Assembly: GCA_035509435.1 (NCBI GenBank)
Contig: DATJLR010000007.1
Location: 65,555 to 129,554 of the forward strand
Direction of reading: 5' to 3'
DNA from: Minisyncoccota bacterium
Lineage (GTDB): Bacteria; Patescibacteriota; Minisyncoccia; UBA6257; 2-01-FULL-56-20
Length of the DNA stretch: 64,000 nucleotides
In this document: one piece after another, positions 1 to 64,000 of the stretch
Position numbering within the stretch: the first letter of the stretch is position 1
How the letters are laid out: every line of letters starts with the position of its first letter
Made by a program: the position numbers and the translations under genes
Notes under the pieces: generated by a model
What the model was told of the DNA's origin: nothing
Seen by the model: the letters and a program-made list of their open reading frames with translations, nothing else
Database searches by the model: none

Positions 1-150
1 CTATCTCTATGATCTTCTTCCCGCGAACCGTGCCGAGCAGTTTTCGCACCACCGGATCAATATCGGTGTATTGATGATAGACGCCGCGATCGCGCGCCTC
101 GGCGTGCCACCACGAGGCCATTTTATCCCATTCGGCGGTTGGTTTGCGGC
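1..150 (-). CDS. Class I SAM-dependent methyltransferase, N-terminal ~50 aa only (gene runs off the window start)
   Basis: Own translation of the minus strand from the ATG at 148-150: MPSRRKPTAEWDKMASWWHAEARDRGVYHQYTDIDPVVRKLLGTVRGKKIIEI, open to position 1. It resembles the N-terminus of small-molecule methyltransferases (WDxxAxxW ... GKxILDxGCG). Not in the ORF track because it is partial. Confidence 0.4.
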
Positions 151-210
151 GGGAAGGCATGGGGTAATGATAGCAAGAAAAGAGGAGCCTCGCGAAAAGG
201 CCCCTCTCTA

Positions 211-987
211 CTATTTCTTTAGCTTCCCAACGAAGAGAAACGCATTGCGAGTACGTCCATCGCTAATCCCAAGGGACCGCTCGAACCACTCATTTACTAC
301 GGGATCAGCACAACCTGGTATGGTTCCGTACAAGCAAGACTTATAAAGATTCTCTATCCTGAATGTACGTAGGTCGAGACCTTCCCAGCGCCTCTTCACA
401 TTTAAGGCAACGGCTAAGCTACGAACTTCCGACGACGTTCTTTTCATTGAGGGTCTGGGATAGACTTCCTCGCAAAGAGACTCCGCAAAGCAGAACATAA
501 TCGGATTTTGGGTGGTAAAAGCCAACCAAGGCAACCCGACGTTTTCGATGAGGGCCTTCGATAGTGCCAACCCGGCCCCTCTTCCCTTGAAATCGGGAGC
601 AATGGCCACTCCGTGGAGATAAAAGATCCCTTCGGCTGCGAATAGTTGGGACGATGCGAAGCCGAGAATCTTTCCGTCGTCGTACAAAAACGCCAATGAG
701 TCGACGTTGATCAAATGCGCCCGCACTCCGTCGGGTCCATCTTTGTCGAGTTCGCTTCCGAAGCTTTCTGTCGTAATCTTCTCGAGCGCGCCTACGAGAT
801 GATCTACGAACTCCTGATTGTCATCGGCCAGTAATGCCGATTTCGGGTTGTTGAGGACCGCAAGATATGCATCGTGCCATCGTACGGACGAAGCGCCTTG
901 TTCACGAAGGAAAACTTCCCAGCTCTTCACGATACACCCCCTTTCTGTTTGAGAATTTTGAACATTACAAAACTCACATCTAGCCAT
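211..987 (-). CDS. GNAT-family N-acetyltransferase (putative)
   Basis: 258 aa ORF. Motif KGRGAGLALSKALIE matches the acetyl-CoA binding Q/RxxGxG/A loop of GNAT enzymes. Confidence 0.45.
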   Translation of the reverse strand: MARCEFCNVQNSQTERGCIVKSWEVFLREQGASSVRWHDAYLAVLNNPKSALLADDNQEFVDHLVGALEKITTESFGSELDKDGPDGVRAHLINVDSLAFLYDDGKILGFASSQLFAAEGIFYLHGVAIAPDFKGRGAGLALSKALIENVGLPWLAFTTQNPIMFCFAESLCEEVYPRPSMKRTSSEVRSLAVALNVKRRWEGLDLRTFRIENLYKSCLYGTIPGCADPVVNEWFERSLGISDGRTRNAFLFVGKLKK

Positions 988-1049
988 AAGATAGCATCTG
1001 GCACCTGGAGTGTCAAATCAGAGAGGTCAACCCCTCTCTGTGGGCAAAT

Positions 1050-1871
1050 TTACTTAATGGCCCTTACCAATAACTCCGTTTTTTTAAAATCGATCCGAGA
1101 AGTATAGGGTTTTACATTGACCTCATTCCTTTTTGCAATACCGTTTTTTATTGAGGTACTTACAATTGCCCCATCTGCAAAACGAAATAGACCTTTCACG
1201 TTTTTACTATTAATTCCGCTTCCAATAAAAATCGGAAATCCCCCGAGTTTTTCTCTGAGAACATTAAGATCATCAGCACGAGGGGCATCCCCTGTCCATC
1301 TCCCAGTGACTATGAGAACATCTGCCCCACCTTTAATTGCCAAACTTGCAGATTCGAGAAGGGAATACTTGGAGAGCAGGGTGGCGTGTTTCACATGAAT
1401 GTCAGTGAAAAGCATGACATGTTCCGCTTGGATGGATTTCTGAAAAGATCGGACCGCCCGAGGATTCCCTTCCACGACGCCGTACTGGGTGCGAACCTTA
1501 TCCACAAACACAGGGATACGCACAAAATCGAGGTTGAGAACCTTTGAGATGGACAGTGCGGTTCGATAATCATTCCACAGAACACTGATTCCGAGCGGCA
1601 GTGTAGTTGCCGCCCGAAGTTCTTTCCCGAGAAGCGTCATACAGGCCACAACACCAGGATCAACAAATGCCTTATGGGGAACGTCATAATTATTTTCAAT
1701 AATAATTCCATCAACACCACCCTTCTGAAGAGACGATAGGTCGGCAAGCGCGTTTCGTAATGCAACCCTTAACCCAGGGAAGCCCGCATATCCAAGGAGG
1801 GGCGGGAAATGAATCGCGCCGATGATGATATTCTTTTCTTTTTTGAACATTTGGCGGACATTGCGCTTCAT
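1050..1871 (-). CDS. BtpA/SgcQ-family TIM-barrel protein
   Basis: 273 aa. N-terminal IIGAIHFPPLLGYAGFPG and the overall pattern are typical of the BtpA (photosystem I biogenesis-like) family. Confidence 0.55.
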   Translation of the reverse strand: MKRNVRQMFKKEKNIIIGAIHFPPLLGYAGFPGLRVALRNALADLSSLQKGGVDGIIIENNYDVPHKAFVDPGVVACMTLLGKELRAATTLPLGISVLWNDYRTALSISKVLNLDFVRIPVFVDKVRTQYGVVEGNPRAVRSFQKSIQAEHVMLFTDIHVKHATLLSKYSLLESASLAIKGGADVLIVTGRWTGDAPRADDLNVLREKLGGFPIFIGSGINSKNVKGLFRFADGAIVSTSIKNGIAKRNEVNVKPYTSRIDFKKTELLVRAIK

Positions 1872-1956
1872 AAGACTTATAATATCTCAAAATAAAGGTT
1901 AAAAAAAGCCGATGGCGAGAGTGCCATCGGCAAGGTCAGGTGATAACCCAGGGTCA

Positions 1957-3126
1957 TTAGCTGACGAGAATCGGAACACGGGCGGCAATAGATTGAGCTT
2001 TTTCAAAATCTTTGCCTTGAAGGTGGATGCCTTTTGCCATGTCATAACACTCTCGAAGGTTTTTGGAACGACCCGCGAGATAAAACAATGCTGCGGCATT
2101 AGCCAAAACCATCTGCAGGGCAGGACCGCTAATCTGCCCGGAAAGAATTCTTTTTGAGAATTCTCCCTTGCTCATGCCAACAGGAGGAGTGATTTCCGCC
2201 CTGCTTACAGAGCGAAGGCCAAAATCCTCTGCCGTGAGGAAATATTCTGAAATCTCTCCATTCTTGAGCTCCGTGACCTGCGTTCCTCCAGGACAGATAG
2301 AGATTTCGTCCATCCCCTCATATCGTTTTGAATCTACAAACCCTCTCACAAACATGCCATGTTGCAGGTTAGTAATACCCCGGCGGTTGAGGATCTGATA
2401 CACTTCCGCGACAACATGCGGCGGTACAAGGTGATTTACCCCCAGGACCCTCCGAGAAAGCAGTTGAGGGTGCAGAGGATTAGTGATTGGGCCGATAATA
2501 TCGTTCATGTGGGGAAGTTTGGCAAGCGCATGGGTTTGTGAGTGAATACGCTTATAGTTGATATCAAGCGCCTCAGTATATCCAAACCCTTCTTCCTCAA
2601 CGCTGGCTTCGACACTTAGCCTATCGGCACGGGTGTCAATGCCCAAGGAAGCGACGAATTCCGAGCTTCCATGGCGTCCTTTATCGGCATTTGCTGGAGA
2701 GCCATGCTTGCACATGGGAATCCCGGCGGCGGAAGCGATTAGAGCGGCCAACGTGCTTACGTTCGCCGTGACGACAAGATCGCCCCCCATCCCGCAATTG
2801 TCCATTGCGTAGGATACTTTGGGGTGGAGAAAACCTGAGGGCGATACCGCAATATCATGCTCAAAGACCGCTGCACAAATCCCGGCGATTTGGTCAGCCG
2901 CAGAACGAGGGAGAGCGTGGCCATGTAATGCGCTTTGATCATCATTCCAACGCCACGCATAGGTTGCTTTGTTGTGCAGTGCGGACAATGCCGCAATGCT
3001 CTGGATCTGGGCCAAGGGATCGCCGTTGCACCCCTTAAGTGTATAGCGTCCCAGGTCGTAAGCCTCATCGAACGTCAACGGCACGTTCTGATAGGCGTGA
3101 TCCTTGAGGATATGCTTGATGTCCAC
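1957..3126 (-). CDS. Glycosyl transferase family 3 protein (anthranilate phosphoribosyltransferase-like)
   Basis: 389 aa. CGMGGD and KHGSPANADKGRHGSSEFVASLGI resemble the TrpD/thymidine phosphorylase GTGGD and KHG(N)R...S signatures. Confidence 0.5.
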   Translation of the reverse strand: MDIKHILKDHAYQNVPLTFDEAYDLGRYTLKGCNGDPLAQIQSIAALSALHNKATYAWRWNDDQSALHGHALPRSAADQIAGICAAVFEHDIAVSPSGFLHPKVSYAMDNCGMGGDLVVTANVSTLAALIASAAGIPMCKHGSPANADKGRHGSSEFVASLGIDTRADRLSVEASVEEEGFGYTEALDINYKRIHSQTHALAKLPHMNDIIGPITNPLHPQLLSRRVLGVNHLVPPHVVAEVYQILNRRGITNLQHGMFVRGFVDSKRYEGMDEISICPGGTQVTELKNGEISEYFLTAEDFGLRSVSRAEITPPVGMSKGEFSKRILSGQISGPALQMVLANAAALFYLAGRSKNLRECYDMAKGIHLQGKDFEKAQSIAARVPILVS

Positions 3127-3441
3127 ACGTACCTCCGTTGGTGATTTATTTTTGAATTGTTAAACAGCTATTCAGCACGTTCCGTGCTGATGAGCATTCG
3201 CTATACCCAAGGATATTAGTGACCGCTCATCAACATAAAACGAAACCTCTCGCAAAGCCGAGAGGTTTTAAAAAGTGCTTTAGATATACACTCAACTCAG
3301 GCTTTGCAAAAAGTCATCTTAATCCACCACCAATTGACGGATGAAAGCCTGTTCATATCAATATCAAAAGTGTAATAAAGCCTTAGAAGATTGTCAAGCA
3401 CGATACACATCAACACGCCCTACGCTCTTTAAAGTATAAAG

Positions 3442-3480
3442 AAAACGGGGCTTGCAATTGCAGCAAGCCCCGACCCGAAA
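3442..3480 (-). terminator. Rho-independent terminator downstream of the 3492..4625 gene
   Basis: Perfect hairpin GGGGCTTGC-AATT-GCAAGCCCC, followed on the minus strand by a U-rich tract (gttttctttat). Confidence 0.5.
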
Positions 3481-3491
3481 AACACTTCCCC

Positions 3492-4625
3492 TCATGCCGC
3501 ACCTTCCTTTGCCCCGGTCACGATCACATAGGCGCCGGATTCGGACGATGCGAGTTGCCGATCAACCTGTAATACGGCGTCTCGGGCCCGCTCCGTACTA
3601 AATAGATAGTTCGGCAGAAGAGGGCTCACGGTGGGATAGGTCATCCTCCGATTGATCTTCATCCCGGCAGGGAAAAAATCTTCCGCTTGCTCCACGCTAT
3701 AAGGCTTGGCGTAGACGGAAAATATTTCAGCGCCCACCCGGACGTCGAGACAAGACTTCTGATTATTGATGCCCGCGGCCAAATTTACCGGCCACGGCAA
3801 GAAGTCCCATTGATAAACGAGGGCATCGAGGTTATAGAACGAGAAGAAAAATCTCCCCCCCTTCCGCAAAACCCTTTGGGCCTCGCCGATCAAGTCCCGA
3901 ATGTTCCAGATATCGCTCGCCGTTCCGAGATTCATCATCACGAAAGACGCCGAATCATTCTGGAGAGGAATGCCATCCTCAAGGTCAACTTCTTGGAATC
4001 GGACCCTTTGCAGCCATCGGTGGTCGAGTTTACGACTTGCATTCTCGACCATATGACCGCTGAGATCATATCCCACTGAACGTTTGAACTTATCTGCCAA
4101 CCGGAAGGTCTGGGCGCCAGTCGCACAGCCAAGGTCGACAAAAAGCTCAGCGTCGTTCAGCATGTCAACTTCCTGCTCAAGCATCAGGTTCTCAAAATCC
4201 CGATACGCACGGGAGGCGAAGAACTCGCTGCCGTATTGCTCGTCGTACACGGGAGCAATGCGTTCAGTGAGTTGCAAGAGGTTTTGTTTGAGAATTTGAT
4301 ACCATTCCTCCTCATCTTGGGTGTCATAGGGAGGGTTGTATATCCCTTGAAGCTGGATCATCTGCTGCTTGCACGATTCTCCGATAATGTTGTACAGCAC
4401 CGCCGCCGCGAAATTCGGGTTTAAACCGATTTTCTCGGCCAGCTTTTGCACCCGGAGCAGGCGCTCACCTTCTTTTTCGCGCCGGAAGATGGGTTGATCG
4501 GTGGCACGTTTGTACGCGCCAACATCGAGAGATAAAGCCATTCGATGAGCCATGAGAATAAGCAGAAGCTCATCCACGGACTCAAGCCTGGCCCCTAACT
4601 GCTCAAGGTTGAGCGATCGGATCAT
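3492..4625 (-). CDS. Chorismate mutase (AroQ-like N-domain) fused to a class I SAM-dependent methyltransferase
   Basis: First ~95 aa (LEQLGARLESVDELLLILMAHRMALSLDVGAYK...PIFRREKEGERLLRVQKLAEKIGLNPNFAAAVLYNIIGESCKQQ) fit the AroQ chorismate mutase pattern. The downstream region has methyltransferase motif I, LFVDLGCATGAQTF. Confidence 0.5.
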   Translation of the reverse strand: MIRSLNLEQLGARLESVDELLLILMAHRMALSLDVGAYKRATDQPIFRREKEGERLLRVQKLAEKIGLNPNFAAAVLYNIIGESCKQQMIQLQGIYNPPYDTQDEEEWYQILKQNLLQLTERIAPVYDEQYGSEFFASRAYRDFENLMLEQEVDMLNDAELFVDLGCATGAQTFRLADKFKRSVGYDLSGHMVENASRKLDHRWLQRVRFQEVDLEDGIPLQNDSASFVMMNLGTASDIWNIRDLIGEAQRVLRKGGRFFFSFYNLDALVYQWDFLPWPVNLAAGINNQKSCLDVRVGAEIFSVYAKPYSVEQAEDFFPAGMKINRRMTYPTVSPLLPNYLFSTERARDAVLQVDRQLASSESGAYVIVTGAKEGAA

Positions 4626-4650
4626 AGGCCTTCTTTCTGTAGCGAAAGAG

Positions 4651-5646
4651 TCAATAGAGAACGATCCCCATCTTATCTCTCACCACTTCAATGGTTTCAA
4701 CAACGCGAGCGCGAGCTTTTTTGCCTCCTTCGCGCAAGACATCCTTCACATAGTCGTTTTGGTCGGCAAGCTGAGCTCGTTTTTCCTGAAATGGCTCCAA
4801 GATCAACGCAATACTATCGGCCAGCTTGTGCTTGCATGCGACACATGAAATCTGCGCAGCGGAACATGCCTTGCCAATTTCACGGGTTTCCGTTTCCCCG
4901 GCAGTGATAAGTTCGTGTACCGGGTAAACTGACATGCACTTCGTGTAAGGATGGCCCGGATCAGAGGCGCGCAAGCGACTCGGGTCTGTAACTCCCTTCT
5001 TAAGGTAGCGTTCCCGAATGACATCTATTGAGGCATTGATATCGATTGCGTTGTCAGCTTCCGACTTGCCCATCTTTGCCCCATCCAACCCTGGCACTTT
5101 GATCATTTGCTCCATCATGCCCGGGACGACGAAGGTTTCCCCATAACGGTTGTTGAATTTTCTCGCAAGAGCCTGTGCCAGCTCAACATTCGGCACCTGA
5201 TCCTCGCCAACGGGGATAAGCGTAGCCTTTGGCCCAAGGATATCCGCCGCCATAAGCACCGGATAGGTGATTAAGCCAAGCGTAACATTGTCTGGTTGTT
5301 TGCGCACCAGATCCTTGAACGTCGGAATGCGCTGGAGGTCGCCGAGCTGCTGGATCATGCTGAGGTACAGCGAAAGCTCGGATATCTCCGGCACGCTTGA
5401 CTGGGCGTAGATGATTGACCGCTCCGGATCAAGGCCTGCAGCAAGATAATCTTTCACGATTTCGATCAGGTTGCCGCGCAGTTCTTCCGGATCGCTCAAG
5501 GTGGTTAGGGTGTGAAGGTCAGCGATGAAGTAGAGACACGTATTTTTTGGACGCTGAAAATCCACAAAATTACGTACCGCGCCGAGGAAGTTTCCAAAAT
5601 GGAGCCTCCCTGTCGCACGAATTCCGGAAAGCACAACATGGGACAT
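4651..5646 (-). CDS. trpS: Tryptophanyl-tRNA synthetase
   Basis: Real start is the ATG at 5644-5646 (MSHVVLSGIRATGRLHFGNFLGA...). The track ORF reaching 6453 is an antisense read-through across ldcA. HIGH-like HFGN and KMGKS (KMSKS) motifs are present. Confidence 0.9.
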   Translation of the reverse strand: MSHVVLSGIRATGRLHFGNFLGAVRNFVDFQRPKNTCLYFIADLHTLTTLSDPEELRGNLIEIVKDYLAAGLDPERSIIYAQSSVPEISELSLYLSMIQQLGDLQRIPTFKDLVRKQPDNVTLGLITYPVLMAADILGPKATLIPVGEDQVPNVELAQALARKFNNRYGETFVVPGMMEQMIKVPGLDGAKMGKSEADNAIDINASIDVIRERYLKKGVTDPSRLRASDPGHPYTKCMSVYPVHELITAGETETREIGKACSAAQISCVACKHKLADSIALILEPFQEKRAQLADQNDYVKDVLREGGKKARARVVETIEVVRDKMGIVLY

Positions 5647-5763
5647 AACAATCTCCTTTATTGGGATAATCGAAGTCTGTTGTAAAAGAACAACAAACCA
5701 ATGTTCTGCCCATAATATATCAATTAAAATATAATTTGTCCATATTATGATATACTCCAATAA

Positions 5764-6831
5764 ATGCCCTTCCTCCCCCTCCCCAAGCTTCATCCCGGCG
5801 ACAAGGTCGCCATCGTTTCGCCGAGCTTTGCCGCGCCGGGCAAGTGGCCGCACGTGTATGAGCTCGGACGCCAGCGCCTGAAGGAGATCTTTCAGCTTGA
5901 GCCGGTGGAATTTCCCGCGACGGCAAAGCTCGGCGCAAGTGCGGCCGAAAGAGCGAGCGACCTCGTCGCCGCCTTCGAAGACAAAACGATCAGGGCGGTG
6001 ATCGCATCGCTCGGCGGCAATGATCAGGTGACGTACATCAAAAATCTTCCGCCCGAGCCGTTCGTGAACAATCCCAAGCCGTTCTTCGGCTTCAGCGACA
6101 ACACGCATTTCGAAAACTTCCTCTGGCTGCACGGCATCCCGTCGTATTACGGCGCATCGCTCTTTACGCAGTTTGCGATGCAGGGCCGCATGGACCCGTA
6201 TACGATCGGCTATCTTAAACACGCGCTCTTTGACGAAGGCGAGTTCGAGCTCGCGCCGAGCGACACGTTCAATGAAATGGGACTCGACTGGAACGATCCG
6301 GCCAATCTCACAAAAGAGCGCGTATACGAAAAGAATGACGGGTGGTATTGGGATGCGGGCGCAAGCGGCAGCGCGGCATCCAGTGCGCCGGGCACGACAA
6401 GCGGTATCACCTGGGGCGGCTGCGTGGAGTCGATCGACGAGCTCTTGCGCCATGGCATCGCCATCCCCTCTCTCGCTGATTTTGGAAATATCGTCTTACT
6501 CGCCGAAACATCAGAAGAGGTCCCGTCGCCCGATTACGTGTTCCGCGTCTTCCGCGCGCTCGGTGAGCGAGGCATTCTCGCCAGAGTAAAAGCCGTGATC
6601 GTCGGCCGCCCGAAAGCGTGGGAATTCAACCATCAGGCCACGCCGGACGAGCGCCGCGCGTACCGCGAAGCCATGCGCGAGATCGTCCTCCGCGTCGTGC
6701 GGACTTACAATAAAACGATCCCCGTCATCCAGAACTTCAACATCGGCCACACCGACCCGCAGATCGCAATGCCATACGGCCGCACGGTTCGGATAGACAC
6801 GGCTGCGCGGAAGGTGTTCGCGGAATTTTGA
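5764..6831 (+). CDS. ldcA: LD-carboxypeptidase (peptidase S66, LdcA/MccF family)
   Basis: LHPGDKVAIVSPS, GFSDNTHF and the GHTDP catalytic-triad motifs. Confidence 0.8.
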   Translation: MPFLPLPKLHPGDKVAIVSPSFAAPGKWPHVYELGRQRLKEIFQLEPVEFPATAKLGASAAERASDLVAAFEDKTIRAVIASLGGNDQVTYIKNLPPEPFVNNPKPFFGFSDNTHFENFLWLHGIPSYYGASLFTQFAMQGRMDPYTIGYLKHALFDEGEFELAPSDTFNEMGLDWNDPANLTKERVYEKNDGWYWDAGASGSAASSAPGTTSGITWGGCVESIDELLRHGIAIPSLADFGNIVLLAETSEEVPSPDYVFRVFRALGERGILARVKAVIVGRPKAWEFNHQATPDERRAYREAMREIVLRVVRTYNKTIPVIQNFNIGHTDPQIAMPYGRTVRIDTAARKVFAEF

Positions 6832-7647
6832 TCACTTCTTCTTCCGTTTCCCTCCCCCGCCCTTCCGCCACTTCACGGCCGACAGTAGCGGATAATACAG
6901 ATCTTCCTGTGTGCGGATCTCAAATGACGAAAACGGCTTCCGCGACCCGCGCAGTTTCGCCCCGAACCGCACCCAGGGCACGTCGGTCACGAGCGCAAGC
7001 GGCGTGCACTCGGCGCCCTCGCCCATGAGTGCTACTGCCGCGGCGGCGAGGGAATCCGGGATGTTCTTCTGCGTCATCTTGAGCTCGCGGCCAAAAAGGT
7101 CACGCGAACCGCGATAATCATGGAGCGGTGCAAAGCCGTAATGGGCGAGCGAGATGCCGAGCACGCCCCGCCGCAGCGGGATCGTATGCGAGTCGCTAAT
7201 GATCACGCCGAGTTCGCGCACGCGGTAGCGGCGCCGGAGCCATGCCCACAGCTGGCGCGCGGACGCCGCCGGCGAGCGCGGCCACAGGATGTAAAAACCG
7301 TCGGCATTGCTCTCGTCCACGCCCGCGGACGGAATGAAGATATTGTTCTTGACCGTGTGCATGCACCACGCGCCGGGCGTCGCCTCGCGCGGCAGATAGA
7401 GGTCCGCCTCGCGCATCGTGAGCGCGTCCTTCTCACGCCTCGCGCGCGCGGGATCAAAATGCCCGCGGCCGCGGCGTTCAGGATCCTGCAGCACGGGCAC
7501 GCATCGCCCCTCCCCGATGCTCACCACTTTGGAGGTGACAACGACGATGCTCTTCTCCGGCAGCGATCGGATCGCGCCGCCGATCGCGCGAAAGAGATCG
7601 TCCTTCGGTGGGTGGAGCACGGCGGTTTTTATGGCTTTGATCTTCAT
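6832..7647 (-). CDS. CofE-like F420-0:gamma-glutamyl ligase family protein
   Basis: SIVVVTSKVVSIGEGR matches the CofE signature (VVxSKxVSKAEGR). The basic C-terminal tail is probably over-extended and the real start may be internal. Confidence 0.55.
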   Translation of the reverse strand: MKIKAIKTAVLHPPKDDLFRAIGGAIRSLPEKSIVVVTSKVVSIGEGRCVPVLQDPERRGRGHFDPARARREKDALTMREADLYLPREATPGAWCMHTVKNNIFIPSAGVDESNADGFYILWPRSPAASARQLWAWLRRRYRVRELGVIISDSHTIPLRRGVLGISLAHYGFAPLHDYRGSRDLFGRELKMTQKNIPDSLAAAAVALMGEGAECTPLALVTDVPWVRFGAKLRGSRKPFSSFEIRTQEDLYYPLLSAVKWRKGGGGKRKKK

Positions 7648-8017
7648 GCGTTAATGATAGCAGACCGCGCCGCCCAAAAAGAAATAAAAAACCGCACGCG
7701 AGGTGGGTTTGGTTCTAAAAAGGATTCTTGCAAAAGTTGGTGCAAGGGCCTTCTTCATGGGTGGTAATCCCCTGAGGATGGCCCTTGCGAAAGGGATGGC
7801 TGATTGAACGGTGAGTACTCACCGGACCGAAGGAGGAGGTCGCAGCACCATGTTGCTGCTCGCACAGTTTCCCTATATCCTGATCTTGTCTATCGTTCTG
7901 CTACTGCTAGTATACTACTACAACGACGGAAGTCAAGCTTATCAGAGAGCCCGTAAAACTTGAATTGCTGGCGGACGGAGGACGGTGATCCGCCGCCCGC
8001 CAGCCAATGCTTCGGGA
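7648..8017. other. 370 nt structured intergenic region (possible ncRNA or long leader)
   Basis: Several hairpins: CCCTT-GCGA-AAGGG with a GNRA loop, CGGTGAG-TA-CTCACCG, GCAGCA...TGCTGC, and CTGGCGG...CCGCCCGCCAG near 7975-8015. No credible ORF. Confidence 0.25.
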
Positions 8018-8575
8018 CTAGTGGGACCAGATGATCTGGCCCTTATAGCCCGTCGCGAGCCTTACCTGTTGATCTATCCGCTGGTCAAAGCGGATATTGT
8101 GAACCGCGGCCATCGAGTTGATCGTCCCCTTGAGGACGTTCATCCCTATTCCGACGGTTCGCCAACGCCCCCCACGTGCATAGAGTGTGCGGCTGTATCG
8201 GTCGATCATGGCATTCATCGCCACGTTAGCAACAACTGTGCTAACTGTGTCGCGTTTGCCAAAGACGCCTGCCCAGCCGTTCTCTGTCGTGTAATAGGAA
8301 GTGAGGTATGAGCCGTCACTCCGTTCCGCGACCGTGGGGTGCCCCAGCAACCTTGCGGTTGTGGTCATATCAAATGCCGTCCCTCCGGCAAGGAAGAGCT
8401 CGGATGCCCTGAACGCGCGGCCGGGTTTTTGTGGAACCCGCCTCGGCAAAGGAGCATCCGGCCTTTCAATGCCCAGAAAGGACGTGCTTTGAGAGTTGGC
8501 TGGCAATGGGGTTACGAGGCCCATCGCCAACAACGCGCCGAGAAACAACCGGGCGCGGATGGTAGCAAGGTACAT
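8018..8575 (-). CDS. Secreted hypothetical protein (signal peptide)
   Basis: 185 aa with an N-terminal hydrophobic signal (LFLGALLAMGLVTPLPANSQ). It is the last gene of the pilus/adhesin gene string. Confidence 0.4.
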   Translation of the reverse strand: MYLATIRARLFLGALLAMGLVTPLPANSQSTSFLGIERPDAPLPRRVPQKPGRAFRASELFLAGGTAFDMTTTARLLGHPTVAERSDGSYLTSYYTTENGWAGVFGKRDTVSTVVANVAMNAMIDRYSRTLYARGGRWRTVGIGMNVLKGTINSMAAVHNIRFDQRIDQQVRLATGYKGQIIWSH

Positions 8576-8730
8576 GGTAGTACTCTCCTTCTAGCATCAG
8601 CAACGATGTTCTGTCCTGTGTGCTCCAAAAATTCTACCATACATTTGCGATTTTGGCAACCCCCTCTCTTTTCCCTCTCTATTAAAACGAAAACAGCCCC
8701 AGGCAAAAGCCTGAGGCTGTTTGAGTTGAA

Positions 8731-11409
8731 CTACTGCGCTCCCGGGCAGCCGGCGCCGTTCGGATTCTGTTCGCAGAGGCTGGAGCCGCCTACCGTCACT
8801 GTGGCATTGGAAGTCACCGTTGACCCGGCGCCGCCATAATTGCTGTTCACGCACGTGAGAGTGTAGGCGGTGGTGCTCGTGGGGGTCACCGCGAACGGAT
8901 TGGCCGTGGTGTCGATGGTGCCCTGGGACGAGAGCGATGTCGAGGACAATATCGTGCTCCCCTGCGTGAGCTGGCACGCCGTCACGTTCGAGCAGCTGTA
9001 GCTCAGGCCCGAGGATTCAGGAATGACGATCGATGAAGGGTTCGCGGTGAGCTTCGGACTGCAGACGGGGCAGTTGACGCCCGGAGTGCACGCCGGCGGC
9101 GGGAGCACCGTGATCGTCACTGTTTGCGAAACGCTCGGGTTTGCCGTCGACGTTACCTTGATCGTCACGGTCGTCGTCGTGTTCACCGTAGCGGGCGGCG
9201 TGTAGACGCCGGTCGAAGAGATCGTGCCGCCGCCCGAGACCACGGTCCATGTGACGCCTGGTGCCCCGGGCTGGCCGTTCTGGGTGGTCGTTGTCGCGTT
9301 GCAATCGCTCGTGCCGTTCGTATAAGTAGAGCTCGGCGTGCAGCTCACCGTGATGCCCGTGACAGGCGCTTCAGTGACCGTGATCGTGTCGGTGCCGGAC
9401 TTCGAAGGATCCTGGTTGGAGGTGCCTTTTACGGTCACAGTGATCGAACCTGCCACCGATGCAGGGGGTGTGTAGACGCCGGTCGAAGAGATCGTGCCGC
9501 CGCCCGAGACCACCGTCCACGTGACGCCTTGGCCGGAGCCGCCGCCAATGGTCGCCGTGCAGTTGCTTGTTTCCTCGGTATTGATCGGGCTCGGCGCGCA
9601 GTTCACGCTCACACTTGTGACGGATCCGCCCGGACCGCCGCCTGTGACCACGGTGATCATGCCGGTGTTGGACTTCGAAGGATCCTGGTTGGAGGTGCCT
9701 TTGATCGTGACGGTCGTCGTCGCAGCGACTGACGGGGGCGGCGTATAAACGCCGGTTGAAGAGATCGTGCCGCCGCCCGAGACCACCGTCCACGTGACAC
9801 CCTGGCCGGAGCCGCCGGTGATGGTCGCGGTGCAATTACTCGTTTGGGTAGTGTCGATCGGATTCGGCGCGCAGTTCACGCTCACACCGGTGACAGAGCC
9901 TCCTCCTCCTCCGCCGCCGCCCGAGCCGCCGGTCGGAGTCACTGTGATCGTGCCGGTGCCCGATTTCGAAGGATCATCTTTTGACGTTCCCCTCACCGTC
10001 ACCGTTGTCGTCGCGTTCACCGTCGCCGGCGGCGTGTAGACGCCGGTCGAAGAGATCGTGCCGCCGCCCGAGACCACCGTCCACGTGACGCCGCCGCCCG
10101 AGCCGCCGCTTACCGTCGCGGTGCAGTTGCTCGTCTGCGTAGTGTTGATCGGATTCGGCGCGCAGCCGACGCTTACGCCGGTGACAGGATTACTGCCGCC
10201 AGATCCGGGCGTGACGGTAAAGGTAATGGTAAGGACGGCGGTCGGTGGAGGCATAACAGTTCCCGGCGAGGAAGCTCCGGTAAATACTATTGTTCCGGTT
10301 TTTGTCGTTCCCGCCGCTAACCCTGCCGCATTTGCTGTAATGGTGACACTTTGCGAAGCATTACCTGAAGCACCATTCGTAATGCCTCCGGCATTTGTCG
10401 AAGGGGAAGCGGAGAGCCACGAGGAATTAGACGTAGCTGTCCACGTCAGCTTCGATCCCGGGGCACCGGTATTCGTTATCGTGACCGGACTTGTAACCGA
10501 ACTTCCGGCGGCGGCGCTGAGCGGTAGCGACGTGGGATTGACCGCAATATTGGCTTCCGGATCCCAAAGTATGATATACGACACCGTTCCGGAAGCTGTC
10601 AGTGTTTGAGAGGATGGAGTAGCGGTGGAGAGGCTGACGGCCTCAGCGGTTGAGCCGACAACGCCTCTCACGAGAGAGAGCATGGTCGCAAGGAATCCCC
10701 CGCTCTTTAATGAGGAAGGTGCCAACTTGATGGAGTTGAAAACATATGACTGTGGAGTCAGGAGCGAAACCGTATTGAGAGGCAAAATAATGCTGCCCGC
10801 TCCGGCAACCGAGTCGCCTACCGCAGGCTGATTGGAATAAGTTTGAGAGGTTCCTTGGCAATTCGTACCGTTACAAACAGAGGTAGCGCCATCGGTGATG
10901 CTCCACTTTGCCGGAACAAGGACGCTGTTAACTACCGAATTCTCCGAAGTTACCTTGACGGTACCAAGAACCGGCGGCGGCGGCGTCCCCGGCGTAACGT
11001 TGATCGTGATCGTTGTTGTCGGATATTCATCGGGGTCAACGCTGTCTGAACAATCCGCGTTGATGGTGAATGTTCCCGTTCCGGCTGCAATGCCCGTCAC
11101 GGAGAAAACACCTTGGCCCGCGATGGGCCCACTTGTATCCTTTACAAGAGTTGCCGAAAAATCAGCCGGGGTGCTCGGAATATCAAGCTGACACACCACT
11201 TCTTCGCCCGCAATTCCTTTCCCGCAACCGGGTCCTGAAATGTTTTCCGAGATCGTCTGCCCCACCTGGACAGAATAGGGTCCCTGGCTTTGGAATGCAC
11301 AATTGGTCATGCCGGCCGCAGCAGCAAAAGCAGAATGCGGAACAGACGCGGCGAACATGCCGATCGCCAAGAAAAGGACCGACGCGACGAGTGCTAAAGT
11401 TTTTTTCAT
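8731..11409 (-). CDS. Large secreted surface protein with four tandem Ig-like (Big-type) repeats and a Cys-rich C-terminus
   Basis: 892 aa. Signal peptide MKKTLALVASVLFLAIGMFAASVPHSAFAAAAG. A ~90 aa unit (VNCAPNPI.T.QTSNCTATI.GGSGQGVTWTVVSGGGTISSTGVYTPP) repeats four times. C-terminus ACTPGVNCPVCSPK. Confidence 0.7.
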   Translation of the reverse strand: MKKTLALVASVLFLAIGMFAASVPHSAFAAAAGMTNCAFQSQGPYSVQVGQTISENISGPGCGKGIAGEEVVCQLDIPSTPADFSATLVKDTSGPIAGQGVFSVTGIAAGTGTFTINADCSDSVDPDEYPTTTITINVTPGTPPPPVLGTVKVTSENSVVNSVLVPAKWSITDGATSVCNGTNCQGTSQTYSNQPAVGDSVAGAGSIILPLNTVSLLTPQSYVFNSIKLAPSSLKSGGFLATMLSLVRGVVGSTAEAVSLSTATPSSQTLTASGTVSYIILWDPEANIAVNPTSLPLSAAAGSSVTSPVTITNTGAPGSKLTWTATSNSSWLSASPSTNAGGITNGASGNASQSVTITANAAGLAAGTTKTGTIVFTGASSPGTVMPPPTAVLTITFTVTPGSGGSNPVTGVSVGCAPNPINTTQTSNCTATVSGGSGGGVTWTVVSGGGTISSTGVYTPPATVNATTTVTVRGTSKDDPSKSGTGTITVTPTGGSGGGGGGGGSVTGVSVNCAPNPIDTTQTSNCTATITGGSGQGVTWTVVSGGGTISSTGVYTPPPSVAATTTVTIKGTSNQDPSKSNTGMITVVTGGGPGGSVTSVSVNCAPSPINTEETSNCTATIGGGSGQGVTWTVVSGGGTISSTGVYTPPASVAGSITVTVKGTSNQDPSKSGTDTITVTEAPVTGITVSCTPSSTYTNGTSDCNATTTTQNGQPGAPGVTWTVVSGGGTISSTGVYTPPATVNTTTTVTIKVTSTANPSVSQTVTITVLPPPACTPGVNCPVCSPKLTANPSSIVIPESSGLSYSCSNVTACQLTQGSTILSSTSLSSQGTIDTTANPFAVTPTSTTAYTLTCVNSNYGGAGSTVTSNATVTVGGSSLCEQNPNGAGCPGAQ
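9150..10260 (-). repeat. Four tandem ~280 bp near-identical coding repeats inside the 892 aa surface-protein gene
   Basis: The DNA motif gtgccgccgcccgagaccaccgtccacgtgac recurs near 9222, 9497, 9770 and 10058. Confidence 0.7.
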
Positions 11410-11410
11410 A

Positions 11411-11860
11411 TTATTTGACGAGATAGGTTATGGTTGCGTGTGATCCGCTGCCTTCCGACTCGATCACCACCTGCAGCTGATCGGCGCCCTGAGTTGCCGT
11501 GAGAACCTCATATGTAGGCTGCGTCGTAAGTGAACCCGTCAACTGCCAGTTGCTGTTTGAAAGGTACGCCTCATAATCACCAAAGAGCGTCGCCATGGAA
11601 CTCGATGAGTCATATTCTGCAGTATATTGATTGGTGCTCGTCGAGTAAGCGATGGAATAACTCCCACCCACTGCGGCGTTTGTATCCAAAATAAGATCTT
11701 TCGGGAACTGGCTCACGAGCTGACCCTGCGGCGCATACACCGGAGCAGGACCCGACGCGACCGGCGCCTTGGGCATCGTTGCCCACGCTATCCATACGAT
11801 AGCTACGACCACGACCACCGCTACGCCCACCCAGGCCCATACCTTTTTGGAGTCAGTCAT
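11411..11860 (-). CDS. Membrane-anchored hypothetical protein
   Basis: 149 aa. N-terminal TM segment WAWVGVAVVVVVAIVWIAWA. Tightly packed between two surface-protein genes. Confidence 0.45.
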   Translation of the reverse strand: MTDSKKVWAWVGVAVVVVVAIVWIAWATMPKAPVASGPAPVYAPQGQLVSQFPKDLILDTNAAVGGSYSIAYSTSTNQYTAEYDSSSSMATLFGDYEAYLSNSNWQLTGSLTTQPTYEVLTATQGADQLQVVIESEGSGSHATITYLVK

Positions 11861-11967
11861 ACCTTTATCATAGCAGAGTAGAGTGGGAAGGGGGTGTGGA
11901 TAAACAAAGCCCCCTCCCGATTACTCGAGAAGGGGCTAGGGCTATTTCTCCGGTGGTTGCCGGAAGG

Positions 11968-13632
11968 TCAATACTTTGCCTTAGGAATGGTGAACGGGTT
12001 GCAGGTGGCCGCCGAGGAACAAGCGTATGAAACGCTCCCCTCTGCGTTGACCGTGAGCCACGTGGGGAGAACGGGAACCATTACCCCCGGGATCGGCGTG
12101 GCTGCTCCGGTGCTCGGATTGAGCACCGTGAACGTTCCTGCGGAATCCGGCACATCGGCATTGCCTATCACAGCAACGTCGTCTGCCATATCCGCAGTAA
12201 GCGACACGGGGGTTCCGGGCAGTGTGACGTTATTGCCCACCGTCTTCAACGTTGATTCATTGAAGATGGCGGCGATCCCATCACCGTACGAAACAACCAC
12301 ACCGAGACCCAGCGAATCGAACACCACAACGTCCGATCCTCCGGGAGCTTCCGACGTGATGCCGCTGATCGGCTGAGAATTGACCAGCGTCATGGTGTCG
12401 ACGTTGACGACATTGATGGCCGGTCCGCTGCCTCCTACCGTGAGGACGTAGGCGTACGTGACGCCGTTCGTTACCCCCATTGTAAGCGACTGCGGATCTG
12501 CTCCAACGTTCAAGCTCACGAGGTGCGTTGTTACAAACGGAGATCCGGTGATGCTGCCGCACGAAAGGTTATTCGCCGCCGCTGGCTGCAAAAGACACTC
12601 GTAGCCATTTTCCGCCGCGCTCTCCGTAACCGGATTTGTATCGTTCAACTGTGGCTCCGGAGTGTCGGTCATACCACCGTTTTCGTCGTAGACTCCTCCA
12701 TCAACAATCACGAATCCCGTGACATCATTGTCCACGGCAATACCGTAGGTGGGGGCGCCGACGAAGAACTTTCCGTCGGGCGCTCCCGCTGCCGTGTACT
12801 TATCCACGTATCCGTTCAGAGGCTGTCCGTTGAAAAGATTCTGGCCCTGGACGACCTCCGATGGGTTCAGGCAGAAAATTTCTCCCGCCTTCGAAGCCGC
12901 GCACATGTTGTGGGAGTACAATGCGAACGAAACCGCGTTTGAACATCCCGTCCCATCCGCCTTGCACACCTTTGCCTGAAAATATCCCGAGGTCTCATGA
13001 ACCTGGTCGATCCCCAGAACCACTTGGGCTTCTCCGGAGTTGACCAGTTGAGAACTCAAAATATTTGCGTCGGGCGTGATGACTATCTGATCACCGGCAG
13101 CGAAATTCGCGCCGGTGAACGTCATGAGGGCGCCCCCGCATTGGCTAAGACACCACTGCACCGCAGGGGCGACCGATGTCAGCGTGGGAGTTGGAGGCGG
13201 CGGCGTTGACACCGGATTGATGGTGATCGTCGCGGAACCCGTTACGTTTGTGTAGCCAGGAACCGTTGAGGCCGCGGAGACCTTCGCGCTGGTGGTGGCC
13301 GTGATGGACGAAGAAGCGGTAAACTTCCCCGTCGTATCGATCGTTCCGTCGGTTGACGGACTGACCGACCACGTGACCGCCTGCGAAGGGTTGTTGGTTC
13401 CGCTGACCGTTGCAGTGAGCTGCTGGCTTGCGCCGGCATTCACTGTTGCGGTCGAGGGACTTACAACGACCGCCGTCACCGTCGTGGTTGTGTTACCGCC
13501 GCCGGATCCGGTAGGGCTTCCGCCTCCGCACCCTGCCGCAACGAGAGAGAAAATGGTGAAGGCAACGACCAAGCCGGACAGCTTGGTCGCGATTCGAGAC
13601 GTAAACGTAGCGAAGCTTGTGCTGCCGCGCAT
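11968..13632 (-). CDS. Surface lipoprotein with a Big_2 (bacterial Ig-like) domain
   Basis: 554 aa. Lipobox LVAAGCGGGS. Big_2-like VTAVVVSPSTATVNAGASQQLTATVSGTNNPSQAVTWSVSP. Beta-rich C-terminus. Confidence 0.6.
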   Translation of the reverse strand: MRGSTSFATFTSRIATKLSGLVVAFTIFSLVAAGCGGGSPTGSGGGNTTTTVTAVVVSPSTATVNAGASQQLTATVSGTNNPSQAVTWSVSPSTDGTIDTTGKFTASSSITATTSAKVSAASTVPGYTNVTGSATITINPVSTPPPPTPTLTSVAPAVQWCLSQCGGALMTFTGANFAAGDQIVITPDANILSSQLVNSGEAQVVLGIDQVHETSGYFQAKVCKADGTGCSNAVSFALYSHNMCAASKAGEIFCLNPSEVVQGQNLFNGQPLNGYVDKYTAAGAPDGKFFVGAPTYGIAVDNDVTGFVIVDGGVYDENGGMTDTPEPQLNDTNPVTESAAENGYECLLQPAAANNLSCGSITGSPFVTTHLVSLNVGADPQSLTMGVTNGVTYAYVLTVGGSGPAINVVNVDTMTLVNSQPISGITSEAPGGSDVVVFDSLGLGVVVSYGDGIAAIFNESTLKTVGNNVTLPGTPVSLTADMADDVAVIGNADVPDSAGTFTVLNPSTGAATPIPGVMVPVLPTWLTVNAEGSVSYACSSAATCNPFTIPKAKY

Positions 13633-13762
13633 AGACGTTCCTCCTATTCCTTATAGTATTGAGATTATGCCGCCGTCAGGCGCGTGCCTGACGTGCTGCC
13701 AAGACTATAGCAAAATTATCAAATAGTGTCAAATTAGCGCGGCAAAAACAGGGCTCTTGACG

Positions 13763-14413
13763 TCAGCACTGTATCGTCCCCCCGCCCGCGTAACAGTCGA
13801 TGGAGCGGGCGCTCACGGTGGTCTGGAGATTCACCACGTCGTTCTCGACCGCCGTGTCGGTGGAACTCGGCGCGATGCCTATGGAGACCGTGACGCGCGG
13901 CGGCCAGTGGTCGCCTTCCGTCTGGCCATACAGCTGGAACTGCAGATATTTTACCGACACCGTGTCGCCCGTGAGCGACTGCGGCGCGGAGCTGAGCGTT
14001 GAGCTCTCCACAAGCTGCCACGCAAGCGATCCCGTCGTGGGCCGTTCGTAGACGATGCGGTCGCCCTGCGCGTCGTAGAAGTCGAGCGCGTTGCACGTCC
14101 ATGTGCCCGCGGTCGCTCCCGGCGCGCTGGAAAACGTACAGCCGCAATCCGCATTGGCCTTGCCCGCAACCGATCCCGGAACGCCGCTCCCCGGCGTATT
14201 GCCGCCCACCGTGTTGCAAAAAAGGTAGCCGGTGCGGATCTGGCGCGCCATTTCCTCGAGCGTGATGCTGATATTGCTCTCCGCGGAAATAAGCGACGAC
14301 ACCTGCCGCTGGGTGCGCACCGCATTCGCGAACGCGCCGACCGCGATCGTGATGATGATCGTAAAAAGGCCGACGGTGATGAGCATTTCTATAAGCGTAA
14401 ATCCTTTCTTCAT
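13763..14413 (-). CDS. Type IV minor pilin / pseudopilin
   Basis: N-terminus MKKGFTLIEMLITVGLFTIIITIAVG is a class III prepilin signal (G/FTLIEM). Its ATG overlaps the upstream gene's stop (ATGA at 14410-14413). Confidence 0.6.
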   Translation of the reverse strand: MKKGFTLIEMLITVGLFTIIITIAVGAFANAVRTQRQVSSLISAESNISITLEEMARQIRTGYLFCNTVGGNTPGSGVPGSVAGKANADCGCTFSSAPGATAGTWTCNALDFYDAQGDRIVYERPTTGSLAWQLVESSTLSSAPQSLTGDTVSVKYLQFQLYGQTEGDHWPPRVTVSIGIAPSSTDTAVENDVVNLQTTVSARSIDCYAGGGTIQC

Positions 14414-14940
14414 GGCTGGTAATGATAAAAGATGTCCTCAAGCGTGATCGTGTTCCCGAGCGCGCCGCTTGACCATGTGACGCTCGACTGCACATCGATG
14501 CTCTGGCCGTTGTTCGTCACCTTTATATTGCGGACGAAATCCGTTGCCGTTGCCGCGAAAGGATTGTTGCTATAGAGATGGGTGGTCGGATTGAAATACA
14601 ATTTGGTATTGGGCGCGCCGCTTTGAAAACTGAGGCCCGCGCAGCTGGTGGTCGTATAATCGATCGGGAAATAATAGTGGGCGCCCGCGTACGGGAAACA
14701 GCTCCCCCAGCTGTAGGAGCCGTTACCCCCAAGCTGTTCATACACGTCATGGTCGATCAGGTTCTTTACGATCTCGATCCCTTCCGCCGCAAGATATGTT
14801 GCCTGCGTGTCGTCCGCTGTCGTGCGGTTCAGCTGGAAGGATTTTGTAAGGAGCGTGACGATGCCCACGAAGCCGACCATAAGGATGCTGAGCGCGATGA
14901 GCGCTTCCACAAGTGTCTGTCCTTTGCGGGAATTGATCAT
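14410..14940 (-). CDS. Type IV minor pilin / pseudopilin
   Basis: MINSRKGQTLVEALIALSILMVGFVGIVTLL prepilin-like N-terminus. ATGA overlaps at both ends (14937-14940 and 14410-14413). Confidence 0.55.
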   Translation of the reverse strand: MINSRKGQTLVEALIALSILMVGFVGIVTLLTKSFQLNRTTADDTQATYLAAEGIEIVKNLIDHDVYEQLGGNGSYSWGSCFPYAGAHYYFPIDYTTTSCAGLSFQSGAPNTKLYFNPTTHLYSNNPFAATATDFVRNIKVTNNGQSIDVQSSVTWSSGALGNTITLEDIFYHYQP

Positions 14941-15545
14941 AGGCTTACTTGCCCTTCGGCGTTTACGGTAATGGCGCGCACGAGATTGTTATCTACGGTG
15001 CCAATGTAAACGTACGAGGACGGCGCGGGATAAAGGAATGTCGTCCCGTTGCGGCTGATCAGCGTGAACGGGTCGGGAGGATAGAACAGGACATACTTGA
15101 TGGTGTCGCTCGCGGGGCTGGAAGGATTCTTCAGCACAACGCCCGGCGCGGTGTGGACCTGCCAGCTGCCGCCGGCGTATTCGGCGACATCCGCCGTGTT
15201 GACGGCGGCGGTCGTGCTCGCGAGGGTCGGACACACGAACCGTCCCGGATATTGCGCCGAGCTGATCGCGGAGTTGTATGCAAAGAGGGAATATTGGGAA
15301 TTTGCGAGGTCGAAATATACGCCGTACGCGCACGTCTTGGAGTTCGTGCTGTATGTGGCAATGGAAAGCTCCTTTGCCTCAAGGATGAGCTGCGCCACCT
15401 TGGACTCCTCTATGGAAAGCGCGATCTGATCCTGCCCCGCGTGGCTGTATACGATGGCCAATCCCGAAAGCAACGCCGTGATGGCGATCACGACAAGCAT
15501 TTCTACCAATGTGAATCCCTTCCTCGTTTTCATGCGTACATTCAT
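14937..15545 (-). CDS. Type IV minor pilin / pseudopilin
   Basis: MNVRMKTRKGFTLVEMLVVIAITALLSGLAIV prepilin N-terminus. Confidence 0.6.
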   Translation of the reverse strand: MNVRMKTRKGFTLVEMLVVIAITALLSGLAIVYSHAGQDQIALSIEESKVAQLILEAKELSIATYSTNSKTCAYGVYFDLANSQYSLFAYNSAISSAQYPGRFVCPTLASTTAAVNTADVAEYAGGSWQVHTAPGVVLKNPSSPASDTIKYVLFYPPDPFTLISRNGTTFLYPAPSSYVYIGTVDNNLVRAITVNAEGQVSL

Positions 15546-15584
15546 TCTATCATTTTGGACACGGGCGCGCCCTCCGCCCCCATG

Positions 15585-16442
15585 TCATCCCGCGCCGAGC
15601 AGGGAAAGATACCAGCCCACTATCGCGGGTCCCCACAGGAGCGCCACTCCCGCGCCGAGCGCGAGGAACGGCCCGAACGGTATGGTGCCCTTCATGGTAT
15701 TCCTGCCCAGCGCCACCTGGAGCACGCCGGCCGCGGCGCCGAGTACGAACGCAAATACGAGCGCGAGGATGATGTCCGGCCAGCCGAAGAGCAGTCCGAG
15801 CGGAATGGCAAGCTTGAGGTCGCCCATTCCCATTCCCCTGCCGCGGGTGATGGCGATGAGGAACGCAAAGAACGCGCCGCCGAACACCGCCCCCGCAACG
15901 TGCGCCCACGCGGCGCTCCACTGCAGGCCGAAGATCGCGGCCGACGGGCCGATGAGCGACGGGTTGCCCGGCCCGAAATATCCCGCGATCATGATCGTAA
16001 GGAAAACGCCCAGCACGCCAAGAAATATGTTGATCTCATCCGGGATGATGCCGAGCCGGATATCTATCACGGCCATCGCAAGAAGCGCTTCAAGCGCGGC
16101 GATCCAGATGGCGGACACGACGATGAGCGGCGCGGCAGCGACGCCCACGGCGAACGGCACGAGCGCGAACACAAAGCCGGAAAGCAGTTCCACCACCGGA
16201 TATTGCATGGTGAGCCGCGCCCCGCAGCGGCGGCAGCGGCCGCCCTGCGCGAGATAGCTCGCGAGAGGCACGAGCTCGAACCAGCGCAGCGTCGCCTTGC
16301 AATGCGGGCAATGCGAACGGCCGCCGATCATCTTCGCGTCCAGCAAAAAATGCTCGCCGTCATAGCGCAATATGACGACGTTCAAAAAACTTCCGATCGC
16401 GATGCCGAAAAGGAAGAGAATGATCACCGTGATGGGGGCCAT
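15585..16442 (-). CDS. pilD: Prepilin peptidase (A24 family)
   Basis: Start reassigned to the ATG at 16440-16442 (MAPITVIILFLFGIAIGSFLNVVILRY). Zinc-finger-like CPHC...CRRC motif and a polytopic membrane core. The track ORF extends into pilA in another frame. Confidence 0.8.
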   Translation of the reverse strand: MAPITVIILFLFGIAIGSFLNVVILRYDGEHFLLDAKMIGGRSHCPHCKATLRWFELVPLASYLAQGGRCRRCGARLTMQYPVVELLSGFVFALVPFAVGVAAAPLIVVSAIWIAALEALLAMAVIDIRLGIIPDEINIFLGVLGVFLTIMIAGYFGPGNPSLIGPSAAIFGLQWSAAWAHVAGAVFGGAFFAFLIAITRGRGMGMGDLKLAIPLGLLFGWPDIILALVFAFVLGAAAGVLQVALGRNTMKGTIPFGPFLALGAGVALLWGPAIVGWYLSLLGAG

Positions 16443-16504
16443 ATCATCATGATAACAAAAAATCCCGCCGGAAGGCGGGATCTTTGCAGATGGCCCACAA
16501 AACG

Positions 16505-16999
16505 CTAGAGCGTCTTGCAGTAATCTCCCGTGCCCGTGCACGATAGCACGCCCGTCACCGTGGGGAAGCTTGCCCCGTTGTAATTGGTGAAGGCCGAATT
16601 GTTTGGATTCTCAAGCGTCGCCTCAAGGACATAGAGGCTTCCGGTGCCGTTCGTACCATACTGATAGTTATGGCCGGCAGTGGGATCGTTGGGAACGCTC
16701 GTGATGGCGATCGCCGTGGTTCCTTCGAGCGCAGTGGTCAAATTGGCCCACGAGCTGATCTCGCTGAAGTTGCCGCAGGACGAACCGGTCTGCTTGGTAC
16801 CCGGATAATAACCGCACTCGTTGTAGTAGAGCTCTAACCCGTTCTGGACCTCGCTCAAATCCGAGATCCTTCTCGCGTCGCGGCCTGCCTGCTGGGTCGG
16901 CCCAAGGCCGACGAGCACGACCGACGCCAAAATGGCGATGATCGCGACGACGATCAGAATTTCAATGAGGGTGAAGCCCTTTCTTTGCGTTGAGTTCAT
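16505..16999 (-). CDS. pilA: Type IV major pilin (PilA-like), Ser/Thr-rich
   Basis: MNSTQRKGFTLIEILIVVAIIAILASVVLVGL class III signal. 164 aa. The C-terminal half is rich in S/T/N/G. Confidence 0.75.
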   Translation of the reverse strand: MNSTQRKGFTLIEILIVVAIIAILASVVLVGLGPTQQAGRDARRISDLSEVQNGLELYYNECGYYPGTKQTGSSCGNFSEISSWANLTTALEGTTAIAITSVPNDPTAGHNYQYGTNGTGSLYVLEATLENPNNSAFTNYNGASFPTVTGVLSCTGTGDYCKTL

Positions 17000-17046
17000 A
17001 TTCCAGTGGAAAATCGTTTCGACCTTTTAAAACGGTTGACCCATTT

Positions 17047-17055
17047 ATTATAGCA
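17047..17055 (-). promoter_or_regulatory. Extended -10 element (TGCTATAAT) upstream of pilA
   Basis: The minus-strand sequence reads aaatgcTATAATaaatggg about 45 nt upstream of the pilA ATG. The -35 is weak. Confidence 0.35.
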
Positions 17056-17056
17056 T

Positions 17057-18268
17057 TTAGTGAATGCTGTCCGTGAGGTTGTATATGGGGATAAGAATTG
17101 AGGCAAAAAGCAGGCCTACCATGACGCCGATGCCGATCATAAGCACCGGCTGGATAAGGTCCACCAGGTTGTTCGTGATCTCGTCCGCCTCGCGGGTGTA
17201 GATGCCGGAAAGGCGGTTGAACATCTCCTCCACTTTTCCCGTCGTTTCGCCGACCGCCACCATCTGCGGGATGAGCGCGGGGAAATACTGCGGATACTTG
17301 GCGATGCTTTGCGAGAGAAGCGATCCCTGGCGCACATCTTCCGCGATGTCGTGCACCACGTCGCGGTACAGAACGTTGCCCACCATGTGCCCGATGATCT
17401 CGAGTGCCTGCGCGATGGGAATGCCGCCGTGCACAAGGAGCGCCGCCGAGTTGCCGAAGCGCGCCATGATCACCGGCAGGTACACTTTCTTGACGATCGG
17501 CAGGCGGATCTTTGCCTCGTCAAGGATCGCTTCGCCCTCCGCGGTCTGGAAATAATTCACGGCAAGGCCGGCGACGGCGACGGCGGCGACAACGACCGCG
17601 ATCCACCATTTATGCAAAAAGTTTCCGGTATTGAGAAGTATCTGCGTGTACCACGGGAGCGCAACGCCGTTCTCGGCAAACACGCCGCCGAGCGACGGGT
17701 ACACGAACGTGACAAGGATGAATGCCACGACGATGAAAAGCGCGATGACGATGCCCGGATAGACGAGCGCGGACGACGCCTTGCTCGCCAGGTCGCCTTC
17801 CTTTTCGGTGTAATCCGCAAGGAATGCCGCGACTTCGTTCAGGTTCCCGGTCACCTCTGCCGCGCGTACGAGCTCAATATAATAATCGGGGAACACGCGG
17901 TTCTGCCGCTCAAGCGCCTGAGAGAACGAAACGCCCGCGTCGATATCCTCCGTCATCTGGGATATCGCGGTCTTGAGGGTGGGGCTTGTCGTCTGCTCGT
18001 ACAGGATCTTGAGCGCGTTGTTGAGCGGCAGGCGCGCCTCGAGCAGCGTCGCAAGCTGGCGCGCGAAGACGATCAGTTCCTTGCGCCGGACGCGCGAAAA
18101 GAATCCGGCGATGTTGTCGAACATGTTCGGCGCCCGCTCGGCGACGACGGAAAGCACAAAAAGGTCGTGTCCCGCCAGGATCGCGCTCGCCGAGTCGCGG
18201 TCGGAGGCCTCGACGATCCCCACCTGCGTCGTCCCGTCTTTGGTTTTGGCCTGGTATTTGAATTTCAT
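17057..18268 (-). CDS. pilC: Type IV pilus assembly platform protein PilC (GspF family)
   Basis: 403 aa with two GspF repeats and three TM segments. N-terminus MKFKYQAKTKDGTTQVGIVEA is typical. Confidence 0.85.
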   Translation of the reverse strand: MKFKYQAKTKDGTTQVGIVEASDRDSASAILAGHDLFVLSVVAERAPNMFDNIAGFFSRVRRKELIVFARQLATLLEARLPLNNALKILYEQTTSPTLKTAISQMTEDIDAGVSFSQALERQNRVFPDYYIELVRAAEVTGNLNEVAAFLADYTEKEGDLASKASSALVYPGIVIALFIVVAFILVTFVYPSLGGVFAENGVALPWYTQILLNTGNFLHKWWIAVVVAAVAVAGLAVNYFQTAEGEAILDEAKIRLPIVKKVYLPVIMARFGNSAALLVHGGIPIAQALEIIGHMVGNVLYRDVVHDIAEDVRQGSLLSQSIAKYPQYFPALIPQMVAVGETTGKVEEMFNRLSGIYTREADEITNNLVDLIQPVLMIGIGVMVGLLFASILIPIYNLTDSIH

Positions 18269-18286
18269 GCCACCGTATCCGTCCCG

Positions 18287-19360
18287 TTATGTTCGCTCGA
18301 GCAGGATGCGCAGCTCGGAGGGATTGAGGGAGTACAGTTCGGCGTTGTCGAGGGTGACCTCTTTGTTCTTGATGAGGTTCACGAGCGAACGGTTGAGCGT
18401 GACCATGCCTTCCTGCAGGGACGTTTCGATGACGAGGTCGATCTGGTAGGTCTTGCGCTCGCGGATCAGGTTGCGGATGGCGGGGTTCACGATCATGATC
18501 TCCATCGCCGGGATGCGGCCGCCGGACACGCGCGGCAGGAGCCGGATGGAAATGATCGCGACGAGCGTCGCGGCGAGCTGGGACGTCACTTGCCCCTGCT
18601 GTTCCGCCGGGAACGAGTCGATGATGCGGTCGATCGTCTGCGACGCCGAGTTCGTGTGGAGCGTGGAGAGCACAAGGTGGCCCGTTTCGGACGCGGTCAT
18701 TGCGGTGCCGATCGACACCGCGTCGCGCATCTCGCCGATCATCACGACGTCCGGGTCCTGGCGCAGCACGGTGCGGAGCGCCGCATGGAAGCTCGTGGTA
18801 TCACTGCCGACCTCGCGCTGGGAGACGATGCATTTGTCCTGGGTAAAGAGATATTCCACCGGGTCCTCGATCGTGATGATGTGGTCGGTGCGGGTGTGGT
18901 TGATCTCGTCCACGATCGCGGCGAGCGTCGATGACTTGCCGTGTCCGGCGGGACCCACCACGAGCACGAATCCCTGCGAGAGCTGGGTGAAGTCGTGGAG
19001 CAGCGGCGGGAGGTTGAGCTCTTCGATCGTCTTGATGCGCGTCGGGATCAGGCGCAGCGCCGCGGCCAGGTATCCGCGCTGGAAGTACACGTTCACGCGG
19101 AAGCGCGCCTTATCGTCGAAGCTGTACGCAAAGTCCACCTGCCGCTGGGTGAGCAACTTTGCCTTCTGCTCGGGCGTGAGCAATTGGGACATGATCCCCT
19201 CCGCCGACTCCGGCGTCATGATCGCCTCCTTCTGGAGCGGGATGAGCACCCCGTCGATGCGCAGGGTCGGGCGCCGCCCCACCGCCAGGTGGAGGTCCGA
19301 TGCATTCTGCTTCGCCGCCGTCGTCAAAAGGTCGTTGAGCTGAGTCTTGTAATCATCCAT
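18287..19360 (-). CDS. pilT: Twitching-motility retraction ATPase PilT
   Basis: Walker A GPAGHGKSST. Asp and His boxes (IITIEDPVEY, HLVLSTLHTN). 357 aa, the typical PilT size. Confidence 0.85.
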   Translation of the reverse strand: MDDYKTQLNDLLTTAAKQNASDLHLAVGRRPTLRIDGVLIPLQKEAIMTPESAEGIMSQLLTPEQKAKLLTQRQVDFAYSFDDKARFRVNVYFQRGYLAAALRLIPTRIKTIEELNLPPLLHDFTQLSQGFVLVVGPAGHGKSSTLAAIVDEINHTRTDHIITIEDPVEYLFTQDKCIVSQREVGSDTTSFHAALRTVLRQDPDVVMIGEMRDAVSIGTAMTASETGHLVLSTLHTNSASQTIDRIIDSFPAEQQGQVTSQLAATLVAIISIRLLPRVSGGRIPAMEIMIVNPAIRNLIRERKTYQIDLVIETSLQEGMVTLNRSLVNLIKNKEVTLDNAELYSLNPSELRILLERT

Positions 19361-19412
19361 GGAATAATCTTACCACATTGCCCTTTTGTCCCCCAAATAA
19401 AGGGTCAATTTC

Positions 19413-19739
19413 TTAAGCTATTTTTAATCGCCTTCTTGGCATGATGGCCGGATGGAAAAGCAGGAGGCAAAACTCTTTTATTCGCAAATCGGACACGTTC
19501 ATATGGGGAACTGAGGCAATATTGGCAGTGATCACTTGGGAGCTGTCCACAGTGATGTCCAAATAAGTGCTATTTGTGATGGAAAAGGTAGAACTAGTGC
19601 CACTGGTCGTGCCGGGAAGAGTGGGGATGGATTGGGCGCTTGCTCTGGGCGTAAAACTAATGAAAAGAAAACCGCCAAGCAGGGCGGCGGAAAAAATTAG
19701 GAAGCGGGCTGAGTAATCGACTAGAAATCGTTGTCTCAT
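19413..19739 (-). CDS. Small secreted hypothetical protein
   Basis: 108 aa. Signal-like LIFSAALLGGFLFISFTPRASA. Ser/Thr-rich. Confidence 0.35.
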   Translation of the reverse strand: MRQRFLVDYSARFLIFSAALLGGFLFISFTPRASAQSIPTLPGTTSGTSSTFSITNSTYLDITVDSSQVITANIASVPHMNVSDLRIKEFCLLLFHPAIMPRRRLKIA

Positions 19740-19795
19740 AGAATGCTTTCATAATACCACCTCCATAGCCCAACCCGCTCAAATTTGTGGATAAC

Positions 19796-20815
19796 TCAGG
19801 GAATTGTATATGTACTTGTAGCTCCCGACGGAAGAGTATATTGCAATTCTGAATCAGAAAGCCATAGAGGATGATAGTAATAAGTTGGATCGGTGGTGGT
19901 GGTGACAAGATAGTTTTGCCCAGTAAGGAGATTGTAAATATAGAAAGAGGTAATTTGGCCTGCTTGCTGAGCTTGATCGCGATATTCCTGATCGATCTGG
20001 GAATCTGCGGTCCATGGAGCAACATTAGTTTCGTAGGTTGTCATACCTACATCGGGATTAAGAGCATCGCCGCCCATGGTGGTGTGGGGAGCTGAGAACA
20101 CTTGATAAGACCAGTTTGATGTGTCGATACGCAGAAAACCTAAAGTGTCTGCTTCATCATTAGAATCAAACCATAGATATCTTCCATCATGACTCCATCC
20201 TCCGTTTTCAAGATCGAAATTCACGATTGTATTCGATTCTTGCTCCGGGATTTGGGAAAGAGACAGGGAAAAAACAATATTATCGTTACTTAGGTCGTAG
20301 ACCTCCAAAGAGGGCATCGTCGAAGTTGTTAAAAAGGAAACTGCGGCCATCATGGTTTGGCTTGAATTCACCCTGAAATCCTCAGCAGTGCCTATTTCTT
20401 GACTGTTGCCGCTGTAATCATATTTCCATACTTGGATGTTAAAATTGGGCAGCACCTTCCCATGAACATAATCATAATTAAATTCTCGCATCACATAAAA
20501 ATTACACGAGTATAATTCGATGGGATGATAACTGGGGAATAGATCATTTATAATAAAAGAGGAATTGGCATTGTTCGCTTTATCTTCAATAGTAATTTTT
20601 ATTGTATCGGTAGATGTGAGGGGGGTGTTAATAGAATAGCTTGCCGACTCGTCGCCTGAAAGGCATCCAGTTGTCGTAGAGGAGCTAGCTACATTCGCGA
20701 CCACTCCAGATGGCGAAGTCGAAGCTGGGGATAAATAATGGCGAAAGACAATGAGAGTTAAGGCTACGATGGTTATAACTATGCACGACACTATAATCCA
20801 AAATCTTCTGCTCAT
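19796..20815 (-). CDS. Secreted/anchored beta-propeller-like hypothetical protein
   Basis: 339 aa. N-terminal TM FWIIVSCIVITIVALTLIVF. WSHDGRYLWF and YIYNLLTGQNYLVTT resemble TolB/WD-like propeller blades. Confidence 0.4.
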   Translation of the reverse strand: MSRRFWIIVSCIVITIVALTLIVFRHYLSPASTSPSGVVANVASSSTTTGCLSGDESASYSINTPLTSTDTIKITIEDKANNANSSFIINDLFPSYHPIELYSCNFYVMREFNYDYVHGKVLPNFNIQVWKYDYSGNSQEIGTAEDFRVNSSQTMMAAVSFLTTSTMPSLEVYDLSNDNIVFSLSLSQIPEQESNTIVNFDLENGGWSHDGRYLWFDSNDEADTLGFLRIDTSNWSYQVFSAPHTTMGGDALNPDVGMTTYETNVAPWTADSQIDQEYRDQAQQAGQITSFYIYNLLTGQNYLVTTTTDPTYYYHPLWLSDSELQYTLPSGATSTYTIP

Positions 20816-20851
20816 CTTCTAATCCTAACACATTGATTTTTGCATCCGCCC

Positions 20852-21262
20852 CTATCCGGAAAAGAATATATTGCCATCAAGATTTTGAGCATAGGCAGCA
20901 ACGTTCGGCGTATACCCGCTCGAACCTCCCGCGCCTATACCCGCCCCGTCATGCCCCGCGTAGTAAATGGTACAAGTAAGCACACAACCGCTTCCATCCC
21001 AACTTTCCGATCCATTTGAGGGAGATAAGCCACCCTCTCCAATAGAGGACGTTGCATAGTAAGTTGCAAAATTTATATTCGTGTTAAATCCGCCACCATA
21101 TGAAGCAATGATTTCCGTCCCGCTTGCGGTTAGAGTTCCCCAGGTTGAATATGAAGAATATCCATCCGGAGGAAGACTCAGAGAGGTACTCGCTGCAAAA
21201 GAAAAGTGTGGGAGTAAGAATATCCCTAATCCTATTGCTAAGATGAAAATATATTTTTTCAT
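20852..21262 (-). CDS. Small secreted Gly/Ser-rich protein
   Basis: 136 aa. Signal peptide MKKYIFILAIGLGIFLLPHFSFA. Confidence 0.4.
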   Translation of the reverse strand: MKKYIFILAIGLGIFLLPHFSFAASTSLSLPPDGYSSYSTWGTLTASGTEIIASYGGGFNTNINFATYYATSSIGEGGLSPSNGSESWDGSGCVLTCTIYYAGHDGAGIGAGGSSGYTPNVAAYAQNLDGNIFFSG

Positions 21263-21304
21263 GGGTTGTTTTGTAATGTTTTTTCGGCTTAGATCTTAAA
21301 AAAT

Positions 21305-21652
21305 TTAAAGATTCGAAAAAACCAGAAGCCAAAAAATGAGGTATAAAAGTAATGGCACTAAAATAAAGCCAATTGCTAAAAATACCCATACAAGCCACCG
21401 CTTTTTTGTATGCCACCATTTTTGAAAAGCAGGTACAATAATCCAAAATCCTGAGACGCCAATGAGTATTAAAACTATTGCTACAGACATTACAAAAATA
21501 AAAAATGTCCCGGATACGTTCGCATAGGTAGCGTAAATGCCATTCGCTTCAGCTAGGATACAGCCTAAAATTAGTAATATAATTCCGGCTGATACATTTA
21601 CCGCTGTCCGCCATCCTTTCGGAACTATTTTTGAATCCTCATTTACCTTCAT
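21305..21652 (-). CDS. Small integral membrane protein
   Basis: 115 aa with 3 predicted TM helices. Confidence 0.4.
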   Translation of the reverse strand: MKVNEDSKIVPKGWRTAVNVSAGIILLILGCILAEANGIYATYANVSGTFFIFVMSVAIVLILIGVSGFWIIVPAFQKWWHTKKRWLVWVFLAIGFILVPLLLYLIFWLLVFSNL

Positions 21653-21805
21653 ATTGTTCTGGTTTCAAAAACCGCCAATTGGAATGGCGGCGATAAAAAT
21701 AGATGGGGGGCTATGCGCTCGACTAGGAATCGTTGCCTCATTGGAATGCCTTCAGTATACCAACATTCCCAATCTACACCTGTGGATAACCCCGAAATCG
21801 GTGTC

Positions 21806-23231
21806 CTACCGTGTTTCGAACAATGCCAGATATGGTCCAATATATAGTTGCTGCACCGCGCGATGGAACGGTTGGGCTACCGCTAACTTGCTCAGATCGG
21901 CAGTGGGAACAACAAGAAAGTTTGAACTAGCCGGAAGCTCGCCTGGATTCTGGATAGAACTAACGTTTGTGCCGCTATAAAACATGATGGTATTCCCCGG
22001 CACCCAGTCGTAAAGAAAAATGTCCTTCTGGGAATCTTGGGCATTAATAAGAAGTCCGACGGTCTTTTCATCCGACAGATAGCCGAGGTATTGCGGCACC
22101 TGGAAGAAGGCAGTATTTATGGTATTCCAAAAACCAATGACTAAAATACCGCAACAGGCAAGGGCCAAGATGGTGGTTTTGAATTGCCGTGGCACACGAT
22201 CAACCAATCCGAACAGAACTGCACCGACAAAGATAAGCGCAAACGGGAATATGGGTAGAAGATATGTGAATATTTTTGTGCGTGCGGCGAGAAACATCGC
22301 AAAGATGATCATCGTCGACAAGAAACCGAACCACACGATCTTTTTTTTTCTGATCGCTTTTTCCCATAAAAAACAGCGATACAATTGCAGCGAGGAATAG
22401 AACGGTCCACGGCTGGACCTGCGACCAGAGCGCCTCCAAATAATCAAGGGACGTAAGCGGCTGGTCCCCAGGCGACTGTGTCCCTCGATTAAACACTTGC
22501 TGAACGATATAGCTCTGCCAAAATGCGGGTCCGTAGTGGATCGTCTCATAGATCGGCCACGGCAGGATGATAAGCAGCATCAACCCCAACCCGATAAGAA
22601 AATATTTATTTTGGGTCCAAGCCCACTTCTTATAAAGAATGCTCAAAATCACCATGGGGATGAAAGCAAGGAGGCCGATCACGCTCTTCGTCATAAATCC
22701 CACACCGATGCCGATTCCCACACCTAAAAGCCATTTTGCATGTCCGGGTTTAGTCCCCCTAATAAAACACCAAGTGGCGAAAAGGATCGCGGCGATGGTC
22801 GCTACATCCATCCTTACTTGCCGCGCAAACACGAAGAACGGCGCCACGGCAAGAAGCGATATGCCACAGAAGAACGACAACCATACATCCTCCGAAAGTT
22901 CCCAAACGATCAGAAAAAGAAATGCTACCGCAAGAATATTAAAAAACGCTGATGGAATTCGAATGGCAAATTCCGAAGCTCCAAAGAATTTCATGCTTAA
23001 AGCAACAAGCCAGATATAAAGCGGTGGTTTCTCAAACCAGTTGGTGCCGCCGTATTGAAGCGTCATCCAACTGCCATGCGCCAGCACATTCTGTGCTATC
23101 TGGGCATAGGTCGCTTCGTCGTAATCGGCAAGCGGAAGCCTGCCGAGCTGAAAAAAAGTGAAAACCATTGCGACTACGACCAGAACCAAAAAGAGGATGG
23201 CCCAAAGTTTTTTTCGAGAGGGAATGGGCAT
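21806..23231 (-). pseudogene. GT-C fold glycosyltransferase (GT39/ArnT-PMT-like), split by a frameshift at an A9/T9 homopolymer (22341-22349)
   Basis: N-terminal piece (track ORF 22200..23231) has ADYDEATYAQIAQNVLAHGSW...FEKPPLYIWL, the DE loop typical of ArnT/PMT. The C-terminal piece (21806..22549) continues the TM-rich body. Both frames read KKK across the same 9-nt run, and one base fewer would restore a ~460 aa ORF. Confidence 0.6.
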
Positions 23232-23243
23232 TCAGTTTGTTCC

Positions 23244-24962
23244 CTACCCTTCCTCCGTCTCTCTTATGATCTCCTCGATCGGCACGCTTCCCTTCAGCGC
23301 CTTCACGATGCCGTCCTGGCGGAGCGAGATCATGCCCTGCGCCTTTGCCTGCGCGGTGATCTTTTGCGTGGTGGCGCCGCTGCTCACGATGTTCTCGATC
23401 TCCTTCGTGATGAGGAACGCCTCGTAGATGCCGGTGCGGCCGACGACGCCGCGGCCCTTGCACGTGGCGCAGCCCTTGGCGTGATAGATCTGGTACGGCG
23501 GCTTGAACTCTGCGGCCACCTCCGCCGGCAGGCCGGCGAGCGAACGCTTGATGATCTCCTGCACCTCCGGGGCCGCCTCTTCCGGCGCTTTGCAATCCGG
23601 GCAGAGCACGCCCACCAGGCGCTGTGCGATCACCAAGCTTACCGACACCGGGATCAGGAACGGCTCCACCTTCATGTCGATGAGGCGCGGGATGACGCCG
23701 GCGCTGTTATTGGTGTGCAATGTGCTGAGCACGACGTGGCCGGTGAGCGCCGCCTGCACGGCAAGGCCCGCGGTCTCGTTGTCGCGGATCTCGCCGACCA
23801 TGATCACGTCCGGGTCCTGGCGGAGGATCTGGCGCAGCCCCGACGCGAAGTCGTAGCCGATCTCCGGCCGCACCTGCGACTGGTTGATGCCGCTCACGAA
23901 ATATTCCACCGGGTCCTCGAGCGAAACGATGTTCACGTCCTCGGTGTTGAGGTCCTGCAGGAACGCGTAGAGCGTCGTCGTCTTGCCGGAACCGGTCGGG
24001 CCCGTGATGAGCACCATGCCGAACGGGCGGTTCAGGCCTTCTTTGATGACGGCGCGCGTCGGCGGCAGGAGGTCCAGGCTCTCGAAGTTCTTGAGGCCGG
24101 TGGTCGGGTCAAGCACGCGGATCGCGATCTTTTCGCCGAGCGGCGTGGGAAACGTGGCGACGCGGAAGTCGATGTCGCGGTCGAAGATCTTGGCGCGGAA
24201 GCGGCCGTCCTGCGGCACGCGCGTCTCGTCGATCTTTAAGCTGGAAATGACCTTGACGCGCGATGTGACCGGCTGGGCGAGCTCCACCGGAAGCGACGCC
24301 ACCTCGTGCAGATCGCCGTCGATGCGCAGGCGGATGCGGAGCGAGCGCTGCTGCGGTTCAATGTGCACGTCGGATGCTTTGCTCAAGACCGCTTCTTTGA
24401 ACGTGTCGGCGACGATCTTGATGATCGGCGCGTCGGCGCTGTCGCCGCCGGAGAGTTCCACTGCCTGCTGGCCGCCGCCGCCCTCTTTTATATTCAGTCC
24501 GCGCACCGCCGCTTCGATCTCCGTGCGATACGGCGAATATTTGCGGAGCACGGCCTGAAGATCGCCGTACGAGATCAGGTATACGCCGAGATTGATGTGG
24601 TTCTGCCGCGCGATGAACTTGATCGCATCCTGCGCTTTCACGTCGTCCGGATGCAGCATGCCGATCACGAGGAGTCCGTCCTGCAGGCTGATCGGGACAA
24701 GCTGGTAGGTGCGCGCCGTCTCTTCCGGAATGAGCCCCATCAGTTGGTCGTTCAGCATGGTGGGGTCGATCTTCTTGTACGGCACCTTGAGCAGCTCGCT
24801 CTTGAGCGCCACCATCTGCTCGTCGGGGACCAGGCGCTCGCGGCCGATGATCGTCTCCGGCGGATCGCCGCTCACGATCGCGTCGCGCTTGAGCCGCGTG
24901 GCGACCGATTCGTTTATCAGCCCGCGGCTCTGCAGTTGTTGGATCAGCTCATCATTCGTCAT
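23244..24962 (-). CDS. pilB: Type IV pilus assembly ATPase PilB (GspE family)
   Basis: 572 aa. N-terminal GspII-like domain. Walker A LITGPTGSGKTTTL. Tetracysteine CPDCK...CATCKGRG. Confidence 0.9.
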   Translation of the reverse strand: MTNDELIQQLQSRGLINESVATRLKRDAIVSGDPPETIIGRERLVPDEQMVALKSELLKVPYKKIDPTMLNDQLMGLIPEETARTYQLVPISLQDGLLVIGMLHPDDVKAQDAIKFIARQNHINLGVYLISYGDLQAVLRKYSPYRTEIEAAVRGLNIKEGGGGQQAVELSGGDSADAPIIKIVADTFKEAVLSKASDVHIEPQQRSLRIRLRIDGDLHEVASLPVELAQPVTSRVKVISSLKIDETRVPQDGRFRAKIFDRDIDFRVATFPTPLGEKIAIRVLDPTTGLKNFESLDLLPPTRAVIKEGLNRPFGMVLITGPTGSGKTTTLYAFLQDLNTEDVNIVSLEDPVEYFVSGINQSQVRPEIGYDFASGLRQILRQDPDVIMVGEIRDNETAGLAVQAALTGHVVLSTLHTNNSAGVIPRLIDMKVEPFLIPVSVSLVIAQRLVGVLCPDCKAPEEAAPEVQEIIKRSLAGLPAEVAAEFKPPYQIYHAKGCATCKGRGVVGRTGIYEAFLITKEIENIVSSGATTQKITAQAKAQGMISLRQDGIVKALKGSVPIEEIIRETEEG

Positions 24963-24983
24963 GTCTTCATTCTACCATGTTGG

Positions 24984-25028
24984 CAAAAAGAAACCCTCTG
25001 CTGTTTTGCGAGAGGGGTTCCTTTTTTG
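24984..25028 (-). terminator. Intrinsic terminator/attenuator between the pilMNO-small gene operon and pilB
   Basis: Hairpin CCCTCT-gctgttttgcg-AGAGGG (24994-25016) flanked by A/T runs on both strands. It may work bidirectionally. Confidence 0.45.
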
Positions 25029-25033
25029 CGATG

Positions 25034-25333
25034 CTATGGAGAAACGAACGGGTTCGGCCGGCCTACGGCTGCCGGGCCCTGCGGCGTCGGCGGCGGAATG
25101 GTGGATTTGAGCGCTTCGAATGCGGCTCCCTGCACAACGGTCTGCGGCTGGAGCGAAAGCTGGGTTATGGGCGCGATAGTGCCGATGGTCCCGTTCGAAG
25201 GGATCGTCACGAGCTGCGGCTGCGCGAAGAATATATAGTAGACGGCTGCGGCGGCGACCACGAAGAACACGAGCCACCCGAAGATGCCCCACAGATTGCC
25301 TTTTTTGCCGCTTTCTTCAACGATGATCGCCAT
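25034..25333 (-). CDS. Small single-pass membrane protein of the pilus assembly operon (possible PilP-like analogue)
   Basis: 99 aa. TM LWGIFGWLVFFVVAAAAVYYIFF, then a Pro-rich tail. It follows the PilO-like gene. Confidence 0.4.
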   Translation of the reverse strand: MAIIVEESGKKGNLWGIFGWLVFFVVAAAAVYYIFFAQPQLVTIPSNGTIGTIAPITQLSLQPQTVVQGAAFEALKSTIPPPTPQGPAAVGRPNPFVSP

Positions 25334-25335
25334 GG

Positions 25336-25977
25336 TTATGGTGCCTGATAATAGGTTACGACCGTTATGGTGTAGTTGAACGAATCCGGGTTGAGCGTCT
25401 GCCCTTTTACGGGAGTGACGCCGGTGTCGCTGGGCTGGAATGTTATTGCGGTCACATCAAAGAGGCGGATGTTCGATTCCAATCCCTGGAGAAAGCTCTT
25501 CAGCGATTCGTAACTGCCGGACGCCGTCACCTGGAACGAGACCGTGCCCAGCGGCTTTACGATGGAACCGCCCGTGGCCGCGTCCGCGATCCCTCCGCTC
25601 GTCGTCCCGTCATCCGACGGCGCCTGTTCCTGCACGGCCTGGAGCGAGACCGCCGTGCCCTGTATCGTAACGCCCGTGTTCGCCCCGATCCCGTATATCT
25701 GCGCGAGCGCGCCCGCGACGTCGGGCCCCACCGGCAGCGACATCGCGACAAGCTGGCTCGACGAAGAATCGCTTTGATAGCTGGCAAGCAGCCCTTTTAT
25801 CTGGGTCGCCACCTGCGTCTCGTTCTGATACAGCACATTCTCGCTCTCTGCCTGCCCCTTGACGCTTTCGAGGTTCGTATACGCGGGGACGATGAGCTCA
25901 AAATAAACGACGAGCGCGCCCGCGATGAGCAGCGTTGCGAGAAGGATGCTGGTAAGCCGTTTGCTTTCCTGTTTCAT
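25336..25977 (-). CDS. PilO-like pilus inner-membrane assembly protein
   Basis: 213 aa. N-terminal TM, then a coiled coil and a periplasmic domain. Third position after pilM and the PilN-like gene. Confidence 0.45.
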   Translation of the reverse strand: MKQESKRLTSILLATLLIAGALVVYFELIVPAYTNLESVKGQAESENVLYQNETQVATQIKGLLASYQSDSSSSQLVAMSLPVGPDVAGALAQIYGIGANTGVTIQGTAVSLQAVQEQAPSDDGTTSGGIADAATGGSIVKPLGTVSFQVTASGSYESLKSFLQGLESNIRLFDVTAITFQPSDTGVTPVKGQTLNPDSFNYTITVVTYYQAP

Positions 25978-25978
25978 A

Positions 25979-26542
25979 TTATTGGCTTGTCTCGGACATT
26001 ACGGAAGGATTTACGATGAGGGTGATGTTAAAGCTCCATCCGGTCTGGCCGAGCTCGGGAGCGTTCACGCCCGTGACATCGACGGACGAGACCTCGGGAG
26101 AATTCTCGAATATCGCGATCTGCTGGTTTACATCCGCCTCGGACGCCGCTGTCCCCACAAGGACCACCTGGTTGCCGGACTGGAGAGAGAACGAACGATA
26201 GTAGACGTTCGCCTCCGTATTCTGCTCAAGCCACGAGAAGAGCTGCGACGAAAGCACGTGGCTCTGGAGCAGCGTCTGGAGGTTCGCGATCTGCGAATAG
26301 AAATTTATCAGCTGCGTCTGGTCCGTCGGCGAGATGGACTGGTTCAGCGCGCTCACCTTGTTCTGTGTCGCCGTAAGCTGGGACTGCAGGTACGGTTCAT
26401 ACCCGAACGCAAGGCCGCAATAGATGATGATGGCGAAGAAAAGGAGCCCTCCGGAAAAGAGGAGCGCGCCCGGCGCAAAGCCGGTCGTCCCGGAGGAGGG
26501 CTCCCGTCCTAATTGCTCTATTACTTTTTCTGGAAGAGGCAT
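25979..26542 (-). CDS. PilN-like pilus assembly protein
   Basis: 187 aa. Short cytoplasmic N-terminus, one TM (LLFSGGLLFFAIIIYCGLAF), then a coiled coil. Immediately downstream of pilM. Confidence 0.45.
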   Translation of the reverse strand: MPLPEKVIEQLGREPSSGTTGFAPGALLFSGGLLFFAIIIYCGLAFGYEPYLQSQLTATQNKVSALNQSISPTDQTQLINFYSQIANLQTLLQSHVLSSQLFSWLEQNTEANVYYRSFSLQSGNQVVLVGTAASEADVNQQIAIFENSPEVSSVDVTGVNAPELGQTGWSFNITLIVNPSVMSETSQ

Positions 26543-26547
26543 TGGTG

Positions 26548-27624
26548 TTATACGAATTCCTTCATGCCGAGGCCGAGTACGACGGTCATCGGCGCATCAA
26601 GCTCGGGCAGGAACGGCGCGATCGCATCCGGATATTCGAACCGCGAGAACGGCGAAGCCTTCACCACCGGGACCTCGAACTGCTTCTCAAAATATTTCTC
26701 GATGCCGGAGAGATTGGCTCCGCCCCCGGCAAGGACGACACGCTCCGCCTGCATCGCCGTAGGATACTGCTGATGGTAGGTATACGTCTCCTTTTTCACT
26801 TCATTAATTATAGCATCAAGAAACGGCATCATTATTGTGGACAACTCATAGTTGGGTCCGGTGCCCAATATCCCCCGCTCCTTTTTGAGCTCTTCCGCGC
26901 GCAGCGGATTGATCCCCAGGCTTGACGCGAGCGCCTGCGTGAGCGACGCGGCGGCAATATCGCTCTGCGCGCTCCAGGCAAGGACGCCCTTTTCCATGAA
27001 GATGATATTCGTGGACCGGGAGCCGATGTCCACTATTATGGTGGGCGTCGGGTCGTTTGCGAAGATCCGCGCGACGGAAAGCGATTCGATCTCGAGGGCG
27101 CGCAGCCGGAGGCCGGCCGCCGCGAACATGCGCTGGTATTTCTTGATCTGCTCCTGCGGCACGGAGATGAGCAATATTTTCTGGTGCGCGAATCCTTTAT
27201 CGTCCTGATAGTCGCCGACCTTCATCCAGTCGAGCGCCACCTCGTCGAGCGGCATCGGCACGTATTGCTTTGCCTGATACACGAGCGCCTTCGCGATGTC
27301 CTTTGCCTCCATCGCCGGGAAGTCCACCAGCGTCATGAAGACATCGAATGGCGGGAGGGACGCGACCGCGTCGCGAGTGTTCGTGCCGAGCTCTTTCACG
27401 AGCGCCTTCAGAAGCGCCACTGCGTCCTCTTCGAATATCTTAAGCCCGCTTGTCTGGAGCGCCTGGTTGGCGCGCGCGAGATATCCGCTCGATTCCAATA
27501 TGCCGTAATTCACGACGCGCGGCGCTTTCTTTCCCGCGGCGATCTCCGCCGCCTTTATGGAGGTCGTACCGATATCGATGCCGAGATAGGATTCTGACCT
27601 GAAGAATGAGAAAGGGTTGTTCAT
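26548..27624 (-). CDS. pilM: Type IV pilus assembly protein PilM (actin-like ATPase fold)
   Basis: YLGIDIGTTSIKAAE N-terminal phosphate-1 motif and DIGSRSTN phosphate-2 motif. 358 aa. Confidence 0.8.
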   Translation of the reverse strand: MNNPFSFFRSESYLGIDIGTTSIKAAEIAAGKKAPRVVNYGILESSGYLARANQALQTSGLKIFEEDAVALLKALVKELGTNTRDAVASLPPFDVFMTLVDFPAMEAKDIAKALVYQAKQYVPMPLDEVALDWMKVGDYQDDKGFAHQKILLISVPQEQIKKYQRMFAAAGLRLRALEIESLSVARIFANDPTPTIIVDIGSRSTNIIFMEKGVLAWSAQSDIAAASLTQALASSLGINPLRAEELKKERGILGTGPNYELSTIMMPFLDAIINEVKKETYTYHQQYPTAMQAERVVLAGGGANLSGIEKYFEKQFEVPVVKASPFSRFEYPDAIAPFLPELDAPMTVVLGLGMKEFV

Positions 27625-27689
27625 ATGCCGTGAGGCAGGTCCGCGCCGTTTAAGATCCTTTTAATGCGTGTTGTTGTATATATGATACC

Positions 27690-28376
27690 ATGAACATCAA
27701 TTTCTTCGGAGACATTTTCTTTCCGCCGTCGTGCGTCGCCTGCGGCGATTCCCTCCCGAGCGGCGCGCTCTGCGCCGGGTGCCGGCAGGGCGTCGCGATC
27801 TTCGATACGCTCTTCTGCGGCACCTGTGCCGCGCGCCTGCCGGACCAGAAGAAGGTCTGCCATAAGGACGCGCCGTATCTCCTGGGCGCGGCGGCCTCGT
27901 ACGACGACGAGCCCCTCCGCGCGGCCATCCACGCGCTCAAATTCCAGGGGATCAAGACGGCCGCCGCGCCCATCGCGGACATCCTCGCCTCTTACGTCGC
28001 GCGCGCGGGCATCGATCTCGCGGGCTTCACCATGGCTCCCGTCCCCCTCTCCGCCGAGCGCCGCCGCGCGCGCGGTTTCAACCAGTCCGCGCTCATCGCG
28101 CGGCCGCTCGCAAAAGCGCTCGCGCTGCCGTTCGAAGAGCATCTTCTCGCCCGCATCACCCACCGCAAGCCGCAAAGTGACACCGAAGACATCTTCGAGC
28201 GGCGCCTGAACGTGCAAGGGTGCTTCGTTCTCGCGCCCGGCGCGTCGGCGCACAATAAAACCATCGTCCTTGTGGACGATGTTGTGACCTCCGGCACCAC
28301 TTTCGCCGAATGCGCCCGCGTCCTCAAGGCCGCCGGCGCCAAAAAGATCCTTGCCCTCGCCGCCGCGAAAGCGTAA
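27690..28376 (+). CDS. comFC: ComF-family phosphoribosyltransferase (competence protein ComFC)
   Basis: N-terminal Cys cluster (CVACG...CAGC...CGTC). C-terminal PRTase motif IVLVDDVVTSGTT. Confidence 0.75.
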   Translation: MNINFFGDIFFPPSCVACGDSLPSGALCAGCRQGVAIFDTLFCGTCAARLPDQKKVCHKDAPYLLGAAASYDDEPLRAAIHALKFQGIKTAAAPIADILASYVARAGIDLAGFTMAPVPLSAERRRARGFNQSALIARPLAKALALPFEEHLLARITHRKPQSDTEDIFERRLNVQGCFVLAPGASAHNKTIVLVDDVVTSGTTFAECARVLKAAGAKKILALAAAKA

Positions 28377-28388
28377 GCGATGGCGTCC

Positions 28389-29180
28389 CTACTGCGGGAG
28401 TATGTTATTGATCAGGCCGCTGATCGTGAAGAATCCCTGGTAGGTGCTCGAGAGCGCGTCGAGCGATCCCTTGATGAGCGCGAGCGGCTGGTCCGGAGAG
28501 AGATTTTCCGTGAGTGCCGTCTTTGCCTGGGTGTTGTCATTTTCGGCCGTGGCGAACGACGATTGCGCGCTCGTGAGGGCGGTCTGCAGGCCGGGATTCG
28601 GCGATGCGGCTTCAATGAACGATACCGCGCGCTCCGTCTGCGCCATCCGCGTCTCCGCCGTGCTGAAAAGATTCTGGTTTCCCGCCCACAGCATAAAACT
28701 GTCGACGTTCTCGCCGAGCGGAACGAATGTGTTCTGCCGCCACGCGAGCACTTCCTGGGCGACATCCTCCGTTCCCGCTATGCCGACGACGTCGAGCTTT
28801 GCGAGCTCCGCATTATAAAATTCGGCCGCCTCGTTCAGCCGTCCCTGGAGCTGCGCTTGCAAAAGCTGGGTGTCGCTGCCTGCCACGGTCGTGCTCGCAA
28901 GCTGTGCCTGCAACATCTGCACTTCCTGCTGGGCGCATCCGATCGTTTCGCCCACAAGCGTCTTCCGTACCGCAAGCTCGGCTTTGATCTCATCGGTGGG
29001 GCTGAGCGTCGGATCGTTCTTGATCGCCGTTATCTGCGCAATGTCGCCTGCGGTAACACCGCAATCGGTGGTGGCGGCGCGGGCCGGGCGGGGCGTCGCG
29101 ACCGTCCCGATCGCAAAAACCGCCATCGCGATGATCAGGGCGGGAAATGCTGTCCGTAAAGATATTGTTTTGTGGAACAT
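28389..29180 (-). CDS. Secreted coiled-coil hypothetical protein
   Basis: 263 aa. Signal peptide LIIAMAVFAIGTVATPRPARA. Gln/Ala-rich. Confidence 0.4.
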   Translation of the reverse strand: MFHKTISLRTAFPALIIAMAVFAIGTVATPRPARAATTDCGVTAGDIAQITAIKNDPTLSPTDEIKAELAVRKTLVGETIGCAQQEVQMLQAQLASTTVAGSDTQLLQAQLQGRLNEAAEFYNAELAKLDVVGIAGTEDVAQEVLAWRQNTFVPLGENVDSFMLWAGNQNLFSTAETRMAQTERAVSFIEAASPNPGLQTALTSAQSSFATAENDNTQAKTALTENLSPDQPLALIKGSLDALSSTYQGFFTISGLINNILPQ

Positions 29181-29692
29181 CAGTGTGAAAGTTGCTGGAG
29201 CGCCTGATCAACGGAAAGCGCCGTCGTGGAAGCGGTCGATGTCGATTCGCCGGTCGTCACCGCGGAACCGGTCGAAGTGGCTGTTCCGGCGGCGGCTTTG
29301 CCGAACGCCTTCGCGAGCGCCGTCGGGGCGGTTCCCGTGGCGGTGGACCCCGTCACCGCGGTGGAGGTCACCTGCGAGTACGCAACGTTCGCAAGCTGGA
29401 TCTGCATGTCGATCGCCTGCGCCTCCGCGTGCAATCCCTGCGGATCGATCACCGAATATTGTATGGGCGCGAGGGAACTCGTCGGCGAAAAGCTGTTCGT
29501 AAGGATCAATATGAAAAAACCGGCGAGCGCCACGGCGACGCCCGTCTCAAGCGTATGTAAAAAGATCATGATCCCGCGCATCGTCCGGCGCTCCGGCTGC
29601 GGAGAAAGCAAAATCTCGCGCTTGGAGCGTTCAGTGAACCGGGGATCCGGCTCTATGTTCTTGAACTGTTTGAGGATGTCAGAAAGTTTCAT
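29180..29692 (-). CDS. Putative membrane-anchored anti-sigma factor
   Basis: 170 aa. Cytoplasmic N-terminus, one TM (VAVALAGFFILILTNSF), Thr/Ala-rich extracytoplasmic tail. Located directly after the ECF sigma gene, with a 7-nt gap. Confidence 0.4.
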   Translation of the reverse strand: MKLSDILKQFKNIEPDPRFTERSKREILLSPQPERRTMRGIMIFLHTLETGVAVALAGFFILILTNSFSPTSSLAPIQYSVIDPQGLHAEAQAIDMQIQLANVAYSQVTSTAVTGSTATGTAPTALAKAFGKAAAGTATSTGSAVTTGESTSTASTTALSVDQALQQLSH

Positions 29693-29698
29693 GTTCTT

Positions 29699-30250
29699 TT
29701 ACTCTTCAACGTCTTCGTCGCCCAATTTTCTTTTTAGCTCCTTTACGGCGCGATGCTGGACGAGCTTCACGGCGCCTTCGGATTTTTTGAGGATCGCCGA
29801 CACCTCCTTCAACGGAAGATCTTCGATGAACCGCAAAATGATCACGTCCTGATAATCCGGCTTGAGCTCTTTGATGGCGCGATGCACCTTCTCGAGCTGC
29901 AGCTTTATGGAAAGGTCGGATTGCGCGACGGCGGGCATGACGGACGAGTCGGGATCCATTTTATCCAGGCTCACGTCGTTCTTGCGCGAGCGGTAATGGT
30001 CGATCACCATGTTCCGTGCGATCTGATACAACCAGCTCGAGAACGGATGTCCGCGGTGCCGGTACGTGCGTACCTTTGTCCACGCGGACAGAAACACATG
30101 ATGGGTGATATCCTCGGCTTCCTCACGGCTGCCGACCTTGACCACCACGAACCGGTAAATTGCCGGCTGGTAATGATCGTAGAGAGCGCCAAAAGCCGAG
30201 GAATCGCCCCCGACGGCCTTTTCTACCAGTTTTTCTTCACCGTCCAACAT
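29699..30250 (-). CDS. RNA polymerase ECF-type sigma factor (sigma-70 region 2 + region 4)
   Basis: Region 2 SWLYQIARNMVIDHYR and region 4 LPLKEVSAILKKSEGAVKLVQHRAVKELK. Confidence 0.8.
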   Translation of the reverse strand: MLDGEEKLVEKAVGGDSSAFGALYDHYQPAIYRFVVVKVGSREEAEDITHHVFLSAWTKVRTYRHRGHPFSSWLYQIARNMVIDHYRSRKNDVSLDKMDPDSSVMPAVAQSDLSIKLQLEKVHRAIKELKPDYQDVIILRFIEDLPLKEVSAILKKSEGAVKLVQHRAVKELKRKLGDEDVEE

Positions 30251-30419
30251 GTAAAACGTGAAATAGGGGGATAGGTTACGCTTTTTTCAGCAAAAATGCC
30301 CTACGCATCATAGGGCATCTTATATACGTCCATCATACCGCTTTTGGGGCGACTGGTCTAGGCATGACCCGGACAGGACGCTTGCGTTGCATCCGCGCAG
30401 CGTTTAAAATTCTCTCAAT

Positions 30420-30992
30420 ATGATCCTCTCCGACCGCGACATCAAGAAGGCACTGGCTGACGGGCGCATCAAGGTCACTCCCGAGCCGGATCTCTCGGCC
30501 CAGCTCGGCTCGTGTTCGCTCGACCTGCGGCTCGGCACCGAGGTCAAGATCTTCCGCCGCTCGAAGATCTCAACGATCGATCTCCGCGAGATGCCCGACC
30601 CCGACACGATCATGGAGAACATCGCGATCTCCGAAGAGGAGCCGCTCGTTCTCCAGCCGCACGACCTCGTGCTCGCGACCACGATGGAGTGGCTTGAGAT
30701 CGCGGACGATCTTCTGGGACGCATCGAGGGGCGCAGCTCGCTCGGCCGCCTCGGCGTCATCGTGCACGGCACGGCGTCGATATTCGATCCGGGATGGCGC
30801 GGCAAGCCGGTGATGGAGCTCGGCAACCTCGGCATCGTTCCCGTCACGCTCTACCCGGGCATGCGCGTCTGCGCGTTCACGTTCGAAGAGGTCTCAAGTA
30901 AAGTGGAAACGCCGTACTATTTAAAGAAGGGCAACAAGTATGCCGGCCAGGAAAAGCCGCTTGCGTCAAAGTTCAGCGACGACACAAAATAA
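30420..30992 (+). CDS. dcd: dCTP deaminase
   Basis: MILSDRDIKKALADGRIKVTPEPD...SCSLDLRLG N-terminus and the overall 190 aa length match Dcd. Confidence 0.8.
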   Translation: MILSDRDIKKALADGRIKVTPEPDLSAQLGSCSLDLRLGTEVKIFRRSKISTIDLREMPDPDTIMENIAISEEEPLVLQPHDLVLATTMEWLEIADDLLGRIEGRSSLGRLGVIVHGTASIFDPGWRGKPVMELGNLGIVPVTLYPGMRVCAFTFEEVSSKVETPYYLKKGNKYAGQEKPLASKFSDDTK

Positions 30993-31007
30993 ACGGCCGA
31001 CGCTACC

Positions 31008-31682
31008 ATGAAGGAAGATTCCTACGAAATTGAGATCAAGTGCCTTTTGGGCGACCGGGCGCAGGCAGAGCGTCTTCGGCAAAAAATGAAAGAGCTCGAT
31101 CCCGCGCTCGCGAGCATCGGTTCGCACCGCCAGCTCAATCATTATTTTGAGGGCAAGGGCGACCTCCGCGCCGTCGCGCGCGCGATCACGGACGAGGACG
31201 ACCGCGCATCATTTCTTGAGCTCGCGGGAAGGGCAAAGGACTTCTCGCTCCGCACGCGCGACGCCGACGGGAAGGTCCTGCTCGTAATGAAGGCGTCCAT
31301 AGACGACACGACGAGCGCGAACGGCACCGCCCGGCAGGAATTTGAAAGCGAGGTCGCCATGCCGATCGATGATCTCGACAAGATCATCCTCGACGCCGGA
31401 TTCACCTATCAGGCAAAATGGTCGCGCGAACGCCAGGAATATAAATTCTCCGGCGCGAACGTCACGATCGACAAGAACGCCGGCTACGGCTACCTTGCCG
31501 AGTTTGAAATGATAGAGAGCGACCCGTCCAAAGCGGACGCCGTAAAGGCGCGCCTGCGCAAATTAATAGAGGACGTCGGCCTCCACGAGCTCGACCAGGC
31601 GCGGCTCGCGCGGATGTTCGACCATTACAACGCCCACTGGCCCGAATACTACGGCACGGAAAAGATCTTCGTAGTGGAGTAA
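31008..31682 (+). CDS. CYTH-domain protein (triphosphate tunnel metalloenzyme)
   Basis: N-terminal YEIEIKCLL (the ExExK CYTH signature). 224 aa. Confidence 0.55.
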   Translation: MKEDSYEIEIKCLLGDRAQAERLRQKMKELDPALASIGSHRQLNHYFEGKGDLRAVARAITDEDDRASFLELAGRAKDFSLRTRDADGKVLLVMKASIDDTTSANGTARQEFESEVAMPIDDLDKIILDAGFTYQAKWSRERQEYKFSGANVTIDKNAGYGYLAEFEMIESDPSKADAVKARLRKLIEDVGLHELDQARLARMFDHYNAHWPEYYGTEKIFVVE

Positions 31683-31708
31683 AATAAATAAAAACAGCCT
31701 ATACGCCC

Positions 31709-32710
31709 ATGCCAGACGCGCGCCATCCCGAATATCAATACTTAGATCTTCTCCAGGACATCCTGGACCACGGCGAGCGGCAGGAAGACAAAGGCACGGG
31801 CGCCGTCACGCATAGCGTCTTCGGCCGCCAGCTGCGCTTCGATCTCTCGCAAGGCTTTCCCCTGCTCACCACGAAAAAAGTTTATTGGAAGGGCGTGCTG
31901 TACGAGCTCGCATGGTTTTTGTCCGGGCAATCGAACATAAAATATCTTGTCGATAACAGCGTCCACATCTGGGACGATTATCCGTACAAGATCTATCGCG
32001 AGAAGGCGGACAAGGGACAGTTGCCGCCACTCACAAAAGAAGAATTCGTGGCAAAGATCGCGGCCGACGCGGCGTTCGCAAAAGAGCATGGCGAGCTTCG
32101 CTATATTTACGGCGAGATGTGGCGGCGCTGGCCGGGCAAGAACGGCCGCACTGTGGACCAGGTGCAATGGGTGGTGGATGAGCTCAGGAAAGACCCCGAC
32201 GCGCACAACACGCTCGTCAATTCGTGGGATCCGGAATATCTTTATGGGATGGCGCTCCCGGAAGAGGCGTGCCGTTTCCCCATCTGCCACAACATGTACC
32301 AGTGCAACGTAAAGAACGGCAGGCTCTCGCTCCATCTCTACCAACGCTCGGCGGACATGTTCCTCGGCGTGCCGTTCAACATCGCGAGCTACGCGCTGCT
32401 CACCGTCATCCTCGCGCAGGCCACGGGCAACCAGCCGGGCGATTTCATCCACACGTTCGGCGACGCGCACATCTATCAGGAGCATATCAACCAGGTAAAG
32501 GAGCAGCTCTCACGCGAGCCGCGCGCGCTGCCCACGCTCACGATCGATCCCGCGATAAAAAATATCGACGACTTCAAGCCGGAGAACGTGAAGCTTGACG
32601 GCTATGATCCGCATCCGGCCATCAAAGCGGAACTCGCGCCCGCCGGCGGCCTCATCACCGATTCGTGGAAGAACTTTCTTAAAGAGAAGGACGGCTCGCA
32701 GAGTAAATAA
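31709..32710 (+). CDS. thyA: Thymidylate synthase (long form)
   Basis: Catalytic Cys context FPICHNMYQCNV plus HLYQRSADMFLGVPFNIASYALLT. 333 aa. Confidence 0.9.
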   Translation: MPDARHPEYQYLDLLQDILDHGERQEDKGTGAVTHSVFGRQLRFDLSQGFPLLTTKKVYWKGVLYELAWFLSGQSNIKYLVDNSVHIWDDYPYKIYREKADKGQLPPLTKEEFVAKIAADAAFAKEHGELRYIYGEMWRRWPGKNGRTVDQVQWVVDELRKDPDAHNTLVNSWDPEYLYGMALPEEACRFPICHNMYQCNVKNGRLSLHLYQRSADMFLGVPFNIASYALLTVILAQATGNQPGDFIHTFGDAHIYQEHINQVKEQLSREPRALPTLTIDPAIKNIDDFKPENVKLDGYDPHPAIKAELAPAGGLITDSWKNFLKEKDGSQSK

Positions 32711-33182
32711 GAAAATCGTAATCAAAGGGATTTGCCGCGTCTTTGGCGTGGGGCTCGGAAGCGACCAGCTTCCATTCTGCCGGATCAAGCTCCGGAAAGA
32801 AGGCATCGCCTTCGAACGTGCCGTGCACGAGCGTCAGATAGATCACCTGCGCCATGCCAAGCGCGGCTTTGTATATCTGCTCGCCGCCGATCACGAACGC
32901 CTCGCTGGCGTTCTCTTTTTTTGCAAGCGCGATCGCACCCTCGAGCGATCCCGCGACAAGACACCCTTCGGCGCGGTAGTCCGCATCACGGGTCACCACG
33001 ATGTTCGTGCGACCCGGCAGCGGCCGGCCGATGGACTCGAACGTCTTTCTCCCCATGATGATCGGGTGTCCCATCGTCGTCGCTTTAAAACGCGCAAAAT
33101 CCGCTGAAAGATGCCACGGGATCTTCCCGCCCGTGCCGATCACCCGGTTCTCCCCCATCGCCGTGATCAATGAAAGCTTCAT
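32679..33182 (-). CDS. folA: Dihydrofolate reductase
   Basis: MKLSLITAMGENRVIGTGGKIPWHLSADFARFKATTMGHPIIMGRKTFESIG. The 3' end overlaps the thyA 3' end by 32 bp (convergent). Confidence 0.85.
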   Translation of the reverse strand: MKLSLITAMGENRVIGTGGKIPWHLSADFARFKATTMGHPIIMGRKTFESIGRPLPGRTNIVVTRDADYRAEGCLVAGSLEGAIALAKKENASEAFVIGGEQIYKAALGMAQVIYLTLVHGTFEGDAFFPELDPAEWKLVASEPHAKDAANPFDYDFLIYSASRPSL

Positions 33183-33444
33183 GGCTGGAGCGGGTAAGGG
33201 GAGTCGGACCCCTGTCGTCTGATTGGCAACCAGATGTAATACCGTTATACGATACCCGCTTTTACCGATTCATTATATAGTGCTCCGCGGAAAAATCAAT
33301 CCACGATTCATGTGCTCCCGCGTGGTCTCGGAATTTGAGCGCAGTAATTTTCAACAGTCCCCACAAGCATTTTGAGGATTTTAGAAAATCCATCTTCTCC
33401 TTTCTTATAAAGCACCTCGGTCACTCACTTCCATCGATCACTGA

Positions 33445-33840
33445 TTAGAATCCCGATCCTGTAAACACGCCGAACATAAATCCCTCGAAAAGGAAAAAGA
33501 GGGCCACTGCCAGTCCAATTCCGTTTAAAATATTCATACCAAAAGCAATCGTTGCCATCGCGCCTTTCTTTTTTGGGATTATAGATGAAGCCCTGCTCCT
33601 CAAAAAAGCTTGGAATATAAAAAGTATGAGCGCGGCGCAAAAGAATAGAAACGACACCGTGAACGCCTCCTGAAGTGAGGTTACTTGGATAACCCCAAGA
33701 TTCCCTCCGTTTGTTTCGAAAGATTGTAGGTTAAGCGCTATCAGCCAGCAGACAAAAGAAGCGCATCCCAGGGCAAAGGATATAAGATTCAAATTACGAG
33801 CCTTGACGTCGCTACTATCTACGACCGTGTCCTCGTTCAT
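33445..33840 (-). CDS. Hypothetical membrane protein
   Basis: 131 aa. 3-4 hydrophobic helices. Sits in an AT-richer stretch. Confidence 0.35.
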   Translation of the reverse strand: MNEDTVVDSSDVKARNLNLISFALGCASFVCWLIALNLQSFETNGGNLGVIQVTSLQEAFTVSFLFFCAALILFIFQAFLRSRASSIIPKKKGAMATIAFGMNILNGIGLAVALFFLFEGFMFGVFTGSGF

Positions 33841-33906
33841 ATTTCAAATTTTAGCATATTATTCAAAACCGTGACCAAGACCTCTCGGTCTGGTCTCACT
33901 GCCATG

Positions 33907-33978
33907 TGCCCCCGTGAGGAATCGAACCTCAATTACAAGATCCGCAATCTTGCGTCCTATCCGTTGAACGACGAGGGC
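33907..33978 (-). tRNA. tRNA-Arg, anticodon GCG (unusual isoacceptor), 72 nt
   Basis: Manual fold of the minus strand: acceptor GCCCTCG/CGGGGGC, D arm GTTC-AACGGATA-GGAC, anticodon arm CAAGA-TTGCGGA-TCTTG (U33, GCG, G37), variable loop TAAT, T arm TGAGG-TTCGATT-CCTCA, discriminator A. CCA is not encoded. Confidence 0.6.
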
Positions 33979-33985
33979 GTCCCGC

Positions 33986-34061
33986 GGGGAGAGGGGCAAT
34001 AGTATGTTTCGCTCCGGCGTCGGAACGCCCACTCGCTCAACATACTATTGCCCCTCTCCCC
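33986..34061. repeat. Perfect 23-bp inverted repeat with a 30-nt loop, next to the tRNA-Arg 5' end
   Basis: GGGGAGAGGGGCAATAGTATGTT (33986-34008) and AACATACTATTGCCCCTCTCCCC (34039-34061). The loop itself is partly symmetric (cgctccggcg...cgcccactcgctc). Confidence 0.65.
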
Positions 34062-34116
34062 GCTTGCCGCTATATGATAAAAACAAACGAAGCCATCCGA
34101 CCCTCGCTATAGCGTA

Positions 34117-34584
34117 CTAGAAACGGAGGAATTTTTCAATGGAATCGATGAGCGACGGCTCGTGCTCGATCTCCTTCAGCAGACCCTTAAGGTTCGCGCG
34201 GATCTCCGCCACCTTTTCGTCGGGCACAATGATCATGAGCGGCGGATGGATGCGCGAGCGGAAATTGAACATCACATCGGTCCATTCCGTGCCGACGGCA
34301 TCCGCGCTCCAGCTCTCGAACTCCTTTAAAAGATACGTCTTATATCCCCCGATGCCGATCGAGTCGTCCCTCAATGTGAATTCTGTCATCCGCGGGACCT
34401 TGTTGCCCCATACGATGAACAGCACTTCTGCGACCACAATGAAGAAGCCGAAAAGGAAATTCCTCTGCCACACCGAAAATGCGATGATGAGCGCGGCGGC
34501 GATGATGGAGATCCAGTACCACGACACATCCTTCTCGCGGTATTCGAACTCCGGCGCCTCCCATGTGACCTCGAATTTTGCCAT
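34117..34584 (-). CDS. Hypothetical membrane protein (two N-terminal TM helices + cytoplasmic domain)
   Basis: 155 aa. WYWISIIAAALIIAFSVWQRNFLFGFFIVVAEVLFIVWG. Confidence 0.4.
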   Translation of the reverse strand: MAKFEVTWEAPEFEYREKDVSWYWISIIAAALIIAFSVWQRNFLFGFFIVVAEVLFIVWGNKVPRMTEFTLRDDSIGIGGYKTYLLKEFESWSADAVGTEWTDVMFNFRSRIHPPLMIIVPDEKVAEIRANLKGLLKEIEHEPSLIDSIEKFLRF

Positions 34585-34613
34585 GCCTCTATTTTACCAC
34601 AATTCCGCTGCCA

Positions 34614-35039
34614 TCATCCGGGCGCCGGAAGCCGCACTCTTAAATAGGAACGGTGGGGGCGGGTGAAGATCCGCACGATGGCGATGTTCATTGCGGCGGC
34701 GGCGCGTGTGCCCTGCAAAACACCGGCGAGCATCACGATGCCCTGCTCAGTTAGGGCATATGGCCGGGAACGCCGTATCTGATTATATTCTGAAATCACA
34801 AATTGTGATTTCAGAGCGCTGAATTCAACTGCGCTAAGCTGAAACACGAATGACTGATCCGGAAAGCAGGCCTTGTTCCGCTTGATCGCCTGAACCAAGA
34901 TACGAGGCTCGATCCCATACAAACCGGCGAGGTGCGTGCTCAAAATAATCCTTTTCTCACGGATAAATACCATGCGTTCCTGCATCTGTCCAAGCAATGC
35001 GCTTTCCTTTTTGCTCAGCGGGGGCATGTTCACAATCAT
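34614..35039 (-). CDS. ORF6N (KilA-N-like) DNA-binding domain protein
   Basis: MVFIREKRIILSTHLAGLYGIEPRILVQAIKRNKACFPDQSFVFQLS...RRSRPYALTEQGIVMLAGVL matches the ORF6N pattern (IR..RVILD.DLA.LYGV...LNQAVKRN..RFP.DFMFQLT...PYAFTEQGVAML). Confidence 0.6.
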   Translation of the reverse strand: MIVNMPPLSKKESALLGQMQERMVFIREKRIILSTHLAGLYGIEPRILVQAIKRNKACFPDQSFVFQLSAVEFSALKSQFVISEYNQIRRSRPYALTEQGIVMLAGVLQGTRAAAAMNIAIVRIFTRPHRSYLRVRLPAPG

Positions 35040-35175
35040 AGCGGTCGCCCATTAAGATCTTCTTAAATTGCCGCTCGCGGGTGCCCCTAATGAAAACCAC
35101 CGCCTCACGCGGTGGTTTTCATTTGGCCGCCAGTGGCGACCGATACTACTGAAGAAGGATCCTTTCTCAGTAATG

Positions 35176-35451
35176 CTAGAGCACTGCTTCTTTGAGAAGC
35201 TTGCCGGCACGGAACTTCGGCTTGATCGATGCCTTGATCTGGATCTTCTCGCCGGTCTTGGGGTTGCGGCCCTCGCGCGCAGCACGCTTGGCGACGCGGA
35301 ACGTGCCGAATCCCGTGATGGCGACCTCTTCCCCGCGGCCCATGGTCTTCACGATCGTGTCAAAGACGGCATCCACTGCCCTCTCCGCGGCCGCCTTCGT
35401 TTCCATTCCGGTGGCCTTCATGACCGCTTCCACCAATCCTTTCTTGTTCAT
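35176..35451 (-). CDS. hup: HU-family DNA-binding protein
   Basis: MNKKGLVEAVMKATGMETKAAAERAVDAVFDTIVKTMGRGEEVAITGFGTFRVAKRAAREGRNPKTGEKIQIKA. The HU arm motif is intact. Confidence 0.85.
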   Translation of the reverse strand: MNKKGLVEAVMKATGMETKAAAERAVDAVFDTIVKTMGRGEEVAITGFGTFRVAKRAAREGRNPKTGEKIQIKASIKPKFRAGKLLKEAVL

Positions 35452-35502
35452 AATGATAATATTGGTTTCTTTGCCGACCTTTCATGCGTTAAGCTCTCTT
35501 TT

Positions 35503-35511
35503 ATTATAGCA
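35503..35511 (-). promoter_or_regulatory. Extended -10 (TGCTATAAT) upstream of hup
   Basis: Minus-strand reading cccttgattttgcTATAATaaaagag, ~50 nt upstream of the hup ATG. Confidence 0.35.
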
Positions 35512-35570
35512 AAATCAAGGGTTTTCTGCACAAGGGGGTGGCCAGTCATTAAAAAACCATTAAAAAAGAT

Positions 35571-35684
35571 TTGACGGAAAGGGCGGGAAGGATACAATCA
35601 TTAGGACGTTACAAAGGAGCAATCCGTCATAAGCGAAGGACTCATTGGCGGCCCATAGCGATATGGGCCTTTGTTGTATTTATT
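35571..35684 (+). ncRNA. Candidate small RNA: sigma70-like promoter (TTGACG-N16-TACAAT, 35571-35598) + ~80 nt + intrinsic terminator (35650-35684)
   Basis: TTGACGgaaagggcgggaaggaTACAAT, then a transcript ending in the hairpin GGCCCATAGCGATATGGGCC plus tttgttgtatttatt. No convincing ORF in between (the 35645..36031 track ORF starts inside the terminator). Confidence 0.3.
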
Positions 35685-36084
35685 CCTTTGTCGGAATATA
35701 TTGTGTCAAAAGCCACTTTTTATCCTTCCCGTCCCAATCCAATCGTATGATGGTGATATTTCCGTCCCCTTCGTTCAAAAGGCGCACCCTATTGCGAGAC
35801 CGGCTGACCACTTTTGAACACATAAACGTCTTTTCAAGGTGCCGTAACGATTCCGGATGTTTTTGCTCCAATTTTGCCAGCCCATATCCTTCATCGCTCT
35901 GTAAGTCGTATTTTCCATATACGAGATCGATGTTGTCTCCAATCTCCGGATGGCTCAACGCGCTTTGTATCTCTCCTGATTTTTTCTTTAACAGAAAATC
36001 GACCGCCTCCTGTCCTTTTATTCCCGTATAAATATCCCCAAACTCCCCGCGGCCGATCTTTCTTCCGACATGATGGTTTTCCAT
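35680..36084 (-). CDS. Hypothetical protein (possible phage/toxin-associated nuclease-like domain)
   Basis: 134 aa: GRGEFGDIYTGIKGQEAVDFLLKKKSGEIQSALSHPEIGDNIDLVYG. I do not recognise the family with confidence. Confidence 0.3.
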   Translation of the reverse strand: MENHHVGRKIGRGEFGDIYTGIKGQEAVDFLLKKKSGEIQSALSHPEIGDNIDLVYGKYDLQSDEGYGLAKLEQKHPESLRHLEKTFMCSKVVSRSRNRVRLLNEGDGNITIIRLDWDGKDKKWLLTQYIPTKE

Positions 36085-36149
36085 TCCGCCATGATACCCG
36101 CGCGAGGATTAAATGGAGATAAATTAAAGATTAAAAATAAACAAAGTCT

Positions 36150-36190
36150 CCCAAAACAAAACAGCCCCGAAGGGCTGTTTTGTTTCTTGA
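36150..36190 (-). terminator. Bidirectional intrinsic terminator downstream of the 1089 aa surface-protein gene
   Basis: AACAGCCC-CGAA-GGGCTGTT hairpin flanked by A-run/T-run (ccaaaacaaa ... ttttgtttctt). Confidence 0.55.
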
Positions 36191-36229
36191 CCCAAAAGTC
36201 ACAAGCTATCGGGTCATGGAGCTGGATGA

Positions 36230-39200
36230 CTAGTTCGTCAAACCAGTGATGTTCTGGCTCGTAACCGGGATGGAAGTGGACGGGCTAAGCGACGAGATGG
36301 TTCCCGTCACGCCGTCAGTCCACGATACACCCTGGAGAAGAACCTGGTAGCTGCCCGTGCTGCCACCCGTGAACGTCGCCAAGTTGGTCGGTGCCGTGTA
36401 AGTTTTCACGAGTAAAGTCCTCGTGGAGCTATACGGAATCGTCCATTGATTGGAGTTGATGTTCGCGAAGGTGGCTGTACCAGTGCCCAAACCGGTCATC
36501 GTTGTGGTCGCAAGGAGCGTGGACGGGGCCGAGGCATCGTAGAGGCCAAGGACCTGTACCGTGCTCGATGTGATGATCGTGCCGGCAGTAGACAACTGCA
36601 CCGTGAGAACCTTCGGGTTGATGCTGCCACTTCCTGCCGTGAAGTTGAACTCGCCTACGATGTTACCCACACCGGAAATCGAGTTCGGGTTGGAGAAGGA
36701 AGCACCCGACACATCCAACGTCGTCTGGTAGACCGTGAACAGGTTGCCGATGTTGTTCGCAACGACATTCGTCGTGGTCGCCGTAGAGGCATTGGTGTAC
36801 TGGTAGCTCGTCAAAGCGAATGCATGCTTGCCGCCAGACGTCGCATACGGGTACGAATTCGTATCCGCAACGAGGTTGACGTAGGCCGTGGAGTTCGCCG
36901 GGACACTCAAGCCAGTGAGGTTGAAGACCAACACTCCGCTCGAGTTTTCCGTCGCCGTACCCAACACATTACCGCTCGTATCAGTCAACCGGTAGTTGAT
37001 GAAGGTCGAGTGGTCAGTTGCAGCCGTCGAGGTCGTCGAGGTCGAGCTGTCAAGGAGGGTCATCTGCGTTAACGTCTCGCTACCCGTCGTGCTTGCCACG
37101 AACTGGTACTGCGCAACCGTCACGCCAGTGATGCCCATGCCAAGGAAGGACGCCTGAGACGTACCTGCCGAGAGCGAACCGGTCAACGTGCCACCATTGC
37201 TGAATGTCACGTTCTGGCCACCAACAGGACCACCGAAGGTCACTGCATTGCCAGTCTGGGTCGAAGCATTCCAGCCAGTCAGGTTCGTCACGCTTGAGAC
37301 CGTCTGCGGGGTGAGGCTCGAATTCACATCAGCGTAGACGTCAAGCGTCACAGAGCCATTTGCGGCGATCGAGATCGGCGCAGAGCTGTTGAAGTTGTAC
37401 GTCGTATTCGCGGCAACCGTCGGCTGGGTTGTACCCACCTGCGTGCTGCCGTTCATCACGCGGAGGTTCCTGAGATAGGCTACCGCAGCGCTTGATGTGG
37501 TGTTGATCGAGATACCCGTCAAGTTGACCGGGTTAACCTGTCCTGCGGTGAACGTGTACGATCCAATCTTAACGTTGGATGCACCCGCCGTCGCCTGGAC
37601 CGGAGAACCGAGACCGTAGTTAAGCGAAGCAACGAGGTTCGTGCTGGAACTCAAGATCGTAAGCGAGTTGGCCGCGACTTGCGTAACCGACACGCTCGAG
37701 AACGTTGTGTAATCCTGCGCCGAAGAAGCGCCGCCGCCCAACGAAACCTGCACTGTGCCAGTGGCGCTCGAAGGGATGTCACCATAAACCGTCAAGACAC
37801 GGGTCGTGTTGGACGGAATGATGTAGTTCAAGCTGCCAGTGCCTTCGGTGCCGGTCGCATTGGCTCCGAGGTTGACGGTGGTGCCAATCTGCGCACCCTG
37901 ATCATCAACCACGCGGAAGTTGTTTATGCCGCTCGTCTGGGCGGTGGGGAAATCAAGTTCATTGAACTTGACGCTATCGCCCGAAGCGAGCACATCAAAC
38001 ACTCCGAGTACCTGATTGGTGTTTCCTGCCACCGCATAGGTGGTCGGAGAAGATGCATCCTTGGTGATCACGAGGCCACCATTGTTGATGCCGACACCAT
38101 AGAGGTAGACCGGGAAGCCGCCATTATTGCTGTAACCCTGCACACTTGCGCCAATTCCCACTCCATACGTGGTGTCTTCCGCGTGAACGTCAGACGACTG
38201 CTGAATGGAGAATTGGAAACTGCGTCCCGAACCGCCGGTAATGTCAGCATAAAGCGACAATACCGCCGATTGGCCGGAGGTCAGCATAAGAGGAGCGCCC
38301 GAAAGATCGAACGTTACCGTGTTGCTGCCACCCATCGAGGTCACCGTCGCGCCGAGCTGGGTCGAACCGTTCATCAGTTTGATGTTCTGAAGAGCATTCG
38401 AGTCGGTGCTGCCGATGTTCGTAAAGGTGATGCTGTTAAGCTTCACCGGGTTGTTACCAGCCTGAACCGTGAACTGGCCGACGAGATAATCCGTCTGGCC
38501 GGCGTTCACCGTGGTCGACGCTGACGTGTTGTTGGAGATCGTCAAGGTCGCAAGGTTATTAACCGATGCGATCGTGAACTGGCCACTCTCCAACGGGAAG
38601 TTGCCCGTGAAGGTGCCGCCGTTGGCCGTTATTGCGCTTGCGGAAGCTAAGCCAATCTGGAAGATATGGCCAGAATCTGCAGCGACAGTAACGTTATTGC
38701 TGCCAACGCCACCATTCCAGACATCAGCCGTAACGGTGACAACATACGTCGAATTCGCCGGAACCGTAAAGAGTCCTGCGCCGTTCGAGAAGCTGATCGA
38801 GCCATTGTTGATGCCGAGGTTGGACGCCAACTTGGTCGCGCCATTGTAAAGGTAGACGTTGTTCAAGTCGGAATCCTGCGAAAGGCCCGTGCGGGTCAAG
38901 ACCAAGTTCGTGACAGTGACGGGTGTCGCGCCAGCCGTGAAGTCAAGCTTCAAGACCGGAGTGTTCACCGCGCCTGCCGCGATATTGGACGAACCCGGGG
39001 TCTGTGCATCGACAGAGACAGACAACGGAGCGCCCGTAGGCGTCGTCGTACCGCCACCCGTCGTTGTGGTCGTCGTCGTGCTCATCGAGTTAACGAACGA
39101 GCGCGTGATAGGACCGAAGTAACCGACTGCCGGCGAGATGCCGTTCGCGGCCTGGAACTTGGCGAGCGCTGACTGGGTCAACGGGCCGAAGTAACCGGTC

Positions 39201-39499
39201 GGAGCAGAAACTGCCGTCAGGTATCCTTTGCTAATCAAAAGCTGCTGGAGGGACGAAACCTGCGCGCCTGTGCTGCCAATGGTGAGGTCACTGGTGAAGT
39301 CATAGGTCATCGAGGTGGACGTGCCACCGGAAGCATTCAACTGGCTCTGGAGTTGCTGGATCTGCGCGAGCAACGCCGCGATCTGAGCCTGGAGGCTCGC
39401 CGTGGTCTGTGCGCTTGCGACAGGCAGCGCGGCCGCACCTACCGCCCACAAAAGGGTGGTGGCGGTGAGTACCGCTGAAACCAATTTTTTAGAATTCAT
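36230..39499 (-). CDS. Giant secreted cell-surface protein. Signal peptide, coiled coil, PG_binding_1-like domain, then a long T/S/G/N-rich beta-repeat body
   Basis: 1089 aa. MNSKKLVSAVLTATTLLWAVGAAALPVASA. LQAQIAALLAQIQQLQSQL. GSTGAQVSSLQQLLISKGYL...GYFGPLTQSALAKFQAANGI resembles the putative peptidoglycan-binding domain. Confidence 0.65.
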   Translation of the reverse strand: MNSKKLVSAVLTATTLLWAVGAAALPVASAQTTASLQAQIAALLAQIQQLQSQLNASGGTSTSMTYDFTSDLTIGSTGAQVSSLQQLLISKGYLTAVSAPTGYFGPLTQSALAKFQAANGISPAVGYFGPITRSFVNSMSTTTTTTTGGGTTTPTGAPLSVSVDAQTPGSSNIAAGAVNTPVLKLDFTAGATPVTVTNLVLTRTGLSQDSDLNNVYLYNGATKLASNLGINNGSISFSNGAGLFTVPANSTYVVTVTADVWNGGVGSNNVTVAADSGHIFQIGLASASAITANGGTFTGNFPLESGQFTIASVNNLATLTISNNTSASTTVNAGQTDYLVGQFTVQAGNNPVKLNSITFTNIGSTDSNALQNIKLMNGSTQLGATVTSMGGSNTVTFDLSGAPLMLTSGQSAVLSLYADITGGSGRSFQFSIQQSSDVHAEDTTYGVGIGASVQGYSNNGGFPVYLYGVGINNGGLVITKDASSPTTYAVAGNTNQVLGVFDVLASGDSVKFNELDFPTAQTSGINNFRVVDDQGAQIGTTVNLGANATGTEGTGSLNYIIPSNTTRVLTVYGDIPSSATGTVQVSLGGGASSAQDYTTFSSVSVTQVAANSLTILSSSTNLVASLNYGLGSPVQATAGASNVKIGSYTFTAGQVNPVNLTGISINTTSSAAVAYLRNLRVMNGSTQVGTTQPTVAANTTYNFNSSAPISIAANGSVTLDVYADVNSSLTPQTVSSVTNLTGWNASTQTGNAVTFGGPVGGQNVTFSNGGTLTGSLSAGTSQASFLGMGITGVTVAQYQFVASTTGSETLTQMTLLDSSTSTTSTAATDHSTFINYRLTDTSGNVLGTATENSSGVLVFNLTGLSVPANSTAYVNLVADTNSYPYATSGGKHAFALTSYQYTNASTATTTNVVANNIGNLFTVYQTTLDVSGASFSNPNSISGVGNIVGEFNFTAGSGSINPKVLTVQLSTAGTIITSSTVQVLGLYDASAPSTLLATTTMTGLGTGTATFANINSNQWTIPYSSTRTLLVKTYTAPTNLATFTGGSTGSYQVLLQGVSWTDGVTGTISSLSPSTSIPVTSQNITGLTN

Positions 39500-39963
39500 T
39501 TTTTGTTTAATTTCGATTTAATTATTGGTATCGACCTGGTGGTCCGTTATGGACCAATTCAGCCGTCGACCTTTCCGTGCACCAAATCACGTTTTTATTT
39601 TGCTTGTTTCGGGAACCGTTTCCGGCACTTCACTCTGTTCGCTCTTTCGACCGCCTCGTGAGGGAAAGCGACGATCGATCAAACAGAAGAGAGCGACGAA
39701 AACGGGGTCTGGATCTAGTAATTGGGAAACCGGGAACCCGGTAAAAAAAGAGCCCGCTTTTGGCGAGGCTGAGTGAATGAGCAAACAAGAAATTCGACCA
39801 TAAAAAGTCTCCTCTCCCGATCCCACTTGCGGTTCAGCCTCACACCGAACCTTTAACCATTATACTGCATGTACTACGCTGTCCGTGCGAGAAAGGGTGT
39901 GGAAAACTATTGAATTGCCCTTTCCTGCATCGCACAGAATATAACGTCCCGGCGCGGGAAAGG

Positions 39964-40674
39964 TTACCTGTCCGCGAACGCCCCTTCCGGTCGCGCCGTA
40001 CGGTAAAAAACCGAGGGTCCGGCAACGCCAACCCGCTCTATTGCTCCCCGTTCAAGGAGCGTTTGCAGGTCATAGCGGATGGTCCGCTCGCTGCAATCCG
40101 GCAATATCTCCTGGATTTCCTTTAACCGGCAATTGCCGGATTGCCGGATGAGCGAAAGTATTGCGTCTTGCCGGATTGCCGAATCATTTGCCGATTGCCG
40201 GATTGCCGGTTCGCCATGCATATGCAATGGCTCTTTTTCCATTGCCGGTTCTTTCTCTGATCTTGATATCGGCGCCGGTGATGCCGATACCGGCGCCGGT
40301 TCCGCAGTGGCGTGTTCCGCGATCTCCGGCTTGGAGAAGATCTCTGCCACATTCACTTCATCGGTCTTCGGCGCGTTCCTGCGCTCGGCGACCGCGGCAT
40401 CGAGCGCGTAGATCTCGCGCATCATTACATCCGTGTTCGGCGTTCCGATGATGCCGGCGTCGCCGCCAAACTTGACGAGGCATTCCATCACCCGGAGCTC
40501 GCGGCCGGCGGCGGCATAATCCTCCCCTGCGGCAGCGGCCAAAAGCGCAGTGCCGGATACGCGCAATGATCCGGCAAAGTCCTTTTCCTGCATCTGCGCC
40601 GCCAGGCGGAACAGCGCGTACGCCACCTCGTATGCTTTCGTGAGGATAAAACGCTCTTTGCCGGAATATTCCAT
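39964..40674 (-). CDS. Transcriptional regulator with a C-terminal winged HTH (DeoR-like), a Pro/Ala linker and IRQS repeats
   Basis: Start reassigned to the ATG at 40672-40674 (MEYSGKERF...), which sits 7 nt after a TATAAT. C-terminal LKEIQEILPDCSERTIRYDLQTLLERGAIERVG is a DeoR-type HTH. Confidence 0.5.
   Translation of the reverse strand: MEYSGKERFILTKAYEVAYALFRLAAQMQEKDFAGSLRVSGTALLAAAAGEDYAAAGRELRVMECLVKFGGDAGIIGTPNTDVMMREIYALDAAVAERRNAPKTDEVNVAEIFSKPEIAEHATAEPAPVSASPAPISRSEKEPAMEKEPLHMHGEPAIRQSANDSAIRQDAILSLIRQSGNCRLKEIQEILPDCSERTIRYDLQTLLERGAIERVGVAGPSVFYRTARPEGAFADR
40134..40226. repeat. Array of the 8-mer ATTGCCGG (includes the perfect palindrome CCGGCAATTGCCGG) inside the regulator coding sequence
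   Basis: ccggcaattgccggattgccggat ... cttgccggattgccgaatcatttgccgattgccggattgccgg. The same 8-mer occurs in inverse orientation in the gene's promoter spacer (40690-40712). Confidence 0.6.
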
Positions 40675-40681
40675 GTGCAGG

Positions 40682-40710
40682 ATTATAATCCGGCAATCCG
40701 GCAATTGCAA
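40682..40710 (-). promoter_or_regulatory. Promoter TTGCAA-N17-TATAAT whose spacer is two tandem TTGCCGGA repeats (candidate auto-operator). The transcript is probably leaderless
   Basis: The minus strand reads TTGCAAttgccggattgccggatTATAATcctgcacATG. Confidence 0.45.
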
Positions 40711-40732
40711 GGTTCCAATGGCAAAAGCTCGA

Positions 40733-41299
40733 TCAGCCGAGGAATCCCAAATCCGGCAAGATGAGGTCCCGCAGGTAGATCCCGCCAACAAAGAACACCA
40801 TATCCAGGTCCGCACCCGTATTGAACGCACCCGGCTTTAACTTGTCGATAATTTCGGGAGAATGGCCCAGCACATCCTTTACCACAAAAAGGATGTCTTG
40901 CTCGGCGTCATAGACATTCTTGGCTCCTTTTGCCTTTATGAGCGCAAGGAGTTCGTCTTTCTTTGCGTCGATCACCTCCTTGACGCCGCTTTCCTTGAGC
41001 ACCTTTTCGCCATATGCATTGAAGCTCCGCCTCGAGTGAGCGGGGACGGCTTTGTCCTTCCAGAGGATCTCCATCTTTGGATACATTTCCATTACCATCG
41101 GATATATTTCTTTTACCATGGGATATATTTCGTCCATTTTTGAACGCACGTCCTTCATGTCGGTTTTCAACGTGCCGATATCCGCCTGCATCAGCATCGT
41201 CCGCTCATCGATCCGCGCGATAAGCTCGCGCGTGTTGCCCAAGAGCAGCGTGGCGATCCAATTTCCTATTTTTGAAAGCGTTGATAGGTTTTGATCCAT
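40733..41299 (-). CDS. Hypothetical protein with short internal repeats (EIYPMV)
   Basis: 188 aa. DEIYPMVKEIYPMVMEMYPKMEI matches the DNA repeats at 41095-41140. Confidence 0.35.
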   Translation of the reverse strand: MDQNLSTLSKIGNWIATLLLGNTRELIARIDERTMLMQADIGTLKTDMKDVRSKMDEIYPMVKEIYPMVMEMYPKMEILWKDKAVPAHSRRSFNAYGEKVLKESGVKEVIDAKKDELLALIKAKGAKNVYDAEQDILFVVKDVLGHSPEIIDKLKPGAFNTGADLDMVFFVGGIYLRDLILPDLGFLG

Positions 41300-41395
41300 G
41301 GTAAGAGTTGTTTTTTTGGCAACAACCCCACCCTAGCACACTCACATTAAAAATATATTAAAAGAATCGCGCGTAAAAACTCCGGCGGAAATCCG

Positions 41396-42121
41396 TTAGA
41401 GCGTCCAATGGGCCGAGGCAAGCACGATGACAAGCAGCGAGAAAAGCACGGTGCCCGTGGCGAGCGCCTTTGTGCGGGAAAGCTCCCCGAACACATATTG
41501 CGGCACGACGTCTATAAGGACGGCGGCCGCAAGGAAGACGACCGCCGACTGGTAGAGGAAATCGAGCGGAAGGAAAAGCCCCACAATGAGAAGCTGCCAC
41601 ATCAGGATGAACGACAGGCCGCCGAGCATGCGACGGAACGAATGCGCCTCGCGCGCCGCGCCATCCGGCACCGCGGAAAAATGTTTGATGAATCCCGCGG
41701 CCATGACGCTCACCGCCCCGGCGGCGATCAGGCTGTAAAGCAGCGCCTTCCCGCCGAGCGCGCCGCCGGTCGTGACGTACAGCTCCCGCACGACGAGATA
41801 CGACAGCACAAGGATCAGGACTTCGTACGCGGTCCGGCGGTCGATGATGATGAGATCCTTGATGAGGAGCATAAAGTAGAATATCGCGGCAAAGAGGATC
41901 GCTGCCAATATGCCCTGCGCGGTCGCAAGGCAAAGCAGGAGGAGCACCAAAAAGGGCGCCAGAACCTTTCGGGCGCCCGTCACAGGAACAAGGGAGAGGT
42001 ATAGCGCGACAAGAAGGAACAGCCAGAATGGCAGCGCCCACCAGGCGACGCCGAACACGACGGCCTTAATGACTGAAGACCAGCTGATCCGCTTTGAAAT
42101 TGACTTTAACCTTTCCGCCAT
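41396..42121 (-). CDS. Polytopic integral membrane protein (hypothetical)
   Basis: About 7 TM helices. The start is uncertain (track start 42163 overlaps the clpB 3' end; an internal Met at 42121 is possible). Confidence 0.4.
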   Translation of the reverse strand: MAERLKSISKRISWSSVIKAVVFGVAWWALPFWLFLLVALYLSLVPVTGARKVLAPFLVLLLLCLATAQGILAAILFAAIFYFMLLIKDLIIIDRRTAYEVLILVLSYLVVRELYVTTGGALGGKALLYSLIAAGAVSVMAAGFIKHFSAVPDGAAREAHSFRRMLGGLSFILMWQLLIVGLFLPLDFLYQSAVVFLAAAVLIDVVPQYVFGELSRTKALATGTVLFSLLVIVLASAHWTL

Positions 42122-44732
42122 CTTTGAATTCGCCGCGGATGATCTTGTCCGCCAGCTTATCAAGGATAACCTTCTGCATCAATCGCTTCAAGGGGCGCGC
42201 GCCGTACTCCGGGCTGAACCCTTCTTTTGCAAGGTGTGCGCGCGCCGCCGGTTCCACCTCCAGCTTGATATGCCGGTCAGCGAGGCGCTTCTCGATCGCG
42301 CGGATCTGGATGTCCACGATCTTCTCGATATCGTTCCGATGGAGCGGGTTGAAAATGATCACGTCATCAATACGGTTAAGGAATTCCGGGCGGAAACTGC
42401 CGCGAAGCGCTTCCGTCACTTTATCGCGATACTCCCCTTCTTCCACCGCCGCCTCCGCGCCCTCCGCGCTGAATCCGATGCGCGACATCGCCTTGAGGTA
42501 CTCGCTGCCGACATTCGATGTCATGATGATGATGCAGTTCTTGAAGTTGACGGTCTTGCCCTTGCTGTCGGTAAGACGGCCATTGTCCAATACTTGAAGA
42601 AGCAGGTTGAACACTTCCGGATGCGCTTTTTCTATCTCGTCAAAAAGGATCAGGCTGTACGGCCGGTGGCGGACGATCTCGGTCAGCTGGCCACCTTCCT
42701 CGTGGCCGACATAGCCCGGGGGCGAGCCGATCAGGCGGGAAACGGCATGGCGTTCCATGTATTCCGACATATCCACGCGCACGAGCGCCTTTTCGTCATT
42801 GAACATGAACTCCGCAAGCGTGCGGGCGAGCTCGGTCTTGCCGACGCCGGTCGGCCCGAGGAACATGAATGACCCGATCGGCCGGTTCTCGTCCGAAAGT
42901 CCCGCGCGCGAGCGGCGGAGCGCCGACGCGACGGATGCGATCGCCTCGTTCTGGCCGATCACCCGCTCGTGGAGCACATCTTCGATGCGGATGAGCTTGT
43001 CGGCGTCCGTCTCGAGCATCCGCTTGATGGGAATGCCCGTCCAGACGGCGACGACGGCTGCGACATCCTCTTTATCCACCGCTTCTTTAAGAAAACGGTC
43101 ACGCGAGGCGCCGGAAGCGGCAGCGCCTTTCTTTCCTTTCGCAGCGGCCGGGCCGCCGAAGTTCTTTTTCTCGAACATCGCAAAATCCTTCTCGGCGGCC
43201 GGAAGCTCGCCGTACATGATCTGCGCCACGCGCTCAAGATTGCCATCGCGTTCCGCCATTTCCGCTTCGCGCTTCAAGTTGTCCACTTTTTGGCGAAGCT
43301 GGTGCAGGGTTTCGAACTTGATCTTCTCCGAATGCCACTTGCTCGACAGCTCGTCATTCTTGTCTTTTAACACCGCAAGTTGCCTGTCTATCTCTTTGAT
43401 GCGGTCGGCGGTGGCGGTCTTTTGCCCTTCCTGCGAGAGCGCCTGCTTTTCTATCTCGAGGCGCGTGATCTCGCGGCGCGCCCGGTCGATCTCCTTCGGC
43501 AGGCTTTCCGACTCCAGCCGGCGCGCCGCGGCGGCCTCGTCGATCAGGTCTACGGCCTTGTCCGGCAGAAAGCGGTCGGTGATGTAGCGCGCGGAAAGGT
43601 TGACGGCCTCCACGATCGCCTCGTCGCTGATGCGCATGCCGTGATGGATCTCGTATTTTTCTTTGAGCCCGCGCAAAATGGCGATCGAGTCCTCGATCGT
43701 CGGCTCCTCCACCATGATCGGCTGGAAGCGCCGCTCGAGCGCCGGGTCCTTCTCTATATATTTCTGATATTCGCGCACGGTCGTCGCGCCGATCGCGTGG
43801 AGCTCGCCGCGCGCGAGCGCCGGTTTCAATAAATTTGACGCGTCGATGGCGCCTTCCGCGGCACCTGCTCCGACAATGGTATGGATCTCATCTATAAACA
43901 GGATGATGTTGCCGGCGGCGTTCTTTACCTCCTTCATGAACGCCTTTAGCCGATCCTCAAATTCTCCGCGAAACTTGGTTCCCGCGATGAGCGAGCCAAG
44001 GTCCAGCATCAATACCTGCTTGCCCTTGAGCAGCTCGGGAACATCACCCGATGCGATGCGCTGGGCCAATCCCTCTACTATTGCGGTCTTTCCCACGCCC
44101 GGCTCGCCGATCAGGCACGGATTGTTCTTGGTACGGCGCGAGAGCACCTGCATCAGGCGGCGCAGCTCTTCCTCGCGGCCGATCACCGGATCCAGCTCCC
44201 CCGCCTTTGCTTTGTCGCTCAGGTTGATGGCATATTTTTCCAAAACCTGGAATTTGCTCTCCGGCGTTTCATCGGTGACGCGCACGGATCCGCGCAGCTG
44301 AGCAAGCACGCGGAACGCGCTCTCGCGCCGTACACCGAACTTCTCAAGCAATGACTTTGCGGTGCCGGCAACATCAAGCAGGGCAAGCAGAAGATGCTCG
44401 CACGAGACGAACTCGTCCTTTTGCTGGGCGGCGACCTTGGCCGCCTGGTCGAGCACCTTCATCAGCTCCTGCGAAAGATAGAGCTGGCCGAGCGCTGAAT
44501 TGCTGACGATCGGCGGGATGCGATCGAGCTCAATGTCGATCGCCTCATCCAACTGTTCCAGATTGACGCCGCAGCGCTCAAGCACGGGGATCACGAGCGA
44601 CTGCTCATCCTCAAGCAGGGCCGCGAGCAGATGTACCGACTTCAATTCTCCGTGATTCTTTTTTGCCGCGATCTCCTGGGCGTTCTGCAGGGCCTCCTGT
44701 GCTTTTATGGTAAAACGATGGAAGTTTGGCAT
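42066..44732 (-). CDS. clpB: ATP-dependent chaperone ClpB
   Basis: 888 aa. Two AAA+ modules ([15 protein letters not shown] and [16 protein letters not shown]) with the long coiled-coil M-domain between them. Confidence 0.95.
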
Positions 44733-44810
44733 GTGATTTTTGATAGTGATACTAAAGTATACGCCGCAGGAGATTAAAAGGTTCTTAACTTAATTATACC
44801 TTTTATACCC

Positions 44811-44827
44811 TATACCCCGCGGGTATA
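44811..44827. promoter_or_regulatory. Palindrome TATACCC-CGC-GGGTATA in the clpB upstream region (candidate operator)
   Basis: A perfect 7-3-7 inverted repeat about 80 bp upstream of the clpB ATG. It does not match the CIRCE, CtsR or HAIR consensus. Confidence 0.3.
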
Positions 44828-44887
44828 TATCAAATTATAGCCGGAAAAGGCTCATTGTCAATCTATGGGCGAGATTGCTAATGCCGC

Positions 44888-46186
44888 CTAGGTCCCTGCC
44901 GGGCGTTGCGCAAGCGTCGCCTGGAGCGTTATCTCCTGGCCCTTGCGGTTTACGACGAGCGTGACCGTTGTTCCCACGCTGTATTCGTTGATGACGTTCG
45001 CGAGGTCGTGCGTTGTATCAAGCTTTACGCCGTTCACCGATTCGATGATGTCCCCCGCCTGGATGCCGGCTTTGGCAGCGGGTGAACCGCCCATGACGGC
45101 GGATCCGCTGCCGCCGCTTGAAACCCACGCGCCGTACGTTATCGGAAGTTTGTTCGCCGTGGCGATCGCGGGGGTCACATCCTCATACTCCACGCCGAGG
45201 TATGGCGCCTGGATCGCGCCCGTTGACTCCACGGATGAGATCGCGGCCTTCGCCTCATTGATGGGGATCGCGAAGCCGATGTTCTGTGCATCGGACGCGA
45301 CGGCGGTATCGATGCCGATCACGTCGCCGCGCAGGTCGAGCAACGGGCCGCCGGAGTTGCCGGGGTTGATGGCTGCGTCCGTCTGGATGACGCCGGAGAT
45401 CGTTTCCTGAGCCCCCGTGTCCGGTGCGGAGGCGGTGACCGTGCGCCCGAGGCCGGAAACCGCGCCCACGGAGACGGTGTTGGAGAACTGGCCGAGCGCG
45501 TTGCCGATCGCGATCGCGGTCTGGCCGAGCTGGAGCGAGTCGGAGTTGCCGAGCGTCACGGTGGGAAGGTTCGTTGCGCTGATCTTCAGCACCGCGAGAT
45601 CCTGGTCCGGATCGCGGGCGAGAACGGTTGCCGTATACGTCTTGCCGTCATTCGTAAGGACGGAGTATTGCGCGTTCGTGTCGGACACGACGTGCTTGTT
45701 CGTAAGGATCAATCCGTCGGAAGAGATGATGAATCCGCTGCCGCCGCCCACCGCTTGCAGCTGGGTCTGCCCGCTGTCGCAGGGCACGGTCATGCTGCCA
45801 TTCCCGAACAATTGCTGAAACTGCTGCGGCAGATCGCTGAACGGGTTGTAGGGACAATTCTCCACCACCGGAACGTTCTCGGAAATAGTGATGGACACGA
45901 CGGCGGGCGACGCCTTCTGGACGGCCGCCATTACGTCGGCTTCATACTGGTCCGCGGGTTGGTACAGGCCGGTGGACGATGACTCCGAAACCGCTGCCCC
46001 GCCAAGCGACCCGACAGTTGCGGGATTCTCTGCGGTAAATGGATGGGTGAGGTCGCTCCAGAACGTAGCAAAGGGGTTTGCCGCCGACGCGCTCGGAACC
46101 TTCAAAAGGGCGCCTGCGATGAGGGCCACTATAATAAGCCCCACAAGGGCAACGATGATCTTTCTGGTTTTGTTCATGCCCGGCAT
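44888..46186 (-). CDS. htrA: HtrA/DegP-family serine protease with PDZ domain
   Basis: GSGFIISSDGLILTNKHVV (His), GNSGGPLLDLRGDVIGIDTAV (Ser) and a C-terminal PDZ domain. Confidence 0.85.
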   Translation of the reverse strand: MPGMNKTRKIIVALVGLIIVALIAGALLKVPSASAANPFATFWSDLTHPFTAENPATVGSLGGAAVSESSSTGLYQPADQYEADVMAAVQKASPAVVSITISENVPVVENCPYNPFSDLPQQFQQLFGNGSMTVPCDSGQTQLQAVGGGSGFIISSDGLILTNKHVVSDTNAQYSVLTNDGKTYTATVLARDPDQDLAVLKISATNLPTVTLGNSDSLQLGQTAIAIGNALGQFSNTVSVGAVSGLGRTVTASAPDTGAQETISGVIQTDAAINPGNSGGPLLDLRGDVIGIDTAVASDAQNIGFAIPINEAKAAISSVESTGAIQAPYLGVEYEDVTPAIATANKLPITYGAWVSSGGSGSAVMGGSPAAKAGIQAGDIIESVNGVKLDTTHDLANVINEYSVGTTVTLVVNRKGQEITLQATLAQRPAGT

Positions 46187-46226
46187 ATGCTTACTATTTT
46201 AGTACGACGATTTTCAAAAGAAAGTT

Positions 46227-47468
46227 TCATGGCCGCGCCCCGAGCGCCCCTTCTATTATGTTCACTGCCCCCACAATGTCCTTTTTTGTGGTCCCTTTCC
46301 CCAGGCTGAACCGCACACTTTCGGCCGCCCGCTCTTTTGAGTGGCCCAACGCCTCGATTACGTATGATGATTCCACCGCGCGGGAGCGGCACGCAGAACC
46401 GGAGGATGCGGCGAGGCCCGCGCGGTCAAAACGCGTGAGCAGGTCCTGCGCGGCGTGGCCGGGAAACCAGACATTCAAGACGTGCGGGGCCTTTGCGTCG
46501 CCTGCCGGACCGTTGATCTCGGCCTTCGGCGCGATCTCCTTTATCCGGCGCCACAGGTCATCGCGCAATGCGGCGATGCGCGCGCCCGTCTTTCCGCGCG
46601 CGCCGGCGGCGAGCTGCGCCGCTTTGGCGATTCCGACGATGCCCGGCACGTTCTCCGTGCCGGAGCGGACACCGAACTCCTGGCCGCCGCCGCGCGATTG
46701 CGCGGCAAGCGGAAATCCGCCATTCTCGCCGAACGATCTCTCATCGCGGCGCACATAGAGGGCGCCGACACCCTTCGGCCCGTGCATTTTGTGCGCGGAG
46801 AGCGTCATCATGTCAACACCAAGCAACTGGACGTCGCAGTAATAATAGAGGAATGACTGCGCGGCGTCGGTATGAAAGAGCGGATAGGGCGACTGCCGCG
46901 AGGGATCGCCGGCGGCGGCCTGCTTGCGAAATTCATCTATCATGAACCGTATCTCGCGGAGAGGCTGGACGGTGCCCGTTTCGTTGTTCACGTGCATCAC
47001 GGACACGAGAACGGTGTTTTCCGTGAGCGCGTTTTTGAGCGCGATGATATCGATCACGCCCTCTTTGTTGACCGGCAGCTTCACGACATCGACGCCCCAT
47101 TGCGCGAGGGCGTCCGCGGACTCCATCACCGATTCGTGTTCAACCGCCGAAATGATGATCCGCGGCTGCGCGGCGCCCGCCCCGGGGTCGTTCTGATGAT
47201 GCGCCTTATAAAATTCCACCGCGCCGCGGAGCGCGAGGTTGTTCGCCTCGGTGGCGCCGCCCGTGAATATGACCTCGCGGAAGTGCTTGGCGCCGATCAG
47301 TTTGCCCAGCTCCTCGCGCGCCGCGTCCACCGCGGCGATCGCGCGCTGGCCGAACGAGTGGAGCGATCCGGGATTCCCGAACTCGCGCGAAAAGTATGGC
47401 CTCATGGCGCGAAGAACGCGCGGATCGACGGGGGTCGAAGCAGCGTGGTCAAAATAAAGTCGGCGCAT
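46227..47468 (-). CDS. Cysteine desulfurase (class V aminotransferase, IscS/NifS family)
   Basis: YFDHAASTPVDPRV, PLP-lysine region SAHKMHGPKGVGALYV, catalytic Cys loop SSGSACRS. Confidence 0.85.
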   Translation of the reverse strand: MRRLYFDHAASTPVDPRVLRAMRPYFSREFGNPGSLHSFGQRAIAAVDAAREELGKLIGAKHFREVIFTGGATEANNLALRGAVEFYKAHHQNDPGAGAAQPRIIISAVEHESVMESADALAQWGVDVVKLPVNKEGVIDIIALKNALTENTVLVSVMHVNNETGTVQPLREIRFMIDEFRKQAAAGDPSRQSPYPLFHTDAAQSFLYYYCDVQLLGVDMMTLSAHKMHGPKGVGALYVRRDERSFGENGGFPLAAQSRGGGQEFGVRSGTENVPGIVGIAKAAQLAAGARGKTGARIAALRDDLWRRIKEIAPKAEINGPAGDAKAPHVLNVWFPGHAAQDLLTRFDRAGLAASSGSACRSRAVESSYVIEALGHSKERAAESVRFSLGKGTTKKDIVGAVNIIEGALGARP

Positions 47469-47529
47469 AGGAATATTCTATCATGGTCTTTGCCCCGCGC
47501 TGCACAAGCCAGGTGCGCGGATGACGGTT

Positions 47530-48114
47530 CTACGAAAGCGACGGCGTGATCGCGAGGTTTGCGAACTCCACTTTTTCCACTTCCCCCGTCTTCCGGCTCG
47601 GCACCATCAAAAAATTCTGCTTGTGATAGAGATCATAGAGCTCTTTGGTGAGCTTCACGTCGTTCAGGCAATACTCCTTGAGCTCCTCGATCTTTCCGTC
47701 GCGATAGAGCGCTCCCGCCTCGGAGCCGTGATGGGTCTTTCCCGCGCCGTTGAGATTTGCGCCGGCGAGGCGATCCAGGCTGATGCGCGCGCCCGTCGCC
47801 ATCTCGATCTCCTCAAGCAGGTCCACGCGCTCCATCTCCCACAGGCGCGGCCCGTTCTTGAGCCGCTGAAAATACTGGTTGAGCACCGGGATGTCGTATC
47901 GATTCATGCTGAAGCCGACGATCCGCCGGGCGTCGCGGAACAGGTCCGCCAGCTTGTCCATCTCGTTCTCCTCGTAGCAGTAGTACCGGTCCTCTATATA
48001 TGAGTAGACGCCGACGACCGAGATCTTGAGCGCGGCATAGTTATCCCAGCCGACGTCCGGGTCGGTGAAGAAGTTCTGCGTTTCAATGTCGAATACGAGG
48101 GTGTCCAGTTTCAT
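47530..48114 (-). CDS. RNase H-like 3'-5' exonuclease domain protein (PolB-exo-like/YprB-like)
   Basis: LVFDIETQ (Exo I DxE) and YCLNDVKLTKELYD (Exo III YxxxD). Confidence 0.5.
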   Translation of the reverse strand: MKLDTLVFDIETQNFFTDPDVGWDNYAALKISVVGVYSYIEDRYYCYEENEMDKLADLFRDARRIVGFSMNRYDIPVLNQYFQRLKNGPRLWEMERVDLLEEIEMATGARISLDRLAGANLNGAGKTHHGSEAGALYRDGKIEELKEYCLNDVKLTKELYDLYHKQNFLMVPSRKTGEVEKVEFANLAITPSLS

Positions 48115-48590
48115 ACGTGCCTATCCGCGACATTGGTTGCAGCGTAGCTGTCCGGCTTGATACGCACCTCAAAATTATTGGCGCGGATCATGCCGACGAT
48201 CTCGCTGATGACGGCTTTCGTCGGCCCGTTCATGCCGACGTCCGCGTGGATCTCGAACTCGAACTCCGGAAGCGGATATTTCTTAAGCTCGGAGAGCAGG
48301 CCGTGCGCGACCTCGAGCGAGATCAGCGCTTCGCGGACCATCCGGTCGCGGAGCGTGTGGAACTTGCCGAGCTCGAAGCGGCGATAGAAATAGCGGCCGC
48401 CGTTGCCGATGCGATGGACGACGACGGCGTTCACAAAGTCGGCGTCCTTGCTCGAAAGGAGCTGGGAGTCGGTGCCGATCGTCACGCGGTATTTGCGCGT
48501 GAGGTCGGAGCCCATGAACGCGATGATCTCGGCCACCACTTCCGGCACCGTGAGCCGAATTCCCAGCGAACTGATGAAGGTATCTGGCAT
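48111..48590 (-). CDS. YkuK-like (DUF458) RNase H-fold protein (tentative)
   Basis: 159 aa. TIGTDSQ and HADVGMNG motifs. ATGA-type overlap with the upstream exonuclease gene. Confidence 0.35.
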   Translation of the reverse strand: MPDTFISSLGIRLTVPEVVAEIIAFMGSDLTRKYRVTIGTDSQLLSSKDADFVNAVVVHRIGNGGRYFYRRFELGKFHTLRDRMVREALISLEVAHGLLSELKKYPLPEFEFEIHADVGMNGPTKAVISEIVGMIRANNFEVRIKPDSYAATNVADRHV

Positions 48591-48628
48591 GATACCTGGA
48601 ATATACGCTTTTGAAGCGCCCGCGTCAA

Positions 48629-49411
48629 TTATTTTAAGATCTTTTTGATGATGCGGATCGTCTCTTTCGGCCCGCTTGTCGGGACCGTCTGGACGCCCGA
48701 TTTTTTCGCCGCTGCGTCGTTTCCGCCCGGATAGAGCGCATCGCCGATAAACACCATGTCTTTTATCCGTATCTTCAGCGTTTTTTCGATCTGCCGGACA
48801 CCATAGGCCTTATCGATCCCCTTTTGCGTTATATCTATTGTTGTGAATCCGGCGGCGTGAACCTCGAGATCCGGCAATTTTTTTTGAAGCAATTTGGCGA
48901 TCCTGAGCTTGGTGGGCGTATTCTTTTTTGTCCACTCCTCCTTCATACGCACCCCTTTCTTTCCAAGCTGCGCCACGACATCCTGGCCGAGGAACGAGTA
49001 GGACATCTGCGATCCCCTGTCCTCGAGCGTCTTACCGTAGGTTTTTTTCGGCGGAACATAGCCGATCTCACTGAAGACATCTTTTACGGCCTTCCGGATC
49101 CTCTGTTTTTTAGACGAGGACAGGAAGTGAGCATAGACATTCTTCCATCCCTTGTCGTAGCGGTAGAATGCCGTCGCGGTGGTCGGAAAAAGGAAGAGGT
49201 TTTTGAAAAGCTCCGTCGGACAATCAAGGTTCGCGAGGAACTGTTTGCGGAATTGCCGGTAGCTCCCGCCCCCGATCACCGCCACTTTCTTTTTCTCCAG
49301 CAACGATGTGAGTGCGCGGGACATATCCGGCGCAAGATCGGACTTCGTCTTGGTAAGCGTGCCGTCGAGGTCAAAGACAATAAGAGATTTTTTTGAGAGG
49401 TCGTTTTTCAT
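48629..49411 (-). CDS. HAD-IIB hydrolase (phosphomannomutase-like)
   Basis: LIVFDLDGTLT (HAD motif I) and FIGDALYPGGNDAAA (motif IV). Confidence 0.55.
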   Translation of the reverse strand: MKNDLSKKSLIVFDLDGTLTKTKSDLAPDMSRALTSLLEKKKVAVIGGGSYRQFRKQFLANLDCPTELFKNLFLFPTTATAFYRYDKGWKNVYAHFLSSSKKQRIRKAVKDVFSEIGYVPPKKTYGKTLEDRGSQMSYSFLGQDVVAQLGKKGVRMKEEWTKKNTPTKLRIAKLLQKKLPDLEVHAAGFTTIDITQKGIDKAYGVRQIEKTLKIRIKDMVFIGDALYPGGNDAAAKKSGVQTVPTSGPKETIRIIKKILK

Positions 49412-49476
49412 ACCTACAGTATAACAAAACGGGACGTCTCAGATTTTGAGAGGCGTCCCGTCAGACTAAAACCGGA

Positions 49477-50064
49477 CTACTTTCTGACAAACACGGACTT
49501 CGGGTCGATAATCTCGTCGATGAGATTATGAGCCAGGGCTTCTTCAGCCGACAACCGCGCGTCCAGTACATCTCCGTCGCACATCAATTTGCGAATGGCC
49601 GCTTGGGATTTGCCCGCACGCTTGGCGATAAACCGCTCGAATCTGACCTGCCAGTCTCTCCCCTCTAAAAGACGTCGCTCGAAAATCGCGCGGATCGTTT
49701 TCTTGGGGAGGCTGTGGCTGAAATCAAAACTTGTTTTGATGCAATGAAGCAAGAACACCGAGTGTGGCGATGCCACTCGCCTACTACAGCTTTGTAGGAT
49801 CGGAACTGCCATTGACCAGCAATTTCCCATCACAACACCGATAACGGGCACTCGAATGCTGGCTATCGTGTCGCAGATGGAGAACGCCGGCGAAGCGTTG
49901 CCACCATCACAATCGACGATGAGACGTATTTCTTTATCGGACTCGAGGGCTAGGCCGATAAGCATCTGACACACTTTTTCTGCCCGATCGTGATCAATGT
50001 TGTCCAGCAGAAAGACCGTGCGTTGCCCTTGCAGTTTTTTTGCAATATCGTTTATTTCCGGCAT
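49477..50064 (-). CDS. ClpP-family protease subunit (divergent; His motif HCIK instead of HQP)
   Basis: Aligns along its length with ClpP (IVDCDGG...MGNCWSMAV with Ser...LLHCIK). No clpX or clpA nearby. Confidence 0.5.
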   Translation of the reverse strand: MPEINDIAKKLQGQRTVFLLDNIDHDRAEKVCQMLIGLALESDKEIRLIVDCDGGNASPAFSICDTIASIRVPVIGVVMGNCWSMAVPILQSCSRRVASPHSVFLLHCIKTSFDFSHSLPKKTIRAIFERRLLEGRDWQVRFERFIAKRAGKSQAAIRKLMCDGDVLDARLSAEEALAHNLIDEIIDPKSVFVRK

Positions 50065-50153
50065 GAGACCTCCCTAAAGAACCGGTTATAATATCTATTA
50101 TTTTGAAACAAATGTCAACTATACATCGATTTTAGCGTAGGAGCGTCTTCGTA

Positions 50154-52403
50154 TTGCGCGTTACTCGTGCTAAAATAAATCACGTAATGGCAAGAAAAAA
50201 GAAGCGGGGCAACAAGGGGCGGAACGGCGGGTCGAACTCGGGCAACAGCGGCAATGGAAACGCGGCCTCCGCAAGGAGTGCCGCGCGCGAACCGCTCCTT
50301 CACGCCGAGACCAAGAACAGCATCTGGGCGATAAGTTTCATTTGCGTGGCCGTGATCCTTTCGCTTGCGGGATTTGCGGAGGCGGGTCCCGCGGGAGCGG
50401 TCATCTATCAAGGCCTCGACACCCTCCTCGGCTGGGGCTACTTTATTTTGCCCGCGACGCTCCTCTTTGCCGCAGCGGTGTTCCTGCTCTCGCGCCAAAA
50501 GCGCATCCTCGCGACCACGCTCATCGGTTCCACGCTCCTTATATTGTCCGTGCTCGGCCTCATCGAACTGCTCTCTCCCACGCATGGCGGCTGGCTCGGG
50601 CTCGTCTTCGGATCGCTCCGCGTGCCGTTCGGCAACATCGCCGCGACCACGATCGACGTTTTCATCCTGATCATCTCGGTGCTCGTGACGGCGAACGTGC
50701 CGCTTAAAGTGACGTGGCCGTGGGAACGCACCGCGGGCGATGACGGAGACGAAGCCGCCGAGGATGCGGCGCCGCTCCTTGTGACCGGCACAGAAGAAGA
50801 GAAGGCCGCCCCCGAAAAACCCGCGAACGCGAAGGATGAGAAGAATAAAAAAGATGCGCCCGCGGAAGACCTCGCCGTCGTCCACGCGAAGAACGGCGAC
50901 GAACTTGCCGGTAAGGCGGCAAAGAAGCCGGCTCGGGCCCCCGTCTTCACGAACTACGTCCCTCCGCCGCTCTCGCTCCTCAAATCCGACACGTCGAAGC
51001 CGACCACCGGCGACCTTCTCGCGCACGCGAACATCATCAAACGCACGCTCGACAGTTTCGGTATTCCGGTGGAGATGGGCGAGATCAACGTCGGCCCCGC
51101 GGTCACGCGCTATACGCTGAAGCCGGCGGAGGGCGTAAAGCTCTCGCGCATCACGGCGCTGAACGCCGACCTCGCGCTTGCGCTCGCGGCGCACCCGATC
51201 CGCATCGAGGCGCCGATCCCGGGCAAGTCGCTCGTCGGTATCGAGGTGCCGAACAAGGCCGCCGCGCTCGTGCGCCTCGGGTCGCTCATGAACTATCCTG
51301 AGTTCATGCAGTCGGGTCCGCTCGGCTTCGTTCTCGGCCGCGACGTCTCCGGCGAACCGATCTTCGCGAACATAGAAAAGATGCCGCACCTCCTCGTGGC
51401 GGGCGCGACCGGCTCCGGAAAATCCATCCTGGTGCACTCGCTCATCACATCGCTCCTCTATAAGAACTCGCCGGCGACATTGCGCATGGCTCTCATCGAT
51501 CCCAAGCGCGTGGAACTTTCCATGTACGACGGCATTCCCCATCTCATCACGCCGGTCATCACGGAAAACAAAAAGGCGCTCGGCGTGCTCAAGTGGGCAA
51601 TTCAGGAAATGGACCGCCGCTACGAAATTTTGCAGCACGCCGGCAGCCGCGACATCAAGAGCTACAACGCAAAGAGCAAGCAGGAAGACCAGCTCCCGTT
51701 CATCCTGATCGGCATCGATGAGATGGCGGACCTCATGAGCTCGTTCGGACGCGAAGTGGAGGGCGCGATCGTGCGCCTGGCGCAGATGGCGCGCGCAACA
51801 GGTATCCACCTGCTCCTCGCCACCCAGCGCCCGTCGGTGGAGGTGATCACCGGCCTCATCAAAGCGAACATTCCGGCGCGCGTGGCGCTTCAGGTGGCAA
51901 GCCAGATCGATTCGCGCACGATCTTGGACGGCGCAGGCGCAGAGAAACTGCTCGGCCACGGCGACCTGCTCTTCTTATCTGCGGAACTCTCAAAGCCGAA
52001 ACGTATCCAGGGTTCGTACATCACCGAAGAAGAACTAAAGAGTGTGGTTGATTTTATAAAGACGAACAATAAAGTGGAGATGCCCGCCGAATCGTCGGAG
52101 GGTGACGGCGAGGAGAACATCGATAAGGCCGGCCCGATCACGCCCGCGGGCTTCGATCACTTCATCAACGCGAGCGGCGAGAGCGACGACGAAGACGAGG
52201 ACGACCTCCTCGACGAAGCGCTCGCCACGGTGCGCGACGCCAAGAAAGCATCGGCTTCGCTCCTCCAGCGCCGCCTCAAAGTCGGCTACGCCCGCGCCGC
52301 CCGCCTGCTCGACATCATGGAATCCGGCGGCTACATCGGCCCCGGCGACGGCGCCAAGCCCCGCGACGTGAACGTGGAAAAGATAGAGGAGCGGCTGTCA
52401 TAA
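50154..52403 (+). CDS. ftsK: DNA translocase FtsK/SpoIIIE
   Basis: N-terminal TM region, Pro/Ala/Lys linker, motor domain (GATGSGKS Walker A), C-terminal gamma winged helix. The TTG at 50154 has a GGAG 9 nt upstream. An alternative ATG lies at 50187. Confidence 0.9.
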   Translation: MRVTRAKINHVMARKKKRGNKGRNGGSNSGNSGNGNAASARSAAREPLLHAETKNSIWAISFICVAVILSLAGFAEAGPAGAVIYQGLDTLLGWGYFILPATLLFAAAVFLLSRQKRILATTLIGSTLLILSVLGLIELLSPTHGGWLGLVFGSLRVPFGNIAATTIDVFILIISVLVTANVPLKVTWPWERTAGDDGDEAAEDAAPLLVTGTEEEKAAPEKPANAKDEKNKKDAPAEDLAVVHAKNGDELAGKAAKKPARAPVFTNYVPPPLSLLKSDTSKPTTGDLLAHANIIKRTLDSFGIPVEMGEINVGPAVTRYTLKPAEGVKLSRITALNADLALALAAHPIRIEAPIPGKSLVGIEVPNKAAALVRLGSLMNYPEFMQSGPLGFVLGRDVSGEPIFANIEKMPHLLVAGATGSGKSILVHSLITSLLYKNSPATLRMALIDPKRVELSMYDGIPHLITPVITENKKALGVLKWAIQEMDRRYEILQHAGSRDIKSYNAKSKQEDQLPFILIGIDEMADLMSSFGREVEGAIVRLAQMARATGIHLLLATQRPSVEVITGLIKANIPARVALQVASQIDSRTILDGAGAEKLLGHGDLLFLSAELSKPKRIQGSYITEEELKSVVDFIKTNNKVEMPAESSEGDGEENIDKAGPITPAGFDHFINASGESDDEDEDDLLDEALATVRDAKKASASLLQRRLKVGYARAARLLDIMESGGYIGPGDGAKPRDVNVEKIEERLS

Positions 52404-52494
52404 TTATTATTTTTTGTTTGAATCCCTCCCTCTCCGCAAAAAGAAAACCCCTCACCATTATCTGATGAGGGATTAGAATCTGACGCACTGCTGT

Positions 52495-52752
52495 TTAGTC
52501 GGTAATTGCGACTTTAATCTTATTGTCCTTGAATGGCATCTTCGGGTTCCCGTTATACAAATGTGGTCCGAAAATTTCCATCAGCTTCCAGAGCGGAAAA
52601 GATGTCCACCGAGGAGGATTGCCTCTCAAGGCCGCACGAGATCTCAGGGGTGGAACTTGTTCGCCGGTCTTGTCTTTCCACTCTTTCAAGATCTTTAGAC
52701 CGTGATCGGTCAGTTGCACTTTGACGTCATGGTTGGTATTGATGGTTATCAT
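52495..52752 (-). CDS. Small hypothetical protein
   Basis: MITINTNHDVKVQLTDHGLKILKEWKDK... Probable start at 52752. In a low-GC patch. Confidence 0.3.
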   Translation of the reverse strand: MITINTNHDVKVQLTDHGLKILKEWKDKTGEQVPPLRSRAALRGNPPRWTSFPLWKLMEIFGPHLYNGNPKMPFKDNKIKVAITD

Positions 52753-53375
52753 TTCGGTCTCCTTCCGTTGAATGGAACCGTTTGCTTGATCGCCGTTTCT
52801 GATGTCAGTACCATGCATCCCGTTGAAAAAAGATGCGCCGATGCCATGAGAACAAAGATGAACCCAACGCCGAACATCTTTGCAAGATAGCCGCCCGCCA
52901 TCAACGCCAACCCTGCGACTATTCCGGTAATGGCATGGAATCTGCCGATGTGCTCGCCGCGCCTGTCTCCCTCCGTAATATCGGCAAGGAATGATGACTC
53001 TACGGTGGTAAAGCCATTTACCAGCCCGGCGAACAATTGGAGAAAGAACAGCTGTCCCACTGATGAGATCAGGAGGTAGGACAGAGTGATAGCCGCCTTC
53101 GCGAGCCCTTGGGCGACCAGAAACGGTTTACGGCCGAATCGGTCGGAATATCTTCCGGCCACATACGTCACTCCGGCATCCGCAAGAAGCATGATGCCCA
53201 TAGCGACACCAAGGTTTTCCAGGGTGCCACCCTTCTTCTGGATGAACAGAACGAAGAATGGCGCGAAGATCCCGCCGGCGAGCGACAAGATCACTTCCGA
53301 AGTCAAATACAGCTTATAGTTTCTTTTCAAAACCCCGGTCACAACGCCACCTCCGCTCGGTTGAGCTGACGACAT
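52749..53375 (-). CDS. MFS transporter, N-terminal six-helix half only (possibly truncated)
   Basis: 208 aa. Motif A GRYSDRFGRKP between TM2 and TM3. Ends after TM6 with no C-terminal half. Confidence 0.45.
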   Translation of the reverse strand: MSSAQPSGGGVVTGVLKRNYKLYLTSEVILSLAGGIFAPFFVLFIQKKGGTLENLGVAMGIMLLADAGVTYVAGRYSDRFGRKPFLVAQGLAKAAITLSYLLISSVGQLFFLQLFAGLVNGFTTVESSFLADITEGDRRGEHIGRFHAITGIVAGLALMAGGYLAKMFGVGFIFVLMASAHLFSTGCMVLTSETAIKQTVPFNGRRPK

Positions 53376-53483
53376 ACTACCATATAATTATACATATGTC
53401 AATTTCGTTCGAACACCGTCCTACACTGCCCATAAAAATTTTACCTAAATTTAATCGCCCCCGTGCTAGTGTCCTCGCGTGGT

Positions 53484-53553
53484 GGGAGTGGCACGGTGCT
53501 GGATTCGGCTTGCTACCCGAATCCAAGGGGTTCGACTCCCCTCACTTCCACCA
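53484..53553 (+). ncRNA. Aberrant tRNA-like / minimal tmRNA-like element ending in encoded CCA (Ala-like G3:U70)
   Basis: GGGAGTG-GCACGGTGCT-[GGATTCGG-CTTGCTAC-CCGAATCC]-A-[AGGGG-TTCGACT-CCCCT]-CACTTCC-A-CCA. Acceptor stem with a G3:U70 wobble, canonical T arm and loop, no proper D arm. CTGGATTCG matches the conserved tmRNA 5' D-loop analogue. Only 67 nt + CCA. Confidence 0.35.
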
Positions 53554-53665
53554 CCCTTAAGGGTTATTAAATAATGATTAAAAAGAATTTGACGATGGCT
53601 TTGTTTCTGCTACAGTGAAGATACCGGGTAGCAAGCCGAGTTCCAGCACAATGTTGGATTAAACA

Positions 53666-53700
53666 CAAAAGACCCACACGTTCGGGTCTTTTGTGTTTTT
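53666..53700 (+). terminator. Intrinsic terminator (AAAAGACCC-acacgttc-GGGTCTTTT + T-run)
   Basis: The hairpin is followed by gtgtttttt. It lies ~115 nt downstream of the tRNA-like element and directly upstream of the RodZ-like gene. Confidence 0.5.
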
Positions 53701-53726
53701 TGGCGCCAAGCCGTAGAATCAGCTAT

Positions 53727-54476
53727 ATGGCCCCCAACGACCTTCCCTTCGAACAATTCTTTGCGGAAAAGATAAAAGAGCGCGGCGTGACGCTCAAAAA
53801 ACTGTCCGAAATGACCGGCATCGCGCCCACGCACATCGAGAACCTGTTGCGCGGCGACTTTGAGAACATGCCGTCCGCGCCGTACTTCCACGGCTATCTC
53901 CTTCACCTCGGCGACGTGCTCGGCTTTGACGGCGAGGAGTGGTGGCTGAAGTTAAAAGCCGAAGGCGTCATCAAAAATTCCGGCGAGCTCGATACGCTTC
54001 CGCGCAACCGCTTCATCAAGCAGTCGCCGCCGAAATATCTGTGGTGGATCGGCGCGGGCGTGATCGTGCTCATCTATCTCGCCTTCCAGGCGCCGCGCAT
54101 TTTCGGCACGCCGACGATCGCCGTCACCTTCCCCGACGCGAACCCGTACGTGACCGGCTCGAGCACCGTCACATTGACCGGCAGCGTGAGCGGCGCGAAC
54201 TCGCTCTATCTCGTTGGCGCGAACGGCGAACAGGAACAGATCATAGTGGCGCCGGACGGCACTTGGGAGAAGAGCGTCCTCCTTGGTGTCGGGCCAAATC
54301 CCTTCGAGATCTCGGCAAAGAAGTTCCTCGGCGGCACCGCGAACGTGACCGAGCAGATATTCTACCAGCCGGCAGGCGGCACAACGACCACGTCCACGCC
54401 CACCAGCACGCCTACGGGAGCCACCCCGACCGTCCCGGTCACCGGCACGACGACCCTCCAAAGCTCCGGTATTTAA
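53727..54476 (+). CDS. RodZ-like protein (N-terminal XRE HTH, TM segment, Thr/Pro-rich C-terminus)
   Basis: MAPNDLPFEQFFAEKIKERGVTLKKLSEMTGIAPTHIENLLRGDF resembles the RodZ HTH. TM WWIGAGVIVLIYLAF. Start taken at the ATG at 53727 (the track uses an upstream alternative start). Confidence 0.45.
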   Translation: MAPNDLPFEQFFAEKIKERGVTLKKLSEMTGIAPTHIENLLRGDFENMPSAPYFHGYLLHLGDVLGFDGEEWWLKLKAEGVIKNSGELDTLPRNRFIKQSPPKYLWWIGAGVIVLIYLAFQAPRIFGTPTIAVTFPDANPYVTGSSTVTLTGSVSGANSLYLVGANGEQEQIIVAPDGTWEKSVLLGVGPNPFEISAKKFLGGTANVTEQIFYQPAGGTTTTSTPTSTPTGATPTVPVTGTTTLQSSGI

Positions 54477-54525
54477 GGTCTTTTTAACCTTTTCTTAATA
54501 TAAATTTAACCGCGGCTCTGATATA

Positions 54526-55632
54526 ATGAAGCCTATGAAAACATCCAAAAAAGGTGCCGACACCCATAAGCCGGCCGTAGGGCATGAAACAAAAAAAGGG
54601 GAGAAGTACGCGAGCAACAAAGAGGTGGACGAGCTCCTTTCGTCGCTCCAGGACAAATTCGGCGAGGGCGCCATCATGAAGCTCGGCGAGATGACGCACG
54701 TGAACGTCTCCGTCATCCCGACCGGATCGTTCTCTCTCGACCTCGCGCTCGGCGTCGGCGGCCTGCCGCGCGGGCGCATCACCGAGATCTTCGGTCCCGA
54801 GTCGTCGGGCAAAACGACGCTCGCACTGAACGTCGTCGCGCAGGCGCAGAAGCAGGGCGGGAAAGCGGCATTCATAGACGCGGAGCACGCGATGGACCCG
54901 GAGTACGCGGCCAAGCTCGGCGTGAACGTGAACGAGCTTCTGATCTCCCAGCCGGATAGCGGCGAGGAGGCGTTGAACATCTTGGAAAGCTTGGTGCGCT
55001 CGGGGATCATCTCCGTCGTGGTCGTCGACTCCGTCGCGGCGCTCACGCCGCGCGCGGAGCTCGAGGGCGAAATGGGCGAACAGCACGTGGGACGCCAGGC
55101 GCGCATGATGGGCCAGGCGCTCCGCAAACTGACCGCGCTCGCCGCGAACACGCAGACGCTCATCATCTTCATCAACCAGCTCCGTATGAAGATCGGCATC
55201 ATGTTCGGCAATCCGGAAACGACGCCGGGCGGCCGCGCGCTCCCCTTCGCCGCGTCGGTGCGCATCGACATCCGCCGCATCGCGCAGGTCAAGAAGGGCG
55301 AGAACGTCGTCGGCAACCGCGTGAAGGCAAAGGTGGCAAAGAACAAAGTCGCCCCGCCGTTCAAGTCGGCGGAGTTCGACATCCTCTTCGGCGAGGGCAT
55401 CTCGTACGCCGGCGATGTCCTGAACGCCGCCGTCAATCACGGCGTGGTCAAGAAATCCGGCTCAAGTTTCAGCTACAACGGCGAGCGGCTTGGCGTGGGC
55501 TTTGAGAATTCCAAGGCAAAATTAAAGGAAGATAAAAAGCTGTTTGACGAGATAAAGAAAAAGACCGCGGAGGCCTACAAAAGCGGCGACGGGATAACCG
55601 AGAAGGCGGCAGAAACGGAAGAAAAAGAATAA
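54526..55632 (+). CDS. recA: Recombinase RecA
   Basis: [12 protein letters not shown] Walker [11 protein letters not shown]2 loop region and conserved length. Confidence 0.95.
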
Positions 55633-55661
55633 AAATTAAAACCCCGGGCCATCCGGGGATT

Positions 55662-56081
55662 TTATTTGAATAAAATATAGGCGAAATACCCGACCACTGC
55701 GATCGCGACGATCGCGACGATCGTCACGACAATGATCGGGAGAAGATTGCTGTGCGATGACGGCTCGGTTTCCGGAACGAACCGTGAAGGGGCGGGAGCA
55801 ACACCGGCAGAAGTAGCAACGCCAGATTCATCGCCTGCGGCCGCAACGGCAGGTGCCGATGCCGGCGCCGGAGCGGCGGTCGCCATCGGTGCGGGCGTGT
55901 GGAACGCGGTCGGCGGCTTGTATTCCTTCTCAAGCGTGAGCCCCGAGACCGGCACGTTCTGAAACACCGGCGCGCCTCCTCCGCTCCGCATCATTGCGTC
56001 GATATCGGAACGCATCGTCCGGATCTTCACCTGCGACGGCGGAGGCGGCGGCGCTGTCGTCATCAATTTCTTCAGGTCCAT
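55662..56081 (-). CDS. Pro/Ala-rich protein with C-terminal TM anchor (hypothetical)
   Basis: 139 aa. PPPPPS and low-complexity Ala/Pro stretches. C-terminal LLPIIVVTIVAIVAIAVVGYFAYILF. Confidence 0.35.
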   Translation of the reverse strand: MDLKKLMTTAPPPPPSQVKIRTMRSDIDAMMRSGGGAPVFQNVPVSGLTLEKEYKPPTAFHTPAPMATAAPAPASAPAVAAAGDESGVATSAGVAPAPSRFVPETEPSSHSNLLPIIVVTIVAIVAIAVVGYFAYILFK

Positions 56082-56218
56082 AGGGATATTTTAGCATGTC
56101 GCAGGCCCTCTTGTGAATTAAAAGTCTTTGTTCTGCTTAGGGATGAAGAAAAACGTGTTGTATACAAAAAGGCCGACTCCAAAGAGCCGGCCATCCCCTT
56201 AATACAATTCATGTTTTG

Positions 56219-56797
56219 TTACAGATGCATTCTGACGAAGGCAACGACCCCAATCGATATGCCTAGAAGCAAAAGGTAGGTAATGATCAGCCATGTTTTT
56301 TGCCAACGAAACAATCCTTTCCCTTCTTCTCTCATCCTGGACCAAAAATTTGATCCATCTGAGCCCGCGACGGGAAAATACTGGACGATGGCAAAGATCG
56401 CATTACTTTGGATAACGACCAGCCAGGCTTTTCCATTGAGGACGTGAAGAGAATGCAGCCCGAACATTGGAACGAAGAGAATGATTTGGGCAGCAACTCC
56501 CGCCAGGCTAAGAAATACGAAAACCCATGGAATCATTTTTCCAGCATCGCTCCGATAATACGATACAGAGCAATACACGGCATTGACATTAAGTTGCCAG
56601 CCGATGCCGCTCAACGATAGAACCACACCATGCCCGAGCTCATGAATAATCGCAGCAGTCCACATGGTGAGCAGGAAAGCAAACGCCACATCTTTAGGCT
56701 CACCAAGCAGCACGGTCACGACCAGGACGATAATCACCAACAATACCTGCAGGCCGAGAAACGATAGAAGTCCTTTCAATCTCTTGCCGTCGACCAT
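56219..56797 (-). CDS. Membrane HExxH zinc-metalloprotease-like protein
   Basis: 192 aa polytopic. IIHELGHGVV motif inside a TM helix (M50/site-2-protease-like arrangement). Confidence 0.4.
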   Translation of the reverse strand: MVDGKRLKGLLSFLGLQVLLVIIVLVVTVLLGEPKDVAFAFLLTMWTAAIIHELGHGVVLSLSGIGWQLNVNAVYCSVSYYRSDAGKMIPWVFVFLSLAGVAAQIILFVPMFGLHSLHVLNGKAWLVVIQSNAIFAIVQYFPVAGSDGSNFWSRMREEGKGLFRWQKTWLIITYLLLLGISIGVVAFVRMHL

Positions 56798-56912
56798 GAC
56801 TGCCTCCGTGACTTTCAGTAGGTGCCAAACTTCTGGAGTGAATTATACTTTGAAAAAGATTATTTGTCAATGCGGAACAAGGAGAGCTGGCCATAAGACA
56901 GTTAGCAAATAA

Positions 56913-57021
56913 CAAAAACACGCCCTATTCGAGGGGCGTCGCGGAGGCACGAAGGTGCCGAGCGCCGAGGCGGCCGGCTAGCAGGCCGGAACGCCGTCCC
57001 CGAGAATAGGGCGTGTTTTTG
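56913..57021 (-). terminator. Large compound hairpin terminator immediately downstream of pnp (bidirectional A/T flanks)
   Basis: Outer arms CAAAAACACGCCCTATTC / GAATAGGGCGTGTTTTTG are perfectly complementary and enclose sub-hairpins (GGCAC-gaag-GTGCC, CCGGC-tagcag-GCCGG). Confidence 0.5.
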
Positions 57022-59157
57022 TTATTTGTTTTCCAGCTGCTTTATGGACAGCCCGATCTTGCCATTTTCGGCTTTGATGATCTTCGCGCGGACATGGTCG
57101 CCGACATGGACGACATCCTCCACGTTCTTCACAAAGCCGGGGCGCAACTCGGAGACGTGGATCATGCCGTCGTTGCCGCCGCCGAGATCGACGATCGCGC
57201 CGAACTCCAGGATCTTCACGATCGGGCCCTCAACGATCTCGCCCACTTTCCATTCTTTCGTCATTCCCAGAATTTCCGCGACGCACGCCTCCACCTTTTC
57301 AAGGTCGGTGCCGGAGACGAAGACGCCGCCGTCCTCTTCTATATCGATGCCGGCCAGCGCGTATTTCTCGATGAGGCCGTTGATCATCTTGCCGCCGGGG
57401 CCGATGACCGTGCCGATCTTCGAGGGATCGATCTTGAACTGGCGGATCTTCGGCACGAAGGGCGAGATCGCCGTGCGCGGCGCAGGGAGCGTCGCAACGA
57501 TCGTCTTCAATATGTGCAGCCGCGCATCGCGCGCCTGTGCGAACGCCTTCTCGAGGATGTCGATCGTGAGCCCGTCCACTTTGACGTCCATCTGCACGCC
57601 GGTCACGCCGTCGGCAGTGCCCGCAACTTTGAAGTCCATGTCGCCGTGATGGTCTTCCGGACCCTGGATGTCGGTGAGCACTTTGTAGTTATTGACGTCG
57701 GCGGTGCCGTCCGCGTTGGACGCCATCATGAGGCCCATCGCGATGCCCGCGGCCGGCTTTTTGAGCGGCACGCCGGCGTCCATGAGCGAGAGCGCGGCGG
57801 CGCAGACCGTCGCCTGCGACGATGAACCGTTGGACGACATGATCTCCGAAACGACGCGGATCGTGTACGGGAATTCCTCCTTTGACGGGATCAGGCGCTC
57901 GAGCGATTTGCGCGCCAGATTGCCGTGGCCGATCTCGCGGCGCCCGGGCCCGCGGAAGTTGCCCACCTCCCCCACCGAGAACGGCGGGAAGTTGTAGTGT
58001 AGCATGAAGCGGCGCTTGGCGTTCGTTTCCATCGATTCGATCAGCTGCTCGGCGCCGGGCGCCGCGAGCGTCGTGATCGCGAGCGCCTGCGTGTTACCGC
58101 GGATAAAGAGCGCCGACCCGTGCGTGCGCGAGAAGAGGCCCACCTCGGCGTCGAGCGCGCGCACCTCGTCCAGCTTGCGGCCGTCGGGACGACGCTCCTT
58201 CTCCAAAACATTTTTATGGACAACGTCGTTCACCGAATCCTCAAAAAGCGATTCCACCGCCTTCCAGTTTATTTTTTCCTTTGACTCCGCGAACTTCTCT
58301 TTGATATGCAGATTAAGGTCATGGTTCAGCGCGCCGACCGCGGTCGTGTGCTCCACTTTCGTCGGTTTGTAGATCGCGTCCTCAAGCTTGTCGGCCAAAA
58401 ACTCTTCCACGGCGGCCTTGATCTCCGGATCGGGCATGACGAGCGCAACCTCCGCCTTCGGCTTTCCCACCTCTTTGCGGATCTGCTCCTGGAACGCGAT
58501 CAGCTTATTTATTTCCGTCTGCGCGAGTGCGAACGATGCGATGACATCCTTCTCCTGCGCATCCAAGCCGCCAAGCTCGATCATATTGATGCGATCCTTG
58601 GAACCGGAGACGAACGCGTCGAATATCGGCAGGTTCGGCTCGACAATATCGCTGTTGTTGGGATTGATCACGAATGGACCGTCCTTTTTTTGCGCCACGC
58701 GAACGCCGGCAACCGGACCGTTCCACGGGATGTCCGAGATAAAGAGCGCGGTGGATACGCCGAGCAATCCCACGAATTCGGGATCGTTCTGTTCGTCGAT
58801 CTGCAGCACGGTGACGACCACCTGGATGTCGCGGCGCATCTTGTCGTTGAAGAGCGGGCGGATGGTGCGGTCAACAAGGCGTCCGGCGAGGATCGCCTCT
58901 TCGGACGAGCGGCCTTCGCGGCGCACGTAGCGCGAGCCGATGATCTTGCCCGCGGCATAGAACTTCTCTTCGTAGTCCACCTTGAGCGGCAGGTAATCGA
59001 GCTCCACATCCCTGCGGCCCATCACCGCCGTCGCGAGCACCACGGTCTCGCCGTATTTTGCGATCACCGCGGCGTTCGCCTGTTCGGCGAGCGCTGAGAT
59101 CTCTATCGTCAGCGTCTTTCCCGCTATCTCAACCGAAAACTGCTTTTTCTGTAACAT
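57022..59157 (-). CDS. pnp: Polyribonucleotide nucleotidyltransferase (PNPase)
   Basis: 711 aa. Two RNase PH domains, KH domain, C-terminal S1 domain (VGDHVRAKIIKAENGKIGLSIKQL). Confidence 0.95.
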   Translation of the reverse strand: MLQKKQFSVEIAGKTLTIEISALAEQANAAVIAKYGETVVLATAVMGRRDVELDYLPLKVDYEEKFYAAGKIIGSRYVRREGRSSEEAILAGRLVDRTIRPLFNDKMRRDIQVVVTVLQIDEQNDPEFVGLLGVSTALFISDIPWNGPVAGVRVAQKKDGPFVINPNNSDIVEPNLPIFDAFVSGSKDRINMIELGGLDAQEKDVIASFALAQTEINKLIAFQEQIRKEVGKPKAEVALVMPDPEIKAAVEEFLADKLEDAIYKPTKVEHTTAVGALNHDLNLHIKEKFAESKEKINWKAVESLFEDSVNDVVHKNVLEKERRPDGRKLDEVRALDAEVGLFSRTHGSALFIRGNTQALAITTLAAPGAEQLIESMETNAKRRFMLHYNFPPFSVGEVGNFRGPGRREIGHGNLARKSLERLIPSKEEFPYTIRVVSEIMSSNGSSSQATVCAAALSLMDAGVPLKKPAAGIAMGLMMASNADGTADVNNYKVLTDIQGPEDHHGDMDFKVAGTADGVTGVQMDVKVDGLTIDILEKAFAQARDARLHILKTIVATLPAPRTAISPFVPKIRQFKIDPSKIGTVIGPGGKMINGLIEKYALAGIDIEEDGGVFVSGTDLEKVEACVAEILGMTKEWKVGEIVEGPIVKILEFGAIVDLGGGNDGMIHVSELRPGFVKNVEDVVHVGDHVRAKIIKAENGKIGLSIKQLENK

Positions 59158-59190
59158 TGAATTTTATGAACCGCGGGTCCCGGAGAGTCC

Positions 59191-59266
59191 TGTCATCCTG
59201 AGCTTTGGGAAGGACTTTGTGCGGCGGCCTCGTGCCGCGCAGTCCCGCGCAAAGCTCGGAATGACA
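59191..59266 (-). promoter_or_regulatory. pnp leader stem-loop (candidate RNase III/autoregulatory hairpin)
   Basis: TGTCATCCTGAGCTTTG ... CAAAGCTCGGAATGACA (17-bp arms, one mismatch) enclosing GCGGC...GCCGC and GCGC...GCGC sub-stems. Sits between the NYN gene and pnp. Confidence 0.4.
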
Positions 59267-59302
59267 TCCCCTTTATCGCGCTTCGATTAGTTTAATTGGT
59301 TT

Positions 59303-59992
59303 TTAATGATTGTCCGACTGCGGCCTTCTGCCTCGTGCCGCCGCATACCGCGGCTTCATGATCGCGCGCGGGACGGTCTCGATGTTCACGAACTCGTCCG
59401 CGGCTTCCACGATTTTTGACGATGCGCTCCGTCTGAATGCGGCGACCTCGACCACTCGCCCGCCTCCCCATTTTACGTAATTGATCAACGGAATGTAATC
59501 GCCGTCGCCGGTCACAAGGATGATCACGTCGAGCGATTCCATCATGCGGATGACGTCTACCGTAAGGCCGACGTCCCAGTCCCCCTTCTTCAATCCACCG
59601 GCATAGATCTGCAAGTCTTTCATCCGGAGCTCAAGCCCCGCTTTTTCCAGCGCTTCGAAGAAACTTGCTTCGGATGACATGCCGCCGTTGCCGTTCGCGC
59701 CATCCCCGTTGCCGTTCGAATACGCGGATGCGGACGCCGGCGCGAGCGAGACCGCCGCCGCCTGATCTTTTTCCGCCATGCGCTGGTGGCCGCGCGGCTG
59801 CTGGGGCTCCACGCCTTCGCTCCGCACCACGTACGCGAGCGCGCGGATCAGCTGGCGTCCGCCCACCAAATGCTTGATGAGTTCCGCGTAGTTCACGCGG
59901 CCCTGATAGAGATTCTTTGCTGAATGGTACAGGTTGGACACATCAACAAAAATCCCAACCCGCTGGTTGGAATGATTGGCCTCGGCTTTCAT
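59303..59992 (-). CDS. NYN-domain (LabA-like, PIN-fold) putative ribonuclease, inserted between rpsO and pnp
   Basis: GIFVDVSNLYHSAK and VILVTGDGDYIPLI are the NYN signatures. A low-complexity insert (NGNGDGANGNGG) lies in the middle. The start overlaps the rpsO stop. Confidence 0.55.
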   Translation of the reverse strand: MKAEANHSNQRVGIFVDVSNLYHSAKNLYQGRVNYAELIKHLVGGRQLIRALAYVVRSEGVEPQQPRGHQRMAEKDQAAAVSLAPASASAYSNGNGDGANGNGGMSSEASFFEALEKAGLELRMKDLQIYAGGLKKGDWDVGLTVDVIRMMESLDVIILVTGDGDYIPLINYVKWGGGRVVEVAAFRRSASSKIVEAADEFVNIETVPRAIMKPRYAAARGRRPQSDNH

Positions 59993-60258
59993 TATTTTTT
60001 AAGTTCGAGCTTCTTCACCAGTTTATCGTACGAAGAAGGCTCGTGCTTCTTCATGTACGCGAGCAGCTTCCTGCGCTTGGAGACCATCTTCAAAAGGCCG
60101 CGGCGGGAATGGTTATCCTTCGGGTTTTTCTTGAGATGTGTGGCCAATTCGTCGATCTGGCGCGAGGTCATCGCGATCTGCACCTGGGCAGAGCCGGTGT
60201 CTTTCTCGTGCGTCTTATGTTCTCCCACGATGCGGGATTTTACTCGTTTAGTAAGCAT
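59992..60258 (-). CDS. rpsO: 30S ribosomal protein S15
   Basis: 88 aa. TGSAQVQIAMTSRQIDELATHLKKNPKDNHSRRGLLKMVSKRRKLLAYM. Confidence 0.9.
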   Translation of the reverse strand: MLTKRVKSRIVGEHKTHEKDTGSAQVQIAMTSRQIDELATHLKKNPKDNHSRRGLLKMVSKRRKLLAYMKKHEPSSYDKLVKKLELKK

Positions 60259-60337
60259 TATTGGTTATGATACATCAATATTTAATTTTTAGCAAGGGTG
60301 CCACACATTTTGCGACACATCGCGGTATAATAAATGC

Positions 60338-61279
60338 ATGCCCCGAGCGACCACGCCAGCCAAACAGCAGAAAAAAGAAAAGCCGCGCACCGAGATCGAG
60401 CGGCTGCTCCAGGACTATCTGAACTATCTCGAGATCGAAAAGAACCGGTCGCCGCGCACGAGCGAGAACTATCAGCATTACCTTGCGGAGTTTTTGAAAT
60501 TCGCGCAGATCTCGTCCCCCGCCGAGATCACGGACGGCGTGGTGCGCGAGTTCCGCGTGGCCCTCGCGCGGCGCGAGATCAAGCGCGTGACGCAGGGATA
60601 CTATGCGATCGCCCTGCGCAATTTTTTGAAGTATCTCGCCAAGCGCGATGTGAAATCGCTCGCGGCGGAGAAGATCGAACTGCCGAAAGTGCCGGGACGG
60701 CAGATCGACACGCTGGAATACGGCGACCTTGAGCGGCTCCTCGCCGCGCCGAAGGGCGATTCGCTCCGCGACCTGCGCGACAAAGCGATCCTCGAGATGT
60801 TCTTCTCCACCGGCCTGCGCCTCGCCGAGCTCTGCGCGCTCCCGCGCACGATCGATCTCCGGCGCGGCGAGGTCTCCGTCCGCGGCAAAGGCGACAAGCT
60901 GCGCGTGGTCTTCATCTCGGACAGCGCGCGCGAGGCGGTGCAAAAATATATGGCCAAGCGGGGCGACGCCGAAGAGAAATTGTTCGTAAGCCTTGACCGC
61001 CTCGGCCGCGTGATCGGCCCCATCACGCCACGCGCCGTCCAGCGCCTCGTCGCCGCACGCGCCGCGCAGGCGGGCATCCCCAATCATATCCACGCGCATC
61101 TTCTCCGCCATAGCTTTGCCACGGATCTGTTGGTAAACGGCGCCGACCTGCGCTCCGTGCAAGAGCTCCTCGGCCACGCGAACATCTCGACCACGCAGGT
61201 CTACACCCACCTCACCAACAAGCAACTCCGCGAAGTGCACAAAGCGTTCCACGGCGCGCGGCGCGCGGAAAAGGAATAG
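60338..61279 (+). CDS. Tyrosine site-specific recombinase XerC/XerD family
   Basis: N-terminal core-binding domain (LEIEKNRSPRTSENYQHYL). Catalytic R...HxxR...Y (LRHSFATDLL...GHANISTTQVYTHL). Confidence 0.85.
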   Translation: MPRATTPAKQQKKEKPRTEIERLLQDYLNYLEIEKNRSPRTSENYQHYLAEFLKFAQISSPAEITDGVVREFRVALARREIKRVTQGYYAIALRNFLKYLAKRDVKSLAAEKIELPKVPGRQIDTLEYGDLERLLAAPKGDSLRDLRDKAILEMFFSTGLRLAELCALPRTIDLRRGEVSVRGKGDKLRVVFISDSAREAVQKYMAKRGDAEEKLFVSLDRLGRVIGPITPRAVQRLVAARAAQAGIPNHIHAHLLRHSFATDLLVNGADLRSVQELLGHANISTTQVYTHLTNKQLREVHKAFHGARRAEKE

Positions 61280-61280
61280 T

Positions 61281-62786
61281 ATGGATGCGCCGCTTCGCTA
61301 TCGCGTCTTTGCCGGCATCCTGATATTTTTTTCGTTCCTTGTCATAACCGCAAAGACTATCGATCCGGACCTTTACTGGCATCTGCGCGACGGCGAATTG
61401 ATCCTCGCCACACACACCGTGCCGCGCGTGGATACCTATAGCTACACGATGGCCGGTATGCCGTGGGTTGACCATGAATGGCTTGTGGAGGCAGCGTTCG
61501 CCTGGATGTACAATCACGGCTTGATGCCCGTGCTCGATCTCATCTTCGCGATCATCGCGTTCATACCGTTCGTCGTCTGGCTCCGGCGCTACCGCACGTG
61601 GCCCGACCTGTGGGCGATCGGCGCGGGCGCCTCGGTCTTTATGTCATTCCTCGCAGTGAAGCCCCAGATCGTGTCGTATCTTTTTTTCTTCATAGTATAT
61701 GAGTTGCTTGCCCACTATTATCTCACCGCCAAAGATGCCCGCGGGGCGCACAGAAAAATATACCTTCTTGCCCTGCCGCTCGTCTTCTTTGTGTGGGCGA
61801 ACATCCATGCGGAATTCGTTTCAGGGCTCCTACTCTTCGGGGTATTCCCCATGACCGATGCGGCAGTGGCGATCTATCGTAAAACAAAAGGCCAGTGGAA
61901 TGCCGTTCTGTTCCCTGCCGCAATGTTCGTACTGAGTGCCGTGACGCCGCTCTTTAATCCGTATGGCGCGGGACTGTACGGCGAGATAGTTCGCGTGGCG
62001 CTCTCGGCGAACACTATGAAATATATCCAGGAATGGCAGTCCCCCTTCGCGGGATCGCCATCGCTTTCCCCTACCACCTTCGCGCTCGCGTTCGTGCTCT
62101 CTATCTTTATTTTTCTCGTCCTGCGGTTCGGCAAGCGCGTTCCGCCGGCAGCGCTCTCCGCTGCCGTGATCTTCTTTTTGTTGTTCGCAAAAGCCCAACG
62201 GATGGGACCGCTCTTTATTATCATCGCGATCCCGTTCATGCACGAGGGGCTTTCGCTCGCCGCGACAGAGGTCGTCTCCCGCTGGCATCTTGCCTCCCGG
62301 CGCGCGAAGAAAATATTCCGTGGCGTGGGCAACACTCTTTCGGTCGCAGCATTCGGAGCCATCGTCGTTACGCCGGCAACACTTGTCCCTTCGCAATATC
62401 CGGTGGGCGCGGTAACCCTTCTCAACGATCAGGCTGCGCAGGGCAACCACATCGTCCTTCTCAATTTCTACGGCTGGGGCGGATATCTCGATTGGAACGC
62501 GCCCGAGATACCCGTGTTCATCGACGGCAGGATGCCGCACTGGACAGAGCCGGACGGCACATCCGCCATGCAGAACTATGTTGACATCTTCCTTGCGCCG
62601 ACAAACTGGCCCACGCAAGAAACGATACTCAAAGAGTGGGGCGTGAACACCGTACTCATCCAGAGCTCAAAGCAGGGCGAAAGCAATGCCAACACCACGC
62701 TCACCGGCGAACTCTTAGCGAACGGATGGGCCGAAACGTATAAAGATCAGACTGCGATCGTGCTGGAGGCTCCTGATCAAAACTGA
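61281..62786 (+). CDS. Polytopic membrane protein with a large C-terminal extracytoplasmic domain (possible GT-C fold glycosyltransferase)
   Basis: 501 aa. ~10 TM helices. First-loop DPDLYWHLRDGE acidic motif. The start is 2 nt after the xerC stop. Confidence 0.35.
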   Translation: MDAPLRYRVFAGILIFFSFLVITAKTIDPDLYWHLRDGELILATHTVPRVDTYSYTMAGMPWVDHEWLVEAAFAWMYNHGLMPVLDLIFAIIAFIPFVVWLRRYRTWPDLWAIGAGASVFMSFLAVKPQIVSYLFFFIVYELLAHYYLTAKDARGAHRKIYLLALPLVFFVWANIHAEFVSGLLLFGVFPMTDAAVAIYRKTKGQWNAVLFPAAMFVLSAVTPLFNPYGAGLYGEIVRVALSANTMKYIQEWQSPFAGSPSLSPTTFALAFVLSIFIFLVLRFGKRVPPAALSAAVIFFLLFAKAQRMGPLFIIIAIPFMHEGLSLAATEVVSRWHLASRRAKKIFRGVGNTLSVAAFGAIVVTPATLVPSQYPVGAVTLLNDQAAQGNHIVLLNFYGWGGYLDWNAPEIPVFIDGRMPHWTEPDGTSAMQNYVDIFLAPTNWPTQETILKEWGVNTVLIQSSKQGESNANTTLTGELLANGWAETYKDQTAIVLEAPDQN

Positions 62787-62792
62787 ATTGCG

Positions 62793-62873
62793 GTGCCCGG
62801 GAGAGGACTTGAACCTCTACGCCTTTCGGCACGAGCTCCTAGGGCTCGCGTGTCTGCCATTTCACCACCCGGG
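62793..62873 (-). tRNA. tRNA-Leu, anticodon TAG, 81 nt with long variable arm
   Basis: Minus-strand fold: acceptor GCCCGGG/CCCGGGC, D arm with GG, anticodon arm CGAGC-CCTAGGA-GCTCG, long variable arm, T arm AGAGG-TTCAAGT-CCTCT, discriminator A. Confidence 0.75.
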
Positions 62874-62924
62874 CAACGCGCCGAATATAGCGCTTATGCC
62901 TCATTTTATGCTATTTCCGTCGCT

Positions 62925-62953
62925 TTGACAAGTGTCTATTAATGTGGTAGTAT
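62925..62953 (+). promoter_or_regulatory. Strong sigma70-type promoter TTGACA-N17-TAGTAT for the downstream plus-strand gene
   Basis: cgcttTTGACAagtgtctattaatgtggTAGTATttggg. ~65 nt leader with a GGAGG 8 nt before the ATG at 63020. Confidence 0.45.
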
Positions 62954-63019
62954 TTGGGCAGCTGAGATAGGTTCAGCGATCTGTCTTTTTGAAATCCCCA
63001 ATCATGAAATGGAGGCCCT

Positions 63020-64000
63020 ATGGGCACAGCAATTAGTATCCTGCTTCTGTTTTTCGTGATTGCGAGTGCCTTCGGCATCCTCGCGATTGTGGCAGCTCTC
63101 ATCACCTATCCGATCTGGACCCCTCGATTGGCCAAAAGAAATCTTTTGGTGACCATCGTGGAAGAAGGAACGGGGAAATGGATCATGCGGAACGGGAAGG
63201 CGTGGCGGTTCATTACCTCCCGCGCCGAAAAAGATCCTCACCCGCTTCACTGCGACGTCACCGATGAAGGATTGGCAGAACATCCCAATCCTGGCATGAA
63301 ACTCAGGACCACAGACGGCGAAAACAGCGTCGAGCCATGGTGGGTGGACATGATCGACAGACTTCTTCCTGGCGGCATGCGCTGGGTGGGAATCCCGTGG
63401 ATCTATTCCATCTATGAGTACAACTTTCGGTGGAGCGTGCTTCGCGAAAACAGGCCGCTTTCCACTGAGGACGGGCTCGTCGAAGTTGACGAACTCGAGA
63501 GTGAAAAATTTGCCGTATCTTTCGCAAAGCGCATCGACTATGTGTTCCTTCGTGATTCCGTGTATTACTTTCGGGTAAGCGATGCGGAAACACAAGGAGC
63601 AGACAGCGACGCGACGGACAAGTCGGTAGGCATGGCAATCGCGCTGGACCTGCTGGCTACAATAAGGGTGACGAATCCTTATCTCGCTTTCTTCGTCGTC
63701 CACGACTGGCTTGAAACCTCTTTGGACCTTACTCGTCCCTCGCTCAGAAGCTGGGTGGCGCATCGTCCTTACCAGGAAGTCAACCGTAAAACCGAGTCAG
63801 CGCAGCGAAAATTCGATGAGTTCCTCAGGCAATATCCTGCAGTAGAGGGCGATAAGTGTATTCTGGATTATCTTGAAGAGACTTATGGCGTCAGATACAA
63901 GCGCATTGCATTTGATGCCGTGATCCCTCCCGAGGAATACGCCAAGGCCGTCAACAAGCGTGCCGAGGCGGTTCAGAATGCGGTCTATATCAAGACGATT
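63020..64000 (+). CDS. Membrane-anchored hypothetical protein (possibly SPFH/band-7-like), 3' end beyond window
   Basis: Own translation, open for 327 codons to the window end: MGTAISILLLFFVIASAFGILAIVAALITYPIWTPRL... GGAGG RBS. Absent from the track because it is partial. Confidence 0.45.
   Translation, partial: MGTAISILLLFFVIASAFGILAIVAALITYPIWTPRLAKRNLLVTIVEEGTGKWIMRNGKAWRFITSRAEKDPHPLHCDVTDEGLAEHPNPGMKLRTTDGENSVEPWWVDMIDRLLPGGMRWVGIPWIYSIYEYNFRWSVLRENRPLSTEDGLVEVDELESEKFAVSFAKRIDYVFLRDSVYYFRVSDAETQGADSDATDKSVGMAIALDLLATIRVTNPYLAFFVVHDWLETSLDLTRPSLRSWVAHRPYQEVNRKTESAQRKFDEFLRQYPAVEGDKCILDYLEETYGVRYKRIAFDAVIPPEEYAKAVNKRAEAVQNAVYIKTI

Follow-up and report, generated by a model that had tools for sequence, protein, structure and literature searches.

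An RNA pair of Paceibacteria as a probable on-off switch of an alanine-type tRNA mimic

Two small RNA genes lying in tandem on a 64,000-nucleotide stretch of a Minisyncoccota genome (contig DATJLR010000007.1, hereafter the window) probably form a pair in which one RNA turns the other, an alanine-type tRNA mimic, off and on. The first, A, is predicted to give a tRNA-like cloverleaf, and the second, B, a short antisense RNA whose first 25-30 bases are complementary to the variable arm of A and, judged from the compensatory changes in an alignment of relatives, co-evolve with it. We read the locus as a self-contained two-gene RNA module in which an Ala-type tRNA or tmRNA-TLD mimic would be sequestered by a dedicated antisense sRNA, a reading to which we give roughly even credence. 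The A:B pair belongs to no Rfam family. The features of A and its upstream region are as follows.

52749..53375, minus strand: half-length MFS gene, 208 aa, between ftsK and A; not part of the RNA module
53440..53472, plus strand: putative promoter region of A, with its extended -10 element TGC-TAGTGT at 53464-53472 preceded by the conserved A/T-rich block TTTACCTAAATTTAAT at 53440-53455
53479..53483, plus strand: 5' leader GUGGU of A, complementary to ACCAC (53550-53554); predicted start at about -5 to -3
53484..53553, plus strand: RNA A, tRNA-like cloverleaf, from sequence, MFE fold and covariation
53484-53490/53543-53549, plus strand: acceptor stem of A, GGGAGTG/CACTTCC, 7 bp, with G3:U70 at 53486:53546
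53491-53499, plus strand: connector or mini D arm of A, GCACGGTGC
53500-53508/53517-53525, plus strand: variable hairpin of A, loop 53509-53516
53526-53530/53538-53542, plus strand: T arm of A, AGGGG-TTCGACT-CCCCT, loop TTCGACT
53550, plus strand: discriminator A73 of A, followed by the encoded CCA at 53551-53553
53554..53588, plus strand: A/U-rich spacer 3' of CCA, with a small palindrome ACCCTTAAGGGT and a conserved TTATTAAATAATNATTAAAAG block (columns 79-115 of alignment A1)

The initial annotation described a tRNA-like element at 53484-53553 with an acceptor stem, T arm, A73, encoded CCA and G3:U70, and the sequence matches that description. The hairpin that it placed at the anticodon position is also present, but has 9 bp (TGGATTCGG/CCGAATCCA) and an 8-nt loop and not 8 bp, and the D arm reported as missing has indeed no real stem, yet GCA-CGG-TGC can form a 3-bp mini D arm. 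The proposed tmRNA-like motif CUGGAUUCG sits in a paired strand of the hairpin and is replaced in relatives by CTGGACCCG, CGGGATCCT, CGGAACCCT and CGGTACACG; judged from these, its resemblance to the tmRNA D-loop is coincidental and not conserved. The cloverleaf is the MFE fold of A by itself (-32 kcal/mol, z -3.25), and with the 5-nt leader and trailer the MFE falls to -43 kcal/mol (z -5.6). The 236-nt region spanning A and B folds at -98 kcal/mol (z -7.6), a value equalled in 0 of 200 shuffles. Across an alignment of 20 sequences, three acceptor pairs and four hairpin pairs have two-sided changes and the T stem is invariant. The G3:U70 wobble is kept in 19 of the 20 and its neighbours (4:69, 5:68 and 6:67) vary freely, A73 is present in all 20 and CCA in 19. 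By this comparison A carries the alanine identity set (G1:C72, G2:C71, G3:U70, A73 and CCA) on a 12-bp acceptor/T-arm minihelix. The exceptions, namely A3:U70 in L007, CCG in L001 and a T loop that does not fit UUCRANY in 6 of the 20 sequences (variants CUCGACA, UCCGACU, UUCAUCU and UCCAAUU), are points against our preferred explanation. The family connector reads GCACGGU(U)GC, and YCCA stands directly 5' of the T arm.

Like tRNA-Ala and the alanine minihelix, A has an acceptor of 7 bp that stacks on a T stem of 5 bp, and its T loop of 7 nt is UUCGACU in most members of the family; the discriminator, an encoded CCA, U at -1 and the Ala identity set are shared as well. It differs from tRNA in that nucleotides 8, 9 and 26 and the variable region are lacking, the D arm has at most 3 bp, and the place of the 7-nt anticodon loop is taken by a loop of 8-12 nt which varies in sequence, covaries with B and has no conserved anticodon; A cannot decode. 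The tRNA model (RF00005) gives A 20.9 bits, below its gathering cut-off of 29, and ARAGORN makes no tRNA or tmRNA call at the locus. The best-scoring Rfam model is that of mascRNA (RF01684), at 22.6 bits against a cut-off of 42.5. The mascRNA/MEN-beta family has a similarly compact cloverleaf, miniature D arm and non-decoding anticodon arm, but its members are eukaryotic and processed from long ncRNAs, and the likeness is one of shape only. No Rfam family matches the element at gathering thresholds in the window or in 31 related loci, in line with the initial annotation, which could not place it in a known RNA family from sequence; the covariance-model and ARAGORN check that had been suggested there yielded no tRNA or tmRNA family call.

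The relationship to tmRNA is one of architecture. A search of 501 nt with the tmRNA model (RF00023) gave no match at E<=10. A standard tmRNA would also have pseudoknots and a tag frame with a resume codon, and A holds no conserved ORF. The architecture of the tRNA-like domain (TLD) is nevertheless there, with G3:U70, A73, CCA, a stem-less D loop, a P2-like helix and the T arm. The sequence signature of a TLD consists of GG-UUCGAC in the D loop and GAC before the T arm. A lacks this signature, and of the TLD-only models RF04321 aligns to its T loop only (9.9 bits) and RF02544 does not match it at E<=10. The earlier description of A as mini-tmRNA-like is therefore apt for the Ala-type set and the TLD-like architecture, but no tmRNA model scores A beyond the T loop. 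Nor is A half of a permuted two-piece tmRNA (RF04321, RF01849-51), in which the piece with the 3' acceptor strand and CCA comes before the piece with the 5' strand; both acceptor strands lie in A, in standard order.

Tag-less tmRNAs are the closest known molecules in form. CDS-less, TLD-only versions occur in mycobacteriophage DS6A, as ~65-bp genes in Mallomonadaceae plastids, and in jakobid mitochondria, including the "re-permuted" Jakoba libera gene (PMC11915505, PMC4131195), and the Patescibacteria group 9FT-COMBO-53-11 is entered as "Standard NoCDS" (PMC11915505). Like these, A falls within 65-70 nt; it has a 7-bp acceptor with G3:U70, A73 and CCA, a canonical T arm and a short hairpin for an anticodon arm, it lacks a variable loop, a tag frame and a proper stem in the D region, and its gene is usable as an integration site. 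It differs in that the tmRNA models fail on it and the UCGAC/GAC signature is missing, and in its pairing with a dedicated antisense sRNA, a partner that PMC11915505 and PMC4131195 describe for no tmRNA. We consider it improbable that A is the reduced, tag-less tmRNA of this clade, standing in for canonical ssrA with B as an accessory regulator or maturation factor. Such a replacement would agree with the TLD-like architecture, with the three CDS-less tmRNAs recorded in Patescibacteria (PMC11915505, supplementary table 2), and with the finding of neither SmpB (tblastn with an approximate E. coli query) nor tmRNA (ARAGORN) in 342 kb of clade DNA, which is a small part of each genome. However, standard tmRNA is general in Patescibacteria (5252 in 6765 genomes; PMC11915505), the model scores and the missing signature speak against it, and the module is absent from the ftsK-rodZ spacer of interleaved relatives (L008, L009, L041 and the P0092 contig), an absence easier to square with an accessory element than with the sole ribosome-rescue RNA. 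Pfam searches of 25 ORFs of the window returned no Fem-type transferase, SmpB, AlaRS or RNase III, and none near the locus.

A appears to be a gene in its own right. A TAnnnT hexamer lies exactly 11 nt 5' of G1 in 23 distinct family regions, and its T, A and T (positions 1, 2 and 6) recur in about 19-23 of 24 aligned rows, the unrelated L023 included. We take the block at 53440..53472 to be the likely promoter of A, uncalled by a simple consensus scan because its -35 element is weak. The leader GUGGU is invariant or nearly so (n=20), with U at -1 in 18 of 20. Its pairing with ACCAC would lengthen the acceptor helix to 12 bp, in which case CCA could be part of that helix and not a free acceptor end; among the 20 sequences no covariation support for this pairing was found, there being one-sided changes only and two C·A mismatches at -1:73. 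That CCA is the end of A is suggested by L027/L040, in which a serine-recombinase island has been inserted directly 3' of ...CCACCA with A left intact. No convincing terminator of its own was found for A in the 53554..53588 spacer, and transcripts from the A promoter may thus run on into B.

As the island in L027/L040 shows, integration can take place at the 3' end of A, so that the earlier idea of tRNA-type integration was right in kind, but it does not hold for this window. We find it scarcely credible that the locus is a scar, in which a tRNA or tmRNA gene would have decayed at an integration site and the inverted copy and a truncated MFS gene would be debris. Although a half-length MFS gene does lie nearby (covering only positions 6-174 of 347 of the Pfam MFS_1 profile) and a related genome has an island at the 3' end of A, decay is contradicted by covariation, the conserved sequence having changed in a compensatory way between genomes that share only 63-80% identity in the flanking RodZ-like proteins. 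A and B each have a predicted promoter, that of A at its fixed distance from G1, and the search for attL/attR-like duplicates found no second copy of the 3' 27 nt of A in the window. The MFS gene is variable cargo without a link to A; it lies upstream of the A promoter, in a slot between ftsK and A which in relatives holds other small ORFs or is empty, and no other sampled genome has it. Neither this gene nor the neighbouring 107-aa ORF has a homologue in the related loci sampled.

Gene B, 70 nt downstream, would be transcribed from a promoter of sigma70 type, close to consensus and preceded by an A/T-rich block, to give an sRNA of ~80 nt. Its features, and the segment of A with which it is predicted to pair, are as follows.

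53589..53616, plus strand: promoter of B from a consensus scan, TTGACG, 16 nt, TACAGT, with an upstream TG
53621..53700, plus strand: RNA B, ~80 nt, predicted start at 53621-53623
53625-53648, extendable to 53654, plus strand: 5' antisense seed of B (inverted copy 53623-53648)
53642-53648/53652-53658, plus strand: hairpin of B
53661-53675/53684-53698, plus strand: stem of the intrinsic terminator of B, followed by a U run
53497..53519 of A with 53625-53648 of B, plus strand: A:B helix, 23 bp and one bulge

Among the 20 sequences TTTGAC is invariant upstream of B, as are T, A and T of the -10 element, the middle positions of which vary. The sequence between them changes and its length never does (family consensus TTGAC-16/17-TAnnnT), a conservation pattern typical of a promoter and not of an RNA motif, and the TTATTAAATAATNATTAAAAG block of the preceding spacer resembles an UP element. 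B by itself folds at -33.9 kcal/mol (z -6.8). The intrinsic terminator of the initial annotation is indeed present, with its stem at 53661-53698 followed by a T run, and seven of its pairs have compensatory changes. Sequence in the 3' half is conserved beyond the needs of a terminator (GUGUUGGAY...ACAAAAGACC terminator hairpin). No tag ORF or resume-codon context was found in B in a frame conserved across the family, and neither A nor the spacer nor B holds a conserved ORF; relatives lack the 14-codon ATG frame that the window has in its spacer. With its own predicted promoter and terminator, and an extended complementarity to A maintained by compensatory change, B is best described as a putative trans-acting antisense sRNA. 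The inverted copy that had been noted at 53623-53648 is real, yet it appears to be not a remnant but the seed of this separately promoted, co-evolving RNA.

The pairing of A with B has comparative support, with 94.7% of cells paired over 20 sequences against 23-44% in slid controls, and two-sided changes in 13 of its 23 pairs (66 cells). RNAalifold predicts it independently, and RNAduplex extends it to ~30 bp (A 53491-53519 with B 53625-53654, -51 kcal/mol). Cognate duplexes average -52 kcal/mol and non-cognate ones -37, and the heterodimer gains 16.7 kcal/mol in stability over the two monomers. When each duplex is folded per sequence, G·U pairs number 52 on the plus strand and 17 on the minus strand (the apparently small strand bias of fixed-column counts is an artefact of bulge position), and the helix is more stable on the plus strand in 18 of 20 sequences; this preference argues that the pairing acts at the RNA level. 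It also weighs against a DNA-level inverted repeat, either an invertible promoter for phase variation or a pair of transposon ends, in which the tRNA shape would be incidental. Arms of ~25 bp do flank a promoter-bearing segment of ~105 bp, but the module has the same orientation in all of the at least 21 loci, no recombinase or invertase is adjacent in most contexts, and one arm lies inside a covarying cloverleaf. We regard an inverted repeat of this kind as very unlikely.

The proposed mechanism begins with A, which would be transcribed from its own -10 promoter with a start ~3-5 nt before G1, be freed of its short leader by RNase P, with U at -1, and have its 3' end trimmed or repaired to CCA, giving a 70-nt tRNA mimic. 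AlaRS, for which the acceptor helix suffices, could charge this molecule. In B, the unstructured 5' end complements both the loop and the 5' strand of the A hairpin; B would nucleate on the loop and zip into a 23-30 bp duplex back through the invariant GCACGG connector, opening both the A hairpin and the hairpin in B. A duplex of this length should be incompatible with the L-shaped tRNA fold of A because only 7 nt join its far end to the T arm, and B may therefore be a dedicated off-switch for A, acting by unfolding, by RNase III co-degradation, or by both. The sequences would also accommodate the opposite direction of regulation, A acting on B. By analogy with known systems, the free form of A is most likely a tRNA or tmRNA-TLD mimic that would engage the Ala-tRNA or ribosome-rescue machinery (AlaRS, EF-Tu, SmpB). 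There is a precedent in tmRNA-like molecules that consist of a TLD only and inhibit tmRNA, perhaps through titration of SmpB (PMC4131195, PMC11915505). We suggest, as a tentative extension that is possible without being probable, an RNA-toxin/RNA-antitoxin-like pair or RNA-gated tRNA mimic, in which a chargeable Ala minihelix neutralised by a co-evolving antisense sRNA would hinder or replace ribosome rescue or another Ala-tRNA-dependent process and be inherited as a unit in streamlined CPR genomes.

Dedicated antisense pairs such as CopA/CopT, RNA I/RNA II, Sok/hok and the RNA-RNA toxin-antitoxin pairs work through a single-stranded seed that contacts a hairpin loop first and from there grows into a long duplex. 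In general terms A and B resemble them in the strong, constitutive-looking promoter and terminator, the co-evolving partners and the patchy occurrence among close relatives. They differ in that A and B stand in tandem on one strand and do not overlap on opposite strands, and in that the target is a tRNA mimic and not an mRNA or primer. A type I toxin-antitoxin system would have a small toxic ORF in the target RNA, and no conserved ORF is present. A T-box-like reading of B was also tried and rejected. As in a T-box, one RNA pairs with the part of a tRNA-shaped partner where the anticodon arm would be, but here the pairing spans 23-30 bp where a T-box specifier has the size of a codon, B is without Stem I platform, T-box sequence and antiterminator, its seed is followed by UGGA and not by the UGGU needed for an A73 discriminator, and the downstream genes vary.

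The long helix could instead hold together the working molecule. The A:B complex would then be a bipartite RNA in which the 3' part of B adds a function to the Ala minihelix, a view that we consider rather doubtful. Two-piece tmRNAs joined by base pairing are known (PMC11915505) and, like A:B, consist of two RNAs of one locus with a long covarying helix beside a tRNA-like domain; helices joining split functional RNAs covary freely, and the conservation of the 3' half of B would find a use. On geometric grounds the acceptor/T minihelix could survive a ~23-bp duplex with two 7-nt linkers spanning it. However, A is not permuted, B has its own promoter and is not cut from a common precursor, and there is no coding piece, B being without a conserved reading frame or resume-codon context. 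The topology is unlike that of tmRNA P2, as the strand of A must return to the T arm via 7 nt, and the full 30-bp duplex would clash sterically with the acceptor/T stack. Furthermore, the 3' strand of the A hairpin is unpaired with B, and the hairpin keeps a covariation of its own (the four double-change pairs), which suggests that a B-free fold is also under selection.

Without a terminator of its own, much of A could be made as A-spacer-B read-through, and the helix, then formed in cis, would fit processing or assembly as well as an off-switch. A, spacer and B would in that event be one RNA of ~220 nt or a cis-acting leader, with the helix intramolecular and guiding A processing or downstream read-through, and both the single-strand MFE fold and RNAalifold do pick the long-range helix. 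We think this quite unlikely in view of the promoter signature conserved between A and B (invariant TTTGAC, -10 T/A/T, fixed spacer length). The downstream genes differ by context (rodZ-like, GpsA side, NUDIX, RT fragment), MITE-like inserts lie between the B terminator and rodZ in L001, L003 and L006, and the module is thus not tied as a leader to any one gene; 7 nt before its ATG, the rodZ-like gene carries a -10 element of its own.

Within a clade of ultra-small Paceibacteria, no fewer than 21 distinct loci carry A, their gene contexts are of at least four kinds (ftsK/rodZ-recA, RNR/GpsA, RNase Y/NUDIX and PMT), and B lies 3' of A in every locus that extends past A, with the recombinase-island locus L027/L040 as the exception. 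The module is present in a complete chromosome (OY970358.1, 881,652 bp) and in CAWDZM010000001.1 (726,381 bp), and the contig from which the window comes has 459,847 bp. Peat and bog samples, among them JGI Ga0182030, Ga0302140 and Ga0181520, also contain members of the family. Several further matches were discarded; the genome matches L012, L013, L016 and L019 are antisense strands of Chloroflexota tRNA-Glu genes, L018 is a repeat, and the metagenome match L023 is an unrelated tRNA 3' fragment beside an island-type gene. Neither A nor its 3' end turned up in viral contigs.

The translation apparatus of Patescibacteria is already known as unusual, and the module adds a structured RNA family that standard tRNA and tmRNA finders and Rfam have missed. 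tRNA mimics and tag-less mini-tmRNAs have so far been isolated curiosities of phage, organelles and a few endosymbionts; A adds a case that is bacterial, conserved on the chromosome, strongly supported by comparison and equipped with a partner RNA of its own. The pair makes function testable, by synthesis, charging, cleavage and titration in vitro and in existing peatland metatranscriptomes. As the target of a serine-recombinase island, A is also relevant to the mapping of genomic islands in CPR genomes.

RNAs A and B are a real, conserved and structured RNA pair that is missed by current annotation tools, and together they newly combine two known kinds of molecule, a mimic of a tRNA or of the tRNA-like domain (TLD) of tmRNA and a dedicated antisense sRNA. 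The tRNA-like element of the initial annotation is genuine, judging by its sequence, its fold, covariation among 20 aligned sequences and recurrence in 21 versions. RNA A reads GGGAGTG-GCACGGTGC-TGGATTCGG-CTTGCTAC-CCGAATCCA-AGGGG-TTCGACT-CCCCT-CACTTCC-A-CCA, with acceptor stem, T arm, discriminator and CCA as originally described. The features of the locus are as follows.

Window 53484-53553, + strand: RNA A, 70 nt, tRNA-like
A acceptor stem: 7 bp, GGGAGTG/CACTTCC, with G3:U70
A connector: 9 nt, 3-bp mini D arm possible
A hairpin at the anticodon-arm position: 9 bp, 8-nt loop
A variable region: absent
A 3' part: canonical T arm, discriminator A73, encoded CCA
Window ~53621-53700, + strand: RNA B, predicted, ~80 nt
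Window 52495-53375, - strand: half-length MFS gene and overlapping 107-aa ORF, upstream of the A promoter
Window 53727-54476: RodZ-like gene (HTH_25 + Glucodextran_B), 3' of the A + B module

The hairpin in the anticodon position was thus correctly noted, albeit with 8 rather than 9 bp, and a full D arm is indeed missing, although the connector can form its miniature version. The isolated 70-mer is predicted to fold into precisely this cloverleaf (-32 kcal/mol, z -3.25). When five more bases are included at both ends, GUGGU and ACCAC pair and extend the terminal helix to 12 bp (-43 kcal/mol, z -5.6). The initial annotation could not place A in a known RNA family from sequence alone, and it is indeed tRNA-shaped but outside every curated family. 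Across the window ARAGORN called three ordinary tRNAs and Rfam at gathering thresholds listed two tRNAs, neither including A, and none of the 21 full-length versions was called by either tool. In a permissive Rfam scan of 53300-53800, mascRNA reached 22.6 bits against a cut-off of 42.5, tRNA 20.9 bits against 29, and Tymovirus TLS 16.8 bits. The tRNA absent from the Rfam gathering scan is the ARAGORN-called tRNA-Leu(TAG) (62792-62874, -), which resembles a normal class II tRNA and was probably dropped by the fast filters.

It is also possible, as a lesser rival, that A is the sole reduced tmRNA of its clade. Tag-less, TLD-only tmRNA forms are known as ~65-bp genes in Mallomonadaceae plastids, as jakobid mitochondrial genes and in two bacterial groups, one being the Patescibacteria species 9FT-COMBO-53-11 sp001772805, and a TLD-only molecule is a strong inhibitor of tmRNA that may act by titrating SmpB (PMC11915505; PMC4131195). 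A is like these mini-tmRNAs in size and architecture, and neither ssrA nor smpB was found in 342 kb of clade DNA, which covers a small part of each genome. However, A differs in covariance-model score and lacks the TLD sequence signature as generally understood. For tmRNA the permissive scan gave a single match, 17 nt of the T loop aligned with the permuted model at 9.9 bits (E 9.2), and neither the standard nor the mitochondrial model appeared. The tmRNA-like CUGGAUUCG motif reported previously falls inside a paired, non-conserved hairpin strand. Standard tmRNA is present in the phylum (5252 in 6765 Patescibacteria genomes; PMC11915505). A is therefore likened to a TLD or alanine minihelix, as which it may work, rather than filed as a tmRNA. 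The tmRNA reviews PMC11915505 and PMC4131195 describe no antisense partner for a TLD-only RNA, and a full-text literature search for a tRNA-like small RNA in Patescibacteria gave no match.

Among 20 aligned sequences G1:C72, G2:C71 and A73 are invariant; 19 have G·U at position 3:70, the exception being L007 with A-U, although the next three pairs of the stem vary freely. A wobble kept beside such neighbours is the best argument that selection may act on the alanine identity set. CCA is encoded in 19/20 (CCG in L001), and this is not a genome-wide habit, since just one of the window's three true tRNA genes (33186-33259, 33906-33978, 62792-62874), a tRNA-Gly, encodes it; the other two are followed directly by CAT and CCG, so the organism must depend on a CCA-adding enzyme. 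T-loop variants (CUCGACA, UCCGACU, UUCAUCU, UCCAAUU) and a conserved leader able to pair with CCA speak against a strictly tRNA-like life. The window also encodes (4651-6453, -) a 600-aa protein whose ~270-aa N-terminal extension has no Pfam match and whose residues 273-552 form a class I Trp/Tyr-tRNA synthetase domain.

What was initially taken for an imperfect inverted copy is instead the seed of a predicted second RNA gene, covarying with A. Every member keeps, between CCA and this segment, an A/T-rich block, an invariant TTTGAC and a hexamer, TAnnnT, whose T, A and T alone are invariant; the intervening 16/17 nt vary in sequence, never in length. We read this pattern as a promoter signature for B, with a consensus scan placing TTGACG-16-TACAGT and an upstream TG at 53589-53616. 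B would start at ~53621-53623, 2-4 nt 5' of the complementary segment, and end at the intrinsic terminator that had rightly been noted, a 15-bp stem (53661-53675/53684-53698) followed by a U run. In the fold of this predicted ~80-nt RNA (z -6.8) the 5' seed is mostly free of structure and is followed by a 7-bp hairpin and the terminator. Upstream of A, TAnnnT lies exactly 11 nt before G1 in 23/23 distinct upstream regions (single T/A/T positions in ~19-23 of 24 rows), predicting a leader of 3-5 nt with U at -1. A lesser rival holds that A, spacer and B are a single cis-folding transcript; RNAalifold without prior information chooses the long-range A:B helix, and B has the promoter signature of its own.

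Covariation was assessed in an alignment of 20 distinct A-to-B sequences (231 columns) by counting paired cells, with slid helices as controls. The tRNA-like fold, B hairpin and terminator together have 95.6% of cells paired vs 45-56% in slid controls, and 14 pairs changed on both sides, including acceptor 4:69, 5:68 and 6:67, four in the A hairpin and seven in the terminator; the T stem does not vary. The A:B helix (columns 21-43 with 153-176, or window 53497-53519 with 53625-53648) has 94.7% paired vs 23-44%, compensatory changes in 13/23 pairs (66 cells) and a covariation score of 0.474 vs 0.219 shuffled. Pairs using A's loop are explicable only through pairing with B, and the helix chosen by RNAalifold agrees with this result. 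In per-sequence duplex folding the interaction reaches ~30 bp, with A's invariant GCAC(GG) against B's conserved (C)GUG(U), and cognate duplexes average -52 kcal/mol vs -37 for non-cognate ones. The heterodimer lies 16.7 kcal/mol below the two monomers, even with a model unable to keep the acceptor stem. An invertible DNA switch, another lesser rival, would also retain the inverted complementarity; however, G·U pairs number 52 on the + strand vs 17 on the - strand, and the + strand is more stable in 18/20 sequences; selection therefore falls on RNA rather than on a DNA inverted repeat.

The A:B duplex is covarying, thermodynamically dominant and in competition with the A hairpin; both structures are maintained and mutually exclusive, which is what a switch looks like. 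We propose that A would be matured by RNase P and CCA maturation and charged by AlaRS, and that B would nucleate on A's loop and then zip up. Duplex formation would cost A its L-shape, because the duplex is 23-30 bp long and the linker from its far end to the T arm has just 7 nt, and RNase III might co-degrade both RNAs. In the strongest rival reading, the A:B complex itself would be the active, bipartite RNA; a freely covarying helix suits this, but the maintenance of A's own hairpin points to selection on the B-free fold as well. The pair offers clear experimental handles.

An integration scar had also been suggested, and a decayed tRNA or tmRNA gene at an integration site is a further lesser rival. 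In the related contigs L027/L040 a large serine recombinase gene (PF07508) and a small HTH gene are inserted directly 3' of ...CCACCA (L027 646-1842; L040 8922-10175), leaving A intact and B displaced. This places the functional 3' end of A at the CCA, and A can serve as an attachment site, like tRNA and tmRNA genes. Both contigs stop short of the island's other boundary, and the recombinase ORF extends through the antisense strand of the A gene. In the window, however, nothing is inserted after A's CCA, and the proposed attL/attR-like duplicate is absent, with no second copy of the 3' 27 nt. The truncated MFS gene lies upstream of the A promoter, in a slot with different content in every relative, and neither it nor the 107-aa ORF (no Pfam match) has a homologue in any related locus sampled. 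It covers positions 6-174 of 347 of Pfam MFS_1, the N-terminal six-helix half only, its best promoter-like site overlaps the annotated ATG, and it may be a non-functional remnant.

The window's RodZ-like protein is 100% identical to one from a Candidatus Paceibacterota MAG, encoded on a contig of 459,847 bp, and 63-80% identical to those of relatives, where the non-coding ftsK-to-rodZ-like gap of 300-575 nt carries the element in L001, L003, L005, L006, L007 and L042. With a structure-based pattern, six species representatives, each a Patescibacteria MAG, were added from the GTDB genome collection, along with 19 contigs from metagenomes, most of them of peat or bog samples, giving 21 distinct full-length versions with one copy per locus. 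Most lie between ftsK and rodZ-recA; A-then-B also occurs elsewhere:

L010/L032 and L036: class II ribonucleotide reductase / GpsA
L033: RNase Y / NUDIX gene
L024: 3' of a PMT-family gene

In interleaved relatives (L008, L009, L041 and the P0092 contig) ftsK-rodZ spacing is 36-98 nt and the module is absent. The module is an inherited unit, and accessory; comparison of the loci establishes two conserved signatures of predicted transcription units, a covarying tRNA-like fold and joint inheritance of the pair.

Several other elements adjoin the module. In L024 a 137-aa reverse transcriptase fragment (RVT_1; 2280-2693, -) directly follows the B terminator and may be a remnant of a terminator-targeting group II intron. 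Several relatives, though not the window, carry between the B terminator and the rodZ-like gene a ~200-nt insert that has inverted repeats at its ends (AATAAGAAAATAGT... / ...ACTATTTTCTTATT), contains a long palindrome, looks like a MITE and matches no Rfam family at gathering (L001 3786-3990; L003 3786-3975; L006 2795-2975; remnants in L022, L028, L030 and L042). A ~120-nt near-perfect palindrome right after the ftsK stop codon of L005 (3427-3545), upstream of the module, differs from the MITE-like element of L001 and L003 in having an unrelated sequence. Finally, a TAGAAT hexamer lies 7 nt before the rodZ-like ATG (window 53714-53729), leaving no space for a Shine-Dalgarno sequence; it is kept in relatives as CCGTAGAATCAG or CCGTATCATCAG, and the rodZ-like mRNA is probably leaderless.
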